Position numbers and translations under genes: made by a program. 64,000 nucleotides of DNA from positions 8,211 to 72,210 of the forward strand of contig CALRMO020000001.1 in NCBI GenBank assembly GCA_943369235.1. Reading direction: 5' to 3'. The notes beneath the pieces were generated by a model. It made no database searches. It saw nothing but the letters and a program-made list of their open reading frames with translations, and was not told where the DNA came from. Origin of the DNA: Sphingomonas paucimobilis (GTDB lineage Bacteria; Pseudomonadota; Alphaproteobacteria; Sphingomonadales; Sphingomonadaceae). Within the stretch, counting starts at the first letter, position 1; every line of letters starts with the position of its first letter. This document shows positions 1-64,000 of the stretch, piece after piece.

Positions 1-152
1 AAAGGAAGATACAACGATGCGTGCTGCAACCCCCTGTTGCGAAATCCCCTCGCGAATCAGCATAAAATACTGGCGAATGAGGTTTGTTCCACGGAGGCGA
101 AGAAAAATGCACGGCGGCGTAAACTAACGCTCTGCTTGCTGTCTCCCAAAAA

Positions 153-176
153 TGACAAGCTTCGACAGGCTTGTTA
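153..176. promoter_or_regulatory. Candidate palindromic operator upstream of the GH42 gene
   Basis: TGACAAGC-N8-GCTTGTTA (7/8 inverted match) about 30 bp before the ATG at 206. Confidence 0.3.
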
Positions 177-205
177 TCTGCTGAAGGTCCAGTAACACAA
201 CGGCC

Positions 206-2170
206 ATGCTAGGCGTTTGCTATTATCCCGAACATTGGCCCGAACAGATGTGGGCCAGCGATGCGCAACGCATGCGCGACCTCGGCCTGACCTATGTCCG
301 CATCGGCGAGTTTGCCTGGGGCCGGATCGAACCCAGCGAGGGCAATTTTACTTGGGAGTGGATGGATCGCGCTATGGAAACGCTGGGTTCGGCTGGCCTC
401 AAGGTCGTACTCGGCACGCCGACAGCGACCCCGCCCAAATGGTTGTGCGAGACCTACCCCGAAATCCTGCCAGTCGATATTCACACCGGAATAACGCGAG
501 GTTTCGGCTCGCGGCGGCATTATGATTTTTCGAGCGAAACCTATCTGGTGCAGGCCGAGCGGATCACCGCCGCGATAGCGGAGCGTTATGGCCGCAATCC
601 ATATGTCGCTGGCTGGCAAACCGATAACGAGTTATGCTGCCACGACACGACACTGAGCGCATCGCCCGCCGCGCGGGACAAGTTCCGCGCGTGGTGTGAA
701 GCACGCTATGGCAGCATCGAGACGCTCAATACCGCGTGGGGCAATGTCTTCTGGTCGATGGAATATGACAGCTTCGACCAGATCGAGCTGCCGTTCTTCA
801 CCGTGTGCGAAACCAATCCCGCGCACCGGCTGGCCTATCGCCGCTTTGCCTCCGATCAGGTCGTGCGCTTCCATGACGTCATGATTGCCGCAATCCGGCG
901 ATATGCGAGACCAGAGCAATGGATAACCCACAACATCATCCCGCCATCGACCACCGGCGTCGATAATGCGGCGCTCACCCGCCAACTCGATTTTGTCAGC
1001 TACGATAATTATCCGCTAGGTTTTTCCGACCAGCTAATGGCGAAGGCACCGGCGGAGGAATGGCAACCTTACATGCGCACCGGACATCCCGACCTCGCCG
1101 CGCTCAATTTCGATTCGGTGCGCGGGCTTTCCAAAGGTGCCTGGTGGGTGATGGAGCAACAGCCGGGGCCGGTAAACTGGGCGCCTCATAATCCAAGGCC
1201 AGCGCCCGGGATGATCCGGCACTGGACGTTGCAGGCGTTCGCGCATGGCGCGGCGTGCGTTGCCTATTTCCGCTGGCGGCAGGTGCCGTTCGCGCAGGAA
1301 CAGATGCATGCGGGCCTGCTCAAGCCCGACGACGAGCCTTCGCCTGCATGGACCGAAGTCGAGCAGGTCGCAGCGGAGATGGCCTTGCTCGGCGACCTTT
1401 CGGGAGTGGCAGACAAAGCGCCGGTTGCGCTCATTATCGACCCGGCTTCGGCATGGGTCGATGATATCGAGCGGCAGGGCGCGGGCTATCGCTATCCGGA
1501 GGTGGTATTCCAATATTACCGCGTGCTGCGCTCGCTTGGTGTTGATGTCGATTTCGTTTCGGCAGGCGAGGCGAAGCTTGATGGCTACAGGCTGCTCGTC
1601 GCGCCTTCACTGGCGATGCCCGATGATGCTTCAGTCAACGCGTTGAACGCAAGCAGCGGCCTCATCCTGTTCGGCCCGCGCTCGGGCGCGAAAACTCAGG
1701 AATTTTCGATCAGCGACGGCTTGCCGCCAGGGCCGTTGCGCACATTCATGCCGATCAAGATAATCGCCGTCGAAACGCTTCGGCCTGATTGCATCGAAAC
1801 GCTGGACTATAAAGGCGAGCGCCACGAAAGCGGGCGCTGGCGCGAAACCATCGAAGCGGGAAATTGCGACGTCCTCGCGACGTACGGAGACGGCGCGGCC
1901 GCCATGGTCCGCTCGGGCAGGAACTTTTATCTCGCCACGCTGACCGACGATGCTTTCCTCCAAAGCCTGTTCGTCGACCTGTGCGCCGAGGCAAATATCG
2001 CAATCACGCCCTTGCCGCCGACACTCCGTCTGCGCCGCCGCGGCCTCCTGACCTTTGCCTTTAACATTTCGGGACACGCCGTGTCCGCACCTGCGCCCGG
2101 AGGTGCAAGTTACGTCATCGGCAGCTCCGAAATCGAACCTTATGGCGTCGCAGTCTGGCGGTCGGTCTGA
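206..2170 (+). CDS. Beta-galactosidase, glycoside hydrolase family 42
   Basis: LGVCYYPEHW, VRIGEFAWGRIEP, WQTDNE (acid/base), VMEQQPGPVNW (nucleophile), FRWRQVPFAQEQMHAGL. Confidence 0.95.
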   Translation: MLGVCYYPEHWPEQMWASDAQRMRDLGLTYVRIGEFAWGRIEPSEGNFTWEWMDRAMETLGSAGLKVVLGTPTATPPKWLCETYPEILPVDIHTGITRGFGSRRHYDFSSETYLVQAERITAAIAERYGRNPYVAGWQTDNELCCHDTTLSASPAARDKFRAWCEARYGSIETLNTAWGNVFWSMEYDSFDQIELPFFTVCETNPAHRLAYRRFASDQVVRFHDVMIAAIRRYARPEQWITHNIIPPSTTGVDNAALTRQLDFVSYDNYPLGFSDQLMAKAPAEEWQPYMRTGHPDLAALNFDSVRGLSKGAWWVMEQQPGPVNWAPHNPRPAPGMIRHWTLQAFAHGAACVAYFRWRQVPFAQEQMHAGLLKPDDEPSPAWTEVEQVAAEMALLGDLSGVADKAPVALIIDPASAWVDDIERQGAGYRYPEVVFQYYRVLRSLGVDVDFVSAGEAKLDGYRLLVAPSLAMPDDASVNALNASSGLILFGPRSGAKTQEFSISDGLPPGPLRTFMPIKIIAVETLRPDCIETLDYKGERHESGRWRETIEAGNCDVLATYGDGAAAMVRSGRNFYLATLTDDAFLQSLFVDLCAEANIAITPLPPTLRLRRRGLLTFAFNISGHAVSAPAPGGASYVIGSSEIEPYGVAVWRSV

Positions 2171-2171
2171 T

Positions 2172-2240
2172 TAATCTCACACAAAGACACGAAGCCACAA
2201 AAAGCTCATCTTTGCGCCTTTGTGGCTTTGTGTGAGATTA
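2172..2240. repeat. Octamer-armed inverted-repeat element, short 69 bp copy
   Basis: Perfect 15 bp terminal IR TAATCTCACACAAAG; each arm is TAATCTC plus three (A/C/G)C(A/G)C(A/G)AA(G/A) octamers; 5 bp loop; lies between convergent GH42 and prfC. Confidence 0.85.
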
Positions 2241-2241
2241 T

Positions 2242-3804
2242 TCAGCGTTCCTTGGTGGCGCTGAATGTGAGGTCGGGGTGCTTTTCCTGCTGATAGCCGA
2301 CGTCCCAGGCAGAGCGCGCCATGAACACCGGATGGCCGTCACGGTCCTTCGCCATATTGCCGCCGTTGAACGAGGCAAACTGGCTAAGCGCGCTGTCTTC
2401 GCCGATTAGCCAGCGGGCGGTGTCATAAGGCGCAGGCTCGAGATAGGCGTCGACCTTATATTCGGCCTCAAGCCGCGAAATCAGCACCTCGAGCTGTAAC
2501 TGTCCGACGACCCCGATCACCCAGTTCGATCCGATTTCAGGATAGAAAACCTGGATCACGCCCTCTTCGCTCAGGTCGTCGAGCGCCTTGCGCAATTGTT
2601 TTGTCTTTGTGGGATCGCGCAGGATCACGCGCCGCAATATTTCGGGCGCGAAGTTGGGCAGGCCCGTAAAGCGCAGCTCATTGCGCTCGCTCATTGTGTC
2701 GCCAACGCGCAACGTGCCGTGATTGGGAATTCCGATGATGTCGCCGGGTTCGGCGCTATCGGCAATCTCGCGGTCCTGCGCGAAGAAGAGGATTGGCGAG
2801 TGGATGGACACAGGCTTTCCATGCCCCGACGGGATCAGCTTCATCCCGCGCTTGAACGTGCCCGAACATAGCCGCATGAAGGCGATTCGGTCGCGGTGCT
2901 GTGGGTCCATATTGGCCTGCACCTTGAAAATGAAGCCGGTCACGTCCTTGCCCGATGGATCTACGGTGCCGATGCTGCTCGGTTGCGGACGTGGTGACGG
3001 CGCGTGGGTCGCAATCGCACCGATCATTTCGGCGATGCCGAATTCCTTCAGCGCCGAGCCGAAATAAACCGGAGTCAGATCGCCATGGCGATAGGCTTCC
3101 AGATCGAATGAAGCATAGCCCGCCTGCGCCAGTTCGGCTTCCTCGCGGAACTTTTTCAGGCCACGTTCGGACAAATGATCCGCCAGCGTCGGATCATCCA
3201 GGCCGCTGTGCTGGCTCGACTTGCCCTCGAACTCCTTCGAAGCACCGCTGGGCTGCATCAGCCGGTTGCGGGCAAAATCATATATGCCTTCAAACTCCCC
3301 GCCCATTCCGATCGGCCAGCTCATCGGGCAGACATCGAGAGCCAATTTGTCGGCGACCTCGTCGAGAATGTCGAAGCATTCGCGCCCTTCGCGGTCGACC
3401 TTGTTGACGAAGGTAATGATCGGCACCGACCGCAGGCGGCAGACTTCAAACAGTTTCAGCGTCTGCGGCTCGATACCCTTGGCGGCGTCGATGACCATGA
3501 TTGCGCTATCGACGGCGGTCAGCGTGCGGTAGGTGTCCTCGGAGAAATCCTCATGCCCCGGCGTATCGAGCAGGTTGAAGATGATGCCGTCCTTGGCAAA
3601 GGTCATCACCGACGAGGTCACCGAAATCCCACGCTGCTGTTCGATCTTCATCCAGTCGGATCGCGCCCGCCGCGCCTGCCCGCGCGCCTTGACCTCGCCA
3701 GCCAAATGGATCGCACCGCCCTGGAGCAAGAGTTTCTCGGTCAGCGTCGTCTTACCCGCATCGGGATGCGAGATAATGGCAAAGGTGCGGCGGTTGAGCG
3801 TCAT
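2242..3804 (-). CDS. prfC: Peptide chain release factor 3
   Basis: RRTFAIISHPDAGKTTLTEKLLL, DWMKIEQQRGISVTSS, DTPGHEDFSEDTYR. Confidence 0.98.
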   Translation of the reverse strand: MTLNRRTFAIISHPDAGKTTLTEKLLLQGGAIHLAGEVKARGQARRARSDWMKIEQQRGISVTSSVMTFAKDGIIFNLLDTPGHEDFSEDTYRTLTAVDSAIMVIDAAKGIEPQTLKLFEVCRLRSVPIITFVNKVDREGRECFDILDEVADKLALDVCPMSWPIGMGGEFEGIYDFARNRLMQPSGASKEFEGKSSQHSGLDDPTLADHLSERGLKKFREEAELAQAGYASFDLEAYRHGDLTPVYFGSALKEFGIAEMIGAIATHAPSPRPQPSSIGTVDPSGKDVTGFIFKVQANMDPQHRDRIAFMRLCSGTFKRGMKLIPSGHGKPVSIHSPILFFAQDREIADSAEPGDIIGIPNHGTLRVGDTMSERNELRFTGLPNFAPEILRRVILRDPTKTKQLRKALDDLSEEGVIQVFYPEIGSNWVIGVVGQLQLEVLISRLEAEYKVDAYLEPAPYDTARWLIGEDSALSQFASFNGGNMAKDRDGHPVFMARSAWDVGYQQEKHPDLTFSATKER

Positions 3805-3827
3805 GAGCGGCGCTTACGGGCGATTGA

Positions 3828-4451
3828 TTAACGCTTCAACCCGTTTGTTAGGAGGTCGGCAGCGATGTTAGCCACATCATCCACGGTTCTGTCTTCGCCT
3901 ATCACGCCGTAGCGAAGGCCCAGAAATACATTCATGCCGACAATGGCCCAGGCATGCACCTCTTCAACGTCTTCGCGGATCTGTTTTTTGCGCGCCGCAT
4001 CTTTCAGGCTGGCGACATATCCAGCTACGGTATTCTCATAATGATCGCGATAGCTTGACGGATCGACAAATTCTGCCTCGTCGATGATCCGGTAAAGCTC
4101 CTTGTGTTCACGCACGAAGCGAAGGAATTCCGCCAATCCCTTACGCTCGCCCTCAAGCCGGTCGGGTTCAGCGGCCATGATCGGCCCTACGGTGTCGCGC
4201 ACCTGCGCGGACATATCGCGGACGAGTGCCCGGAACAGTGAATCCTTTGAATCGAAGTAAGTGTAAAAACTTCCCAGAGCAACGCCGGCACGTTGGGTGA
4301 TGCTGACTACCGAACTTTCGTGAAAACCCTTTTCGCCGAATTCGGCAGCGGCTGAATCAAGCAGCACACGCAAAGTCTTGCGGCCCCGTTCGGTGCGCGG
4401 TGTTTTCGCTAGCGGCGTCATTGTTGCCGATATGCCACGTTCGACCGACAT
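3828..4451 (-). CDS. TetR/AcrR family transcriptional regulator
   Basis: N-terminal HTH: FGEKGFHESSVVSITQRAGVALGSFYTYFDSKD. Confidence 0.92.
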   Translation of the reverse strand: MSVERGISATMTPLAKTPRTERGRKTLRVLLDSAAAEFGEKGFHESSVVSITQRAGVALGSFYTYFDSKDSLFRALVRDMSAQVRDTVGPIMAAEPDRLEGERKGLAEFLRFVREHKELYRIIDEAEFVDPSSYRDHYENTVAGYVASLKDAARKKQIREDVEEVHAWAIVGMNVFLGLRYGVIGEDRTVDDVANIAADLLTNGLKR

Positions 4452-4478
4452 TCGCTATACTTCCTGTAATACATAAGT

Positions 4479-4499
4479 TGAAAGGTGGTTCATCTTTCA
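4479..4499. promoter_or_regulatory. Candidate TetR operator between divergent tetR and TonB-dependent receptor
   Basis: TGAAAGGTG-GTT-CATCTTTCA, 8/9 inverted match. Confidence 0.55.
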
Positions 4500-4553
4500 C
4501 TAGAGCAAGTTCCCGAACGGGTAAAGGCCCGCTAATTCGCAGGAGAGTGACTT

Positions 4554-6896
4554 ATGAAATCGCTTAATATCTCAATTGTGCGCGCCACATTGCTTGGCAG
4601 CATCGCGCTTTCTGGCTTGGCGATTTCGCAGCCCGTGTCCGCGCAGGAGGCCGCTGCCGAACAAGCGGCAGATGGTGACGAAATTGTTGTAACGGCCCGC
4701 CGTCGGGAAGAAAATCTCTCTGATGTTCCCGTCGCGGTTACTGCCTATTCGGGCGCACAACTGGAGGCGCAAGGTACGCTCGATTTAACCGATCTTAGCG
4801 ACACGACCCCCAATGTAACGCTGGAGAATTCGCGTGGCACCAACTCGACGCTTACTGCCTTCATTCGCGGTGTAGGGCAGCAAGATCCGGTTTCGGGTTT
4901 TGAAGCCGGAGTCGGCATCTATCTCGATGATGTCTATCTCAACCGCCCCCAGGGCGCGGTGCTCGATATCTATGATGTCGAGCGCATCGAAATTCTTCGT
5001 GGACCGCAGGGAACGCTGTATGGCCGGAACACCATCGGCGGAGCAGTCAAATATGTCACCCGGAGACTGCCACAAGAATTTTCGCTGAAGGCTCGCGCCA
5101 CATATGGCACATATAATCAGGCGGAGGGCGTTATCACGGCGTCGGCTCCGTTAGGCGATATTGTTCGCGTCGGCGGCTCGGTCGCCCGGTTGTCCAGAGG
5201 GGGCTTTGGCGACAACCTGGTTCTTGCAGGCGTCGAGAACTATAACAAGGATGTATGGGCGGCACGCGCGAGCGTTGAGCTTGGCGGGTATGGCGCACCT
5301 GTCCTCATTCGTATTTCGGGTGATTATACCCGCGATAAATCCGACGCCCGTAATGGCCACCGCCTGATTACCAGCCTGCTTTCGGGTGCGCCGGTTTTGG
5401 ATGATGTGTTCGATACCCGCTCCGGACTCAACACCCCCAAACAGGACGTGAAAGCATATGGCTTTGCGATCAACGCCGCTGCACAGCTTACCGATGCTAT
5501 CACGCTAAAGTCGATCAGCGCATGGCGCAAGGACCGCAGCTTCACTCCCATCGATTTCGATTCTCTTGCTGCGGTCGATGTCGACGTGCCCGCGCTTTAT
5601 CGCAATGAACAGGTAAGCCAGGAATTTCAGCTTTTGTACGAAAGCGCCCGTTTGAACGGGCTTGTTGGATTCTATTATCTTGATGCCGACAGCAGCACGC
5701 AATTCGATGTAATTCTTGGCACAACCGGTCCGTTGCTTGGCTTGCCGGGCCTCAATGCGTACACCGAGGGCGAAGTGAAAACCAGCACCTGGTCTGTTTT
5801 TGGTGATGTTACATTCGATCTAACCGATCAATTCGCCGTATCGGTGGGCGGTCGATACACCAGTGACAAAAGGACGTCGCGAATCAGGCGTGAGAACAAG
5901 ATATTCGGCAGCTCGCCGATATTCGGGGGTACCGCAGTTTCGCTTGGCGCGTTCACGAATTTCATCGGCGATGCGAAGTTTACCGACTTCAACCCGCGCG
6001 CATCGGTGAGCTTCAAGCCCGACGATAATCATCTATTCTATGCAAGTTACGCGCAAGGTTTCAAGGGCGGCGGGTTCGATCCGCGCGGCGATGCGCGCAT
6101 CGCTCCTGACACGGACCGCAACGGCGTGCGCAGCTATCAGGAAATCTACGATTTCTTCCTGTTCGATCCTGAAACGGTCGACAGCTATGAACTCGGCTGG
6201 AAAGGCAACCTTGGCGGCGCGCGATTTGCGTTGACCGGTTTCTATGGCGATTACAAAAATGTCCAGATCCCCGGTTCGGTCGGAGTTGACGCCAATGGCG
6301 ACGGGATATTCGAAAGCTTCGCCGGGGTTACCACAAACGCTGCAAAGGCGACGTTCAAAGGCATCGAACTCGAAACATTCGCACGATTCGCACGGGATTT
6401 TGCTGGAGAGGGTTCGGCGCTGACCTTCAATGGCACACTGGGTTATATCGACGGAGAGTATAAGCAGTATATCGTCAGCGGCGTCGATGTTTCCGATTTA
6501 CGCCGGATCCAGAACACGCCGAAATGGACCGCGTCGGCGACATTGGGGCTTGAGCTTGGTGCATTCAGTGCATCAACGACCTACAGCTATCGCAGCAAGA
6601 CGAATCAGTTTGAGGTCCCAAGCCCGTTTCTTGACCAAAAGGGCTATGGATTGCTCGACGCCAGCCTGGTCTGGTCGAGTGCGGATGATCGTTTCAGCCT
6701 CGGCCTGCATGGCAAAAATCTCTTCGACAAGGAATATATCACCTCAGGCTATCAATTCCTGAGCGTTGCTGCCGACGGGACGCCGTTGCGTACCGGAACC
6801 GGAAATGTCATTCCATCGCTTGGTCGCGAAGGGGTTGTCACTGCATTTTACGGCAATCCGCGGCAGGTGTTTGTCACAGCGGGCCTCAAATTCTAA
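4554..6896 (+). CDS. TonB-dependent receptor
   Basis: Signal peptide, TonB box EIVVTARRRE, plug motif IEILRGPQGTLYGRNTIGGA, C-terminal barrel strand ending in F. Confidence 0.95.
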   Translation: MKSLNISIVRATLLGSIALSGLAISQPVSAQEAAAEQAADGDEIVVTARRREENLSDVPVAVTAYSGAQLEAQGTLDLTDLSDTTPNVTLENSRGTNSTLTAFIRGVGQQDPVSGFEAGVGIYLDDVYLNRPQGAVLDIYDVERIEILRGPQGTLYGRNTIGGAVKYVTRRLPQEFSLKARATYGTYNQAEGVITASAPLGDIVRVGGSVARLSRGGFGDNLVLAGVENYNKDVWAARASVELGGYGAPVLIRISGDYTRDKSDARNGHRLITSLLSGAPVLDDVFDTRSGLNTPKQDVKAYGFAINAAAQLTDAITLKSISAWRKDRSFTPIDFDSLAAVDVDVPALYRNEQVSQEFQLLYESARLNGLVGFYYLDADSSTQFDVILGTTGPLLGLPGLNAYTEGEVKTSTWSVFGDVTFDLTDQFAVSVGGRYTSDKRTSRIRRENKIFGSSPIFGGTAVSLGAFTNFIGDAKFTDFNPRASVSFKPDDNHLFYASYAQGFKGGGFDPRGDARIAPDTDRNGVRSYQEIYDFFLFDPETVDSYELGWKGNLGGARFALTGFYGDYKNVQIPGSVGVDANGDGIFESFAGVTTNAAKATFKGIELETFARFARDFAGEGSALTFNGTLGYIDGEYKQYIVSGVDVSDLRRIQNTPKWTASATLGLELGAFSASTTYSYRSKTNQFEVPSPFLDQKGYGLLDASLVWSSADDRFSLGLHGKNLFDKEYITSGYQFLSVAADGTPLRTGTGNVIPSLGREGVVTAFYGNPRQVFVTAGLKF

Positions 6897-6914
6897 ACAG
6901 CTATTGATACACAA

Positions 6915-6947
6915 GCAAGGGCCGAGCCGCGACGGGTCGGCCCTTGC
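6915..6947. terminator. Hairpin terminator between convergent receptor and pheT
   Basis: 11 bp perfect stem GCAAGGGCCGA / TCGGCCCTTGC. Confidence 0.75.
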
Positions 6948-6949
6948 AA

Positions 6950-9346
6950 TTAGCCTCGAAGAACTGCACCCGATTTCGCAGCCGCAGCGACAATCCTGTC
7001 GCTGATCGCCTTTAAATCGTCATCGCCATAACTTTTGTCGGTGGGTTGCAGCGTGACCATCACCGCAAGCGATTTCTTGCCTTCGGGGACACCCTGACCG
7101 AAAAACTGGTCGAACAGTGCAACGGACACGATATTGCCTTTGTCGGATCCCCTGATGGCGCGAAGCAGATCGTCGCTGGCAACGCCGATGTCGACAAAGA
7201 AGGCAAAGTCCCGCGTGACCGGCTGCAACGCTGGTGGAGCAAACGCCGTCCGCATGAAGCCCGGGTTTTTCTTTAACGGGATCGCGTCGAGATAGATTTC
7301 TGCCGCTATTACGGGTCCGTCGAGGTCGAAAATCTTTGCTGTTGCCGGATGCAGCGCGCCAAACGATGCCAGCACATTCTTCGGTCCCAGACGAAGCGTC
7401 GCTGACTGGCCGGGATGATAATGATCGCCATGCCCAGAATCGTCGAAGCCCATGACCATCAGGCCATCGGTCGCTACCCCTGCGGCTGCAAGCAGCGCAA
7501 CGACTTCAGCCTTGGCGTCATAAGCATCGAACTTGGCGGCTTTACCTGTTGCCCAACCGCGTCCGGTCTTTTCCCCTGCCAGCACGACGCCCGCAGTTAG
7601 CCGCTCACCATCGGCCAGATACCGGCGGCCGATTTCAAACAGCCGCACCGACGAAGCGCCGCGATCCATGTTGCGTTGCGCCGCCGAAAGCAGTCCGGGG
7701 AGCAGCGAGGGGCGCATCACCTTCATGTCTTCCGAAATGGGATTGGCGACACTGGCGTACCCGCCTGTGAATGCGTCAGCCTCCTTCTCGGGAATGAAGG
7801 ACCAGTTGATGGCTTCATTCAGGCCGCGCGCGGCGGCCGAGCGGCGTACCTTCCGCTCGATTTTCTGCATCGGCGTAGCGGTAGGTCGCGCCACGCCGTC
7901 AGCTCGCGGCAAAGGCGTCGATGGGACCTGATCGAGTCCGACCATCCGCACGACCTCTTCGACAAGATCCGCGCTGCCTTCGACGTCACGACGCCAGCTG
8001 GGCGGGGTGACTTTCCAATCTGACGTCACTGCAAAGCCGAGACTTTCGAGGATTTCGCGCTGCCGTTCGGGCGCCACATCGACTCCGCCGAGGCGCAAGG
8101 CATGTCCGGTGTCATAGGAAATGTTGCGCGGCGCAACTGGGGGCTTGCCGGCGCGTTTAACGCTGCTTGCGGTGCCGCCTCCATGTTCGAGCACAAGCTT
8201 GGTTGCAATGGCGAGGCCGTCGTCGAGGAAGGCCGGATCCACGCCGCGTTCGAAACGTTGCCGCGCGTCGCTGGTCAGCGCCAGTTTCTGCCCGGTGCGC
8301 GCAATATGTTCGGGGTCGAAATAGGCGCACTCGATCAGCACGTCTGTCGTGCTCTCGGAAACACCCGAATGCTCGCCGCCCATAATGCCGCCGATATCGT
8401 GGACTTGTCGCTCGTCGGCAATGACGGTCATGCTCGCGTCCAGCGTATAGGTCTTGCCGTTTAGCGCGAGAACCTGTTCGCCGTCCCTTGCCTTGCGCGC
8501 GACGAGCGACCCCTGCAGTTTTGCACGATCGTAAACGTGCAGCGGGCGACCCAGATCGATCGAGATGAAGTTCGTGATATCGACGAGCAACGAAATCGGC
8601 TTTTGGCCGATCGCTTTCAGCTTCGCTTGCATCCATGCGGGCGAGGCACCGTTCGTAACTTCCGATACCGCCTGCGCGTAAAATGCAGGGCAGCCCAAAG
8701 GATCGAGCGTGGCCACGTCGGGTGCGGGGTTGCTTCCCGCAATTGGCGCAAGTTCGGCCATCTTGTAGACCTCAGCGAGCGGACGAAGCGTTCCCAAACC
8801 GGCTGCCGCCAAATCGCGCGCAATACCGCGCACGCCCATGCAATCCTGCCGGTTGGGGGTGACGCTGACGTCGATAACCGGATCGTCGAGGCCTGCCCAG
8901 TCGGCGTAAACCTGCCCCACCGGCGCGTCGCTCGCGAGCTCGATGATGCCGTCATGATCGTCACCCAATTCAAGCTCGGCAATCGAGCACATCATGCCGT
9001 TCGACTCGACGCCGCGTATCGCCGCGACCTTTAGCACCATGCCATTCGACGGCACGGTCGCGCCTGCCGGAGCGAAGACGCCCAGCATCCCGGCACGCGC
9101 ATTGGGTGCGCCGCACACCACTTGCAGCGGTTCACCGCCAGCATCGACAGTCAATACCTGAAGCTTGTCGGCTTGCGGATGCGGCGCGGCGGTGATCACT
9201 TTGGCAATGCGGAAGGCAGCCAGTTTGTCGGCCGGATTTTCGATACTTTCGACTTCGAGGCCAATGCGGTTCAGGCAATCGGCAACGGCATTCACATCCG
9301 CATCGGTATCGAGATGCTCCTTGAGCCAGCTCAGCGAGAATTTCAT
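6950..9346 (-). CDS. pheT: Phenylalanine-tRNA ligase beta subunit
   Basis: [53 protein letters not shown]; 4 bp overlap with pheS. Confidence 0.98.
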
Positions 9347-10419
9347 GCGCCCACTCCCCCGCTCAACGTCGGCACGTCAAGCGCCCCGAAACCGTAATGC
9401 TTGAGCCAGCGCAAATCGCCGTCGAAGAAGGCGCGCAAATCGTCCATGCCATATTTCAGCATCGCCAGCCGGTCGACGCCCACACCGAAGGCAAAGCCCT
9501 GATAGACATCGGGATCGAGTCCGCAATTCGCGATGACCTTGGGATGCACCATGCCCGACCCAAGCAATTCCATCCAGCCTCCGGTCCCACCCAGAATGCG
9601 CTTGCCATTCTCGACCGAGAAGCTGACATCGACTTCAGCCGATGGCTCGGTGAAGGGGAAGTAGCTCGGGCGAAGGCGGATTGTGAGATCATCGCGTTCA
9701 AAAAAGGCCTTGAGGAACGTCTCCAGCGTCCATTTGAGATGCCCCAGATGAATGCCCTTGTCGATCACCAGCCCCTCGATCTGGTGAAACATCGGCGTAT
9801 GCGTTGCGTCGCTGTCGCTGCGATACACACGGCCCGGCGCGATGATCCGGATCGGCGGCTCCTGTGACGTCATGGTGCGAATTTGGACAGGAGACGTGTG
9901 CGTTCTCAACACCTTGGCTTCTTCGCCTTCTGCGGCCACCATGTAAAAAGTGTCATGCATCGCCCGAGCCGGATGCGTTTCGGGCATGTTGAGCGCGGTA
10001 AAATTGTGCCACTGATCCTCAATCTCCGGGCCTTCGGCAACGGCAAAGCCCATGTCGGCGAAGATTTCGGCAAGTTCGTCCATCACCTGGCTTACCGGAT
10101 GGACGCTACCACGCGGTGTTTCGGGCGCGGGCAACGTCATGTCCAGCCGCTCGGTCGCGAGCCGCTCGTTCAGCAACGCGGTTTCGAGCGCGGTCTTTTT
10201 CTCCGCCAGCGCCGCAGTCACTGTTTCGCGCAGACCATTGATGACCGGCCCCTGCACCTGCCGTTCGTCCGGCGACATTGCACCCATCGTCTTGAGCAAT
10301 GCCGAGACGGTCCCCTGCTTGCCCAATGCAGATATGCGCACCGCGTCCAGCGCATCGAGCGTGTCTGCCGCTTCGATGGCCGTTATCAAACCAGCCTTTA
10401 GACTTTCAATTTTAACCAT
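9343..10419 (-). CDS. pheS: Phenylalanine-tRNA ligase alpha subunit (start at 10419, or 10428 inside the REP)
   Basis: [48 protein letters not shown]. Confidence 0.98.
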
Positions 10420-10422
10420 TGT

Positions 10423-10454
10423 CGTCATTCCCGCGAAGGCGGGAATCCAACTCC
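10423..10454 (+). repeat. CGTC-tagged REP, downstream arm of the GIY-YIG cassette
   Basis: CGTCA-TTCCCGC-GAAG-GCGGGAA-TCCAACTCC; 28/32 identical to the reverse complement of 10805-10836. Confidence 0.9.
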
Positions 10455-10469
10455 CGCGCTTTCATAAAT

Positions 10470-10793
10470 TCACAACTTCCGCGATGGCAGAGGCGGAAAG
10501 CCCAAATCAATCGACAAATCTTGCCAATTGGGGTTTTCGGACTCGATCATGTTTATTTTCCATTGCCGGTTCCATTTCTTAATCTGCTTTTCGCGCGTAA
10601 TTGCGGTTTCGATCGTTCCGTACAGCTCATACCAAACGAGCATTTTAACCCCGTAGTCGCTCGAAAATCCGTGAAACGCTTCTTCACGATGTTGCTGAAT
10701 GCGTTGCATCAGATGTGATGTAACCCCGACATAAAGCGTTCCGTACCGCCTGCTTGCCAGAATATAGACCGTCGGCTGAAAGTTTTCGTGCAT
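10470..10793 (-). CDS. Small stand-alone GIY-YIG nuclease (107 aa)
   Basis: VYILASRRYGTLYVGVTSHLMQRIQQHR and AITREKQIKKWNRQWK; the ORF-track extension to 10898 runs through the REP. Confidence 0.92.
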   Translation of the reverse strand: MHENFQPTVYILASRRYGTLYVGVTSHLMQRIQQHREEAFHGFSSDYGVKMLVWYELYGTIETAITREKQIKKWNRQWKINMIESENPNWQDLSIDLGFPPLPSRKL

Positions 10794-10804
10794 CGGCAAG
10801 GTCC

Positions 10805-10836
10805 GGAGTTGGGTCCCCGCCTGCGCGGGGATGACG
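10805..10836 (-). repeat. CGTC-tagged REP, upstream arm of the GIY-YIG cassette
   Basis: Minus strand CGTCA-TCCCCGC-GCAG-GCGGGGA-CCCAACTCC; compensatory T-A to C-G change versus the other arm. Confidence 0.9.
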
Positions 10837-10852
10837 AGAGTTATCTGCATAA

Positions 10853-10894
10853 GCAAAAGGGCGCGAACGGCAAGTGCCGCCCACGCCCTTTTGC
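10853..10894 (-). terminator. Intrinsic terminator after rplT
   Basis: 11 bp stem GCAAAAGGGCG / CGCCCTTTTGC with an inner CGGC/GCCG hairpin. Confidence 0.7.
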
Positions 10895-10916
10895 GCATTG
10901 TTTCGAAGTTGGAAGC

Positions 10917-11282
10917 TTAAGCTGCTTTAGACAGCGCCGCCTTCGACTGCGCAATGATGGTGCTAAACATCGCGCCTTCGTTCATCGCCAGATCGGCAAG
11001 GATTTTGCGGTCGAGATCGACGCCAGCAAGCTTCAGCCCGTGCATGAACACGCCGTAGGTCATGCCTTCGGCACGAACGGCGGCGTTGATGCGCTGAATC
11101 CACAAAGCGCGGAAGTTGCGCTTGTTTACCTTGCGGTCGCGATACGCATATTGGCCGGCCTTTTCGACAGCCTGCCGCGCAACACGGATGGTATTTTTGC
11201 GACGGCCACGAAAGCCCTTCGCCTGATCCAATATTCTTTTATGTTTGGCGTGAGTGGTTACACCCCGTTTGACGCGTGCCAT
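10917..11282 (-). CDS. rplT: 50S ribosomal protein L20
   Basis: MARVKRGVT...[23 protein letters not shown]. Confidence 0.99.
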
Positions 11283-11319
11283 AATCTATATCCTTTGAAT
11301 GTCAGAAAGTCGCAGAAGG

Positions 11320-11520
11320 TCAGAGACCGTACGGCGCCCATTTCTTGATTGTCTTGGCATCGGGATCGGAGATCACGCTGGTGCCACGGTTCTGGCGGAT
11401 ATATTTCGCATTATGGCTGCTCAAACGGTGCCGTTTTCCAACGACGCCATGCTTGATCTTGCCGGTTGCGGTGATTTTGAAGCGTTTCTTCACACCGCTC
11501 TTGGTCTTGAGCTTGGGCAT
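11320..11520 (-). CDS. rpmI: 50S ribosomal protein L35
   Basis: [21 protein letters not shown]; SD AAGGAG upstream. Confidence 0.99.
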
Positions 11521-11630
11521 TTTGGTCTCCTTTATTGAGTCCGTATCAAGCCTGCATGGCAGCCCTATTGGCCAGCCTGCTTATTCGGAAGGCGCGCGCC
11601 TAGCGGGATTCGCGGGTGAAAGCAAGCAAT

Positions 11631-12515
11631 TCAGTCAAGCAAGCCCGGACGTTGCAGACCCTGGAGCGGATCGCCCAGCGTCCGCGCGCGCGCCTGTACC
11701 GCTGCGCTGCTGATCGGCCGGGGTGTCGCGAGATAGCGCGTCGGCGACATCCCCATGAATTCCTGAAAATCGCGATTGAAATGCGCCTGATCGAAATAAT
11801 GGTCGTCAAGCGCCGCCGACCATTTAAGTTCGGGCTCCATCAGCACATTGGCGAGCGTTCGCAAAAAACGCTGGCGCCGCAAAAGCCGTTTGGGCGGAAA
11901 GCCGAAGACGCGGCGGCATAAACGTTCCAGTCGCTGCGAACTGATGCCCGTCACATCGGAGAGCTCGGCAACATTGGCGGTGTCGGCATCGGTCAGAGCC
12001 ATATGCACCGCCTCGATATCGGCCTCGAGAGCGTCCGGTCCCGACACCGAGCGAAGCACGATGTCATCAACGATCGCGGCGATCTCGTTCACATCGCGGC
12101 ATGGACGAATGGCTGTCCAGATTTTTGCAAAAATTGCAAAATCCGGATTCGTTTCGATGTCGCACGCCTCGTTTGCCCACTGCGCGGCATTGGCCTGGGT
12201 CAACCGGTACCAGCCAAGCGGAAGCAGCCCGACACCAAACATGATGGTTTTATCGCAGCAGATTCGAACCGCTTTGCTGGTGGGGCCCATCATGGTCGCT
12301 AGCGGTGCAACCGCTGGCTCATCCGTCACCAGGCCACCGCGCGATACACCTTCAAGCGTATAGCGCGCGCTCGGCCATTCCGGATGGATAAGGTCTTCGA
12401 GCTGTTCGCCCCTGCCGACATCGCAGCTAAACAGATAATAGGAACTGAGGTAACGCTGAACGGGCAGCGCCGGGGTAACGAATTCGGTTTTGCCGCGCGC
12501 TATCAGTGCTGACAT
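11631..12515 (-). CDS. AraC-like helix-turn-helix regulator
   Basis: C-terminal RLERLCRRVFGFPPK...YFDQAHFNRDFQEFMGMSP. Confidence 0.85.
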   Translation of the reverse strand: MSALIARGKTEFVTPALPVQRYLSSYYLFSCDVGRGEQLEDLIHPEWPSARYTLEGVSRGGLVTDEPAVAPLATMMGPTSKAVRICCDKTIMFGVGLLPLGWYRLTQANAAQWANEACDIETNPDFAIFAKIWTAIRPCRDVNEIAAIVDDIVLRSVSGPDALEADIEAVHMALTDADTANVAELSDVTGISSQRLERLCRRVFGFPPKRLLRRQRFLRTLANVLMEPELKWSAALDDHYFDQAHFNRDFQEFMGMSPTRYLATPRPISSAAVQARARTLGDPLQGLQRPGLLD

Positions 12516-13282
12516 GCAAGCGCCTCCAGCACGTCTTCCAACCGTGCCGGATCGCCCACAGCGATAACATGTCCGCCGGAATCCGCATGCAGCGGATCGC
12601 CTGTCCAGTCACTCATGATGCCACCCGATCCTATTATTACGGGTACTAAAGCAGCAAAATCATGCAGCTTCAAGCCAGCTTCAACGACAATGTCGATGTG
12701 GCCACTGGCAAGCAGCGCATAGTTGTAACAATCACCTCCAAACAGCATGCGTTTATGCGCGGTCTTGGCGGCGAGATCCATGAAATGGGCACCGTCGTGA
12801 TCGCTGAAATACTGAGGGCCGCTGGAGGCGAGCGTCGCCTGCATCAGCGAGGAACATGAACGGGTAGCGATGGGTGCGCCGTTAAGCGTCGTAGGATAGC
12901 CCGTCGCCCCGACCCAGCGTTCGCGAGTGATGCATTGATCGATGACACCGAGCACGGGCCAATTGTCCTCGAGCAATGCAACCAACGTCCCGAATATCGG
13001 ACGTCCCGCCATAAAGCTGACGGTCCCGTCGATCGGGTCGATGACCCAGCTACGGCCTGAAGACCCGGTTTTCTCACCATATTCCTCGCCGATTACGGTA
13101 TCGCGGGGGTATTCGGCGTCGAGTATCCGCCGGATGGCTCCTTCAGCGGCGCGGTCGGCTTCGGTCACCGGCGAGGCGTCGGGCTTTGCTTCATGTTTGA
13201 AATCAGACCGAAAAAAAGGTCGAATGGCATCGCCTGCCGCGTCGGCAAGCCGGTTGGCGAGAGCGACGTCGGCGGGGGTCAT
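12503..13282 (-). CDS. hisN: Histidinol-phosphatase (inositol monophosphatase family)
   Basis: SPVTEADR, GEEYG, WVIDPIDGT, LHDFAAL; directly follows prs. Confidence 0.85.
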   Translation of the reverse strand: MTPADVALANRLADAAGDAIRPFFRSDFKHEAKPDASPVTEADRAAEGAIRRILDAEYPRDTVIGEEYGEKTGSSGRSWVIDPIDGTVSFMAGRPIFGTLVALLEDNWPVLGVIDQCITRERWVGATGYPTTLNGAPIATRSCSSLMQATLASSGPQYFSDHDGAHFMDLAAKTAHKRMLFGGDCYNYALLASGHIDIVVEAGLKLHDFAALVPVIIGSGGIMSDWTGDPLHADSGGHVIAVGDPARLEDVLEALACQH

Positions 13283-14217
13283 CAGTCGAACAGCGAGCTT
13301 ACCGAGCTTTCGTCGGCAATCCGCTTGATGGCTTCACCCAGGAGCGGCGCGATCGGCATTTGCCGGATTTTGGGGCTGTCCTTGGCGGCGTCATAGGCAA
13401 GGATTGAATCGGTTATCACCAGCTTGCGCAAGGTGGACGCGTTGACCCGGTTCACGGCTTCGCCCGACAACACGCCGTGCGTAATATACGCGACGACATC
13501 GGATGCCCCTGCCGCTTTCAAGGCATCGGCGGCATTACACAGCGTCCCAGCCGAATCGGCGATGTCGTCGATCAGGATGCAGAACCGGTCTTTCACGTCG
13601 CCGATTATGTTCATTACTTCGGAAACGCCGGCCTTTTCACGGCGCTTGTCGACGATGGCAAGCGGCGCATCGTCAAGGCGTTTTGCCAGCGCGCGTGCCC
13701 GGACGACACCGCCGACATCGGGCGAAACCACCGTAATATTCTTGTCGCCGTGCCGCGACATTATGTCGGCACTCATCACCGGCGCGCCGTAAAGATTGTC
13801 GGTCGGAATATCGAAAAAGCCCTGAATTTGCCCGGCGTGCAGATCGACGGTCAGCACACGGTCTGCGCCGGCTTCGGTAATAAGGTTCGCCACCAGCTTG
13901 GCCGAAATCGGTGTGCGCGGGCCGGGCTTGCGGTCCTGCCGTGCATAGCCGAAATAGGGAATGACGGCGGTAATCCGCTTTGCCGATGCGCGGCGCAGCG
14001 CGTCGATCATGATCAGCAATTCCATCAAATTGTCGTTCGCGGGATGGCTGGTCGACTGGATCACGAACATATCCTCGCCGCGGACATTTTCGTGGATTTC
14101 AACAAAAATCTCGTTGTCGGCGAAACGGCGAACGCTGGCGTCGGTTAAGGGCAGGCCAAGATAATCGGCGATCCCCTTGGCTAGCGGAAGGTTGCTGTTG
14201 CCAGTCATCAGTTTCAT
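13282..14217 (-). CDS. prs: Ribose-phosphate pyrophosphokinase
   Basis: [42 protein letters not shown]. Confidence 0.98.
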
Positions 14218-14328
14218 GCGTGGGTCCCCGAAAAATCCTGCCGCCGGATTCGCGACGTCGCTCTAGCGAGGCAATGCCGCGCTGACAATCGACTTGCGGC
14301 GCTAGATTGTGGACAATAGGGTGCGCCA

Positions 14329-15984
14329 ATGACCGACCAGCTAACAATCGCGATGGCCCAGCTTAACCAGCGCGTGGGCGACCTGTCTGCAAATGCGAAA
14401 GCGATGCTGGAATGGCGGGCGCAGGCGGCTGGCGCAGACCTGATTGTTTTTCCCGAACAGCAGTTGATCGGATATCCGGCCGAGGATCTGGTACTGAAGC
14501 CAGTTTTTGCACGGCACGCGGAGCGGGCGTTGGAGGAGCTGGCCAGGGCAACCGCAGATGATGGCCCGGCAATGCTGGTTGGGTCGATCTTTGTCGATGG
14601 CGGAGCCCTGTATAATGGCATTGCCCTGCTCGACGGGGGAAAGATCGCGGCGGTACGGTATAAGCGCGAACTTCCCAATTACGGGACGTTCGACGAGAAA
14701 CGGATATTTGCGCCGGGTCCGTTGCCCGAACCCATCGAATTTCGCGGGGTTCGTCTCGGTGTGCCGATTTGCGAGGATGGCTGGCTGCCCGATGTGTCGT
14801 TACACCTGAAGCAACGCGGCGCCGAGTTGCTGATTTCCCCTAACGGCAGCCCGTATGAAATCGACAAGGACGACCGCCGCCTTGAGGAGGTCTTTGCAGC
14901 GCGGGTCCGCGACACCGGGCTGCCCTTGCTGTTTCTCAACCGTGTCGGTGGGCAGGATGAGCTGGTGTTCGACGGCAGTTCGTTCGTGCTGAACGCCGAT
15001 GGGGTGGCGGCACATCGGCTGCCCGATTGGGAAGAGCATTTAAGGATAACGCACTGGGAGCGCGGCCAGAGCGGGTGGGTCTGTGCCGACGGGGCCAAGG
15101 CTTTATGGGAGGATCATCCCACCGACATCTATAGCGCGATGGTCGTCGGTCTTCGCGATTATGTCGACACCAACCGCTTTCCCGGTGTCGTGCTGGGCAT
15201 GTCAGGAGGCATCGACAGCGCGATTTGCGCCGCTATCGCTGCCGATGCGCTCGGCCCAGAGCGGGTGTGGTGCGTGATGCTGCCGAGCCGCTATACCAGT
15301 CAGGAAAGCCTCGACGACGCGGCCGAATGCGCGGCATTGATTGGCTGCAAGATCGATACGATCCCGATTTCGCCGGCTGTCGAAGCGTTCGACGACATGT
15401 TGTCGGGAAGCTTTGCCGACCGCGACGTCGATATCACCGAAGAAAATGTTCAGTCGCGGATCCGCGGCGTGACCTTGATGGCGCTCAGCAACAAATTCGG
15501 TCACATGCTGCTCACGACTGGCAACAAGAGCGAGATGAGTGTTGGCTATGCGACGATTTATGGCGACATGGCGGGCGGCTATAACCCGCTTAAGGACGCC
15601 TATAAGATGACGGTGTTTGCGATTGCCGAATGGCGCAACACGCATCGCCCACGGATTGGACTGGGGCACGATGGTCCGGTGATCCCGGAGAATATCATTC
15701 ACAAGCCGCCAAGCGCCGAACTGCGTCCTGACCAGAAAGACAGCGACTCCCTTCCCGATTATCCGGTCTTGGACCAGATGCTTCACGCGCTGGTGGAGGA
15801 AGATCTGTCGGTCGACGAGGTAGTGGCGCGCGGTTTCGACCGTGCGGAAGTCACCCGCATCGAGCGCCTGTTGTATATTGCCGAGTATAAACGGCGGCAG
15901 GCGCCTCCCGGGGTTAAGCTCGGGACGCGCAACTTCGGTCGTGACCGGCGTTATCCGATCACCAATGCATTTCGGAGCGGGTGA
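14329..15984 (+). CDS. nadE: Glutamine-dependent NAD+ synthetase
   Basis: Nitrilase-like domain (FPEQ, KRELPNYGTFDEKR, ICEDGW) plus GMSGGIDSA, TGNKSE, KPPSAEL. Confidence 0.97.
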   Translation: MTDQLTIAMAQLNQRVGDLSANAKAMLEWRAQAAGADLIVFPEQQLIGYPAEDLVLKPVFARHAERALEELARATADDGPAMLVGSIFVDGGALYNGIALLDGGKIAAVRYKRELPNYGTFDEKRIFAPGPLPEPIEFRGVRLGVPICEDGWLPDVSLHLKQRGAELLISPNGSPYEIDKDDRRLEEVFAARVRDTGLPLLFLNRVGGQDELVFDGSSFVLNADGVAAHRLPDWEEHLRITHWERGQSGWVCADGAKALWEDHPTDIYSAMVVGLRDYVDTNRFPGVVLGMSGGIDSAICAAIAADALGPERVWCVMLPSRYTSQESLDDAAECAALIGCKIDTIPISPAVEAFDDMLSGSFADRDVDITEENVQSRIRGVTLMALSNKFGHMLLTTGNKSEMSVGYATIYGDMAGGYNPLKDAYKMTVFAIAEWRNTHRPRIGLGHDGPVIPENIIHKPPSAELRPDQKDSDSLPDYPVLDQMLHALVEEDLSVDEVVARGFDRAEVTRIERLLYIAEYKRRQAPPGVKLGTRNFGRDRRYPITNAFRSG

Positions 15985-16038
15985 GTGCTCAAGCATTAAA
16001 AGGCTTGCGCATTTGATGTAACTATATAACATAACTAT

Positions 16039-16106
16039 CATGAGGCGAGTCCGGGGCGGGTTGCTTTCCATTCGCTCCGGCGTCTCCCTCATGGTGAAGA
16101 GGAGAC
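16039..16106 (+). promoter_or_regulatory. Structured 5' leader of tonB with possible anti-SD/SD pairing
   Basis: CATGAGG/CCTCATG and CCGGGGCG/CGCTCCGG stems; GTCTCC (16082-16087) is complementary to GGAGAC (16101-16106) in the RBS. Confidence 0.4.
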
Positions 16107-16111
16107 CCGAT

Positions 16112-16762
16112 ATGCGCTATGATAGTGAAGATAAACGCGCCCGTCCGCTTGGAATGGGCGCTGCGATATTGTTAAATGGCTCGATTATATTGGCCGTGGC
16201 GCTGTCGCCCATGGTCGCAGCGCCGCCAAAGCCGCGCGATCCGTTCGCGGGCCGCTCGATCGAACTGACACCGCCGCCCAAGCCCGAAGATGAGGTCGAG
16301 CAGGAGGCAACGAAGCTGCCACCGATTTTTACGCCGAAACCGATTACCGAAACAGTGACCGATGAGCAGCGCTTTCAAACTACGAACGAAAAGCAAATCA
16401 CCGACACCGTAGCGCAGGGTGGCGGCGACGATGAAGCGACGTCAGTCATTCGCGAACTGCCCAAGCCGCCAACACCGATATTCAAGGCCGCGATTCGCGA
16501 TGCCCGTTTTGCACGCAACTTCCAACCCGATTATCCAGTCGGAATGCTCAGACAGGAAATTGAAGGTAGCGTTACAGTGCGCGTTCTGGTCGGCACCGAT
16601 GGCAGAGTGCGCCAGGTCCAGATCCTCAGCGCGACCGAACCCGACTTCGCCCGAGCCACCGAAAAACAGGCTTTGAAAGCCTGGCGGTTCAAGCCTGCGA
16701 CGCGCGACGGTGTCCCGGTCGAGGATTGGCAGACGCTAACCGTGCGGTTCGACATCAGCTAG
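16112..16762 (+). CDS. tonB: Energy transducer TonB
   Basis: N-terminal TM helix, Pro-rich linker, C-terminal PDYP...EGSVTVRVLVGTDGRV...WRFKPA; SD GGAG 7 nt before ATG 16112. Confidence 0.9.
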   Translation: MRYDSEDKRARPLGMGAAILLNGSIILAVALSPMVAAPPKPRDPFAGRSIELTPPPKPEDEVEQEATKLPPIFTPKPITETVTDEQRFQTTNEKQITDTVAQGGGDDEATSVIRELPKPPTPIFKAAIRDARFARNFQPDYPVGMLRQEIEGSVTVRVLVGTDGRVRQVQILSATEPDFARATEKQALKAWRFKPATRDGVPVEDWQTLTVRFDIS

Positions 16763-16827
16763 AGGATATCGGGCGGGACGTAATTCCAACACTGGAAATC
16801 GAGGCCCGCCCGCCCTATTGAGGGGAC

Positions 16828-17235
16828 ATGTCCTTTTTCAAAGACGTTTCCTTCCGCAGCGCGGGTTCCGATCTCATCGCCTTCTTGCGCACATCCGGCG
16901 AGCACAGCCCCTGGGTTTTTCTGGCCGCGTGCGTGCCCACGGCGATTATCATCTATACTTTTTATCTGGATACTCTGGAGAAAGCGACGCCGCCGCCCCG
17001 GGAAATCATTTATGTCGAAAGCTGGCCGGCCACGCGAACCCTTGAGGAGTCCAAGGCTGCCATCGCCGAACGGCAAAAACTGAAAGACCAGATGATTGCG
17101 CGAGAAAAGGAGGCGTATAAGGCGTTCGGCAGAGCCGTTGGCATGGACGTCGATCGGATCGAGCGTGAAGCCAAAGCTGAACAGGCGGCAAAAAAAGCCC
17201 GCGAAGCGGCATCGCCCTCAGGAGCGAGGCAATAG
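16828..17235 (+). CDS. Hypothetical membrane-anchored protein
   Basis: One TM segment then a charged helical region; SD GAGGG; operon position between tonB and ribD. Confidence 0.75.
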   Translation: MSFFKDVSFRSAGSDLIAFLRTSGEHSPWVFLAACVPTAIIIYTFYLDTLEKATPPPREIIYVESWPATRTLEESKAAIAERQKLKDQMIAREKEAYKAFGRAVGMDVDRIEREAKAEQAAKKAREAASPSGARQ

Positions 17236-17258
17236 CCACTCCTGACGATCAGCGCTTC

Positions 17259-18203
17259 ATGGCAGCAGCGCTGGCGCTCGCGGAGCGCGGTGTCGGGCGC
17301 ACGGGGAATAATCCGCCAGTCGGCTGTGTTATCGTCAGAAATAATGTCGTCATCGGTCGCGGCTGGACCCAGCCTGGCGGACGCCCGCATGCGGAGGCGA
17401 TGGCACTTGCCCAGGCGGGAGACAGCGCGCGGGGCGCCACCATCTATGTGACGCTGGAACCCTGCGCGCATCAATCCGAACGCGGGCCATCGTGCGCTTC
17501 GAGTATCGTCACGGCGCAACCAGCCAATGTTATCGCGGGTCTTGAAGACCCCGACCCTCGCACTGCAGGAGAGGGGTTTGCGCGGCTTCGACAGGCCGGA
17601 ATCAGGGTTGAAACCGGCGTCATGGCGGCAGAGGTGCGCTCCATATTGGCCGGGTTTATCAGCCGGCTCGGGTTCGGACGACCCTTTGTGACGTTAAAGC
17701 TGGCCACGTCGCTCGACGGTCAAATCGCGATGGCGGACGGCAGCAGCCGCTGGATCACGGGCAGTGCCGCACGCGCGCACGCGCACGTCGAGCGCGCCCG
17801 ATTTGATGCCATATTGGTCGGTGCCGGAACCGTTCGCGCTGATAGCCCGTCTCTGGATGTCAGGCTCGCCGGGATGGAAGACCAAAGCCCACGCCGGATC
17901 ATGCTTGGGAGCGGCGACGCCCCCGATGGTTGGGACGTCATCCGCGCTCCAGAGGATATCGGCGGCCTTGATTGCAACACTTTGCTGGTCGAGGGCGGCG
18001 CGATAACGGCATCTGCCTTCCTGCGCGCCGGGTTGGTCGACAGATTGCTGATTTACCGCGCGCCCGTTTTGATCGGAGCGGGCAAGGCGTGCCTGGGTGA
18101 CATCGGACTTGAACAGTTGAGCGAAGCGCATGATCTTTGGCGGCTTGCCGACACACGCCGCCTTGGCAATGACCGCGTCGAAGTCTACGAAGCGCGTTCA
18201 TAG
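17259..18203 (+). CDS. ribD: Riboflavin biosynthesis deaminase/reductase (start may lie slightly upstream)
   Basis: NPPVGCV, PHAE, TLEPC, LKLATSLDG, LLVEGG. Confidence 0.96.
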   Translation: MAAALALAERGVGRTGNNPPVGCVIVRNNVVIGRGWTQPGGRPHAEAMALAQAGDSARGATIYVTLEPCAHQSERGPSCASSIVTAQPANVIAGLEDPDPRTAGEGFARLRQAGIRVETGVMAAEVRSILAGFISRLGFGRPFVTLKLATSLDGQIAMADGSSRWITGSAARAHAHVERARFDAILVGAGTVRADSPSLDVRLAGMEDQSPRRIMLGSGDAPDGWDVIRAPEDIGGLDCNTLLVEGGAITASAFLRAGLVDRLLIYRAPVLIGAGKACLGDIGLEQLSEAHDLWRLADTRRLGNDRVEVYEARS

Positions 18204-18221
18204 TCCAGAGGCACCGTTTCC

Positions 18222-18830
18222 ATGTTTACCGGAATTATCACTGATATCGGCAAGATTGCCAAGTCCGAGCAGCGTGGCGATCGTCGCCTCGTCATCGAAT
18301 GCGGATATGACATGGAGGGCGTCGCTATCGGCGCATCGATTGCCTGCTCAGGAGTGTGCCTTACGGTCGTCGATAAAGCCGATGGCTGGTTCGCTGTCGA
18401 TGCTTCTGCCGAAACGATTTCGCGCACAGCCTCAGGAATGTGGGACGAAGCGGCGCGGCTTAATCTTGAGCGCGCACTCAAAGTCGGCGATGAATTAGGC
18501 GGCCATATCGTAACCGGCCATGTCGATGGTGTGGGCCAGATCGTGGAGAGCGAGATTATCGGCGATAGCTGGAAAGTGACCATCGCAGCGCCCGCTGCCT
18601 TGGCGCCGTACATCGCGGCAAAGGGTTCGATCACCGTCGATGGTGTGTCACTGACTGTCAATGAAATCGCAGATCAGACGGACGGCCGCGCACACTTCAC
18701 GCTAAACATCATTCCGCATACGGCGCAGATGACAACGCTCGACACGCTTGACGTCGGGCGCGAGGTCAATCTCGAAATCGATGTCCTCGCGCGCTATCTG
18801 AAACGGATGGAAGACCTTCGCCCGCGTTAA
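18222..18830 (+). CDS. ribE: Riboflavin synthase alpha chain
   Basis: MFTGII, GASIACSGVCLTV, NLERAL, GGHIVTGHVDG. Confidence 0.97.
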   Translation: MFTGIITDIGKIAKSEQRGDRRLVIECGYDMEGVAIGASIACSGVCLTVVDKADGWFAVDASAETISRTASGMWDEAARLNLERALKVGDELGGHIVTGHVDGVGQIVESEIIGDSWKVTIAAPAALAPYIAAKGSITVDGVSLTVNEIADQTDGRAHFTLNIIPHTAQMTTLDTLDVGREVNLEIDVLARYLKRMEDLRPR

Positions 18831-19585
18831 AACGGGATCCATTTTTGCTTTTTCGAGAATTTCATATAGCCGACATTGGCGCCCAAACGGAGGCCCGCGC
18901 CCACACGGATCGGAATCAACACGACATCGCCGCGCCGCAAATAGCTCGCGTTAAAGCCGCCGACCAAGTAGGCCACGCCCTCGCCCGAGGGGAAGCGCTT
19001 ATAGATGTCCTCGGTATCGTAAAGATTGTAAACCAGCACGAATGTGCTTCCGGCATTGGCACCAGCGTCAAAGCCGATCGACGGCCCGGTCCAATAAACG
19101 GGCCTTTGTCCCTCTACCTTGTGATTGAGCGTTCCCGAGCCATAGCGCAGCCCGACGACGAACGCTCCGCCGCCCTCGCGGCCAACGATATAGCCATTGG
19201 GGCGGCCTTGCTTTTTCAATATGTCCTCGATCAGCTTGCCCAGGCCCTGCGCGCCTTTGCCGAACACGCCCTCGGCGGCGCCGATCAGGTCATCCTCCTG
19301 GTATGTGTCCTGGCTCGGCGGGGTCAGCGGGGCGGTGGCCGGTTCGACGGCTTGCGAAGCACTCGTTTCCGTGGGCACCCCGTCCTGGACCGTGGTGTTC
19401 TGCTCGGCGGGTGGTGGGGCGACGGGCGGCGGCGTTCCGAGATCGGAATCAATCACATCGTTTGGGTCGACCGTGTTGATCTGGGCGGTAGAGGGGGTTG
19501 CAATCAAGGCGGCGGCGGCGAGCGCGAGCACCACCCGCTTGCAATACGCTCTGAAATCTTGATGATAACCCGATATGCGCATCAC
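18827..19585 (-). CDS. eipA: EipA / DUF1134 periplasmic protein
   Basis: Signal peptide; GRPNGYIVGREGGGAFVVGLRYGSG, YWTGPSIGFD, PIRVGAGLRLGANVGY. Confidence 0.85.
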   Translation of the reverse strand: MMRISGYHQDFRAYCKRVVLALAAAALIATPSTAQINTVDPNDVIDSDLGTPPPVAPPPAEQNTTVQDGVPTETSASQAVEPATAPLTPPSQDTYQEDDLIGAAEGVFGKGAQGLGKLIEDILKKQGRPNGYIVGREGGGAFVVGLRYGSGTLNHKVEGQRPVYWTGPSIGFDAGANAGSTFVLVYNLYDTEDIYKRFPSGEGVAYLVGGFNASYLRRGDVVLIPIRVGAGLRLGANVGYMKFSKKQKWIPF

Positions 19586-19777
19586 GCATCACTCCCGAAA
19601 TTGCCCAGTTAACCTTATGAATCGCCTTGATGAGCGCACAATGAATGGGCGACCACATGAGTCTTATTTGCGCTGGAGCGAATCCCAGCCTGAATTCCGA
19701 AACAGCGTTATAGTCCTGTCGATAACCATTGCAGCCCGCGAAACGCAACGCTATAGGCCGCCGATGCCAAGCGCGCA

Positions 19778-19870
19778 GGAGACGTGGGTGAGTGGCTGAA
19801 ACCAACGGTTTGCTAAACCGTCGTACTGGTAAATCCGGTACCGAGGGTTCGAATCCCTCCGTCTCCGCCA
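19778..19870 (+). tRNA. tRNA-Ser (anticodon GCT)
   Basis: Acceptor stem GGAGACG/CGTCTCC, anticodon arm ACGGT-TTGCTAA-ACCGT, long variable arm, T loop TTCGAAT, 3' GCCA. Confidence 0.97.
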
Positions 19871-19907
19871 GCCTGCCGCACTATATTGGGTGAACCGCGC
19901 GAGACCT

Positions 19908-21173
19908 ATGTCGAAAAAACGTAAAGGCACCTCGCGATTGTCCGCCTTGCTCGCGAAGCCGCCGCTCTTCTGGATAAAAACCGCGCTTATTTGCCTTGTG
20001 GGCGGCTATCTCGCGTGGTTGTCGTTCATTCATGCGGTGGCCAATGTGACGTGGCAGCAAAATCCTGACATGGCCTTGCGCTTCGTTCCCGATCACCCGC
20101 TCGCTTTATCGCGCAAGGCTGACGAGCTTTTTGCCGAGAAACAGGACCCTGCCACGCTTGCCAAAGTCGAGTCGATGGCAAAGGAATCGTTGCGCGGCGG
20201 CGCGCTCAACCCGGTTGCGATCCGCCTGCTGGGCTATGTAGCCGATGTTCGCGGCGATCGGACAAGGGCACGCGAATTGATGCTGCTATCCCAGAAAGTA
20301 TCACGCCGGGACTTCGGTACGCAATTGTGGCTGATCGAGGATGCCGTAGCGCGCAACGACAAGAAGCAGGCGCTTTTCCATTATGACATCGCCCTGCGGA
20401 CAACGCCAAGCAGCTTTCCTATCTTGCTGCCCACTCTGACCGGCGCGCTTGATGATCCGGAGGTTCGCGCCGGGCTCGTGCCGTATATTCGTGCGGCACC
20501 GCCATGGTTGCCCCCGTTTTTAAATGAGGCGATTAACACCTCAAATAATCCGGCGAATGTCGCCGAGGTACTGACAAAGGCCGGTGGCCTGCCGGATCGT
20601 GACAACTATTCCGGCATTTCGAACAACTTGCTGCAAAAGCTTGCGACCTCTTCGAAATTCCCGGCCTTCAGGCAATATTATCTTAGCCTTAAAGGCAGCA
20701 AGGCACTTACGCTGACGACGGCTTCGCTGAATAGCTTTACGGTCAATTTGCGCTATCCGGCGGCGGGGTGGCAGATCGCGGATAGCCCCGCAATCGGCGG
20801 CTCCTTCACCCAGGCCGATGATAAGGGCCAGTCGATGCTGACCGCTTATGCGGGATCGGGTGAGCGCGGAGAGCTGATGCGGAAATATCTGTTCCTGGCC
20901 CCAGGTAATTACCGCTTTGCCGCGCGTCATGAAGCGCAGGAAACAGCTCCGGATTCCGAGGTACGTTGGGATCTGCAGTGCCTTGCAGCGTCTGGCAACA
21001 CCGCCAGATGGTTTGTTGCGACCCCTGTTCGGCACGGTCGGTTCGATACCACACAGGATTTCAGCCTTGGACCAGACTGCGCCGTTCAGATGCTCATGCT
21101 CAACGTTGCCGGAGGCAGTGGCCAGCTCGGCGCCGAATTTACCGTACGCTCGGTCGATATCGTCCGCCGCTAA
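19908..21173 (+). CDS. Hypothetical membrane-anchored protein: TM anchor, TPR-like helices, beta-rich C-terminus (alternative GTG start 19890)
   Basis: Long ORF; TM segment TALICLVGGYLAWLSFI; Ala/Leu helical repeats; C-terminal LAPGNYRF...WDLQC...CAVQMLML suggests a carbohydrate-binding-like sandwich. Confidence 0.7.
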   Translation: MSKKRKGTSRLSALLAKPPLFWIKTALICLVGGYLAWLSFIHAVANVTWQQNPDMALRFVPDHPLALSRKADELFAEKQDPATLAKVESMAKESLRGGALNPVAIRLLGYVADVRGDRTRARELMLLSQKVSRRDFGTQLWLIEDAVARNDKKQALFHYDIALRTTPSSFPILLPTLTGALDDPEVRAGLVPYIRAAPPWLPPFLNEAINTSNNPANVAEVLTKAGGLPDRDNYSGISNNLLQKLATSSKFPAFRQYYLSLKGSKALTLTTASLNSFTVNLRYPAAGWQIADSPAIGGSFTQADDKGQSMLTAYAGSGERGELMRKYLFLAPGNYRFAARHEAQETAPDSEVRWDLQCLAASGNTARWFVATPVRHGRFDTTQDFSLGPDCAVQMLMLNVAGGSGQLGAEFTVRSVDIVRR

Positions 21174-21559
21174 CGCGGGCGATGTTCGGTGCCAAGACCG
21201 GCCGTGATAAACAGTGCCGTTGCTGGGCCTTTCAAATCGGCCGTGTGCCAGCAGCCCGGCGGGTTGATCGCATATTCGCCTTCACCGATCGTGACGGACG
21301 CGGTGCTGCCGTCGGCGTGCTCCTGATGCAGGGTCATCTGGCCTGACAGACACAGCACAACCTCATCGCCCAAGGGGTGCATTTCCCAGCTATCCCAGCT
21401 TTCGGAAAAGCGATGCATCGACACCAGCCGTCCTTCCGCACCGTCGGCGGCGGCGCGTGCGGCATAGCCTTCATACCACTCCATACCGGTAAAGGCAGGC
21501 TGCATAATGGCCGTCGCGCCAAGACCGAGATGGAGTGGATGTTCGAGCAGGCTGGACAT
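21170..21559 (-). CDS. Cupin domain protein
   Basis: WEMHPLGDEVVLCLSG and AINPPGCWHTA. Confidence 0.88.
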   Translation of the reverse strand: MSSLLEHPLHLGLGATAIMQPAFTGMEWYEGYAARAAADGAEGRLVSMHRFSESWDSWEMHPLGDEVVLCLSGQMTLHQEHADGSTASVTIGEGEYAINPPGCWHTADLKGPATALFITAGLGTEHRPR

Positions 21560-21609
21560 AGACTTATCATTTCCGGCCAAAGTTGGCACTAAGTTGGCAC
21601 CTTACTCGA

Positions 21610-21990
21610 CTAAGCCTCCGCTGGACCCATCACGAATGCATTCAGCTTGTTGCCATCGGGGTCGCGGAAATATCCAGCGTAAAAACCGTCGCCGCGCGGT
21701 CCCGGAGGACCTTCGCAAGTACCGCCATTGGCAAGCGCAATGTCGTAGAGCCGGTGGACCTGATCCTTGTCTTTGGCCTCAAACGCAACCATCACGCCAT
21801 TGCCGACCGTAGCCGCCCCGCCGTCATGCGGTTTTGTCGCTGCAATTCCAGCGGCGCCACCGGGTTTTCCCCAAGCGATGAACGTTTCGAAATCCATCAT
21901 CCGCGGCGTTTCCATTTCAGCGGCGATCGCGTCATAGAAAACCGCCGCTTTTGCAAGGTCATTGGTTCCGACTGTTACATATCCAATCAT
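21610..21990 (-). CDS. VOC/glyoxalase family protein (possible MmcA-like)
   Basis: MIGYVTVGTNDLAKAAVFYD, GNGVMVAF, FYAGYFRDPDGNKLNAF. Confidence 0.92.
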   Translation of the reverse strand: MIGYVTVGTNDLAKAAVFYDAIAAEMETPRMMDFETFIAWGKPGGAAGIAATKPHDGGAATVGNGVMVAFEAKDKDQVHRLYDIALANGGTCEGPPGPRGDGFYAGYFRDPDGNKLNAFVMGPAEA

Positions 21991-22013
21991 CGAATCTCTC
22001 CCTCATTGAAAAA

Positions 22014-22044
22014 GAACAATACAAGAACAAATTGAACAAGTCAA
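22014..22044 (-). promoter_or_regulatory. Sigma70 promoter with overlapping alphaproteobacterial LexA box
   Basis: Minus strand TTGACT-N17-TATTGT; GTTC-N7-GTTC at 22014-22028 covers the -10. Confidence 0.75.
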
Positions 22045-22922
22045 TCCAGTGCGGGTGCCACCTTGTTCTGCGTATTGGTATCGAAATCCGACGCATCGTG
22101 CCGCTCGTGCAACTGGCTGGCCGGGTCGCCCATCACGCGATTGACCATTCTTCCGCGTTTCACCGCCGGTCGCTCGGCAAGCTGGTCGGTCCAGCGAATG
22201 ACGTTCTTATAATCTCCTACCTGCAGAAACTCGCCCGCTTCGTAAACCAGTCCTTTGACGAGCGCGCCATACCAGGGCCAGATCGCCATGTCGGCAATCG
22301 TATATACGTCACCCGCCATATATTCGCGAGTCGCGAGGTTGCGGTCAAGGACGTCGAGCTGCCGCTTCACCTCCATCGCATAGCGGTCGATGGCATATTC
22401 GATCTTGAACGGCGCGTAGGCATAAAAATGCCCAAAACCCCCGCCTAGCATCGGTGCGCTACCCATTTGCCAGAACAGCCAGTTCAGAGTCTCGGTGCGC
22501 GCATGATGCTCGGTCGGCAGGAACGCGCCGAATTTTTCGGCGAGATACAAAAGGATCGATCCAGACTCGAACACGCGAGTCGGCTCCGGCGTCGAGTGAT
22601 CGAAAAGCGCAGGGATTTTCGAATTGGGATTGGCCTCGACAAAGCCGCTCGAAAACTGGTCGCCTTCGTTGATCTTGATCAGCCAGGCGTCATATTCGGC
22701 GCCGCTGTGCCCTAGTGCGAGCAGTTCTTCGAGCATCACCGTTACCTTCACGCCATTGGGCGTCGCGAGGGAGTAAAGCTGAATCGGATGCTTGCCGACC
22801 GGGCGTTCCTTGTCGTACGTTGCGCCAGCGGTTGGCCGATTGATATTGGCAAAGCGGCCGCCATTGTCCTTGTTCCATTCCCAGACCTTGGCTGGCGTGT
22901 AATCGGATAATGTCTGGGTCAT
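22041..22922 (-). CDS. yghU: Glutathione-dependent disulfide-bond oxidoreductase (YghU-class GST)
   Basis: FANINRPTAGA, QLYSLATPNGVKV, NPNSKIPAL, FESGSILLYLAEKFG. Confidence 0.93.
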   Translation of the reverse strand: MTQTLSDYTPAKVWEWNKDNGGRFANINRPTAGATYDKERPVGKHPIQLYSLATPNGVKVTVMLEELLALGHSGAEYDAWLIKINEGDQFSSGFVEANPNSKIPALFDHSTPEPTRVFESGSILLYLAEKFGAFLPTEHHARTETLNWLFWQMGSAPMLGGGFGHFYAYAPFKIEYAIDRYAMEVKRQLDVLDRNLATREYMAGDVYTIADMAIWPWYGALVKGLVYEAGEFLQVGDYKNVIRWTDQLAERPAVKRGRMVNRVMGDPASQLHERHDASDFDTNTQNKVAPALD

Positions 22923-23009
22923 GGGGGAACTCCTGAAGGCGATTGAATCTGACCCGAACAGTGCTGCTCGGTAGGTTCCGCGTCAAGCACCGCTTGTAAC
23001 AAAACAAAA

Positions 23010-23121
23010 TGTCATTCCCGCGAAAGCGGGAATCCATGGCGTGACATTTCAAAGGCTCACCGCATAGTTGGTCAAGACGGGATAAGGCAGACCATGGATC
23101 CCCGCATTCGCGAGGATGACA
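23010..23121. repeat. REPIN-like doublet of TGTC-tagged REPs (112 bp)
   Basis: Arms 23010-23039 and 23092-23121, 26/30 inverted identity, 52 bp spacer. Confidence 0.9.
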
Positions 23122-23209
23122 AAGCGGGTATTAACGGGAACGCAGATTTGAATTGACGTTTACGTAAAGCACCGCTTTAATCGCATGGTTAAATCAAGGG
23201 AGAGCCAAT

Positions 23210-23890
23210 ATGTCCGCCACTGTCGAAATCACCAACGACGTCGCCCTGATCCGCATGGACGATGGCAAGGCCAATGCGATCAACTTCGAGATGATAACTG
23301 CGCTGAACGTAGGGCTGGACACAGCGGAGGCCGAGGCAAAGGCGATTGTGCTGGCGGGACGCGATGGCCGCTTTTCTGGGGGGTTCGACCTCAACGCCTT
23401 TGCCAGCCTTGGCGCGGACGGGGTGTATAAATTGCTCGATGCAGGCGCCGAATTGTTGGTGCGGCTGTATGGCGGGCCGCTCCCCGTGGTCGCCGCGTGC
23501 ACCGGCCATGCAATTGCGATGGGCGTGTTCATCCTGAACGCCTGCGACACCCGTGTTGGCGCGAGCGGAGAGTATAAGATCGGCGCGAACGAGGCGATTA
23601 CCGGCATGAACCTGCCCATTTTCGCCATGGAACTCGCCCGCGACCGGCTAAGCCCCCAGCACCTGACCCGCGCGATGGTGCACGGATTTATATACAACCC
23701 CGAAGGCGCGGTCGAGGCAGGCTATCTCGACATGCTGGCCGAGGCGGACAAGGTCGAGGCGAAGGCGCTGGCCCTCGCGGGCCAGTTGGCGCAGCTTCCG
23801 GGCAAGGCCTATGCGTGGAACAAAAAATCGATTCGCAAGGGGACACTCGACCGGATCAGGGCGAGTTTGGGGGCGCATCATAAGGTTTGA
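23210..23890 (+). CDS. Enoyl-CoA hydratase/isomerase (crotonase) family
   Basis: MDDGKANAI, FSGGFDL, ACTGHAIAMG, IGANE; upstream TTGACG-N17-TTTAAT promoter. Confidence 0.92.
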   Translation: MSATVEITNDVALIRMDDGKANAINFEMITALNVGLDTAEAEAKAIVLAGRDGRFSGGFDLNAFASLGADGVYKLLDAGAELLVRLYGGPLPVVAACTGHAIAMGVFILNACDTRVGASGEYKIGANEAITGMNLPIFAMELARDRLSPQHLTRAMVHGFIYNPEGAVEAGYLDMLAEADKVEAKALALAGQLAQLPGKAYAWNKKSIRKGTLDRIRASLGAHHKV

Positions 23891-23896
23891 GGTGAA

Positions 23897-23925
23897 TTGA
23901 CATTTCTAGTGGTTACCACTATAAG
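23897..23925 (+). promoter_or_regulatory. Sigma70 promoter with palindromic operator for the phd-PIN operon
   Basis: TTGACA-N17-TATAAG; palindrome TAGTGGT-T-ACCACTA at 23907-23921; ATG 7 nt after the -10. Confidence 0.8.
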
Positions 23926-23931
23926 TTGGTC

Positions 23932-24183
23932 ATGGACAAATATGTATCCGCAACCGAAGCAAACCAGCGCTTTTCAGAAATTCTTCGCGATGTCGCCGAT
24001 GGCGAAAGCTTTGCCGTGACTTCACGTGGCAGGGTAGTGGCCGAGATTACCCCTCCCAAAAAACGGGAAAAGAAAAGATCGACCGAAGAATTTCTTGCTG
24101 AACTTGAAAGTCGGCCAGTCATTCACGGTAAACCTTGGAAGCGTGAGGACCTGTATGACCGGTCTGACAGGGACATTCCTTGA
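23932..24183 (+). CDS. Phd/YefM family antitoxin
   Basis: YVSATEANQRFSEILRDVADGESFAVTSRGRVVAEITP. Confidence 0.9.
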   Translation: MDKYVSATEANQRFSEILRDVADGESFAVTSRGRVVAEITPPKKREKKRSTEEFLAELESRPVIHGKPWKREDLYDRSDRDIP

Positions 24184-24647
24184 CCCGTCAGCGGGTCGCC
24201 TACGACACAAACATATTGGTCTATATTCAAGGCGTTGAAAATCATTCGGACGATTTTGCTAAGATTGAAGCTGCGAGGTCACTGCATCACAAGCTTGCCG
24301 CAAACTGCATTTGCGTGGCCCCGCAACAAGCTCTGGGCGAGTTATATTCTGTTTTGGTGAGAGACACGCGCGACCGCGAGTTCGCGCGCGAACAGCTTTT
24401 GCGTTGTTTTGACGAGTTCGACGTAGCCCCCGCCGACAGCGGAGCGTTTGCCGACGCCATCGATCTTGCCACCGAGCATAAGCTGCAACTTTGGGATGCG
24501 CTGATTCTGGCAACCGCAGCTTCCGGGGGCTGTAGCCTGCTGTTGTCGGAGGATATGCAGGACGGCTTTGCATGGCGCGGGGTGACGGTGGTCAATCCCT
24601 TTGCGGAGAAGATGCACAAAAGGCTGGCACGGGTTCTGGACGCGTGA
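24180..24647 (+). CDS. PIN domain toxin (VapC-like)
   Basis: DTNILVY, QALGEL, LQLWDALILATA, LLLSEDMQDG; 4 bp overlap with the antitoxin. Confidence 0.92.
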   Translation: MTRQRVAYDTNILVYIQGVENHSDDFAKIEAARSLHHKLAANCICVAPQQALGELYSVLVRDTRDREFAREQLLRCFDEFDVAPADSGAFADAIDLATEHKLQLWDALILATAASGGCSLLLSEDMQDGFAWRGVTVVNPFAEKMHKRLARVLDA

Positions 24648-24670
24648 ATTTGTCGCCCACCCTAATTTCC

Positions 24671-24949
24671 TCAAGGATATTGCTGGCGTGAGTGTAGCAC
24701 ACTGACAATCTCGAGTTCATCCGTGCCGACACGGTAAATCAGGATGTAGTTGGGATGTACCACCGCTTCACGGGTGGCATCAACCCTGCCATTCCGATAC
24801 AGAAATGGATGTTCGGGCAAGCGCTCGGCGCAGTTCTCGATCGCATCCTGCAGCCGGTCTGCCGCCAACGGATTGCGTTCGGCGATATAATCGATGATCG
24901 TTGTCAGGTCAGCAAGAGCACTAGCGCGCCAAACGAGCTTCAACGGCAC
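24671..24949 (-). CDS. parE: RelE/ParE family toxin (ParE2-like)
   Basis: LVWRASALADL, YRNGRVDATREAVVHPNYILIYRV, VSVLHSRQQYP. Confidence 0.9.
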   Translation of the reverse strand: MPLKLVWRASALADLTTIIDYIAERNPLAADRLQDAIENCAERLPEHPFLYRNGRVDATREAVVHPNYILIYRVGTDELEIVSVLHSRQQYP

Positions 24950-25115
24950 GCTTGTCTTCGATTATCTTGCGCACCTGCGCCATCGCCTCGTCATGCGCAA
25001 TGGTCGGTTGGCCATCGGCCAGCGACGCCGCAACCTTGGCACGCAGCCAGGCCTCATAAGCCTCGGCCTGTTCGAGCGTTTCGAACTCGGAAACGATGGG
25101 GGAGAGTGCATTCAT
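24921..25115 (-). CDS. PaaA2-like antitoxin
   Basis: ALSPIVSEFET...WLRAKVAASLAD...IAHDE matches the PaaA2 pattern; upstream TTGCAA-N16-TATCTT-N6-ATG. Confidence 0.88.
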   Translation of the reverse strand: MNALSPIVSEFETLEQAEAYEAWLRAKVAASLADGQPTIAHDEAMAQVRKIIEDKRAVEARLAR

Positions 25116-25177
25116 GGTTGGAAGATAGCGCAAAAGCGGTAAATTGCAAGATGGGGTGGGGCGATTAGGATCCGGCA

Positions 25178-25247
25178 TTCTTTGTGTCTTTGGCTGAGAT
25201 TATGTTTTTAGCCTGCGCTTTTTGGTTCGCACAAAGACACGATGAAG
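25178..25247. repeat. Two back-to-back arms of the octamer inverted-repeat family
   Basis: 25178-25202 reverse complement TAATCTC-AGCCAAAG-ACACAAAG; 25226-25247 TTC-GCACAAAG-ACACGATG. Confidence 0.7.
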
Positions 25248-25327
25248 GAAGGGATTTAATTTGTATAGTGTCCCCGGAATTGTCGCGTGACGGCGGGGGT
25301 GATTACGGCGGAGGTTAGGTTGGCGGC

Positions 25328-26233
25328 TTAGGTCCGAATCGTCTCTTTGGCGTCGGTGCGAGAAAAGACGACTTTTTTGTCGGTTTCATAATCTAACGAA
25401 TATGGTCCCCACGTCATTTCGGAGACCACATCTTCCCTATCGCAAATGAGATGATTGATAGTGGGAAAAAAGGCAAACTGGCCGACTCGCTGTCGGTTAA
25501 ATCCGGCCGCTGCGCTATCATCGATCTCCATGTTTATGAAACCGCTGCCGATATCGCCCATCACAAGGGTGACTAGCGCATGAGGCGTAATTGGTAATAC
25601 ATTCATATAAGGTATCATTCCAGGCAGCGGCAAATAAAGCCCTGGGTGATCCGGAACTCGAATATTGAAAACAGGATTTGTGGATGTTTTGAGACGAACG
25701 GATGTCCGGAACACTGAGATATTGGCGCGATGATAGTTTTCGACTGTCCAACCTAGCGATGATGCTTGGTTCTCGAAAACTTCCTCAGCAACGAACGAGT
25801 CATCTCTCAAGCTTGCAAAAAACGCACGCTCGCTATCGGCCATCGTAAAGCCCGGATTGCTTGAGAGCTGCGACAATTCCTCCATCGTTTTGCGCCAATG
25901 GGGCGTTCTGGCCTCAAGATGCCGAACTATCGCGTACAGCATGGGTTTATCTGAGGCATCAAGCAGGTGAGCATCTCCCGCACAGATTTTCTGCCAAGTT
26001 TGGGTTTTCGCCAGAGGCGATTCAATGGTGCGATCAATCTTGCTTTCAAAGGACACTAGCTCGCTACCAACTTGCCTTGTGTAGAGATCTTTAGCCGATC
26101 CTATTGAGCGGATTGAGCAGATTTGCCAAATCGCTTTCGACCCTTGCTTTTTGACCGCCGTTACCTTTTTCTTGTCAGCATCGATCGCAAAGTTACGCAA
26201 ATAGAACTGAGGCGCGTAATGATCATTCGCCAT
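25328..26233 (-). CDS. DUF4238 domain protein, low GC, candidate anti-phage gene
   Basis: N-terminal HYAPQFYLRNF signature; two 60-nt lines counted at 45% and 48% GC versus 65% in a pepP line. Confidence 0.75.
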   Translation of the reverse strand: MANDHYAPQFYLRNFAIDADKKKVTAVKKQGSKAIWQICSIRSIGSAKDLYTRQVGSELVSFESKIDRTIESPLAKTQTWQKICAGDAHLLDASDKPMLYAIVRHLEARTPHWRKTMEELSQLSSNPGFTMADSERAFFASLRDDSFVAEEVFENQASSLGWTVENYHRANISVFRTSVRLKTSTNPVFNIRVPDHPGLYLPLPGMIPYMNVLPITPHALVTLVMGDIGSGFINMEIDDSAAAGFNRQRVGQFAFFPTINHLICDREDVVSEMTWGPYSLDYETDKKVVFSRTDAKETIRT

Positions 26234-28049
26234 CTAGCCTATCCGTTTTTCCTAGACCTACACACGCCTCCGTCACCCACGCCAGCGCCTCGCCATCCAA
26301 CTGCGGCCCGACGACCTCCAGTACCTTGGCGTGATACGCATCCCACCAGCGCAATTCGTCGCGGCCTAGCAGGCTCGTATCCACCAGCGTCTTGTCAATC
26401 GGTGCGAAGGTAAGCGTTTCAAACCCAAAATAACGCCCTTCCGCGCCTGCAATCTCGCGCTCTTCGACCAGCACCAGATTTTCGATGCGAATGCCGTACT
26501 CGCCTTGCTTGTAATAGCCGGGCTCGTTCGACAGGATCATGCCGGCGTGCAGCGGTTCGTCCGCGCCTGCCTGACCGCCGCTAAACTTAGCGATGCGTTG
26601 CGGGCCTTCGTGAACGGCGAGGAAGCTGCCGACGCCGTGGCCGGTGCCGTGGGCGTAATCGACGCCAGCTTGCCAGAGTGACGCGCGCGCCAGCGTGTCG
26701 AGTTGAGCGCCGCGCGTCCCCTCGGGGAAGACCGCCATTGCCAGCGCGATATGGCCCTTGAGTACGCGGGTGAAGCGGTCTTTCATCTCCGCCGTCGGCT
26801 CACCCGGACCGACCCAGATCGTGCGGGTGACGTCGGTGGTGCCATCGAGATATTGCCCGCCGCTGTCGCACAGGTAGACGCTGTTCGGCTCGATCCGCCG
26901 GTTCGATTTTTCATCGACCTTGTAATGAGGGGACGCACCGTTTGGTCCAGCGGCGGAGATCGTGTCAAAGCTAAGGTCTTTGAGCATCCCGGTGGCTTCG
27001 CGATACTCGCGCAGCTTCGCGGCGGCGGAGAGTTCGGTCAGCTCGCCCTTGTGCGCTTCCTGGCTCAGCCAGTGCAGGTAACGGCTGAGTGCTGCGCCGT
27101 CGCGGGCTTGCGCGGCGCGGTGGCCCGATTGCTCGATGGGGTTCTTGACCGCCTTGGGCAATATAGTCGGGTCGCGGGCTTCGATGATGGTCGCGCCAGC
27201 ATCCTTCAACGCGCCGAAGATTGCCGACACCGCACGGTCGGGGTCGACTGCGATCCGCTTGCCGCTCATTGCTTTCAGCTCGGGCACAAACTCCAGCGGG
27301 GTACGCAGGCGGACGGCGTTGCCCAAATGCGCGCGTACTTCGTCGCTGACCTTTTCAGGTGCGACGAACAGGTCGGCGGTGCCATCGGCGTGGGCGAGCA
27401 CGAAGCTGAGCGCGACGGGCGTATTCGACACGTCGGACCCACGCACGTTGAGCAACCACGCCACTGAATCGAGCGCCGAAATCACCGTGCTGTCGAGCTT
27501 GTTCGCGGTCAACCATTCGGCAACCGCGGCGCGTTTTTCGGCGCTGTTCTGTCCGGCATAGCGGTCGCTATGAACCATCAGCATCGCGTCGCTCTTGTCG
27601 GGCCGGTCGGCCCAGACCGCGTCGATGGGGTTGCTCTTGACTGCGACCAGTTCGGCACCCTTGGCCGCGAGCGCCTTGGTTGCGCTTTCGACCCAGCCCT
27701 TGGTATGGACCCACGCGTCATAACCGATGCGCGCGCCTTCGGGGGCGTGTTCCTTCAGCCAGTCGGAAATGCTTGTCTGCGGCACGCCGACATATTGCCA
27801 GTTTTTGGCCGAGACCTGCTCGCGCACCTGAAGCGTGTAACGCCCGTCGGTGAAGATCGCGGCTTCCTCGCTCAAAACAACCGCGCTCCCTGCCGAACCG
27901 CCAAAGCCCGTCAGCCAGCCAAGCCGCTGCGCATAATCGCCGACATATTCGGACATATGCTCGTCGCAAATCGGCACGACGAAACCGTCGAGCTGGTCTT
28001 TTTTCAGTTGCGCGCGGAGGGCGTTCAGGCGGGCTTCATAGGTGGACAT
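26223..28049 (-). CDS. Xaa-Pro aminopeptidase (M24B, aminopeptidase P family)
   Basis: DEHMSEY, GFGGSAG, TDGRY, DSGGQYLDGTTDVTRT, HGTGHGVG, HEGPQ, SNEPGYY; real start MSTYEARL. Confidence 0.96.
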   Translation of the reverse strand: MSTYEARLNALRAQLKKDQLDGFVVPICDEHMSEYVGDYAQRLGWLTGFGGSAGSAVVLSEEAAIFTDGRYTLQVREQVSAKNWQYVGVPQTSISDWLKEHAPEGARIGYDAWVHTKGWVESATKALAAKGAELVAVKSNPIDAVWADRPDKSDAMLMVHSDRYAGQNSAEKRAAVAEWLTANKLDSTVISALDSVAWLLNVRGSDVSNTPVALSFVLAHADGTADLFVAPEKVSDEVRAHLGNAVRLRTPLEFVPELKAMSGKRIAVDPDRAVSAIFGALKDAGATIIEARDPTILPKAVKNPIEQSGHRAAQARDGAALSRYLHWLSQEAHKGELTELSAAAKLREYREATGMLKDLSFDTISAAGPNGASPHYKVDEKSNRRIEPNSVYLCDSGGQYLDGTTDVTRTIWVGPGEPTAEMKDRFTRVLKGHIALAMAVFPEGTRGAQLDTLARASLWQAGVDYAHGTGHGVGSFLAVHEGPQRIAKFSGGQAGADEPLHAGMILSNEPGYYKQGEYGIRIENLVLVEEREIAGAEGRYFGFETLTFAPIDKTLVDTSLLGRDELRWWDAYHAKVLEVVGPQLDGEALAWVTEACVGLGKTDRLDGE

Positions 28050-28103
28050 GTGACACTTCCGTTCATATGGTTGCGCCGACCATATAAGCGAGGAAGGCCT
28101 TTC

Positions 28104-30242
28104 ATGAAAGCACTGCTCCCACTGATTTTGGCAATAAGCCTGAAGTCCTCGCCCGCATTCGCCCAGAAAGAGACCATGACCGCAGAAACCATCAAGCCGC
28201 CCGTCGCCGCCAAGCGCCCGCACAGCGCCACCTATCATGGCGTGACGTTGACCGACGACTATCACTGGCTGAAGGATCAGAGCTATCCGACGATTGATGA
28301 TGCGGAAATCCTCGACCATCTGAAGGCCGAAAATGCCTATTTCGAAGCGCAAATGGCCCCGCAGGCCGCGCTCACCGAAACGATCTTTCAGGAAATGAAG
28401 GGACGGGTGAAGGAGGATGACAGTTCGGTCCCGCAAAAGGATGGCGATTATATCTATTGGTCAACGTTTGAAACCGGCGGACAGTATCGCAAGCATTACC
28501 GCAAGCCTGTTGCGGGCGGTGCGGACCAGCTGGTCCTTGACGAAAACGCACTCGCCAAGGGCAAGGAATATTTCCGCCTTGGCGCGGCCGAGGTCAGCCC
28601 CAATGGCAAGTTACTGGCGTACGCTTATGACGACAATGGTTCGGAACGCTTCGACCTGCAATTCCGTGATCTGACGACGGGCGCGGAGCTGAAGGATGTC
28701 ATCCCCGGCACATTGTCGAGCATTGTCTGGTCGTCGGACAGCAAGGGCGTTGTCTATGGCCTTGCCAACGAGAACTGGCGCACCGACAATGCCTGGTATC
28801 ATCGCCTGGGCGAGGAGCTGACCAAGGCGAAATTGCTCTACAAGGAGCAGGATATCGGCTTTGGCGTCGGTGTCGGCCTGACCGCGCAGGAGGACTGGAT
28901 CGTTATTGGCACTGGCGACAATGTCACGAGCGAAGTGCGGCTGGTGCCTGCCAGCGACCCGACCGCGACGCCGATCATGGTGTCGCCGCGCCAAGTGGGT
29001 CGGCAGTATTCCGTCGATGTCCGCGACGGTACGCTGTTCATCCACACCAATGACGATCATGTGAATTTCCGCGTGGCGACTGCTAGCCTGAAGGCTCCGG
29101 GGATGTGGAAAACGTTGATCGCCGGATCTGACCGCCATTATCTGACGGGCCTTGCTTTGTTCAAGAATTTCTATGTGACCGAAGGCCGCATCGACGGTCT
29201 CGATCAGGTCGAAATCCGCGATTATGCCGATGCCAAGAAGGTGCAGCCGATCAAATTTCCCGAGGCGAGCTATGACGCAGGCCTTGGCGATAATCCCGAA
29301 TATGATGTGACAAAGCTGCGGCTCGGCTATGAATCGATGGTTACGCCTGACACGGTGTTCGATTATAACTTGGCCGACGGCAAGCTCGAAACGCTGAAGG
29401 TCCAGGAAATTCCCAGTGGCTATGATCCGAGCCAATATGTCACCGAACGCGTGATGATCACTGCGCGCGATGGCGCCAAGGTGCCGGTGTCGGTGCTGAT
29501 GAAAAAGGGCTTCAAGAAAGACGGCAGCCAGCCGCTTCATTTGTACGCCTATGGCGCTTATGGCTACGCCGTGCCGCCCGGTTTCAGCGCCAATCGCCTG
29601 TCGATGGTCGACCGCGGCTTTGCTTATGCCATCGCGCATATTCGAGGCGGCGATGATTTGGGCTATCAATGGTATCTCGATGGCAAGCTGACCAAACGGA
29701 CCAACACGTTCAACGATTTTGTCGATGCGGCAAAGGGCTTGATCGAGCTTGGCTTCACCAGCAAAGGCAAGGTCACCGCGAGCGGCGGCTCGGCAGGCGG
29801 CGAGCTGATGGGCGCGGTGGTCAATCAGGCGCCCGAACTGTTCGGCGCGGTGGTCAGCCACGTCGCCTTTGTCGATGTGCTCAACACCATGCTCGACAAG
29901 GACCTGCCGCTGACGCCGGGCGAATGGCCCGAATGGGGCAATCCAATCACCGACAAGGCCGCGTTCGACTATATCCGCAGCTATTCGCCCTACGACAATG
30001 TCGAGGCCAAGGCCTATCCGCCAATGCTGTGGACCGCAGGCCTCAACGACCCGCGCGTGACTTATTGGGAACCAGCAAAGATGGTCGCCAAATTGCGCGC
30101 GATGAAGACCGACGACAATGTGCTGTTGCTCAAGACCAATATGGGTGCTGGCCATGGTGGCAAGTCCGGGCGGTTCGAACGGTTGCGCGAAAATGCCGAG
30201 GAGGCAGCGTTTTTGCTTTGGCAGTTGGGGATGGTGGAGTGA
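28104..30242 (+). CDS. ptrB: Oligopeptidase B (S9A)
   Basis: DDYHWLKD, GGSAGG nucleophile, NDPRVTYWEP, GHGG; SD GAGG before MKALLPL. Confidence 0.95.
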   Translation: MKALLPLILAISLKSSPAFAQKETMTAETIKPPVAAKRPHSATYHGVTLTDDYHWLKDQSYPTIDDAEILDHLKAENAYFEAQMAPQAALTETIFQEMKGRVKEDDSSVPQKDGDYIYWSTFETGGQYRKHYRKPVAGGADQLVLDENALAKGKEYFRLGAAEVSPNGKLLAYAYDDNGSERFDLQFRDLTTGAELKDVIPGTLSSIVWSSDSKGVVYGLANENWRTDNAWYHRLGEELTKAKLLYKEQDIGFGVGVGLTAQEDWIVIGTGDNVTSEVRLVPASDPTATPIMVSPRQVGRQYSVDVRDGTLFIHTNDDHVNFRVATASLKAPGMWKTLIAGSDRHYLTGLALFKNFYVTEGRIDGLDQVEIRDYADAKKVQPIKFPEASYDAGLGDNPEYDVTKLRLGYESMVTPDTVFDYNLADGKLETLKVQEIPSGYDPSQYVTERVMITARDGAKVPVSVLMKKGFKKDGSQPLHLYAYGAYGYAVPPGFSANRLSMVDRGFAYAIAHIRGGDDLGYQWYLDGKLTKRTNTFNDFVDAAKGLIELGFTSKGKVTASGGSAGGELMGAVVNQAPELFGAVVSHVAFVDVLNTMLDKDLPLTPGEWPEWGNPITDKAAFDYIRSYSPYDNVEAKAYPPMLWTAGLNDPRVTYWEPAKMVAKLRAMKTDDNVLLLKTNMGAGHGGKSGRFERLRENAEEAAFLLWQLGMVE

Positions 30243-30249
30243 GAAGAAC

Positions 30250-30760
30250 CTAGGCTGCGGGATTTTCTGCTGCGCGTCGCTTTTTGGCAACTTTTGCCTT
30301 TGTGTTCGGACCTTTCTTGAACGGGTCGCGAAGCGTAAACGTCGGTTCATAAAGCCGGACCAGGGGCAACACGAATCGTCTCTTTTGACTTAGCAGCTGA
30401 TCTGAATCACCAATGTGAACAATTTCATTTCTGCTGCGGTTAATCGCTTCGGCGAATTTCCAAAGTTTCTTTGTAGCCGTTTTGCGATCTTGGTCCTGAA
30501 TAATCGGCCTTAAAAGCCTTGTGAATTTGCCCTGCAATCCGTTCGCGGATTTGAGTACAATATCTATCGCTCCGTGATCGATTATTCCTCGCTCGGCAAA
30601 CTCTGCTCGAATTGCCAGATTTACGGCAATTTCTGCCGAAGTTGCCGCTAACAACAGCAGCGGACCATTCATCCCGACGATGCAACCCGCTTAATTTGGT
30701 CCATTGCTTTTTGATTTTCCGAATATCGTCGCAATCGGCATAGGATACGGAATCGCCCAT
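30250..30760 (-). pseudogene. Frameshifted HEPN-like gene
   Basis: ORF 30440-30760 N-terminus (...DEWSAAVV) continues in ORF 30250-30672 (AATSAEIA...RNEIVH) after a frame change near 30649; R-x4-H motif. Confidence 0.6.
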
Positions 30761-30790
30761 ATTATTCTTACCTTCTTGTAGAGAGTTGAA

Positions 30791-31039
30791 TTATGAGACC
30801 TCGTCCCCATCCCTAGGGTATTCCCCACGTTCCCGCGTCATCACTTCCAACGCTGTTTCAACATCCGCCCGCGCCCGTCGTTCTTCGAAAAAATCGGTGG
30901 TGCGCAAGGCTGACAGCTTTTCGGCCACTGCCGTTACGATCAACTGGTTCAGGCTGGTGCCGTCCTCGCGTGCGACCTTTTCCAGTTCTCGCTTTAGCGA
31001 GGCGGGAAGGCGCAGGGCGTAATTGCTGGCAACACTCAT
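30791..31039 (-). CDS. Ribbon-helix-helix (HicB-like) antitoxin
   Basis: YALRLPASLKRELEKVAREDGTSLNQLIVTAVAEK; 4 bp overlap with the PIN gene. Confidence 0.85.
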   Translation of the reverse strand: MSVASNYALRLPASLKRELEKVAREDGTSLNQLIVTAVAEKLSALRTTDFFEERRARADVETALEVMTRERGEYPRDGDEVS

Positions 31040-31449
31040 TTCAGTTTCTCCAGTATCTCGCGCGGGGTCGCCAAATGGACGTCGAACCGGTCGGCGGCCA
31101 TGGCAAAGTCGCGCGTGTTGAATGTCACAATTGTTCGGTTCTGTGCATTAATTGCCGCCTCTAGTACCATTTCGTCATCAGCATCGCGCAGTTGCGGCCG
31201 CCACCGAAAATGAATATCGACGGGGTCGGCCAAGGCAGCTAGAGCGTCAATCAGCCAGAGTGCCTCGGCCGCCGTCAGTTCACCGGCCTGAAGATGCTCT
31301 TCGCGCGTCGCGACCGATTCATACTCCAATACCATCGCAACCGTCAGTTCGATATGCATTTCCCCTCGCAATACGCGGCGTATAATCTCTGCCGATGCTC
31401 CTTTGGTGCTGCGAATGGCAGCAATGATGACATCGGTGTCTAAAATCAT
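31036..31449 (-). CDS. PIN domain putative toxin
   Basis: MILDTDV, LEYESV, RWRPQLRDADDEMVLEAA, IVTFNTRDF. Confidence 0.9.
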   Translation of the reverse strand: MILDTDVIIAAIRSTKGASAEIIRRVLRGEMHIELTVAMVLEYESVATREEHLQAGELTAAEALWLIDALAALADPVDIHFRWRPQLRDADDEMVLEAAINAQNRTIVTFNTRDFAMAADRFDVHLATPREILEKLK

Positions 31450-31461
31450 GATCATTTCTAT

Positions 31462-31483
31462 CATATCGTAAGCGATATGTCAA
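31462..31483 (-). promoter_or_regulatory. Promoter with palindromic operator for the PIN-RHH operon
   Basis: Minus strand TTGACA-N17-TAGAAA; palindrome CATATCG-N4-CGATATG at 31462-31479. Confidence 0.7.
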
Positions 31484-31535
31484 TTTCGACCGCTGCTAGT
31501 TGACCTTCCGCGCCTAACTGCCGATAAAGGCGTGG

Positions 31536-31928
31536 ATGCCCTTCACCCGAACCTTCACCGCAACCCCTGCCGACATCGACGAGCTTGGCCACGTCAACAA
31601 TGCGGTGTGGGTGCGGTGGATTCAGGATATGGCGACGTCGCACTGGCAGGCGGTGGCGAGCCCTGAACATATCGCGGCGTATTTCTGGGTCGTGACGCGG
31701 CACGAGATTGATTATCGCGGCAATATTGCAGCGGGCGAAAGCGTCACGGGCCGGACCTGGATCGAAAGTCAGCCCAAAGGCGCGCAGTTTGACCGGCGGG
31801 TGGATTTTGTCGATGCTGCGGGCAAGGTGATCGTGCAGGCGAATACCACCTGGGCAATGATCGATAAGGCGAGTGGAAGGCTGGCGCGGGTTCGGCCAGA
31901 AATTGCAGCGCCGTTTCTGGGTCGATAG
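31536..31928 (+). CDS. Acyl-CoA thioesterase (hotdog fold)
   Basis: DIDELGHVNNAVWVRW, HEIDYR. Confidence 0.92.
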   Translation: MPFTRTFTATPADIDELGHVNNAVWVRWIQDMATSHWQAVASPEHIAAYFWVVTRHEIDYRGNIAAGESVTGRTWIESQPKGAQFDRRVDFVDAAGKVIVQANTTWAMIDKASGRLARVRPEIAAPFLGR

Positions 31929-31975
31929 GTTGGGCTTACTTCGACGCCTCGCCTTCCTTTAGCGTTGTGCACGTT

Positions 31976-32120
31976 TAATCTCACGCAAAGACGCTAAGAC
32001 ACAAAGAAGGAAAAAGATTGCGCGAAACGCCTTTTGGGTTGATTTCCGAGGCAGTGAAAAAGCAGAGATAGCGGACTCCACTTTTACTCTTCTTTGTGTC
32101 TTCGCGTCTTTGCGTGATAA
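31976..32120. repeat. Octamer-armed inverted-repeat element, 145 bp MITE-like copy
   Basis: Arms 31981-32009 and 32089-32117 are 28/29 inverted identical; three octamers per arm; left end TAATCTC. Confidence 0.88.
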
Positions 32121-32123
32121 AAA

Positions 32124-32906
32124 TTATCCCAAACCAGCGGTACGCGCTGCCGCTTCTGGCTCCTCCAACGGATAATCCGGCAGTGAGTGAAACGCGTCGC
32201 GCAACGCTTGGCTCCAGCCATCGGAAATACTTTCGAAATAGGGATCGTCCGCGGTAATGCGACGCTCGTGGAAGGCGTGAAAGTCGTCATTCCTGTAGAG
32301 CATCAGGTCAAGCGGAAGCCCGACCGAGAGGTTCGCTTTCAATGTGGAATCGAACGACACCATCAGCAATTTCGTGATGTCGGCAAACGACATGTGCGAT
32401 TCAAATCCGCGCACCAATATCGGGCGACCATATTTGGTTTCGCCAATCTGGAAGAAGGGTGTCTCGGAGCTGGCTTCGATAAAATTGCCTTCGGGGTAAA
32501 TGAGGTAGAGCCGGGGTTCCATACCCTTGATCTGGCCGCCCAATATCACACTCGCCTTGAAATTGGGTGCGTTGGGGGTCGCGGCCTCGTCGCCCGTCAA
32601 TGCGCGCGCGACGATGGTATCGCGCAGCGTCTGGCCGATGATATTCGCGGCCTGGAACATTGTGGGCGCGGCCAGGATCGATGGCTTGCGGTCACTGGGT
32701 GCCTTGGTTCGTTCCTCCAACTGGCTGACCAGCGCTTGCGTTGTTGCAAGATTACCTGCGGTCATGATTGTGATGAAGCGTTCGCCGGGCACTGACCAGC
32801 TGAACATTTTGCGGAAGGTCGAGATGTTATCCACGCCAGAATTGGTGCGCGTATCGGACATGAACGCCATGCCCTTTTCCAACAACATTCCTACGCAATA
32901 TGTCAT
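32124..32906 (-). CDS. anbu: Proteasome-type protease Anbu (Ntn hydrolase)
   Basis: MTYCVG (Thr1), SDTRTNSGVDNIST, AGNLATTQ, QIGETKYGRPIL, SNLSVG-like ANLSVGLPLD. Confidence 0.95.
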   Translation of the reverse strand: MTYCVGMLLEKGMAFMSDTRTNSGVDNISTFRKMFSWSVPGERFITIMTAGNLATTQALVSQLEERTKAPSDRKPSILAAPTMFQAANIIGQTLRDTIVARALTGDEAATPNAPNFKASVILGGQIKGMEPRLYLIYPEGNFIEASSETPFFQIGETKYGRPILVRGFESHMSFADITKLLMVSFDSTLKANLSVGLPLDLMLYRNDDFHAFHERRITADDPYFESISDGWSQALRDAFHSLPDYPLEEPEAAARTAGLG

Positions 32907-32942
32907 CTGAAACTGCCAGCCCCCGCCCTCATTGTCTTTACC

Positions 32943-33743
32943 CTATTGTTCGACGCGCAAAGACACAATCATGCTTTTGTCCCTTGCGCCGAATGACATG
33001 CCCGAAACCGGCGCGGCGTCGCGATAATCGAACCCGGTGGCGACCCGGACATAGCGACCATCGGGGCTGATCCCGTTCGAGATATCGAACCCGACCCAGC
33101 CGATATGATCGATATGCGCTTCCGCCCAAGCGTGGCTCGCGGTTTGCTCAACGCGGTCGTTCATCATTAGATAGCCAGAAACATATCGCGCGGGTACGTT
33201 CATCGCGCGGCACGCCGAAATGAAGATGTGCGCATGATCCTGGCATACGCCAGCGCCCGCCGCGATCGCCTGTTCGGCGATGGTGTCGACACCGGTTTCG
33301 CCCGTGCGATATTCGACTGACGAAAGGATGTGCGCCGACATCTCGTGCAGCATCGCGATCTTGTCTTCCACCGTTCGGTCGATGCCAGAAAGCAGCCGGT
33401 GCACACCGCGCCCGGCGCTGGTTAAACGGGTAGGACGGCAATAGGCCCAAAGCGGAACGTGACTTCGGTGGCGACCCAATATGCCGTGATTATCGGCCGT
33501 TTCGACCTGGCCCGTGCAATTGATCGTGATGGCAGTCCGGCCTTCTTCGATGGAAATCAGCGTCACATGATTATTGTGCGGGTCGTCATGCTCGGCCTCG
33601 ATCTTGCCGCCGTCGATAACCAGATTCCAGTCGCTGACGGTCTGTCCCGCGCCGTCCTTTGGCCGCAACTTCAACCTTTGCAACGCATAGCGTACGGGCT
33701 TGTCGAACTGATATTCGGTGGTGTGCTGGATGGACAAAAGCAT
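32943..33743 (-). CDS. Transglutaminase-like protein
   Basis: GVCQDHAH, PARYVSGY, HAWAE, FDISN catalytic triad motifs. Confidence 0.95.
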   Translation of the reverse strand: MLLSIQHTTEYQFDKPVRYALQRLKLRPKDGAGQTVSDWNLVIDGGKIEAEHDDPHNNHVTLISIEEGRTAITINCTGQVETADNHGILGRHRSHVPLWAYCRPTRLTSAGRGVHRLLSGIDRTVEDKIAMLHEMSAHILSSVEYRTGETGVDTIAEQAIAAGAGVCQDHAHIFISACRAMNVPARYVSGYLMMNDRVEQTASHAWAEAHIDHIGWVGFDISNGISPDGRYVRVATGFDYRDAAPVSGMSFGARDKSMIVSLRVEQ

Positions 33744-34684
33744 CAGTGATTGAACCTGTATTCCTGCTCGACCATGCCGGCGAGATTGCGGTTGACGCGA
33801 AGGAACTCGATCAGGAATTCGTGCAGGCCGTCTTCCAATATCGCTTCGGCGGTGAGCGATGCGAACCCGGCATAGATTCGTTCGGCTTCGGCCAGGCTCG
33901 CCGATTGAATGCCGTAGGACATTGCGAGGTGACGGAGATTATCGGTCAACTTGCCATAGCAGAAAGCAAGACTTCGCGGAAACCGGCGGTCGAGAATAAG
34001 GAATTCGGCGATGCCCAAGGCGCTCGCCCGGCCGGGGTAGAGCCAGCGATAAGCGCTATAGGCCGAGGTCGAGCGCAGGATCGTCTCCCACTGGATATTG
34101 TCAAGCGAGGAGCCGACGAAGGAGACCGAGGGCAAAAGCACATAATATTTGACATCGATCTGTCGCGCCATGCTGTCGGCACGCTCGATGAAGTTGCCGA
34201 CGCGGCTGAAGTTATAACCATCGTTGCGTAGCATCGTGTTTTCCAGCGCGCCGCGGACCTGAGCGGTCTGCCGTTCGATCATGTCGATGGTGGCGGGAAG
34301 ATCGGCTTCGCGCACTTGCCGCTTCAACGCGTCATTGACGCAAATCCAGCATTCGTTGACCGCCTCCCACAATTCGCGGGTGATTGCGGTGCGGGTGGTG
34401 CGCGCATTTTGCCGCGCGCTATCGATCAGGTTGCGTAAATTACCCGGATTGTTCTTGTCGCGCAGCAGATAGTCGACGACTTGCGCCGCGTTATAGTCGG
34501 CATGGGTCGCACGATACGCGGCGTCCATGCCGAGCGCGGAAAGGATCGAACGCCATTCGTCCTGCCGCCCGCTGTTGCGCGTGAGAGTAAAGCGATGCCC
34601 GGTTTCGATGAGCCGCGCAATATTCTCCGCGCGTTCGAGATAACGGAACAGCCAGAATATCCCCGAGGCGGTCTTGCCTAGCAT
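33743..34684 (-). CDS. Alpha-E domain protein
   Basis: WLFRYLERAENIAR, GNFIERADSMAR, FPRSL: two alpha-E ER repeats. Confidence 0.95.
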   Translation of the reverse strand: MLGKTASGIFWLFRYLERAENIARLIETGHRFTLTRNSGRQDEWRSILSALGMDAAYRATHADYNAAQVVDYLLRDKNNPGNLRNLIDSARQNARTTRTAITRELWEAVNECWICVNDALKRQVREADLPATIDMIERQTAQVRGALENTMLRNDGYNFSRVGNFIERADSMARQIDVKYYVLLPSVSFVGSSLDNIQWETILRSTSAYSAYRWLYPGRASALGIAEFLILDRRFPRSLAFCYGKLTDNLRHLAMSYGIQSASLAEAERIYAGFASLTAEAILEDGLHEFLIEFLRVNRNLAGMVEQEYRFNH

Positions 34685-34696
34685 GAGGAGCGGACC

Positions 34697-36127
34697 TCAA
34701 TCATCCTCGATCACCCAGCTGTCCTTGGTGCCGCCCCCTTGGCTCGAGTTGACCACCAGCGAACCCTTGCGGAGCGCAACGCGAGTGAGGCCGCCCGGCG
34801 TGATGTCGATCTTGTCGGGTGAAACCAGCACGAAGGGCCGCAGATCGACATGGCGCGGGCTGAGGCCGCTGTTGGCGAAGATTGGAATGGTGGACAGCGC
34901 CAGTGTCGGTTGCGCGATATAATTGGCAGGCTTCGCCAGCAGCTTGGCCCGAAAATCGGCAAGCTCGCGCTTGCTTGCGGCTGGACCGATCAGCATCCCG
35001 TAACCGCCCGATCCGTGGACTTCCTTGACCACCAGTTCGGACAAATGGTCGAGGACATAGGCAAGCGAATCTTTTTCCGAGCAGCGCCAGGTATCGACAT
35101 TCTTGAGGATCGGTTTTTCGCCGGTGTAGAACTCGACGATGTCGGGCATGTAACTGTAAATTGCCTTGTCGTCGGCGATGCCGGTGCCGGGCGCATTGGC
35201 GATAGTGATTTTCCCGGCGCGATACAGGTCGAAAATACCGGGGATACCCAAAACCGAGTCTGGCTTGAAAATCAGCGGGTCGAGATATTCGTCGTCGAGG
35301 CGGCGATAGAGCACGTCGATCGGCTGGTAGCCACGCGTCGTCCGCATCGCGACGCGGCCATCGACGATGCGGATGTCGTGCCCCTCGACCAGCTCCGCGC
35401 CCATCTGGTCGGCAAGGAAGGCATGTTCGAAATAGGCGCTGTTGTGGATGCCGGGGGTCAGCACCGCCACCACAGGATCGCCCTTGCACGCCGGCGGTGC
35501 AACGCGGCTTAAGGATGCGCGCAGGTTCTTGGGATAATCGCTGACGTTGCGGACGCGGATGTTGCTGAACAGTTCGGGGAACATGTTCATCATCGTTTCG
35601 CGGTTTTCGAGCATGTATGAGACGCCCGACGGGGTTCGGGCGTTATCCTCAAGCACGACAAATTCATCGGGCCCGGTGCGGACCAAATCGATACCGACGA
35701 TATGCGTGTAGACCCCGCCTGGCGGCGTGAAGCCGATCATTTGGGCAACGAACGCGTCGTTCTTTTCGAGCAATTCGACGGGTAGTCGTCCGGCCCGGAC
35801 AATCTCTTGTCGGTGATATATATCCTGCAGAAAGGCATTGATCGCGCGCACGCGCTGTTCGATGCCACGCGAAACTTTGGTCCATTGCCGCGCCGTAACG
35901 ATGCGCGGAATGATGTCGAAAGGGATCAGCCGCTCTTCGGCGTCATCGTCGCCATAAACCGCGAATGTTATGCCGGTGCGGCGAAAAAACTCTTCAGCGT
36001 CGCGGGCCTTTTGCTTGAGATGCGTGCTGCCCTGTCCGGCGAACCATTTATGATAGCTTGCATAAGCGGCGCGCGGCGTTCCGTCTGCGTTGAGCATTTC
36101 GTCGAAACAGGGCGGTTTTGATGCCAT
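34697..36127 (-). CDS. Circularly permuted type 2 ATP-grasp protein
   Basis: ERLIPFDIIPR, LEDNARTPSGVSY, DVLYRRLDD, NAPGTGIADDK, VVKEVHGSGGYG, VVNSSQGGGTKD. Confidence 0.95.
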   Translation of the reverse strand: MASKPPCFDEMLNADGTPRAAYASYHKWFAGQGSTHLKQKARDAEEFFRRTGITFAVYGDDDAEERLIPFDIIPRIVTARQWTKVSRGIEQRVRAINAFLQDIYHRQEIVRAGRLPVELLEKNDAFVAQMIGFTPPGGVYTHIVGIDLVRTGPDEFVVLEDNARTPSGVSYMLENRETMMNMFPELFSNIRVRNVSDYPKNLRASLSRVAPPACKGDPVVAVLTPGIHNSAYFEHAFLADQMGAELVEGHDIRIVDGRVAMRTTRGYQPIDVLYRRLDDEYLDPLIFKPDSVLGIPGIFDLYRAGKITIANAPGTGIADDKAIYSYMPDIVEFYTGEKPILKNVDTWRCSEKDSLAYVLDHLSELVVKEVHGSGGYGMLIGPAASKRELADFRAKLLAKPANYIAQPTLALSTIPIFANSGLSPRHVDLRPFVLVSPDKIDITPGGLTRVALRKGSLVVNSSQGGGTKDSWVIEDD

Positions 36128-36139
36128 TGCCCCTACGTC

Positions 36140-36194
36140 TGCACAAAAATAATGCAGAGAACAAGTAACTTCGCACCTGCACAAAATATGGGCA
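36140..36194. promoter_or_regulatory. Two NtrC-like boxes upstream of the Anbu operon
   Basis: TGCACAAAAATAATGCA (36140-36156) and TGCACAAAATATGGGCA (36178-36194) versus consensus TGCACCA-N3-TGGTGCA. Confidence 0.55.
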
Positions 36195-36201
36195 GCGCCG
36201 C

Positions 36202-36366
36202 CTAAAAGTCGATTGCAACGCCCTTCAGCTCCCAATCGCCATAGCGCACCGGATCGGGACGATCAGGATCGGGTTCGGGCTCACGTCCGACGTCTTTGGG
36301 CTCGGGCACCGGCGGGCTTTTTGACAGATAGTCGGGGGCTTTGACGTGGGCCGGGCGTTTTCCCAT
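36202..36366 (-). CDS. DUF1674 (SdhAF4-like) small protein
   Basis: PDPVRYGDWELKGVAIDF C-terminus; SD AAGGA. Confidence 0.9.
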   Translation of the reverse strand: MGKRPAHVKAPDYLSKSPPVPEPKDVGREPEPDPDRPDPVRYGDWELKGVAIDF

Positions 36367-36469
36367 GATGCGTTCCTTTATGCTGCTCCCTAGATTGGGC
36401 TTTGTGCGTCGCTTTGCAAGCCGATAACGCCGTTGTTTTAATCGCCGCAGCGGCCTAGTGGCGTTGCGC

Positions 36470-37738
36470 ATGAGCGAAGAAATTTCAGGTCTACCTGCCC
36501 GTCGCGCCGCGTTGCGTCTGCTCGACACGGTGATGCGAATGGGCACGCCGATGGATCAGGCAACAGCGAATGCGACCAAGGGCCTGTCGCCTCCTGACCG
36601 CGCGCTGGCGATTGCAATCGCGCAGGAAACCCTCCGTTGGTCGGTCGATCTCGACGCGCTGATCGACAGCAAGACCAATCAGGCTTTGCCCGATGATGCC
36701 AAGGCGCGGATGGTGCTTCGGCTGGCGCTCGCGCAGATACTGCGGTTGGGAACGCCTGCACATGCGGCAATTGCCACCGCGTTGCCTTTGGTCGATGGCG
36801 GGCCGCGGCGGCTGGTGCATGGGGTGTTGGGGTCTCTGCTCCGCGCCGAGGTCAAGCTGCCTGAAACACCCTCATTGCCGGAGGCCGTGATGATGCGCTG
36901 GCATCCGGCGTGGGGCGACGACATGATCGCAGGTGCGCAGGCAGCACTCGCCGAGCCGCCGCCGCTGGATCTGGCTTTGCGCGACCCTGCACAGACCGAT
37001 GAATGGGCCGAACGGCTCGGCGGAACCAGTCTGATGAACGGCCATGTCCGGCTTCCGCGCGGCACGGCTATCGAGGAACTCGACGGCTATGACGAAGGCG
37101 CATGGTGGGTTCAGGATCTCGCCGCAAGCCTGCCAGCCCGGTTATTGGGCGACGGGTCAGGCAAGCGCGCGCTCGACCTTTGCGCAGCGCCTGGGGGCAA
37201 GACAATGCAACTGTCAGCCGCTGGCTTTGTAGTGACTGCGCTCGACAATTCGGCACGGCGGATGGACCGGCTGGGGTCCAATCTCGAACGCACCCGGCTA
37301 AACGCCGAGCGGGTCAATGCCGATGTCATGGATTGGGAGCCGAAGCAGCAATATGACGCCATCCTGCTCGACGCGCCGTGCAGCGCTACCGGAACAATGC
37401 GACGCCATCCCGACGTATTGCAGCGTGTCGACATCAAGGCGATCAACAATCTCGCCGCCATTCAAAGCGCCATGCTTGACCGAGCGGCGAGCTGGGTGAA
37501 GCCCGGCGGGACGCTGGTGTTTGCGACGTGCTCGCTGGAGCGGGTCGAAGGCGAGGCGCAGGCCGATGCGTTTCTCGCGCGACATCCCGAATATTCGACT
37601 CAGGCTGCGACCGCCAACGAGTTGCCGGTGGGCGTAGCGCCGAATGCGCACGGCCATGTCCGCACGATTCCGCCGATGCTCGCTGAGCAAGGTGGTCTGG
37701 ACGGATTTTTCATGGCGAGGTTTGTTCGGGCCGGTTAA
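36470..37738 (+). CDS. RsmB/NOP family m5C RNA methyltransferase
   Basis: WWVQD, DLCAAPGGKT, LLDAPCSATGTMRRHPD, TCSLE, DGFF. Confidence 0.93.
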   Translation: MSEEISGLPARRAALRLLDTVMRMGTPMDQATANATKGLSPPDRALAIAIAQETLRWSVDLDALIDSKTNQALPDDAKARMVLRLALAQILRLGTPAHAAIATALPLVDGGPRRLVHGVLGSLLRAEVKLPETPSLPEAVMMRWHPAWGDDMIAGAQAALAEPPPLDLALRDPAQTDEWAERLGGTSLMNGHVRLPRGTAIEELDGYDEGAWWVQDLAASLPARLLGDGSGKRALDLCAAPGGKTMQLSAAGFVVTALDNSARRMDRLGSNLERTRLNAERVNADVMDWEPKQQYDAILLDAPCSATGTMRRHPDVLQRVDIKAINNLAAIQSAMLDRAASWVKPGGTLVFATCSLERVEGEAQADAFLARHPEYSTQAATANELPVGVAPNAHGHVRTIPPMLAEQGGLDGFFMARFVRAG

Positions 37739-38278
37739 GTGACAGCAATGATTGCGCCAACGCTCACCACCGCTCGCTTATCCATCGAACCGATGTCGAT
37801 CGCGCATTGGGAGGATTATGCAGCCGCATGGGCCGACCCGCGCATGACCGAATTCATTGGCGGTGAACCACGCAACCGCAACATGAGCTGGGGCAAATTT
37901 CTGCAGGGCATTGGGCTTTGGTCGGTGTTCGGTTACGGCTATTTGGCTGTGGTCGAACGCGAAAGCGGAATTTTCGTCGGCAATGCAGGACTGGCGCACT
38001 TCGAACGCGGGATTCCGGAACTGGAGGGTTATCCAGAAGCGGGCTGGGCCTTTGCCCGCGATGCATGGGGGAAAGGTTACGCGACTGAAGTCATGTCGGC
38101 TATACTTCGATGGGCCGATCAGAAAGCTTTGCCTGAAACCCGCTGCATTATCGATCCGGGCAACACAGCTTCGCACAATGTCGCGACCAAGTTGGGCTTC
38201 ACCAAATTTGCGGAATCGCACGACGTTATCGGCGACCTGTTCATATACAGCCGTAAGCCGCAGCTACCTTCACGATAA
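37739..38278 (+). CDS. GNAT family N-acetyltransferase (RimJ/RimL type)
   Basis: PEAGW, WGKGYATE, NTASHNVATKLGF. Confidence 0.9.
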   Translation: MTAMIAPTLTTARLSIEPMSIAHWEDYAAAWADPRMTEFIGGEPRNRNMSWGKFLQGIGLWSVFGYGYLAVVERESGIFVGNAGLAHFERGIPELEGYPEAGWAFARDAWGKGYATEVMSAILRWADQKALPETRCIIDPGNTASHNVATKLGFTKFAESHDVIGDLFIYSRKPQLPSR

Positions 38279-38338
38279 GCTGTGCATAACGCCGCCCGCT
38301 GGCTTGCCCCTGCGATTTTGCGCGGCTAAGCGCGGTAT

Positions 38339-39001
38339 ATGTCAAGCGCCATCCGCATTGCGCCTTCAATCCTCTCCGCCGATTTTGCGCGGTTGGGTGA
38401 GGAAGTGCGCGCGATCGATGAAGCCGGCTGCGACTGGATACATGTCGATGTGATGGACGGGCATTTCGTGCCCAATATCACCATTGGCCCGGCCGTTGTT
38501 AAAGCGCTCCGCCCGCACAGCGCAAAACCGTTTGATGTGCATTTGATGATTTCGCCGGTCGACGCGTTCGTAAAGGATTTTGCCGACGCGGGCGCGGACA
38601 TCATTTCTTTCCACCCCGAAGCCGGACCGCATCCGCACCGCACGGTTCAGCTCATCAAGTCGCTCGGCAAGATGGCAGGCGTTGTGCTGAACCCGGCGAC
38701 GCCCGCAAAGATGCTCGATTATCTTATCGAAGATATCGATCTGGTGCTGGTGATGAGCGTCAACCCCGGCTTTGGCGGACAGAGTTTCATTTCGAGCCAG
38801 CTTCGCAAAATCGAAGCTGTTCGCAAGATGATCGAAAAGACCGGGCGCGATATCCGCCTTGAGGTCGACGGCGGAATAACGGTCGAAACCGCGCCGCTGG
38901 CGATTGCGGCAGGCGCCGATACGCTGGTGGCGGGAACCGCGACTTTCAGGGGCGGGCCGGTGCGCTATGCCGCCAATATCCGGGCGCTGAGGGGTGAATG
39001 A
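38339..39001 (+). CDS. rpe: Ribulose-phosphate 3-epimerase
   Basis: [40 protein letters not shown]. Confidence 0.98.
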
Positions 39002-40716
39002 AGGTCAGCGATGAAGGCGGCATTGAAACACAGCAGACGGCCTTGATCGTCAGGCCCAAAGGTGCGGGCCAAAATCTTCTCGAGCGCTTATCCCTTCAAT
39101 TTTACAAGCTGACATGGCGCACACCTCTGCATAACGGTCGGCTCAAGGGCAAGGTGCCATTGCGCTTGCTCGCGGTGCCGCAAGACCCGTTGAAGGGCAA
39201 TGTTGCGCAGGGCCAGTCGCTGCGCATGGGCAAATTCCATGTCCACGGCTTTGAACAGGCCTTTGAAGGGCTGGATTATCAGAAGCTCACTTTGCCCCCT
39301 GCGCTCACCGATTATATCCACCGCTTCGACTGGTTGCGCGATCTGGCGGCGGCGACCCATCGCGGTGAGGGTGCGCCCGTTGCAGCGCACATCGCCAATG
39401 ACTGGCTGGTCGCAAACGGCATGAAGACGCGCGAGCCGGCATGGCGGGTCGATAATTGCGCGTGGCGGTTGCTCAACATGGCGGCGGGTTCGCCATTTCT
39501 GCTGACCAGCACCGATCCTGTTTACCGCTCCCGCGTCATCAACCATTTCGCCCGCGTCGCGCGCCATCTCGACCAGAGCGCACCGCGTGCGCAAAGCCAT
39601 TTTGCCAAGAGCGTCGGCTGGGCTGGCGTGGTCGCCGCGTCTTTGTTGCTACCCGAAGGCAAAGCAAGGCGCGCGGTCGGCGAGAACGGGCTTCGGGAAA
39701 CATTGGCGGTCACGGTCTTTGCCGATGGCGGCGTGGTGTCGCGTTCGCCCGTTCAACTCATGGAATTGATCGGTCTCTTAAGCTTGCTCAAGCAATGCTA
39801 TGCGGCGCGCGACGAAATCCCGCCCGCGTTCCTCACTGATGCGCTGGGACGCGCGGTTCCAGCCTTGTTGGGCTTGACTCACGCCGATGGCGGTCTCGGT
39901 GCGTGGCAGGGATCGGCGCATATTGCTGCGGAACGGATCGAGGCGCTGGTTACGGCAAGCGAGGTTCGCGCTCGTCCGCACCGGCAGGCGCTCGACTGGG
40001 GCTATCAACGCGTGTCGGCGGGCAAATCGGTATTGCTGCTCGACGCAGGGCCGCCGCCGCTGGCCCGGCAATCGGCGTCGGGCTGTGCCTCGACGCTGGC
40101 CTTCGAGCTGTCGCACGGGGCACAGCGAATTATCGTCAATTGCGGCGGTGCGGCCTTGGTCGGTGCCAGCATTCCGGCGGCGCTGGCTCGCGGCCTGCGG
40201 ACAACGGCGGCGCATTCGACCTTGTGCATTAATGACACCAACTCGACGGCAATCCTGCAGGGCGGGCAGCTTGGGAGGGGCGTCGCCGAGGTCGGGCTGG
40301 AACGCCGCGACGTCGATGCCGCCACGCGGATCGAGGCGAGCCATGACGGCTATGTTCGGGGCTTTGGCTATAATCATTCGCGGTTGCTCATTCTCCGCTC
40401 GGACGGAATGGAATTGCGCGGCGAGGATACGTTGTTGCCGCAGGGCAAGCCAAAGGATGGCACGCCGGTCCATGTCCGTTTTCACCTCGGGCCGAACATC
40501 GAAATCATGCCGACCGACAATATAAAAACCGCGTTGTTGCGGATGGCCGACGGCGGCAACTGGGCGTTCGCAGCGGCAGGCGGAACGCTGACCATCGACG
40601 ACAGTCTGTGGGTCGACGAAGAGGGCCGCCCGCACCCAACACGCCAGCTTGTGATTGCCGCCGACACTGGTAAAGGCGGCCTCACCATCGGCTGGCAGCT
40701 TCGCCATTTAGGATAA
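38998..40716 (+). CDS. Heparinase II/III family protein
   Basis: IIVNCG, TAAHSTL, ASHDGY; conserved position between rpe and purH. Confidence 0.85.
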
Positions 40717-40720
40717 AAAT

Positions 40721-42310
40721 ATGCAAGACGTCGTTATCAAGCGGGCCCTGTTATCGGTTTCGGACAAGGCCGGACTGGTCGAGCTGGGGCACGCGCTGGC
40801 GGCGCGGCATGTCGAACTGGTATCGACCGGCGGCACAGCAAAGACATTGCGCGACGCAGGTCTTCAGGTGAAGGATATCAGCGAGCTCACCGGCTTTCCC
40901 GAAATGATGGATGGCCGCGTGAAGACGCTTCACCCCAAGGTGCACGGCGGGCTTTTGGCTGTGCGCGACAATGCCGAGCATGTGGTCTCGATGAAGGAGC
41001 ATGATATCGGCGCGATCGACCTCGTGGTTGTCAATCTGTACCCCTTCGCACAGACCGTCGCCAAGGGTGCAAGCCGTGACGAGATTATCGAGAATATCGA
41101 CATTGGCGGGCCGTCGATGGTCCGCAGCGCGGCGAAAAATCATGCCTATGTCACGATCGTCACCGACCCCGCCGATTACGACAATCTGATTGCCGAAATG
41201 GAAGAAAGCGGCGGCAAAACCTCGTATGACTTCCGCCGCAAATGTGCTGCCAAGGCCTATTCGGCAACTGCGGCCTATGACAGCATGATCAGCCAGTGGT
41301 TCGCTTTTGCCGACCAGCAGCAGCTGTTTCCCGACATGCTCGCCGTCAATGGAAATCGCGTGACCGAGCTGCGCTACGGCGAAAACCCCCACCAGCGCGC
41401 CGCGCTTTATGTGCCCGTCGGGCCCTATGGTACAGGGATAGCCCAGGCCGAGCAGGTGCAGGGCAAGGAGCTATCGTATAATAATTATAACGACGCCGAT
41501 GCGGCATTGGAGCTGGTTAGCGAGTTTCGCGACGGGCCGCCGACGGTGGTCATTGTCAAGCACGCCAATCCGTGCGGCGTGGCCACGGGCGAGACTCTGA
41601 TCGACGCCTATCGCGCGGCGCTCGAATGCGACAGCGTTTCCGCTTTTGGCGGGATTGTCGCCGTCAACCGCCCGCTTGATGAAGCGACTGCCGAAGCGAT
41701 TACCGAGATATTCACTGAAGTCGTGGCAGCGCCGTCAGCCGATGATGCGGCGAAGGCGGTGTTTGCCAAAAAGAAAAATTTGCGCCTGTTGCTGACAGGG
41801 GACTTGCCCGATCCAAAGCGCGGCGGGCTCGCAATCAAGCCGATTACTGGCGGGCTGCTGGTACAGTCGCGTGACAACGGACATGTCGCCGATAGTGAGT
41901 TCAGGGTTGTGACACAGCGTACGCCGACCGCTCAGGAGCTCGCCGACTGCCGCTTTGCCTGGACGGTGGCGAAGCATGTGAAGTCGAACGCGATTGTCTA
42001 CGCCAAGGATGGTGCGACAGCTGGTATCGGTGCGGGCCAGATGAACCGCCGCGACAGCGCGCGCATTGCTGCGATCAAGGCGAAGGAAGCCGCTGAGAAT
42101 TATGGCTGGGGCGAAGCCCGCACGGTTGGTTCAGCGGTTGCTTCGGACGCCTTCTTCCCGTTTGCCGACGGCTTGCTTGCCGCCGCCGAAGCAGGGGCGA
42201 CGGCAGTTATCCAGCCCGGCGGATCGATGCGCGACGACGAGGTCATCGCCGCCGCCGATGAAGCCGGTCTCGCCATGGTCTTTACCGGCATGCGGCATTT
42301 CCGGCATTGA
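40721..42310 (+). CDS. purH: Bifunctional AICAR transformylase/IMP cyclohydrolase
   Basis: [41 protein letters not shown]. Confidence 0.99.
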
Positions 42311-42333
42311 ACCAAGCCCGTAGCCCCAACCTT

Positions 42334-42444
42334 TGTCATCCTCGCGAAAGCGGGGATCCATGGCCAGGGCTATCAGCGCTACACCAAGTTGTTGATTGAT
42401 GAGGCGCAATCAGGCCATGAATTCCCGCTTTCGCGGGAATGACA
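42334..42444. repeat. REPIN-like doublet of TGTC-tagged REPs (111 bp)
   Basis: Arms 42334-42365 and 42413-42444, 28/32 inverted identity, 47 bp spacer. Confidence 0.9.
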
Positions 42445-42468
42445 ATATTAGATTGATATCAGCGAACT

Positions 42469-44010
42469 TTACCCAGCCCGCTTTACCGGGCCCCTGAAGT
42501 TACCATTACCGCCCTTTTTCGGGCCGTAATTGCGTGCAGGTGCGCCGGGATCGCGCCGGTTTTCGCTGCGGGCGGCAAAGGCGCGGTCGGCGGTTGGGCG
42601 ACGATCACCTGCTGGCGCATTGTCGTTGCGCGGGCGAGGCGTTGCCGCACCTTCACGGCTTCCGTCGCGAGGGCCAGCCGCTGGCGACCAGCCGCCTTGC
42701 GGGGCATGAGTGCGGTTGCGGGTTTCGCCATTGCGTCCGGTGCCGCCATTGTTGCCGCCTAGTTTCTTGCCTGCATAGTTGGTACGGCCACCGCCGGGGT
42801 GACCACCACCCCGACCGCCGCGCGCGCCTTCGGGCTTTTTGTCGGCCGCTGGAGGCGGCAATGCCGCAACCGCTGCACGAAAGCCTTCGGGCAAACCAAG
42901 CGTCATTGCGCGAACACCGGTCAGGCGCTCGATATCCTTCATATAGCCACGCTCGTCACCCGCGACGAAGCTCATCGCCACGCCTTCACGGCCGGCACGC
43001 GCGGTGCGGCCGATGCGGTGGACATATTGCTCTGGCACATTGGGAAGTTCGAAATTGAACACATGGCTGACGCCGGGGACGTCGATACCGCGTGCGGCAA
43101 TATCGGTTGCGACAAGGATCTTGATCTTGCCGTCACGGAAGGCCTGCAGCGCAGCGGTGCGCTGGCCCTGGCTCTTGTTGCCGTGGATTGCCGCTGACTG
43201 GATACCAGCGCCCGCAAGGCCGCGCACGACGCGGTCGGCGCCGTGCTTGGTGCGGGTGAAAACAAGCGCGCGGTCGATTTCTTCGCTTTGCAACTTAAGC
43301 GTCAGCAAAGTCTGCTTTTCGCGTTGCTCGACAAAGGTCACGAACTGTTCGACGCGCTCAGCAGTGGTCGCCGCTGGCGCAACCGAAACGCGGACCGGGT
43401 TATTCAGGAAACGGTTGCCCAATTCGGCAATCGCCTTTGGCATGGTCGCCGAGAAGAACAGGGTCTGGCGCTGTTTCGGCAGCAACTGGTCGATGCGTTT
43501 CAACGCATGGATAAAGCCAAGGTCCATCATCTGGTCGGCTTCGTCGAGAACGAAGATTTCAACGTCCTTCAGTGTCACCGCACGCTGCTCGATCAAATCA
43601 ATCAGGCGGCCCGGGGTTGCCACGAGGATATCGACGCCAGCGGCAAGCCGCTTCTTCTGGCTGAAAATCGGCATTCCGCCGAATACGCAATCGACCTTTA
43701 GGCCAAGGAACTTGCCATAGGTGCGGAAGCTGTCGGCGATTTGGGCCGCCAATTCGCGCGTTGGCGAGAGCACTAGCATCCGGCAGCTATATTGCTGACG
43801 TGCTTTCGGCTTGGTCGCGAAATGGTGAAGCGACGGCAGCGCGAACGCAGCGGTCTTGCCGGTGCCAGTCTGCGCGATACCGCACAGGTCGCGGCCCTGG
43901 AGCAAGGCAGGGATAGCCTGCTGCTGGATCGGGGTCGGGGTATCGTAACCAGCGGCTTCAAGCGCCTTGAGGATAGGTTGGGCAAGGCCCAGGTCTTGGA
44001 AAAAAGACAT
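42469..44010 (-). CDS. DEAD-box RNA helicase (RhlE-like)
   Basis: PTPIQ, AQTGTGKT, PTRELA, DEAD, SAT, HRIGRTAR; Gly/Arg-rich tail. Confidence 0.96.
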   Translation of the reverse strand: MSFFQDLGLAQPILKALEAAGYDTPTPIQQQAIPALLQGRDLCGIAQTGTGKTAAFALPSLHHFATKPKARQQYSCRMLVLSPTRELAAQIADSFRTYGKFLGLKVDCVFGGMPIFSQKKRLAAGVDILVATPGRLIDLIEQRAVTLKDVEIFVLDEADQMMDLGFIHALKRIDQLLPKQRQTLFFSATMPKAIAELGNRFLNNPVRVSVAPAATTAERVEQFVTFVEQREKQTLLTLKLQSEEIDRALVFTRTKHGADRVVRGLAGAGIQSAAIHGNKSQGQRTAALQAFRDGKIKILVATDIAARGIDVPGVSHVFNFELPNVPEQYVHRIGRTARAGREGVAMSFVAGDERGYMKDIERLTGVRAMTLGLPEGFRAAVAALPPPAADKKPEGARGGRGGGHPGGGRTNYAGKKLGGNNGGTGRNGETRNRTHAPQGGWSPAAGPRDGSREGAATPRPRNDNAPAGDRRPTADRAFAARSENRRDPGAPARNYGPKKGGNGNFRGPVKRAG

Positions 44011-44332
44011 ATTCATACTTTCAAAATATTTGTCGCAGCCCAAGGCGCGAGTCCTTGAATCAGGACCGCACAGGCGCGACAGCAGGTGTTCGGGAGCAGC
44101 GTATGCCGACCCGTTGGAAACAACCCTGCGTGATATGGGAAGCCTCTAAGCTCTGCGCATCTTGTTCGATTGGCGAGGCCACCATTTGCGACCCTCACGC
44201 TGCCAATACTGCGGCGGTCTTGTCCGCTCGCCTTATGCGCTTAGGGGCCATATGGTCGCAAGCACCCGAAAAAGCAAGTTGTTTGTGCAATGCAGCAGCG
44301 ACTGGACTATGCTGCGAATTCGCAACCTGTTG

Positions 44333-44347
44333 TTAACCATCTATTAG
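44333..44347 (+). promoter_or_regulatory. CtrA-like box upstream of the glycosylation operon
   Basis: TTAA-CCATCTA-TTAG (TTAA-N7-TTAA with one mismatch; includes TTAACCAT). Confidence 0.4.
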
Positions 44348-44396
44348 GGCATTTCGTTCAGAGGTTTTTCCAGTGCTTTTCAGTGGGGAAAATCAA

Positions 44397-45989
44397 GTGA
44401 CTATTCAGGGGCAAAATAACGTTGACGTGGCAATCATTGGAGCAGGACCTGCGGGCCTGACGGCAGCCTATTTGCTAACCAAAAAGGGTTATAGCGTTAC
44501 CGTCATCGAAAAAGACGAACGCTATGTCGGCGGCATAAGCCGGACAGTTGAGGTCGATGGCTATCGCTTCGATATCGGCGGCCATCGCTTTTTCTCCAAA
44601 TCCAAAGAGGTCGTAGACCTCTGGAACGAAATTTTGCCCAACGACTTTATTCAGCGCCCGCGCATGAGCCGCATTTATTATGAAGGCAAATTCTACAGCT
44701 ATCCGCTGCGCGCGTTTGAAGCCCTGTTCAACCTCGGTATCATCCGTTCGACGCTGTGCATGGCAAGCTATGCCAAGGCGAAGGTCTTTCCGAACAAGAA
44801 TGTCCGAAGCTTTCAGGATTGGACCGTAAACCAGTTCGGTCACAAATTATTCTCGATTTTCTTCAAGACCTATACCGAAAAGGTATGGGGTATGCCGTGC
44901 GACGAAATGTCTGCAGACTGGGCGGCGCAGCGCATCAAGGGGCTGAGCCTCGGCGCTGCGGTTATGGACGGGTTGAAGCGCTCATTTGGCATGAATAAAA
45001 AGCCCAATGACGGCATGGAAACGAAAACCTTGCTCGAAACCTTCCGCTATCCGCGGTTGGGGCCGGGCATGATGTGGGACGCTGCGCGCGATTTTGTCGT
45101 CGCTAAGGGCAACAGTGTTCTGATGGGCCACAGTTTCAAGCAGTTAGCGCAGGATGCCGATGGCAACTGGCGCATGTCTGCGAGCAAGGCCGATGGCAGC
45201 GAAGCCGTGATTACCGCCAAGCACGTCATCAGCAGCGCGCCGATGCGCGAGCTGTCGGCGCGGATCCATCCGCTGCCGCAAACGTCGTTGCAGGCAAACA
45301 ATTTGCGTTACCGCGATTTCCTGACCGTTGCCTTGATGATCAAGTCAGACGACCTGTTCCCAGACAACTGGATATATATCCACGACAGCAAGGTCCAGGT
45401 CGGCCGCGTACAGAATTTCCGCAGCTGGTCGCCCGAAATGGTGCCTGATCCTTCGATTGCCTGCGTCGGCCTCGAATATTTCTGCTTTGAAAATGACAAT
45501 CTGTGGGCGTCGAGCGATGCCGAGCTGATCGAACTAGCCAAAAAGGAAATGGGCATTCTTGGTCTGTGCAAACCCGAAGACGTCGTCGGCGGCGCGGTGG
45601 TTCGTCAGGAAAAGGCCTATCCGGTTTACGACGATGATTATGCCGCAAATGTCGAGGCAATGCGTGCCGAACTTGAAGGCAAATTCCCCACGCTGCACAT
45701 GGTTGGCCGCAACGGGATGCACCGTTACAACAATCAGGATCACGCAATGATGACTGCAATGCTGACGGTCGAGAACATCGCGGCCGGTTCACGCGTTTAC
45801 AATATCTGGAACGTCAACGAAGACGCCGAATATCATGAAGCCGGCGACGAGGGCGCACAACAGGTTATCGCGGCAAAGGTCACCGAGGATCAGGCAGCAG
45901 CGCTGACGTCGGAGCGCGACGTGCCCAAGCGGATTTCTGGCAAAGCCGGTGCTAGTGAAGACGAGCACAAGGTCAGCAAGGCGGCTTAG
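44397..45989 (+). CDS. FAD-dependent oxidoreductase, UDP-galactopyranose-mutase-like
   Basis: GAGPAG dinucleotide fold, FDIGGHRFF, KAYPVY, GRNGMHRYNNQDHA; SD GGGGA before GTG 44397. Confidence 0.85.
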   Translation: MTIQGQNNVDVAIIGAGPAGLTAAYLLTKKGYSVTVIEKDERYVGGISRTVEVDGYRFDIGGHRFFSKSKEVVDLWNEILPNDFIQRPRMSRIYYEGKFYSYPLRAFEALFNLGIIRSTLCMASYAKAKVFPNKNVRSFQDWTVNQFGHKLFSIFFKTYTEKVWGMPCDEMSADWAAQRIKGLSLGAAVMDGLKRSFGMNKKPNDGMETKTLLETFRYPRLGPGMMWDAARDFVVAKGNSVLMGHSFKQLAQDADGNWRMSASKADGSEAVITAKHVISSAPMRELSARIHPLPQTSLQANNLRYRDFLTVALMIKSDDLFPDNWIYIHDSKVQVGRVQNFRSWSPEMVPDPSIACVGLEYFCFENDNLWASSDAELIELAKKEMGILGLCKPEDVVGGAVVRQEKAYPVYDDDYAANVEAMRAELEGKFPTLHMVGRNGMHRYNNQDHAMMTAMLTVENIAAGSRVYNIWNVNEDAEYHEAGDEGAQQVIAAKVTEDQAAALTSERDVPKRISGKAGASEDEHKVSKAA

Positions 45990-46057
45990 GCGGCAAAGGT
46001 AGGGGCAGGCATGAATCCGCCTGCCCAAACTTGCAAATTAAAATCAGGGACGGCGCA

Positions 46058-46477
46058 ATGAGGGTTTTGGTAGGCAGATTGCGGGCAAATACTTTCCTGC
46101 GCTATCTTGTGGTAAGCGTCGGCGCACTCGCGACGGATATGGCAGTCTTTCTGCTTCTTCTAAACGTAGGTGTATCCAGCGTCGCGGCATCGGCAATCGG
46201 CTATTTGGTCGGGATATTGGCTCACTGGATGTTATCGAGCCGCAAGGTCTTTCAGGATCGCGTCTCGCAACGGGGAACGTCGGAGCGGACCCAGCAAAAA
46301 GCCATGTTTGTAATGTCTGCGTTGCTCGGCTTGGGCACAACTATAGCGATTGTCGGTTTCGGTGAATGGCTTGGCGGCGATCCGCGCCTGGCGAAGCTTG
46401 TGGCAATTGGCGTCTCTTTCCAGCTGACCTATCTTCTGCGCAACGTTCTCATCTTTCGGTCTAGCCGGACTGCTTGA
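46058..46477 (+). CDS. GtrA family polyprenyl-phosphate sugar flippase
   Basis: Small four-TM protein: FLRYLVVSVGALATD, SAIGYLVG...KVF, LAKLVAIGVSFQLTY. Confidence 0.88.
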   Translation: MRVLVGRLRANTFLRYLVVSVGALATDMAVFLLLLNVGVSSVAASAIGYLVGILAHWMLSSRKVFQDRVSQRGTSERTQQKAMFVMSALLGLGTTIAIVGFGEWLGGDPRLAKLVAIGVSFQLTYLLRNVLIFRSSRTA

Positions 46478-48285
46478 AAATGCATTCCGATGACCAGGCG
46501 GCTGTCGCGATTTCGTCGCGCACGCCATTTCTACTCTTGCTTATATGGTTACTCTGGTCGGCGATCATGCTGGCGTTCAATTTGCGCCAGGGCACTCCGC
46601 TTATGGTCGACCCCGATGACTTTATGCGGATGGCCGAAGTCCGTGACTGGATGAGCGGTCAAAGCTGGTTCGACGTCACGCAATACCGGATAAATCCGCC
46701 CGAAGGCGGCCCGATGCACTGGTCGCGTTTACTCGACGTCCCAATCGCAGCGATGATCACGATGTTCATGCTGTTTGTTTCGCAACCAGTTGCTGAACAT
46801 CTTACCACCGCGATATTGCCGTTGATGCTTTTGGGTTTGTTGATGTGGCTGATATTTCGGGCAACACGTATTCTGGCCGATGACCGTGTCGCCCTTTTGG
46901 CAGCTTTTCTCGTTCCAACCTATCCTCTGATAATACGACAGTTCATGCCGGGCCGGGTCGATCACCATGGCTGGCAAATCATCATGGCGGCTCTGGCAAT
47001 GCTAGCGCTGTTCGATCGCAGCCCGAAACGCGGTGCGGTTGTCATGGCCTTTGCGCTCTCTGTGTGGATGCACATCTCGATCGAGGGCCTGCCATACGCC
47101 GTCATGTTCGGCGGCTTACTCGCGTTATCCTATCTTTTCCCGGCAAAAATCGCGGGAAAATCAAGCGATTTGCGACTGTTCCCCTTCATGTTCGGCTTGG
47201 CTGCATTTTCCATCTTAATATTCGCGACGACCCAGTCCACGCTCAATTGGAACGTGGCCCATTGCGATGCTGTTTCGTGGCCTTTGCTGGCGGCGCTTAC
47301 TGTTGTGGGTGTCGGCCTGAGCATGGCCCAGTATATCGTGAAGCCCAAGAACATGACAGCCAAAGCTGTTATGCTGTCGCTTGCCGGTCTTAGCGGCGCG
47401 GTTGTTTTTTTGATGACATCGGATAGCTGCGCGCTGGATCCGTTCGGCAATCTTTCGCCTCTGGTACGCGAATACTGGCACGACACGATTAGTGAAGGTC
47501 TGCCGATTTACACGCAGGATCCGGCAGTTATCTCATTGCTGTTATTCGTCCCCATGCTCGCCGCAATATGGATGGCGATTGTGTGGCGGAGCGAGCAAGA
47601 TGACCTGCGCAGGAAGCAATGGCTGATGCTCGGAATGCTCGTCATGGCCGCTACATTATTATCGTTTAAAGTTCAAAGGACGGCCGGGGTTGCCGAACTG
47701 TTTGCCCTTCCCGCAATTGCGGCTTTGACGATTTTGCTCGTCCAGCGCATCACGAGTTCGCCAAAATTGCTGGTCCGTGTGGTTGGTTCCGCGTTTGCTG
47801 TAATCGCCTTGACTCCGATAGCCGCGTTTGTGGCGGGTAACGCGCTGATGGCATCTCCTGGCGAAAATAAGTCCGAAAAAAAACCAAAGGGCGACCAACG
47901 CAGATGCGACCTGGCCGATTTGAACCGTTTGCCGCCAGGACTGATTTTTACCACCATGGCGGCTGGCCCTGAAATATTGTACCGAACGCGGCACAGCGTT
48001 TATGTCAGCGGTTATCATCGTAACTATGTGGCGATGGATCGGCTTATCGCGGCAATGGTCGGCCCGGCAGAAAAAGCCCGCCCACTGCTTGACGCGGCCA
48101 AAATAGATTATGTCGTATTTTGCCCCGACCATTTCGAAGCACAGAGCTATACCCGCGATGGCAAACAAAATTTTGCGGCATCGTTAATGTCATCTGCGCC
48201 GCCGCAATGGTTGCAGCCGATTGACCGGTTCCCGGACAGCGCCATGCGCGTTTACCGCTATCGCCCGGAACGGGTCGGGCAATGA
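46474..48285 (+). CDS. GT-C fold, AglB/STT3-like membrane glycosyltransferase, paralog 1
   Basis: About 13 hydrophobic segments; DPDDFMR...WFD...PPEGGPMHW; PGRVDHHGWQ; periplasmic C-domain with TMAAGPEIL...GYHRN and IDYVVFCP. Confidence 0.75.
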   Translation: MKMHSDDQAAVAISSRTPFLLLLIWLLWSAIMLAFNLRQGTPLMVDPDDFMRMAEVRDWMSGQSWFDVTQYRINPPEGGPMHWSRLLDVPIAAMITMFMLFVSQPVAEHLTTAILPLMLLGLLMWLIFRATRILADDRVALLAAFLVPTYPLIIRQFMPGRVDHHGWQIIMAALAMLALFDRSPKRGAVVMAFALSVWMHISIEGLPYAVMFGGLLALSYLFPAKIAGKSSDLRLFPFMFGLAAFSILIFATTQSTLNWNVAHCDAVSWPLLAALTVVGVGLSMAQYIVKPKNMTAKAVMLSLAGLSGAVVFLMTSDSCALDPFGNLSPLVREYWHDTISEGLPIYTQDPAVISLLLFVPMLAAIWMAIVWRSEQDDLRRKQWLMLGMLVMAATLLSFKVQRTAGVAELFALPAIAALTILLVQRITSSPKLLVRVVGSAFAVIALTPIAAFVAGNALMASPGENKSEKKPKGDQRRCDLADLNRLPPGLIFTTMAAGPEILYRTRHSVYVSGYHRNYVAMDRLIAAMVGPAEKARPLLDAAKIDYVVFCPDHFEAQSYTRDGKQNFAASLMSSAPPQWLQPIDRFPDSAMRVYRYRPERVGQ

Positions 48286-50045
48286 CATTCCCTGAAACAC
48301 AGGCGATGCGGTTAGGTCCCGCATATTTCAGTTTCGCGATTTTCGCCTTATGTGCTGCCATCCTCATCTGGTCAGGATGGACTGAAGTGACGACGCTATC
48401 GGGTTGGGATCCCGACGATCGGTTGCGGCTCGTTCAGCTTAGGAATTTTCTGGGCGGGCAAAGCTGGTTCGATACCACTCAATACCGGATGAACCCGCCT
48501 TATGGCGCACCGATGCACTGGTCGCGGCTGGTCGAGCTGCCGCTGGCGCTACTTGTCCTTCTATTCGCCCCTATTTTTGGCCAGGCGACAGCCGAAATGA
48601 TAGCAGGGACAACCGTGCCTTTGTTGCTGCTCGGGGCGATCACTTTCATGCTTTCGCGGATTGCAACCGCCTTGGGGTCGCGTGAAGCTGGTTTTGCCGC
48701 CCAGCTGATCACGCTTTCGTCGGGAGCCTTACTTGTCCAGACCCGACCGATGCGGATCGATCACCATGGCTGGCAAATTGCGATGGCAGTATTGGCACTA
48801 TGGACAATGTTTTGGCCGCAGGCACGCAAGGCCGGGGTGATCCTCGGGATTGCGCTCGGCGTCTGGTTGCACATCAGTCTGGAAGGCGCGCCGATGACGG
48901 CGGCTTTTTTCGTATTGCTTGGGCTGCGCTGGGTCAGGGACGTCAGCGAGGGGCAGCGGTTGTTCTGGACGATCGGCAGTTTCGCCGTCACGTCGAGTAT
49001 ATTGTTTTTCGGCACTCAGGCCCATGGGCTGGCGTCCGTTATATATTGCGACACGGTGTCGCCGCCGCATCTTGAAGCGATATTGCTGGCAGCGGTTCTG
49101 ATGCTTGCCGCGATCCGGATTTTGCCCGACGACTGGCGATTTCGGGTTGCTGCGGCGGCGATGGCCGGGCTGGGCGCGGTGATAGTTATCTTCGCCCAAG
49201 CGCCGCAATGTCTTGGCGGCGCGTTCGGCAATATGGATCCGTTGATCCGCGAATACTGGTATTCCAAAATCGATGAGGGCTTGCCAGTTTGGCACCAGTC
49301 ATGGCGCACCGCGATTTTGCTCGGTTCCGGACTGGTCTGCGGCGCAGGCAGCTGGCTCGTGCTTCGATCCAGGTTAAAGCGCGGCGACCGGCATAAGCTC
49401 GATACGATCGGCTTCTTCCTGTTCTACGGATTTCTTTTGTCGATACTCGTCATCCGCACAGTGTCGGTTGCAACCGCTTTCGCCATTCCGGCAACCGCGA
49501 CGCTCATTGCGTTGTTGTTCGAAAAATACCGCAAGTCGGGCGTACCGGCGCGCCGGATCGGACTGGTGGCGATGATGCTGGCCTTGCTCGTCCCAGGTGC
49601 CGTTATCAACTCGCTTGTCCAGCTTGTGCCGGATCATCCCAAAAAGGCAGCCACATCCACGTCGAACGATGCATGTCAGTCGGCATACTCGGTCCGCGCC
49701 CTGTCGGCCTTGCCCAAGGGCAATTTTCTTGCCCCGTTCGATATGGGGCCGACGATCCTCGCCCAAACGCCGCACAGCGTTCTGGCGAGCAGCCATCATC
49801 GCAATGTCCGCGGGATGCACGATCATATCGAAATCTTCCGGTCGAAACCGGAAGATGCGCATGCTTTGTTGAAGACGCACGGTATTGGCTATCTGGCCTA
49901 TTGCCCGGAAGAAGCCGAACTTGGCTTCTATCAAAAGAAGGACCCGGCGGGCCTGTGGGCGCAGATCAACAAGCGCAATGCGCCGATATGGCTTGAGCCG
50001 CTACCCGATATGGGGAAAGGCATTAAGGTCTGGCGCGTTCGCTAA
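48282..50045 (+). CDS. GT-C fold, AglB/STT3-like membrane glycosyltransferase, paralog 2
   Basis: DPDDRLR...WFD...NPPYGAPMHW; PMRIDHHGWQ; PFDMGPTIL...SHHRN; ATGA overlap with paralog 1. Confidence 0.75.
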   Translation: MTFPETQAMRLGPAYFSFAIFALCAAILIWSGWTEVTTLSGWDPDDRLRLVQLRNFLGGQSWFDTTQYRMNPPYGAPMHWSRLVELPLALLVLLFAPIFGQATAEMIAGTTVPLLLLGAITFMLSRIATALGSREAGFAAQLITLSSGALLVQTRPMRIDHHGWQIAMAVLALWTMFWPQARKAGVILGIALGVWLHISLEGAPMTAAFFVLLGLRWVRDVSEGQRLFWTIGSFAVTSSILFFGTQAHGLASVIYCDTVSPPHLEAILLAAVLMLAAIRILPDDWRFRVAAAAMAGLGAVIVIFAQAPQCLGGAFGNMDPLIREYWYSKIDEGLPVWHQSWRTAILLGSGLVCGAGSWLVLRSRLKRGDRHKLDTIGFFLFYGFLLSILVIRTVSVATAFAIPATATLIALLFEKYRKSGVPARRIGLVAMMLALLVPGAVINSLVQLVPDHPKKAATSTSNDACQSAYSVRALSALPKGNFLAPFDMGPTILAQTPHSVLASSHHRNVRGMHDHIEIFRSKPEDAHALLKTHGIGYLAYCPEEAELGFYQKKDPAGLWAQINKRNAPIWLEPLPDMGKGIKVWRVR

Positions 50046-50800
50046 AGATGCATGAAGTCGCGGTCGAAGCTTTTCAGATGCGCGCCACCATCGACGAAAA
50101 TAATCTGGCCAGTGACATCGCGTGCGTGCGCCAGATACAGCACCGCATCGGCCACGCCCGAAGGCGATGGCAAGTTGCCCAGCGGCATCATTGGAGCCAG
50201 CCGCTTCTCTTGTGCAGCATCATAGTCATCGGTTGAAATCACGAGCCCCGGAGCAACGCCGTTTACGCGCGCTCGCGATCCGAACGATGCCGCCATCGAA
50301 CGCACCGATGCGGCAAGCGCCTGTTTTGAAAGCGTGTAGCTAATCTGGTCGCGATGCGGGTTTGTAATCCGCTGATCGACGACGTTCACGATCGCGGGCC
50401 GATTATCGGGGCCAGCCGCTTTGACCAATGCCTGCGCCAACAGCAGCGGTGTAAACAGATTGAGGCGGAAATGGGCGTCCAGGGTGTCGAGGCTCATCAT
50501 TTCCCAATCGTCCTGTCCGAACATCGCTGCACTGTTGACGAGCAGGTCGGGCGCTCGGCCGAAATGTGACTCGACAGCCTCCATCAAGGGTCCTGTGGAG
50601 CCTGGATTGCTCAGGTCGAAGATAAAGGAATTCCAGTTGGTGCTTTGCTCGTCAAGCACTGCCAGCAGATCGGGTTCCGGTTGCTTGTCGAGATGGCTGA
50701 CGAGCGCGAGCTGATAGCCTGCCCCCGCGAGCTTGGCTGCGATTTCCGCCCCGAGCCTGCGCTTGCCGCCCGTGACGAGGGCCAGCGGCGCAGCGTTCAC
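50042..50800 (-). CDS. SDR oxidoreductase (pteridine reductase/FolM-like)
   Basis: TGGKRRLG, LVNSA, YTLSK, RVNGVAPG; coupled to the folB-like gene. Confidence 0.88.
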   Translation of the reverse strand: MNAAPLALVTGGKRRLGAEIAAKLAGAGYQLALVSHLDKQPEPDLLAVLDEQSTNWNSFIFDLSNPGSTGPLMEAVESHFGRAPDLLVNSAAMFGQDDWEMMSLDTLDAHFRLNLFTPLLLAQALVKAAGPDNRPAIVNVVDQRITNPHRDQISYTLSKQALAASVRSMAASFGSRARVNGVAPGLVISTDDYDAAQEKRLAPMMPLGNLPSPSGVADAVLYLAHARDVTGQIIFVDGGAHLKSFDRDFMHL

Positions 50801-51165
50801 GTGCGGCTCCGCGACATCGTAATGCCGATGGCTTCACCGTCCTCGGCGATTGCCAGCTTCACGATTTTGACGACGATGTGGCTGATCCGCGAGTCGTCGG
50901 CGAACAAAGTGTCGATGATATGGTCGGCCACGGCCTCGATGAGCGTGAAGTGCACGCCCTCGGGCAAATGGGTCGCGGCCTCTTTCAAGGTCATATAGTT
51001 TTTGGATGCGGATAAAGGCGTATCGGGCTCATAATGATCCGCCATGTCGAGCGTCGCACTGATCGAAATCTTCAGCGGCTGCGGCAGGTGCGTTTCCTGG
51101 CTGTAAATGCCGGTGAGAACATTGACGACGAGGTCGTGAACTTCAAGGATGAGGCTATCTGGCAT
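50797..51165 (-). CDS. folB: Dihydroneopterin aldolase-like protein
   Basis: TGIYSQETHLPQPL, KNYM, HFTLIEAVAD, VKIVKL. Confidence 0.75.
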   Translation of the reverse strand: MPDSLILEVHDLVVNVLTGIYSQETHLPQPLKISISATLDMADHYEPDTPLSASKNYMTLKEAATHLPEGVHFTLIEAVADHIIDTLFADDSRISHIVVKIVKLAIAEDGEAIGITMSRSRT

Positions 51166-51173
51166 GGTGCTCC

Positions 51174-52052
51174 CTAACGCGACCAGCGCGCAAATATCGC
51201 GGTTGGCAGTAATAGCCCGCGCTTCTTTTCGCGGACGGCCAATTCGCCGAATTCGACCTTTCCCGGCAAGTCGGCGAAATGCGACTGCAGCAGTCCGCCC
51301 AGCGCCAGCGCGGACATCCGAACTGCATAAACGGTCAGAAACAGGAAGCGCGAATTGGCGTCGAGCAGCTTGCGACAATTGGCGATAAGAGCGGGGAGAT
51401 CTTCTTCCAGCCGCCAGATTTCACCTTCGGGACCACGACCATATTTGGGCGGGTCGAGCAAGATGCCGTCATAGCGTTTTTCGCGGCGAACTTCGCGCGC
51501 GACGAATTTTGCGGCGTCGTCGACGATCCAGCGGATCGGCCGGTCGGCCATGCCCGATAGCTCGGCATTGGCTCTCGCCTGCGAAACTGACTTCTTCGAC
51601 GCATCGACATGCACCATCTGCGCGCCTGCCGCGGACAGCGCCAATGTGCCGACACCGGTATAGCCGAAGAGGTTCATGGCCACTGGCTCTGCAACATCGG
51701 TAATTTCACCCCGCATCCAGCGCCAGACGGGGTCCATATCGGGGAAAAAGCCGAGATGGCGGAAAGGGGTGCAGGATGCGGTGAAGCTGACCTCGTCATT
51801 CCAGGTGAGCGGCCAACCGTCCATCGGCACCGGTCGGTTGTTGTACCAGCGTCCGCCGCCCTCTTCGTCCGAGCCGGGGACAAATTCGGCATCGGCATCC
51901 CAGTCATCTGCCGCCGGTGCCCACATGGCTTGCGGCTCGGGGCGGATGAAGCGACGGTCGCCATAGCTTTCATACTTGCGACCATTGCCGCTGTCGATCA
52001 GCGTGTAATCGTCGCGCGGTTCGCTGACCAGGGTAACGAAATTCGGTTGCAT
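51174..52052 (-). CDS. Class I SAM-dependent methyltransferase (RlmI/RlmK-like)
   Basis: DSGNGRKYE, FRHLGFFPD, NLFGYTG, HVDASKK, LLDPPKYGRGP. Confidence 0.9.
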   Translation of the reverse strand: MQPNFVTLVSEPRDDYTLIDSGNGRKYESYGDRRFIRPEPQAMWAPAADDWDADAEFVPGSDEEGGGRWYNNRPVPMDGWPLTWNDEVSFTASCTPFRHLGFFPDMDPVWRWMRGEITDVAEPVAMNLFGYTGVGTLALSAAGAQMVHVDASKKSVSQARANAELSGMADRPIRWIVDDAAKFVAREVRREKRYDGILLDPPKYGRGPEGEIWRLEEDLPALIANCRKLLDANSRFLFLTVYAVRMSALALGGLLQSHFADLPGKVEFGELAVREKKRGLLLPTAIFARWSR

Positions 52053-52053
52053 C

Positions 52054-53460
52054 TCAGCGGACGGCGCGCGCCAGCACATAGTCGCGGACGGCTTCATAAT
52101 CTCCCGGCAACACATCGAATCGTTCTTCGCGGTCGAACAGTCGCGATACGCGCTTGGGCAGCGAGGGGCGAACCCCGGTCGCGCGCTCGACCGCATCAGG
52201 GAATTTGGCAGGATGCGCGGTTGCCAGTGTTACCACGGGGACGTCCGCCGAAACGCCTGCACTGCGCGCAGCGTGCAGCGCAATTGCGGTGTGCGGGTCG
52301 ATAATCTCACCGCATTCCTCATGCGCCCAGCGCATGGCCAGCGCCATTTCGTCGGCATCGGCGCGTGCGCTTTTCATCAGCGATGCCCGGTTGCGCATGT
52401 CGGCAGACAAGACCATTTTGCCCATCTGCTCGAACCATTTCATCCGCGCGGCAGTCGTCGAGCCGTCGCGACCTTCAAGATCAAACAGCAGGCGCTCGAA
52501 ATTACTCGATACCTGGATGTCCATTGAGGGCGCTGCGGTCGGGGTTACCAAGCCGATGGAATAATCGCCCTTGGCCAAAGCGCGGTGAAGGATGTCATTG
52601 ACGTTGGTGGCAACGATCAGGCGCTCGACCGGCAGCCCCATTTGCGCGGCGACATAGCCAGCAAAAACATCGCCGAAATTGCCCGTCGGAACGGAAAAAG
52701 CGACCTGTCGCTCGGGCGCGCCAAGCCGGAGTGCCGCGTAAAAATAATAGACGACCTGCGCCATCAGCCGCGCCCAGTTGATCGAATTGACCGCCGAAAG
52801 GGTAAGCGGCCCGTTGACTTCGCGGTCGCCGAACATGCGCTTCACCATCGCCTGCGCATCATCGAAGCTGCCCTCGATTGCGATGTTATGGACATTCGGC
52901 GCAAGGATAGTCGTCATCTGCCGCCGTTGCACGTCGGATACGCGCCCGTGCGGATGAAGCATGAAGATTTCGATCTGGTCACGCCCGGCCACGGCGTCGA
53001 TCGCGGCGGAACCAGTGTCCCCCGACGTCGCGCCGACGATCGTCAGCTTCTTGTCGGTGCCGCTCAAGAATCGCTCGAACAATTGCCCGAGCAATTGGAG
53101 CGCTACGTCCTTGAACGCCAGCGTGGGGCCATGGAACAACTCGAGCAGGAAATGCTGGCTGTCGAGCTGCTTGAGCGGAGTAACCGCTGCATGCGAGAAC
53201 GAACCGTAAGCCGCCTTGCACAAATCCTTAAGTTCGTCTTCGGTCAGCACGCCCGAAGTAAATGGCGCCATTACCCGGGCCGCGAGGTCGACATAATTCA
53301 GCCCGCGCATTTCGAAAATTTGCTCAGGCGTGAACTGTGGCCAGTGGCGCGGCACATACAGCCCGCCGTCGCTCGCCAGCCCGGTCAGCGTGACGCCTGC
53401 GAAATCGAGCGCGTCGGCATTGCCTCTGGTGCTGATGAATTCGGTTCGGTTAATCCCCAT
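52054..53460 (-). CDS. thrC: Threonine synthase
   Basis: FISTRG, GLASDGGLYVP, ELFHGPTLAFKD, ATSGDTG, NSINWAR, TAHPAKF. Confidence 0.97.
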   Translation of the reverse strand: MGINRTEFISTRGNADALDFAGVTLTGLASDGGLYVPRHWPQFTPEQIFEMRGLNYVDLAARVMAPFTSGVLTEDELKDLCKAAYGSFSHAAVTPLKQLDSQHFLLELFHGPTLAFKDVALQLLGQLFERFLSGTDKKLTIVGATSGDTGSAAIDAVAGRDQIEIFMLHPHGRVSDVQRRQMTTILAPNVHNIAIEGSFDDAQAMVKRMFGDREVNGPLTLSAVNSINWARLMAQVVYYFYAALRLGAPERQVAFSVPTGNFGDVFAGYVAAQMGLPVERLIVATNVNDILHRALAKGDYSIGLVTPTAAPSMDIQVSSNFERLLFDLEGRDGSTTAARMKWFEQMGKMVLSADMRNRASLMKSARADADEMALAMRWAHEECGEIIDPHTAIALHAARSAGVSADVPVVTLATAHPAKFPDAVERATGVRPSLPKRVSRLFDREERFDVLPGDYEAVRDYVLARAVR

Positions 53461-53501
53461 GACGCGCAAGCGGTTAGCCGTGCCGGGTTCAATCCGCAAG
53501 A

Positions 53502-55088
53502 TTATTGCAGGTGAGCTCTCACGAAATCGGCGCATCTTTCGCCAATCATGATGCTTGGCGCATTGGTGTTGCCCGAAACGAGGCGCGGCATGATGCTCGC
53601 GTCAGCGACGTAGAGGCCTTGCAGCCCGCGATACCGAAGTTGCGGATCGACCACGTCGTCGGCGTTCGCGCCCATCCGGCAGGTGCCGACTGGGTGGTAA
53701 ACGGTATCGGCGCGGCTCCGGATGAGTGTGTCGAGAGCATCATCATCGCCGATATCTACGGGATGACGATCCTTGCCATTATAGGCTTTAAGCGAGGGGG
53801 CGTCGAAAATCCGGTGCATTTCTCGGACGCCGCGCCGCAGCGTCTCCATGTCGCGATCATCCGCCAGAAAGTTTGGATCGATCAATGGTGCCTTCGTTGC
53901 ATCGGCCGACGCGAGCCGGACCGTCCCCCGGCTTTCGGGTCGAAGCACACACGCGTGGCAGCTGAACCCATGGCCTTTAACTTTCGACCGGCCATGGTCT
54001 TCGAGCATTGCCGGGACAAAATGATATTGGATATCGGGTGCAGGCAGTTCCGGTTTCGACCGCCAAAATCCGCCCGCTTCGGCAAAACAGGTGGTCATCA
54101 CACCCGTCCGGGTCCTTCGGTGCTGGACAATTGCCTTGATCATCCGGCCGGTACCCGCGAGCGAATCGCCGAAGAAATCGTCCCTGGATTCGGTTTCGAA
54201 ACTCGAAACATAATCGATATGGTCTTGCAGGTCCGAACCGACTGCGGCCTTGTCGTGAACCACCTCGATTCCAACATCCTTGAGATGGTTCGCTGGCCCT
54301 ATCCCCGAAAGCATCAAAAGCTGCGGACTGCCGAATGCTCCCGCCGACAAGATGACCGCGCCGCGCGCTTTTATCGTCCGCTTTCTCCCCCAGCCCTGCC
54401 GGATAATGACGCCCGTGGCGCGGCCATTTTCGACGATTATCTTTTCGGTCAAGGCCCCGGTGATGACGTTAATCCGGTTGCGCGCGGGCTCGACATAGGC
54501 GCGCGCAGCCGTCCAGCGCTCGCCGCCTTTCTGGGTTACCTGATAGAGTCCAAAGCCGTCCTGGTTCACGCCGTTGAAATCGGCATTGAGCGGCAACTGC
54601 ATTTCAGCAGCGGCCTCGATAAAGGCAAGGCTGCCCGCCTGCGGCCAGCGTTGATCCATGACCGACAAAGGGCCGCCTGATCCGTGGAAGGGATTTGCCC
54701 CGCGTTCATTGTCTTCGCAGCGTTTGAATACCGGAAGCACGTCGTCATAGGACCAGCCATCGCACCCAAGCGCGGCCCAATTGTCATAATCCCATTTGTG
54801 ACCGCGAATATACACCATGGCATTGATCGCACTCGACCCCCCGAGCCCGCGCCCGCGTGGCTGATATCCGGCGCGACCGTTCAGGCCTTTTTGCGGAACC
54901 GTTTCATATTTCCAGTTCGACGAATTGCGGATGAAGGGCATGAAACCGGGAGTTTTGATCAACATATTGTTGTTGCTGCCGCCGGCCTCGATCAGGCACA
55001 CCGTGTACTTGCCGCCTTCGGACAACCGCCCCGCCGCGGCGCTACCGGCAGATCCGCCGCCAATCACAATGATGTCGAATTCGTCCAT
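53502..55088 (-). CDS. GMC family oxidoreductase
   Basis: GGGSAG, PRGRGLGGSSAINAMVY, GAFGSPQLLMLSGIG, YHPVGTCRMG, GNTNAP. Confidence 0.96.
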   Translation of the reverse strand: MDEFDIIVIGGGSAGSAAAGRLSEGGKYTVCLIEAGGSNNNMLIKTPGFMPFIRNSSNWKYETVPQKGLNGRAGYQPRGRGLGGSSAINAMVYIRGHKWDYDNWAALGCDGWSYDDVLPVFKRCEDNERGANPFHGSGGPLSVMDQRWPQAGSLAFIEAAAEMQLPLNADFNGVNQDGFGLYQVTQKGGERWTAARAYVEPARNRINVITGALTEKIIVENGRATGVIIRQGWGRKRTIKARGAVILSAGAFGSPQLLMLSGIGPANHLKDVGIEVVHDKAAVGSDLQDHIDYVSSFETESRDDFFGDSLAGTGRMIKAIVQHRRTRTGVMTTCFAEAGGFWRSKPELPAPDIQYHFVPAMLEDHGRSKVKGHGFSCHACVLRPESRGTVRLASADATKAPLIDPNFLADDRDMETLRRGVREMHRIFDAPSLKAYNGKDRHPVDIGDDDALDTLIRSRADTVYHPVGTCRMGANADDVVDPQLRYRGLQGLYVADASIMPRLVSGNTNAPSIMIGERCADFVRAHLQ

Positions 55089-55152
55089 GATCTCTCCTCT
55101 TGGAGCGAGGGTTTAAGCGGACGATTAAATACTGGCAATAGCGTAAATAGCG

Positions 55153-56049
55153 CTATTCTGCAGGCTGCTGCTGCCGTTCCAGCCAACGCGTTCTGATCGT
55201 ATCCGAGGTGTCGCGGCTATTATCGTGGCTCCAGCCTGGAGGTCGCCACATATAGGAAAATTTGTGCCGCCACGGTGCCGCCCAAACATCCCGTGCAATA
55301 CCGATCCATTCGTGAAAAACGCTCCACAAAAGGTTGAAGGTTCCGAGCTGCCTCACGACGCCATAGCGGATCTTTTCGCCTTCGACTTCTTCGGTAAAGG
55401 TGCTGAAAATGCGGTCCCAGATAATGAAGGTGCCTGCGTAATTCTGGTCGAGATAACGCGGGTTGGTCGCGTGATGGACGCGGTGATGGCTTGGCGAGTT
55501 CATGACATATTCGAACCATCGCGGGAATTTGCCAATGGCCTCGGTGTGGATCCAGAACTGGTAAATGAGGTTGATTGCGCTGACGAACAGCAGCATCGCC
55601 GGATGAAAACCGACGAGCGCGAGCGGGATGCGAAAGATGAAGCTCAGCGCGAAAAATCCGGTCCATGTCTGGCGCAGTGCCGTCGACAAATTATAATGCT
55701 GGCTTGAATGATGGTTTACATGGCTCGCCCAGAACCAGCGGACGCGATGGCCAGTGCGGTGCGCCCAATAATAGGCAAAATCGTCGAGCACGAAGCACAG
55801 CACAAACGCCCACCAGGCCCAGCCGATCTCGAAAAGGCGATGCTCGTAGAGCCACATTGCAAGCGTGAACACAAACGCACCGGTCAACGCCCCCGCGACG
55901 GTGCTGCCCGTGCCGAGCGCCAGCGAGGTCAGCGTGTCACGCGGCTCATATTTCTCGGGTGCCTTGCGCCGTGCCCAAAGCATTTCAAGCACGACAAGAA
56001 TGATGAAGGCCGGTATTGCGTAATCGACGGGGCTGAAAAGTTCCGGCAT
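55153..56049 (-). CDS. Sterol desaturase/fatty acid hydroxylase family (alkylglycerol monooxygenase-like)
   Basis: His boxes YYWAHR, HVNHH, FWIH, HHRVHH; NYAG-IIWDR. Confidence 0.9.
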   Translation of the reverse strand: MPELFSPVDYAIPAFIILVVLEMLWARRKAPEKYEPRDTLTSLALGTGSTVAGALTGAFVFTLAMWLYEHRLFEIGWAWWAFVLCFVLDDFAYYWAHRTGHRVRWFWASHVNHHSSQHYNLSTALRQTWTGFFALSFIFRIPLALVGFHPAMLLFVSAINLIYQFWIHTEAIGKFPRWFEYVMNSPSHHRVHHATNPRYLDQNYAGTFIIWDRIFSTFTEEVEGEKIRYGVVRQLGTFNLLWSVFHEWIGIARDVWAAPWRHKFSYMWRPPGWSHDNSRDTSDTIRTRWLERQQQPAE

Positions 56050-56050
56050 C

Positions 56051-56452
56051 TCAAACCTGCAAATGCCGCAAACCGGCAGCCCAACATTGAGCTTGCTCGC
56101 CAAGGTTCAGGGTGATCGTACCGAAGGTTCGTTCGCCGGTTCCGATCGTTAGAAATTTCTGGTCCAGCCGGGCATCGCTATGGCTGTCGAGCAGCCGACC
56201 CGCCCATGATGCGCCATGGCGGCGCACAAGCAAATGGCGGCCATCGGCGTCGCGCATCAACGCCCCGATGCCAGCCTTGTCGATGGCGATGTCCACCGGG
56301 TCGAAGCCGCAGATTATTTCATCGGCAATGGCGCGCGCCTGCTCTTCGCTGCGGATACGAACATCGCCGCCAAGCTGCCAGTGCCGGGCAAGCCAGGCGA
56401 GAAACAGGATGGCGAGAACCGAACCTGCCAGTTTAAGCAACTCTGCGGTCAC
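56051..56452 (-). CDS. Hypothetical protein with N-terminal TM helix
   Basis: Tightly packed in the minus-strand run, normal codon usage. Confidence 0.7.
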   Translation of the reverse strand: MTAELLKLAGSVLAILFLAWLARHWQLGGDVRIRSEEQARAIADEIICGFDPVDIAIDKAGIGALMRDADGRHLLVRRHGASWAGRLLDSHSDARLDQKFLTIGTGERTFGTITLNLGEQAQCWAAGLRHLQV

Positions 56453-56462
56453 TTCTCTGTCC

Positions 56463-56894
56463 TCATGAAGCCCGGCCGCGCAGCATATCCATCATCGCCG
56501 CAACAGGGGTCAGATCATATCCCGCATCGGCGGCCTTTTCGGATAACACCGCCGGATGGTCGCCCTTCGACGCGCGGGCCAGTGCCCACAAAAGCGTCGA
56601 GCGCGTGCCCGACCGGCAATAAGCCAGTGTCTTGCCGTTCGTTTTCGAAAGCGCGTCGGCCATGGCGCTAACCTGCCATTCAGCGAAGCCGGCGTGCGTG
56701 ACCGGAATAGCGACATATTCTATTCCCGCAGCGTGCGCCGCAGCCTCAATGGCGGCGCCGGGTGTCTGGTCGGCGGATTCATCTTCGGGCCGGTTGTTGA
56801 TGACCAGCGTCACGCCAATGTCGCGCGCGCTTGCGATATCTTCCACCGAGATCTGTGGCGCCACAAATAGCGTATCGGTAAGCGAACGAAACAT
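56463..56894 (-). CDS. TIGR01244/DUF442 sulfur transferase or phosphatase-like protein
   Basis: VINNRPEDE, AYCRSGTRS. Confidence 0.9.
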   Translation of the reverse strand: MFRSLTDTLFVAPQISVEDIASARDIGVTLVINNRPEDESADQTPGAAIEAAAHAAGIEYVAIPVTHAGFAEWQVSAMADALSKTNGKTLAYCRSGTRSTLLWALARASKGDHPAVLSEKAADAGYDLTPVAAMMDMLRGRAS

Positions 56895-57019
56895 GTCAGA
56901 ACCTTATTGTAAAATCGGCGAAAGCTGGCGTGCTATTTGCCTTATTTTAATCCGCAAACGATAACAAGGACAGAGAAAATGGCAGCAGTCTTGCTTCCAT
57001 CGGAGGCATAAGCAGGCAT

Positions 57020-57883
57020 ATGGACAGGACACCGCGCGTCAGCATGGTTATGCCCGTCTTCAATGGCGCACAATATCTTCGTGCCGCGCTCGATTCGGTG
57101 CTTGCGCAGGATTTTCGGGACTTCGAACTGATCTGCCTTAACGATGGCTCACGCGATGTTACCCCTGATATCCTGGCCGAGTATGCAGCCAGAGATGCAC
57201 GAATAGTGTATCGCGACAATCCACGAAATATCGGCCTGCCCGCATCGCTGAATGCCGGCTTTGCCATGGCCCGGGGCGAATATCATAGCTGGACCAGTCA
57301 CGATAACCTGCTCCGTCACGATATGCTGTCAATGCTGGTCGCTTTGCTCGATGCCGATATCGCGCTTGGCGTTGTCTATGCTGGCTATAGTGTCATCGAC
57401 AGTGACGGCGCGATCTTACGGTACCAGCCGCCTCGCCCCGCAGAGGATCGATGGTTCGGCAATCCGGTGGGCGCGGCATTCCTGTATCGGCGCGAAGTGA
57501 CCGAAGCGCTGGGCGGCTATGACGAAAGCCTGTTCGGTGCCGAAGATTATGATTTCTGGTTGCGCGCAGCGCGGCAGTTCAAATTGCAGCCCGTTGATCG
57601 CGATCTCTATCTGTACCGCCGTCATGACGCCAGCCTTACCAACCAGAAATCCATGCAAATCAAAGATTTGGTTGCAAAGGTAATATTGCGTGAGCTGCAA
57701 AATGAGGCCGATGGCCAGTTGCGCGCAGCCGCGCTTTTGAACCTTGTGCTGACCGATAATGCCAAATTTCGGGGAGGTCTTGTTGGCAAGGCCTTTGCTG
57801 CCAATCCTAAGGCGGCGCTCGCCAAGCTGCCTGCGCTTGGCTATCATCTCGCACGCATTGCTTCGTCGCCGCTACGTTCCTAA
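57020..57883 (+). CDS. Glycosyltransferase family 2
   Basis: [31 protein letters not shown]; no TM segment. Confidence 0.93.
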
Positions 57884-59700
57884 TTCTGCTGGATCGTTTG
57901 CAAAAACGCCGAACCATAAGCGTCAAGCTTGCGCGATCCGACGCCGCTGATTTGCGATAGTTGCTGAAGCGTTGCGGGCCGCAGCGCCGCCATTTCGCGC
58001 AAGGTCGCGTCGTGGAAAATAACATAAGGCGGCACGCCCGCTGCCTCGGCCAGCTCGCGCCGCTTTGCGCGCAACGCATCGAATAAGGGGTCGCCCACCG
58101 GATTGGCCGCGCCGCGCTCGCGCTTTTTGCGGCCCTGTGGGACCAGAGCGATTTCGACTTTTTGCTCACCGCGCATAATCGCCCGCGCATCCCCCGAGAG
58201 CTTCAGCCCGCCATGTTCATTTGCGACCAGACTCCCACGCGCCTGCAGCGCGCGCGCCAAGGGCTTGACCATCCGAGCATCATCTGCGTCGACGATTCCG
58301 AACACCGACAACTGGTCGTGGCCGAGCCTGGAAATACGCTCGTCGCTGCTTCCGGTCAGCACTTTTTCGAGATGACCGACGCCGAACATCTGCCCGGTGC
58401 GATACGCGGCGGAGAGCAGTTTACGCGACAGTTCGGTAGCATCATGCACGCCGGGCGCTTCGAGGCAATTGTCGCAATTGCCGCATGTTGCAGGCGGTTG
58501 CTCTCCGAAATGCTCAAGCAATACTGCGCGTCTGCACCCCGGGGTTTCGACCAACCGCGATAGCGCCATAATCCTGGCGTGCTCGGCCTCGCGCCTTTCG
58601 GTTGGCAACTCCGCCAGCCGCTCACGTGCACGGGTGAAATCGCCCGGCGACCAAAGCATGTGCGCAACGGCCGGATCGCCATCGCGGCCGGCGCGCCCGC
58701 TTTCCTGATAATAGGACTCAATTGATTTGGTGAGCCCTGCATGGACGACAAAACGGACATCGGGCTTGTCGATCCCCATGCCGAAGGCGACGGTGGCCAC
58801 CATCACCATGTCCTCGGACGCGACAAATTCAGCTTGCGCTTTGGCACGCGCCTTTGGCTCCATACCGGCATGGTAGAAGCGCGCGGTGCGGCCCGTTGCA
58901 GCAATTTGCGCCGCGATCTTTTCGGTCCGGTCGCGGGTCTGCGCATAGACGATACCGGCGCCGCTCAATGTCCGCACCAACCCTGCAACGCCGCTGTTGT
59001 TACCGCCCGTCATGGCATAGCGAATATTGGGCCGGTCGAAGCCAGAGACGATCACGCCGTCGGCAGCAATTCCCAATTGGGTCGCAATGTCGTCGCGCGT
59101 GTGCGCGTCGGCGGTGGCCGTCAACGCGAGACGGGGGATGTCCGGGAAATCGTCCATCAACGGACGGAGCAGCCGGTAATCGGGACGGAAGTCATGGCCC
59201 CATTCGGACACGCAATGCGCCTCATCTATTGCAAAGAGCGAAATCTTCGCCTCGCGCAGCAAACCCCGAAACTCCTGACCCGACGCGCGTTCCGGGGCGA
59301 CATAGAGCAAATCAAGCGCGCCCGCGCGGAATCGTTCGATCGTTTCGGCGCGGTTATCGTCCGCGCTGGTCAAGGTCGCGGCTCTTATGCCGACCGCGTC
59401 GGCCGCGCGCATCTGGTCATGCATCAGTGCAATCAGCGGCGAAATGACGATGCAGGTGCCGTCCATCATCACCGCCGGAAGCTGGTAACACAGGGATTTG
59501 CCTGCGCCTGTTGGCATCACCGCAAGCGTCCGTTTGCCCCCCAGAACACGGTCGATGACCTGTTCCTGCGGCCCGCGAAATTCGGGAAAACCAAAAACAC
59601 GATGCAGAACATCGGCAGGAGCAAGACTATTGGGAGCGGTAGCCATCGTCCCCGGCCCTAGCGCCGCGATTTCATCAAGAATAGACCGGTCTTGAAGCAT
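57880..59700 (-). CDS. recQ: DNA helicase RecQ (start uncertain: 59700 or 59649)
   Basis: [47 protein letters not shown], Zn-binding CGNCDNC, HRDC domain. Confidence 0.97.
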
Positions 59701-59734
59701 AAACGACTCCGCTGTGGATAGTCGAGCAGCTTTG

Positions 59735-59749
59735 GAACATAAATAGAAC
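59735..59749 (-). promoter_or_regulatory. LexA (SOS) box upstream of recQ
   Basis: Minus strand GTTC-TATTTAT-GTTC = GTTC-N7-GTTC. Confidence 0.75.
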
Positions 59750-59783
59750 AATAGGCTTTTGCAATACGTCTAATGCGGTTGTG

Positions 59784-60209
59784 TCATGCCGCTGTCGAAA
59801 GCTGACGCATTTCGGATGTCTCGGTGAATAGCCTGCCGGGCTGCATTGCAAATTCGGGTTCGAATTCGCCGTAATCGCATGTGATTTCACTTCCGGCGGG
59901 AATATCGACGATTGCAAAGCCGACATCGGGCCGGGTGAAATCGGTATTGGGTTGCTCGCTGTGATTCATGAAGCGCCCATTGTCGGCCTCAACCACGACA
60001 AGCGACCGGTCGGTCATGTGGCTGTAACCGTAGCGCTCGACATAATCTCGCTGAACGGGCTCGAGGCGATCGATTTCGTCTGGCGTAAACACCCGTTCAA
60101 ATGCGGGATCGAAGCGCCAGATAGCAGCGCCCGCCGGAATGTCTTCAGCCGCGAATATGCCGACTCCCTCGATGGAACTGGGGGCAACATAAGTGGGGAC
60201 GAGCATCAT
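59784..60209 (-). CDS. SET domain protein
   Basis: GVGIFAAEDI, RFMNHS-PN, EITCDY. Confidence 0.92.
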   Translation of the reverse strand: MMLVPTYVAPSSIEGVGIFAAEDIPAGAAIWRFDPAFERVFTPDEIDRLEPVQRDYVERYGYSHMTDRSLVVVEADNGRFMNHSEQPNTDFTRPDVGFAIVDIPAGSEITCDYGEFEPEFAMQPGRLFTETSEMRQLSTAA

Positions 60210-60294
60210 GTTCCATGACCTTCATTCTATACGGATTGAAGGTCACAACAAACGACTGCCGATATTGTTCAAGGGTTAAGCAAACGTGCGAGCG

Positions 60295-62115
60295 TCATTC
60301 CGCCGCCACGGTTTCCTCTTCGCCTTCGCTCTGCTGGCGCGCCCACATTTCCGCATATAGGCCGCCTTTGCGGAGCAGTTGCGCGTGCGTCCCCTGCTCG
60401 GCCACGCGCCCGGCTTCGAGCACGAGAATCTGGTCGGCGTCGACCACAGTAGAAAGGCGGTGGGCGATAATTATCGTGGTGCGCTTTTCTGAAATGCGGT
60501 CGAGCGTCGCCTGAATTTCGGACTCGGTCCGGCTGTCGAGCGCACTGGTTGCTTCGTCGAGAATCAGGATGGGGGGGTTTTTAAGGAGCGTTCGTGCGAT
60601 AGCCACCCGCTGCTTCTCGCCCCCTGATAGTTTTAGTCCGCGTTCGCCGACCTTGGCTTCATATTGTTCAGGCAGCGATGCGATAAAGCCGTGGATGGAC
60701 GCGCCACGCGCAGCCTCTTCGATCTCCGCTTGCCCGGCGCCTTCGCGGCCATAGCCGATATTATAGCCAATCGTATCGTTGAACAGAACGGTGTCCTGCG
60801 GCACGATCCCGATTGAGCTTCGCAGGCTCGATTGTGTGACATCGCGCAGATCCTGACCCTCAATGCTGATCCGCCCGCCGGTCACGTCATAGAACCGGTA
60901 GAGCAGCCGCGCGATAGTCGATTTGCCCGCACCCGATGGGCCGACCACGGCCAAGGTTTGACCGGGCTCGATTTTGAAGCTGACTCCGTTGAGGATCTGG
61001 CGGTCGGTATCGTACCCGAACCGGACATCCTCGAACGCCAGAGCGCCGCCGCTGACGACCAGCGCGGGTGCGCCTGGCTTGTCGACGATCTCGGCTGGCG
61101 TATCGATCAGTTCGAACATCGCCGCCATATCGGTCAACCCCTGGCGAATGGTGCGATAGACCATACCGAGCATGTCGAGCGGGCGGAAAAGCTGAGCCAG
61201 CAGGGTGTTGACGGTGACTACGTTGCCGGTAGTGAACTCGCCCCGCGACCAGCCCCAGACGACATAGCCCATAGCTCCTGCCATCATCAGGTTGGTGATG
61301 AGCGACTGGCCGATGTTGAGCGCGGCGAGCGAGTTTTCCGACTTTACCGCAGCATTGGCATAATGGTGCACAACCTCGGCATAACGGCGCGTTTCCCGCT
61401 TCTCGGCGTTGAAATATTTGACCGTCTCGTAATTGAGGAGGCTGTCGACTGACTTCGCGACGGTTTGCGTATCGAGCTCGTTCATCTCCTCGCGCAGCTT
61501 GTTGCGCCAGTTGGTGATGACGGTGGTGAACGTGATGTAGCTGACTACCATTAGCAGGGTCGCCGCCACCATGCCCCAGCCGAATTCGATCTTGAAGTAT
61601 GTCGATACCAGAACCAGCTCAAGCAAGGTCGGCGCGATGTTGAACAACAGGAAATAGAGCATGATATCGATGCTCTTGGTGCCGCGCTCGATGACCTTGG
61701 TCACTGCGCCGGTGCGGCGGTTCATGTGAAAGCGCATCGACAGGTTATGCAGATGGCTGAAGACATTTTCGGCAAGCCGGCGGGTTGCCTCTTGCCCGAC
61801 ACGCTCAAAAACAACGTTGCGCAAATTGTCGAACAACACCCCGCCAAAGCGCGCACCGGCATAGGCCGCGACGAGCGCAATCGCTATCGCAACGCCATCT
61901 TCCATGCCCGGAACCATCCGGTCGATCGCCGCGCCGTAGACCCAGGCCATGCTGAGCTGAATAAGCTTTGAGATGACGACGAGCACTAATGCAAGGACGA
62001 TACGAACGCGGAGTCCGAATTGATCCTTCGGCCACAAATAGGGAAGGAACCGCTTTATCACGGCGAAATCAGGTTTCGTTTTGGCGGGAGAGTCTACTGG
62101 CGGCACAGAGGCCAT
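60295..62115 (-). CDS. atm1: ABCB-type (Atm1/ABCB7-like) ABC exporter
   Basis: KRFLPYLWP, NYETVKYF, GPSGAGKST, LSGGEKQR, LDEATSALD. Confidence 0.9.
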   Translation of the reverse strand: MASVPPVDSPAKTKPDFAVIKRFLPYLWPKDQFGLRVRIVLALVLVVISKLIQLSMAWVYGAAIDRMVPGMEDGVAIAIALVAAYAGARFGGVLFDNLRNVVFERVGQEATRRLAENVFSHLHNLSMRFHMNRRTGAVTKVIERGTKSIDIMLYFLLFNIAPTLLELVLVSTYFKIEFGWGMVAATLLMVVSYITFTTVITNWRNKLREEMNELDTQTVAKSVDSLLNYETVKYFNAEKRETRRYAEVVHHYANAAVKSENSLAALNIGQSLITNLMMAGAMGYVVWGWSRGEFTTGNVVTVNTLLAQLFRPLDMLGMVYRTIRQGLTDMAAMFELIDTPAEIVDKPGAPALVVSGGALAFEDVRFGYDTDRQILNGVSFKIEPGQTLAVVGPSGAGKSTIARLLYRFYDVTGGRISIEGQDLRDVTQSSLRSSIGIVPQDTVLFNDTIGYNIGYGREGAGQAEIEEAARGASIHGFIASLPEQYEAKVGERGLKLSGGEKQRVAIARTLLKNPPILILDEATSALDSRTESEIQATLDRISEKRTTIIIAHRLSTVVDADQILVLEAGRVAEQGTHAQLLRKGGLYAEMWARQQSEGEEETVAAE

Positions 62116-62144
62116 ATAGGGTGGCTTGTGCCAATCACAAAGCC

Positions 62145-62414
62145 CTAGGCCCTGCCGGACAAAAGCAACCACGTCGCGATGCCATTCATGCCCGTATAGG
62201 CCCAATAGAAAAGCGAGATGACAAGCGAACCTTCATGGGCGAACAACATCGCGCCGAAGAGCAGGAGCAGCTCGATGCCATAGCTGCCATAAGGGCTAAA
62301 ATGCTTGCCGAAATAGCGTTTGGTATCTTCGACGAACGGATGCCCCGATTCCGCCACTGCCTTGTGCATCGCGAAATTTGCGATGCCCATCAGAAAGCAG
62401 AATATGAGGAGCAT
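62145..62414 (-). CDS. Hypothetical small membrane protein
   Basis: Three hydrophobic segments; 1 bp overlap with the upstream AI-2E gene. Confidence 0.7.
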   Translation of the reverse strand: MLLIFCFLMGIANFAMHKAVAESGHPFVEDTKRYFGKHFSPYGSYGIELLLLFGAMLFAHEGSLVISLFYWAYTGMNGIATWLLLSGRA

Positions 62415-63538
62415 TACGGGCCTTTACGGATCGCCCGTGCTTCGTTGCGCTCGGATTGCCGCTCTAGCGCGACCTTGATCATCGCGATGATCGGGTCGGC
62501 GAGCGCCAGTCCCAATATCCCGAACAACGCGCCGAACAATATTTGCGCGCCCAGCACGAGGGCTGGTGCAAGATCGACTGCGCGTTTGGCGACCATCGGC
62601 ACGATCAGGTAACCGTCGACCATCTGCACGACGAAATAGACGAACACCGCATAGAGCCCGACATCGACCCCGGCCGAAAAGCCGACAAGGATGATGAGCG
62701 CGCCAGAGACAATTGCGCCGATGTTGGGCAAGAAGGCGAGCAGGCCTGTTAGTAACCCGAGCAAAGCCGCCATCGGAACCCCGCCGAGGCCAAGCAATAT
62801 CCACGTGCCGAAACCTTCGACTGCCATGCCGAGCAGACGCCCCGCCATCAGGCGGCGCAATACGCGCCCGATTTTTTCCGCCGTGCCGTAAAAATGCTCT
62901 CGCTCGGCGAGCGGCAACATCCATGCGACGCCGCGCTCGTACATCCGCGGTTCTGCGGCGATGAAAATCGCCAGAACCAGCATCATCGCTATGTTCGTCA
63001 GCGTCCCCACCACCGAAGTGACCGCCGCAGTCACCCGCCCGACGGAGTTCAAAATTTGCGAGCCGAAGCCCTTAACGTCTTCGGCCGAAATGTTGAAGCC
63101 CGCAGCCTGGATCCGGTTGCCGATATTCTCGATCTGCGTCCCAACAATCACCTGCAAGCTCGCCGCCTGCTCGGCCAGTTCGGAACCTGTGAAGACGAAT
63201 GTCCAATATATCAGGCCAAACACCGCCAGCACGACTATTGTCAGGCGAAATCCGCGTGGAATTGGCAGTACCCGGCCCAAAAGCCTTGCGCCGCCATCGA
63301 ACATCGCGGCCAGCACAAGTCCGCCAACAATGAGCATGATCGGTTGCGCCAGCCAGACCAAAGCAACCACCAAGGTCGCCATGCCGATCCATACCGCCGC
63401 GCGCTTGATTTCCACGCGAATGAGCGGGTCGTAAAGCTCGGTCGGCCCCATTTCTTCGCGAAAGACGTCGTCCTGAGCGTCATTTTTCTGGCGGGCCTGG
63501 CGTGGCTTGCGCGCTTTGGCGGTTACGGCGTCATTCAT
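62414..63538 (-). CDS. AI-2E (PerM) family transporter
   Basis: Multi-TM; AFLPNIGAI, VQMVDGYLIVP, LFGILGLALADP. Confidence 0.9.
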   Translation of the reverse strand: MNDAVTAKARKPRQARQKNDAQDDVFREEMGPTELYDPLIRVEIKRAAVWIGMATLVVALVWLAQPIMLIVGGLVLAAMFDGGARLLGRVLPIPRGFRLTIVVLAVFGLIYWTFVFTGSELAEQAASLQVIVGTQIENIGNRIQAAGFNISAEDVKGFGSQILNSVGRVTAAVTSVVGTLTNIAMMLVLAIFIAAEPRMYERGVAWMLPLAEREHFYGTAEKIGRVLRRLMAGRLLGMAVEGFGTWILLGLGGVPMAALLGLLTGLLAFLPNIGAIVSGALIILVGFSAGVDVGLYAVFVYFVVQMVDGYLIVPMVAKRAVDLAPALVLGAQILFGALFGILGLALADPIIAMIKVALERQSERNEARAIRKGP

Positions 63539-64000
63539 TGGATGTCGCCTTTTTGGGACGCAGGCTGGTGCCAGCGCGATCGCCGCGCAGCGATCTGATC
63601 CAGGTAGCCGGATTCAAACCGGTGCTGCCATCGACCGAGAAGGTGATGATTTCGGCGCGCCCGCCAAGCCGGTCCCACGAAACCGGACCCCCCAATCCGC
63701 CGAGCTCCGCAGCGACGCGGCTATCGGAGCTGTTGTCACGATTGTCCCCCATCAGGAATACATGCCCGGCGGGAATTTTGACGGGTTCCATATCGTCGGT
63801 GTCTCGGCGCCGCGCATCGATGGTATCATATTGCACGCCGTTGGGGAGCGTTTCGCGGATAATGGAAAGGTGGCAGGTCAGCCGGCCATCCTTCTCACGA
63901 GTCAACGCGCCCGGAAAATCATAGTCGTTGCACGGGTTATTGGGATCGACAGGCAACACCAGATTGGGCTCGGTTTCCTGTTTGACTGCCTTGCCATTCA
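63531..64000 (-). CDS. lepB: Signal peptidase I, C-terminal part (5' end outside the window)
   Basis: IPAGHVFLMGDNRDNSSDSR, GRAEIITFS. Confidence 0.92.
   Translation of the reverse strand, partial: NGKAVKQETEPNLVLPVDPNNPCNDYDFPGALTREKDGRLTCHLSIIRETLPNGVQYDTIDARRRDTDDMEPVKIPAGHVFLMGDNRDNSSDSRVAAELGGLGGPVSWDRLGGRAEIITFSVDGSTGLNPATWIRSLRGDRAGTSLRPKKATSNE

Follow-up and report, generated by a model that had tools for sequence, protein, structure and literature searches.

Between rplT and pheS in the window, by which we mean the whole 64-kb stretch of DNA that was analysed, lies a 414-bp unit in which one small gene is enclosed by two inverted hairpin repeats. On the minus strand the order is rplT (10917-11282), a hairpin with 20-nt arms (10853-10894), the unit itself (10423-10836) and pheS. 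The features of the locus are given below, together with two related repeat pairs found elsewhere in the window.

9343..10419, minus strand: pheS, which probably starts at the ATG at 10419, to judge from alignment of congener N-termini
10423..10454, plus strand: left Ssn-related motif (CGTC-tagged REP, subtype B), with 1 mismatch to the NTS consensus
10470..10793, minus strand: ssn, which encodes an Ssn-family GIY-YIG nuclease of 107 aa with a single domain (ORF with N-terminus MHENFQ, PF01541 match, SsnA homology)
10805..10836, minus strand: right Ssn-related motif, in the opposite orientation to the left motif and with the tag outward, with 4 mismatches to the NTS consensus
10853..10894, minus strand: terminator-like hairpin after rplT, an inverted repeat conserved across the genus, which forms the other edge of the insertion site
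10917..11282, minus strand: rplT, next to the ssn unit on its upstream side and co-oriented with it (ORF, tblastn)
23011..23120, no strand assigned: gene-less head-to-head doublet of subtype A (tail TCCATGG, tag TGTCAT), which folds as one long hairpin
42335..42443, no strand assigned: gene-less head-to-head doublet of subtype A, missing in eight congeners that retain both flanks

A first-pass annotation, made by reading the letters of the window, had described a 107-aa GIY-YIG gene between two inverted 32-bp CGTC repeats of 28/32 identity, had placed this 414-bp unit between the rplT terminator hairpin and pheS, and had pointed to two gene-less doublets of related repeats. All of these features were recovered, the doublets at 23011-23120 and 42335-42443, and the pheS start was refined to 10419. 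An inverted-repeat search returned 40-nt arms at 10422-10461 and 10798-10837 that are 83% complementary. The 32-nt cores within them are CGTCATTCCCGCGAAGGCGGGAATCCAACTCC (10423-10454) and CGTCATCCCCGCGCAGGCGGGGACCCAACTCC (10836-10805, reverse complement), and since they differ at 4 positions the identity of 28/32 is correct. Both copies consist of a CGTCAT tag, a G+C-rich stem of 7-8 bp, a 4-nt loop and a CCAACTCC tail, and the left motif has the 8-bp stem ATTCCCGC/GCGGGAAT. The left stem reads TTCCCGC/GCGGGAA and the right stem TCCCCGC/GCGGGGA, a difference at one position, so the compensatory change from T-A to C-G that had been claimed for the stems is real. Folded as single-stranded DNA, the two hairpins that flank ssn reach -8.9 and -9.2 kcal/mol.

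The unit reaches almost to the start of pheS. The N-termini of congener PheS proteins align with M4, the fourth codon of the longest pheS ORF, which makes the ATG at 10419, 3 nt from the CGTC tag, the probable start; the ATG at 10428, which lies within the repeat tag, is probably not the start. This second ATG, supplied by the tag CGTCAT, is in frame and precedes the probable pheS start by three codons (window 10419-10428), and gene callers are therefore prone to start pheS within the repeat. The ribosome-binding region of pheS must be located in the repeat stem. A scan of the window sequence found no obvious ribosome-binding site or promoter at the ssn start codon, and ssn is probably expressed by read-through from rplT. 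On the rplT side, the hairpin at 10853-10894 was not flagged by a simple terminator scan and is called terminator-like because of its position and conservation alone; the congener comparison finds it kept in empty and occupied sites alike.

The 107-aa protein has one Pfam match, to the GIY-YIG domain (PF01541, E=5e-15, residues 8-81). An NCBIfam search with the protein gave no meaningful match, and a PDB sequence search for a close solved relative returned best matches at E about 0.6-0.7, among them the UPF0213 protein 1zg2. The informative comparison was with SsnA, the 94-aa single-domain GIY-YIG protein (CDD cd10448, GIY-YIG_unchar_3) that belongs to the Ssn family of single-domain GIY-YIG nucleases described by Chenal et al. 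2025 (Nat Commun 16:2388, PMC11893778). The reference used here was the N. gonorrhoeae orthologue (L062) and not N. meningitidis CAX49033.1; it is a 94-aa ORF in which Y6 and Y17 are present and which has NTS repeats around the gene. The window's Ssn is 63% identical to it over 93/94 residues, ungapped, with E=5e-44. In this ungapped alignment Y10, Y21 and E68 of the window protein fall on Y6, Y17 and E64 of SsnA, the residues that Chenal et al. mutated, and none of the three varies among five sequences from congeners and paralogues. Chenal et al. counted as homologues proteins with E<1e-10 over >75% of the length, and in a strict version 60% identity; with the N. gonorrhoeae orthologue as the reference, the window protein falls within even the strict version. 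The gene has the marks of the Ssn family, which are a single domain of ~90-110 aa, homology to SsnA, the Tyr/Tyr/Glu set and repeats on both sides. It is very likely that the Ssn locus is what it appears to be, a small GIY-YIG endonuclease gene enclosed by two inverted recognition repeats (the NTS/SRM hairpin, or CGTC-tagged REP), and sequence comparison demonstrates its family identity and its architecture. With the GIY-YIG homing endonucleases of the I-TevI type, Ssn shares the catalytic domain and the look of a small selfish gene. It differs from them in lacking both a separate domain for DNA binding and an intron, intein or free-standing phage context, and in its intergenic position between rplT and pheS; homing endonucleases also cut dsDNA, whereas Ssn homologues cut ssDNA.

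Pairs of window-type Ssn genes, compared with congener orthologues, have dN/dS values of 0.07-0.14, and one ungapped pair of type A genes has 0.02. To judge from these ratios, the ssn genes are maintained by strong purifying selection. An in-frame stop was seen in each of three congener Ssn genes, at G055:C6:22097-22384 (TGA), G053:C91:5387-5692 (TAG) and G041:C1:638930-639241 (TGA). All three lie within intact repeat pairs, and they may be decaying copies or sequencing errors in metagenome-assembled genomes (MAGs).

The repeats resemble two published families. In Neisseria, roughly every second dRS3 repeat belongs to NTS, an oriented element of greater length whose consensus is CGTCATTCCCGCGMAVGCGGGAATCYRG (PMC11893778). 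The left repeat has 1 mismatch to this consensus and the right repeat 4, and both window repeats, which are of type B, deviate from the published SRM pattern only at the last of its degenerate bases. As in the Ssn/NTS system of Neisseria, the window has a ~100-aa single-domain GIY-YIG protein, 63% identical and with the catalytic residues at equal spacing; the repeats have a CGTCAT tag, a ATTCCCGCG stem and a C after the palindrome; and the layout is NTS-ssn-NTS with outward tags, with many gene-less copies in the genome. The two systems differ in the 13 extra C-terminal residues of the window protein, in the presence here of three paralogues in one genome, each with a private repeat subtype, and in the repeats themselves, which here number ~50 copies, mostly in regular head-to-head doublets, and in pathogenic Neisseria number hundreds and are clustered.

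The second family is that of the CGTC-tagged REPs defined by Di Nocera, De Gregorio and Rocco 2013 (BMC Genomics 14:522, PMC3733652), which are commonest in Alphaproteobacteria, including sphingomonads, and occur mostly as head-to-head dimers with CCA tails. Their family CGTC-1 includes Neisseria dRS3 and Rickettsia RPE-6. The repeats of this genome share with CGTC-1 the CGTC or TGTC tag, an 8-bp stem that starts with A-T pairs (A-T, then T-A), a 4-nt loop, a CCA tail and the head-to-head dimers. Di Nocera et al. saw no dedicated enzyme for them: CGTC repeats 'apparently lack a dedicated transposase', and no RAYT was found flanked by CGTC repeats (PMC3733652). Here the comparison differs, because Ssn is now a binding and cutting partner and, as a mobilising enzyme, at most a candidate.

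The genome-wide count that the first-pass annotation had proposed was made on the assembly (2.77 Mb, 251 contigs, 57.6% G+C). It gave ~50 repeat copies, most of them in ~25 head-to-head doublets of 85-110 bp with the tags outward. Across the genome the tails share the consensus TCCA, and the tags read CGTCAT or TGTCAT; the GTAG tag, a feature of REP/REPIN-RAYT systems, was not found at the palindrome end, where the tag is CGTC or TGTC. The copies were classed by their inner tail. Subtype A has the tail TCCATGG and mostly the tag TGTCAT, subtypes B and B' have the tails TCCAAC[TA]CC and TCCATCACC with the tag CGTCAT, and subtype C has the tail TCCCGC. The subtype A doublet at 23011-23120 folds at -27.4 kcal/mol (z=-4.4), and the one at 42335-42443 is gone from eight congeners in which both flanking genes are retained. 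The 10 nt on the 5' side of the GTCA tag, at window 10413-10422 and in every genomic copy, are strongly G-poor: the count of G per position is 0-6 in 49 copies versus ~14 expected, and positions -3 to -1 before the repeat tag are mostly T. Either the conserved unit reaches past the tag, or insertion favours such sites.

Three Ssn paralogues with 47-53% mutual identity are encoded in the genome, and 3/3 are flanked by repeats, each by a different subtype. The window Ssn lies inside an apparent subtype B doublet, the paralogue on contig C171 has subtype C flanks, and the paralogue on contig C177 lies between two complete subtype A doublets. The first-pass annotation had cautioned that another copy might serve the doublets with CCATGG tails, and the C177 paralogue, flanked by repeats of the CCATGG type, bears this out. 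Elsewhere in the genus, 14 further loci of the two types were found, and the association of gene and tail holds throughout: all window-type Ssn genes lie in a ~409-bp (+)gene(-) unit with B/B' tails, and all C177-type (type A) orthologues lie in a 364-366-bp unit with TCCATGG tails.

Flanking was also evaluated across phyla, as had been suggested. An alignment of five Ssn proteins was searched against one genome per species and gave 80 loci from many phyla, including one from N. gonorrhoeae; the closest relatives in named genomes were from Sphingomonadales. The motif stood on both sides of the gene at 40/80 loci, on one side at 21/80 and on neither side at 19. The published figures for ssnA homologues across phyla are 71% with at least one NTS-like motif (SRM) nearby and 42% with motifs on both sides (PMC11893778). 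Motif density is 3.7/kb within 200 bp of an Ssn gene and 0.10/kb farther away, a 38-fold enrichment over the 80 loci, and the commonest arrangement is that of the window, with both tags outward.

The copy number of each subtype was then compared with the presence of each orthologue in 41 genomes of the genus, several of which are incomplete MAGs, using statistics that ignore phylogeny. Subtype A has 4-31 copies in the 8 genomes with its cognate Ssn and 0-10 in the 33 without (Mann-Whitney p=2e-5), and subtype B/B' has 0-53 copies in the 9 genomes with its cognate Ssn and 0-13 in the 32 without (Mann-Whitney p=2e-4). Subtype A counts did not track the B-type orthologue (p=0.12; 41 genomes), and reversed-pattern controls gave 0 matches in the 41 genomes. 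In these 41 congeners the copy number of each subtype follows the presence of its own Ssn orthologue. The flanking of all three paralogues, the enrichment at the 80 loci and the 63% identity to SsnA support the GIY-YIG nuclease as the specific partner of the CGTC-tagged repeats, as the first-pass annotation had suggested.

A trivial reading of the hairpins would have them serve rplT and pheS as ordinary terminators or attenuators, with a small gene between them by accident. The site does adjoin a conserved terminator-like hairpin, and REPs are often found near terminators, but the repeat core occurs 6 times in the 64-kb window versus 0 times in 100 dinucleotide-preserving shuffles, and the silent reversed-pattern controls, the 38-fold enrichment beside Ssn genes and the flanking of 3/3 genomic paralogues all speak against it. 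We regard chance as practically negligible.

The first-pass annotation had further described the system as lacking a RAYT, which, taken literally, does not hold for the genome. One Y1_Tnp (PF01797) gene is encoded, in the region 2157-3010 of contig C202 (226 aa, E=1e-10), and it leaves room for a reading in which a Y1 transposase of the RAYT or IS200-like kind services the CGTC repeats, with the GIY-YIG gene as a bystander. Tandem and inverted copies of GGGGACACAATACTAATTAG / GTGTCCCCGGAAT stand on each side of the Y1_Tnp gene, and no CGTC repeat was found beside it, which excludes it as partner of the CGTC repeats; nor did Di Nocera et al. 2013 find any RAYT with CGTC flanks (PMC3733652). A RAYT as the partner of the CGTC repeats was rejected because of the C202 flanks, and the bystander reading is very improbable. 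Counts of the C202 repeat came to about 12-30 copies, the figure of about 30 being spread over 8 contigs, with a solitary copy at about 25256-25280 of the window, and the gene and its repeat look like a second, classical system of the REP-RAYT type in the same genome. No RAYT with the same REPs as ssn was found elsewhere in the genome, the sole Y1_Tnp having the other repeat.

Like a REP/REPIN-RAYT system, the Ssn system has an enzyme gene between inverted hairpin repeats that are recognised as ssDNA, dispersed gene-less doublets, co-occurrence of enzyme and subtype, and an enzyme gene that is mostly single-copy and vertically inherited. Unlike it, the Ssn system has the GIY-YIG fold and not HUH, the tag CGTC and not GTAG, and no covalent tyrosine chemistry for strand transfer. 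The flanked enzyme is a GIY-YIG protein, where a REP/REPIN-RAYT system would have a Y1 HUH transposase (PF01797) with the same repeats.

Comparison with relatives gives the history of the site. About 13 congeners and every outgroup family have an empty site, with a 15-16-nt spacer from the rplT hairpin to the pheS start; such empty sites in relatives had been put forward in the first-pass annotation as something to look for. Six genomes carry an Ssn unit at rplT|pheS, two with B tails (G000 and G016) and four with B' tails (G003, G023, G007 and G053), and the G053 copy has a stop codon inside. Three genomes have a solo repeat at the site, with a tail like that of the window's pheS-proximal repeat. 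In a two-gene tree, which took in five occupied genomes and left out G053, found later, the occupied G000, G016, G003, G023 and G007 fall in three clades with empty genomes between them. The distance from the repeat to the pheS ATG is 3, 0 or 6 nt in the three occupied groups. These comparisons point to an ancestral rplT|pheS that was empty, followed by several gains or by interspecies exchange of the region; the two-gene tree is thin, and the number of gain events is not claimed. The ssn unit is an insertion relative to the ancestral state of the genus. No target-site duplication or exact boundary was resolvable at rplT|pheS, where the 15-16-nt spacer is too diverged between empty and occupied sites. 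Across the genus, window-type units occupy at least 4 distinct genomic contexts. Seven congeners have the type A unit in a syntenic position, whereas its flanks are different in this genome, and Ssn units vary in presence and absence at several loci. Both pairing and insertion are demonstrated in this way, by comparison among genomes.

What the window's enzyme does may be anticipated from its homologues. Ssn enzymes have been characterised from Neisseria, N. elongata, N. wadsworthii and Wolbachia. SsnA binds NTS as ssDNA only, and its cut falls a few bases upstream of the NTS; the enzyme is inactive on the reverse strand, on duplex DNA and on RNA; the Y6A, Y17A and E64A mutants keep binding and lose cutting; and the bases around the palindrome matter for both cutting and binding (PMC11893778). 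We infer the biochemical action of the window Ssn, including its cleavage specificity, by analogy with these homologues at 63% identity. Binding to the repeat would require the CGTC-tagged strand to be single-stranded and in its hairpin fold, and the nick would fall in this strand, a few bases to the 5' side of CGTC. The predicted cuts fall just left of 10423 on the plus strand and just right of 10836 on the minus strand. By homology with the characterised enzymes it would ignore dsDNA and RNA, and the ~50 other genomic repeat copies, mostly in head-to-head doublets, would be further substrates. Each paralogue probably prefers its own repeat subtype, because the subtypes differ in the first base of the tag and in the tail and because repeat-adjacent bases matter in the published enzymes (PMC11893778).

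Such an enzyme might copy and spread the repeat doublets as a RAYT does for REPINs, in which case the unit would be a minimal autonomous mobile element. In favour of this are the insertion of the unit at rplT|pheS and the occurrence of related units in at least 4 genomic contexts. Gene-less doublets vary among congeners, as with the 42335 doublet that is missing in eight, the copy number of each subtype follows its own Ssn orthologue, and the gene-bearing unit shares its outward-tag geometry and its tail with the subtype B doublets. The same idea is found in the Discussion of Chenal et al., where NTS-ssnA-NTS is likened to insertion sequences and to RAYT/REP and Sphingomonas is listed as a repeat-rich host (PMC11893778); propagation of the repeats by Ssn was raised there and not tested. 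Several observations weigh against it. Neither several near-identical copies nor target-site duplications, the hallmarks of an IS or autonomous transposon, were found: no Ssn units are near-identical within the genome or between loci, the paralogues being at most 53% identical, so nothing suggests that the gene-bearing unit has transposed recently, and no target-site duplication was resolved. The synteny of the type A unit in seven congeners indicates vertical inheritance. The two tags are on opposite strands, so that each single strand has one cuttable site, and since SsnA does not cut the reverse strand, single-strand excision in the style of IS200/IS605 is not directly implied. A bare GIY-YIG domain also has no known strand-joining activity. 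On this balance the unit may be such a replicator, and we hold the idea tentatively.

The other reading takes Ssn to be a domesticated, restriction-like system against ssDNA that would tune recombination or uptake by cutting incoming or exposed strands at the repeats, with the repeats having arisen or spread by other means. Deletion of ssnA in N. meningitidis raises transformation about five-fold, for NTS-bearing DNA only (PMC11893778), and both the strong purifying selection on the ssn genes and the stable synteny of the type A gene, a trait of host-maintained genes, fit a role in the host. This reading leaves unexplained why the gene is regularly enclosed by its own inverted sites, why each paralogue has a private repeat subtype and why the unit is found at different loci, and natural competence is not established for this organism. 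A host function seems a serious possibility, a little short of an even chance. The two readings are not mutually exclusive, and we put spread of the repeats by Ssn at roughly one chance in three and a host role at somewhat better than that.

The first-pass annotation had inferred that the pairing of a GIY-YIG nuclease with REPs would be a different nuclease-REP replicator. The pairing of enzyme and repeat, the resemblance to RAYT/REP and the NTS-ssnA-NTS architecture had already been published in March 2025 (PMC11893778), so that the locus serves mostly to confirm a known system and to extend it. New for this lineage are the three Ssn paralogues with their own subtypes, the co-occurrence, the empty and occupied sites, and a RAYT with its own repeat. 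That a GIY-YIG nuclease, not a RAYT, partners the CGTC REPs answers the question of Di Nocera et al. from 2013, an answer published in 2025. The genus makes a natural test bed, having several Ssn lineages with private subtypes and empty, occupied and decayed versions of one site. This is material for asking if Ssn spreads repeats, and a source of nuclease-site pairs for ssDNA tools. The private subtypes, the co-occurrence, the repeated occupancy of rplT|pheS and the units at 4 or more loci all fit propagation driven by Ssn. That each paralogue propagates its own subtype of CGTC-REP doublet is an idea which these genus data fit without demonstrating, and which we consider possible though on the doubtful side. 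If it were true, the repeat-ssn-repeat unit of 0.37-0.41 kb would be the smallest autonomous mobile element known, and the HUH RAYTs would be joined by GIY-YIG as an independent second class of enzyme that drives REPIN-like repeats.

Two minor observations concern other palindromic elements. A separate MITE-like family with CACAAAGAC-rich arms is found in the window at 2172-2240, 25178-25247 and 31976-32120; a link of this family to the RAYT repeat or to the CGTC repeats was considered and dropped, the sequences being unrelated. At one congener locus (L022, G010:C43), a palindromic insert of ~75 bp, GTCATCCCCGCC...GGCGGGGACGA, lies between the rplT stop and the terminator hairpin. It seems that the rplT-pheS intergenic region receives hairpin repeats quite generally.
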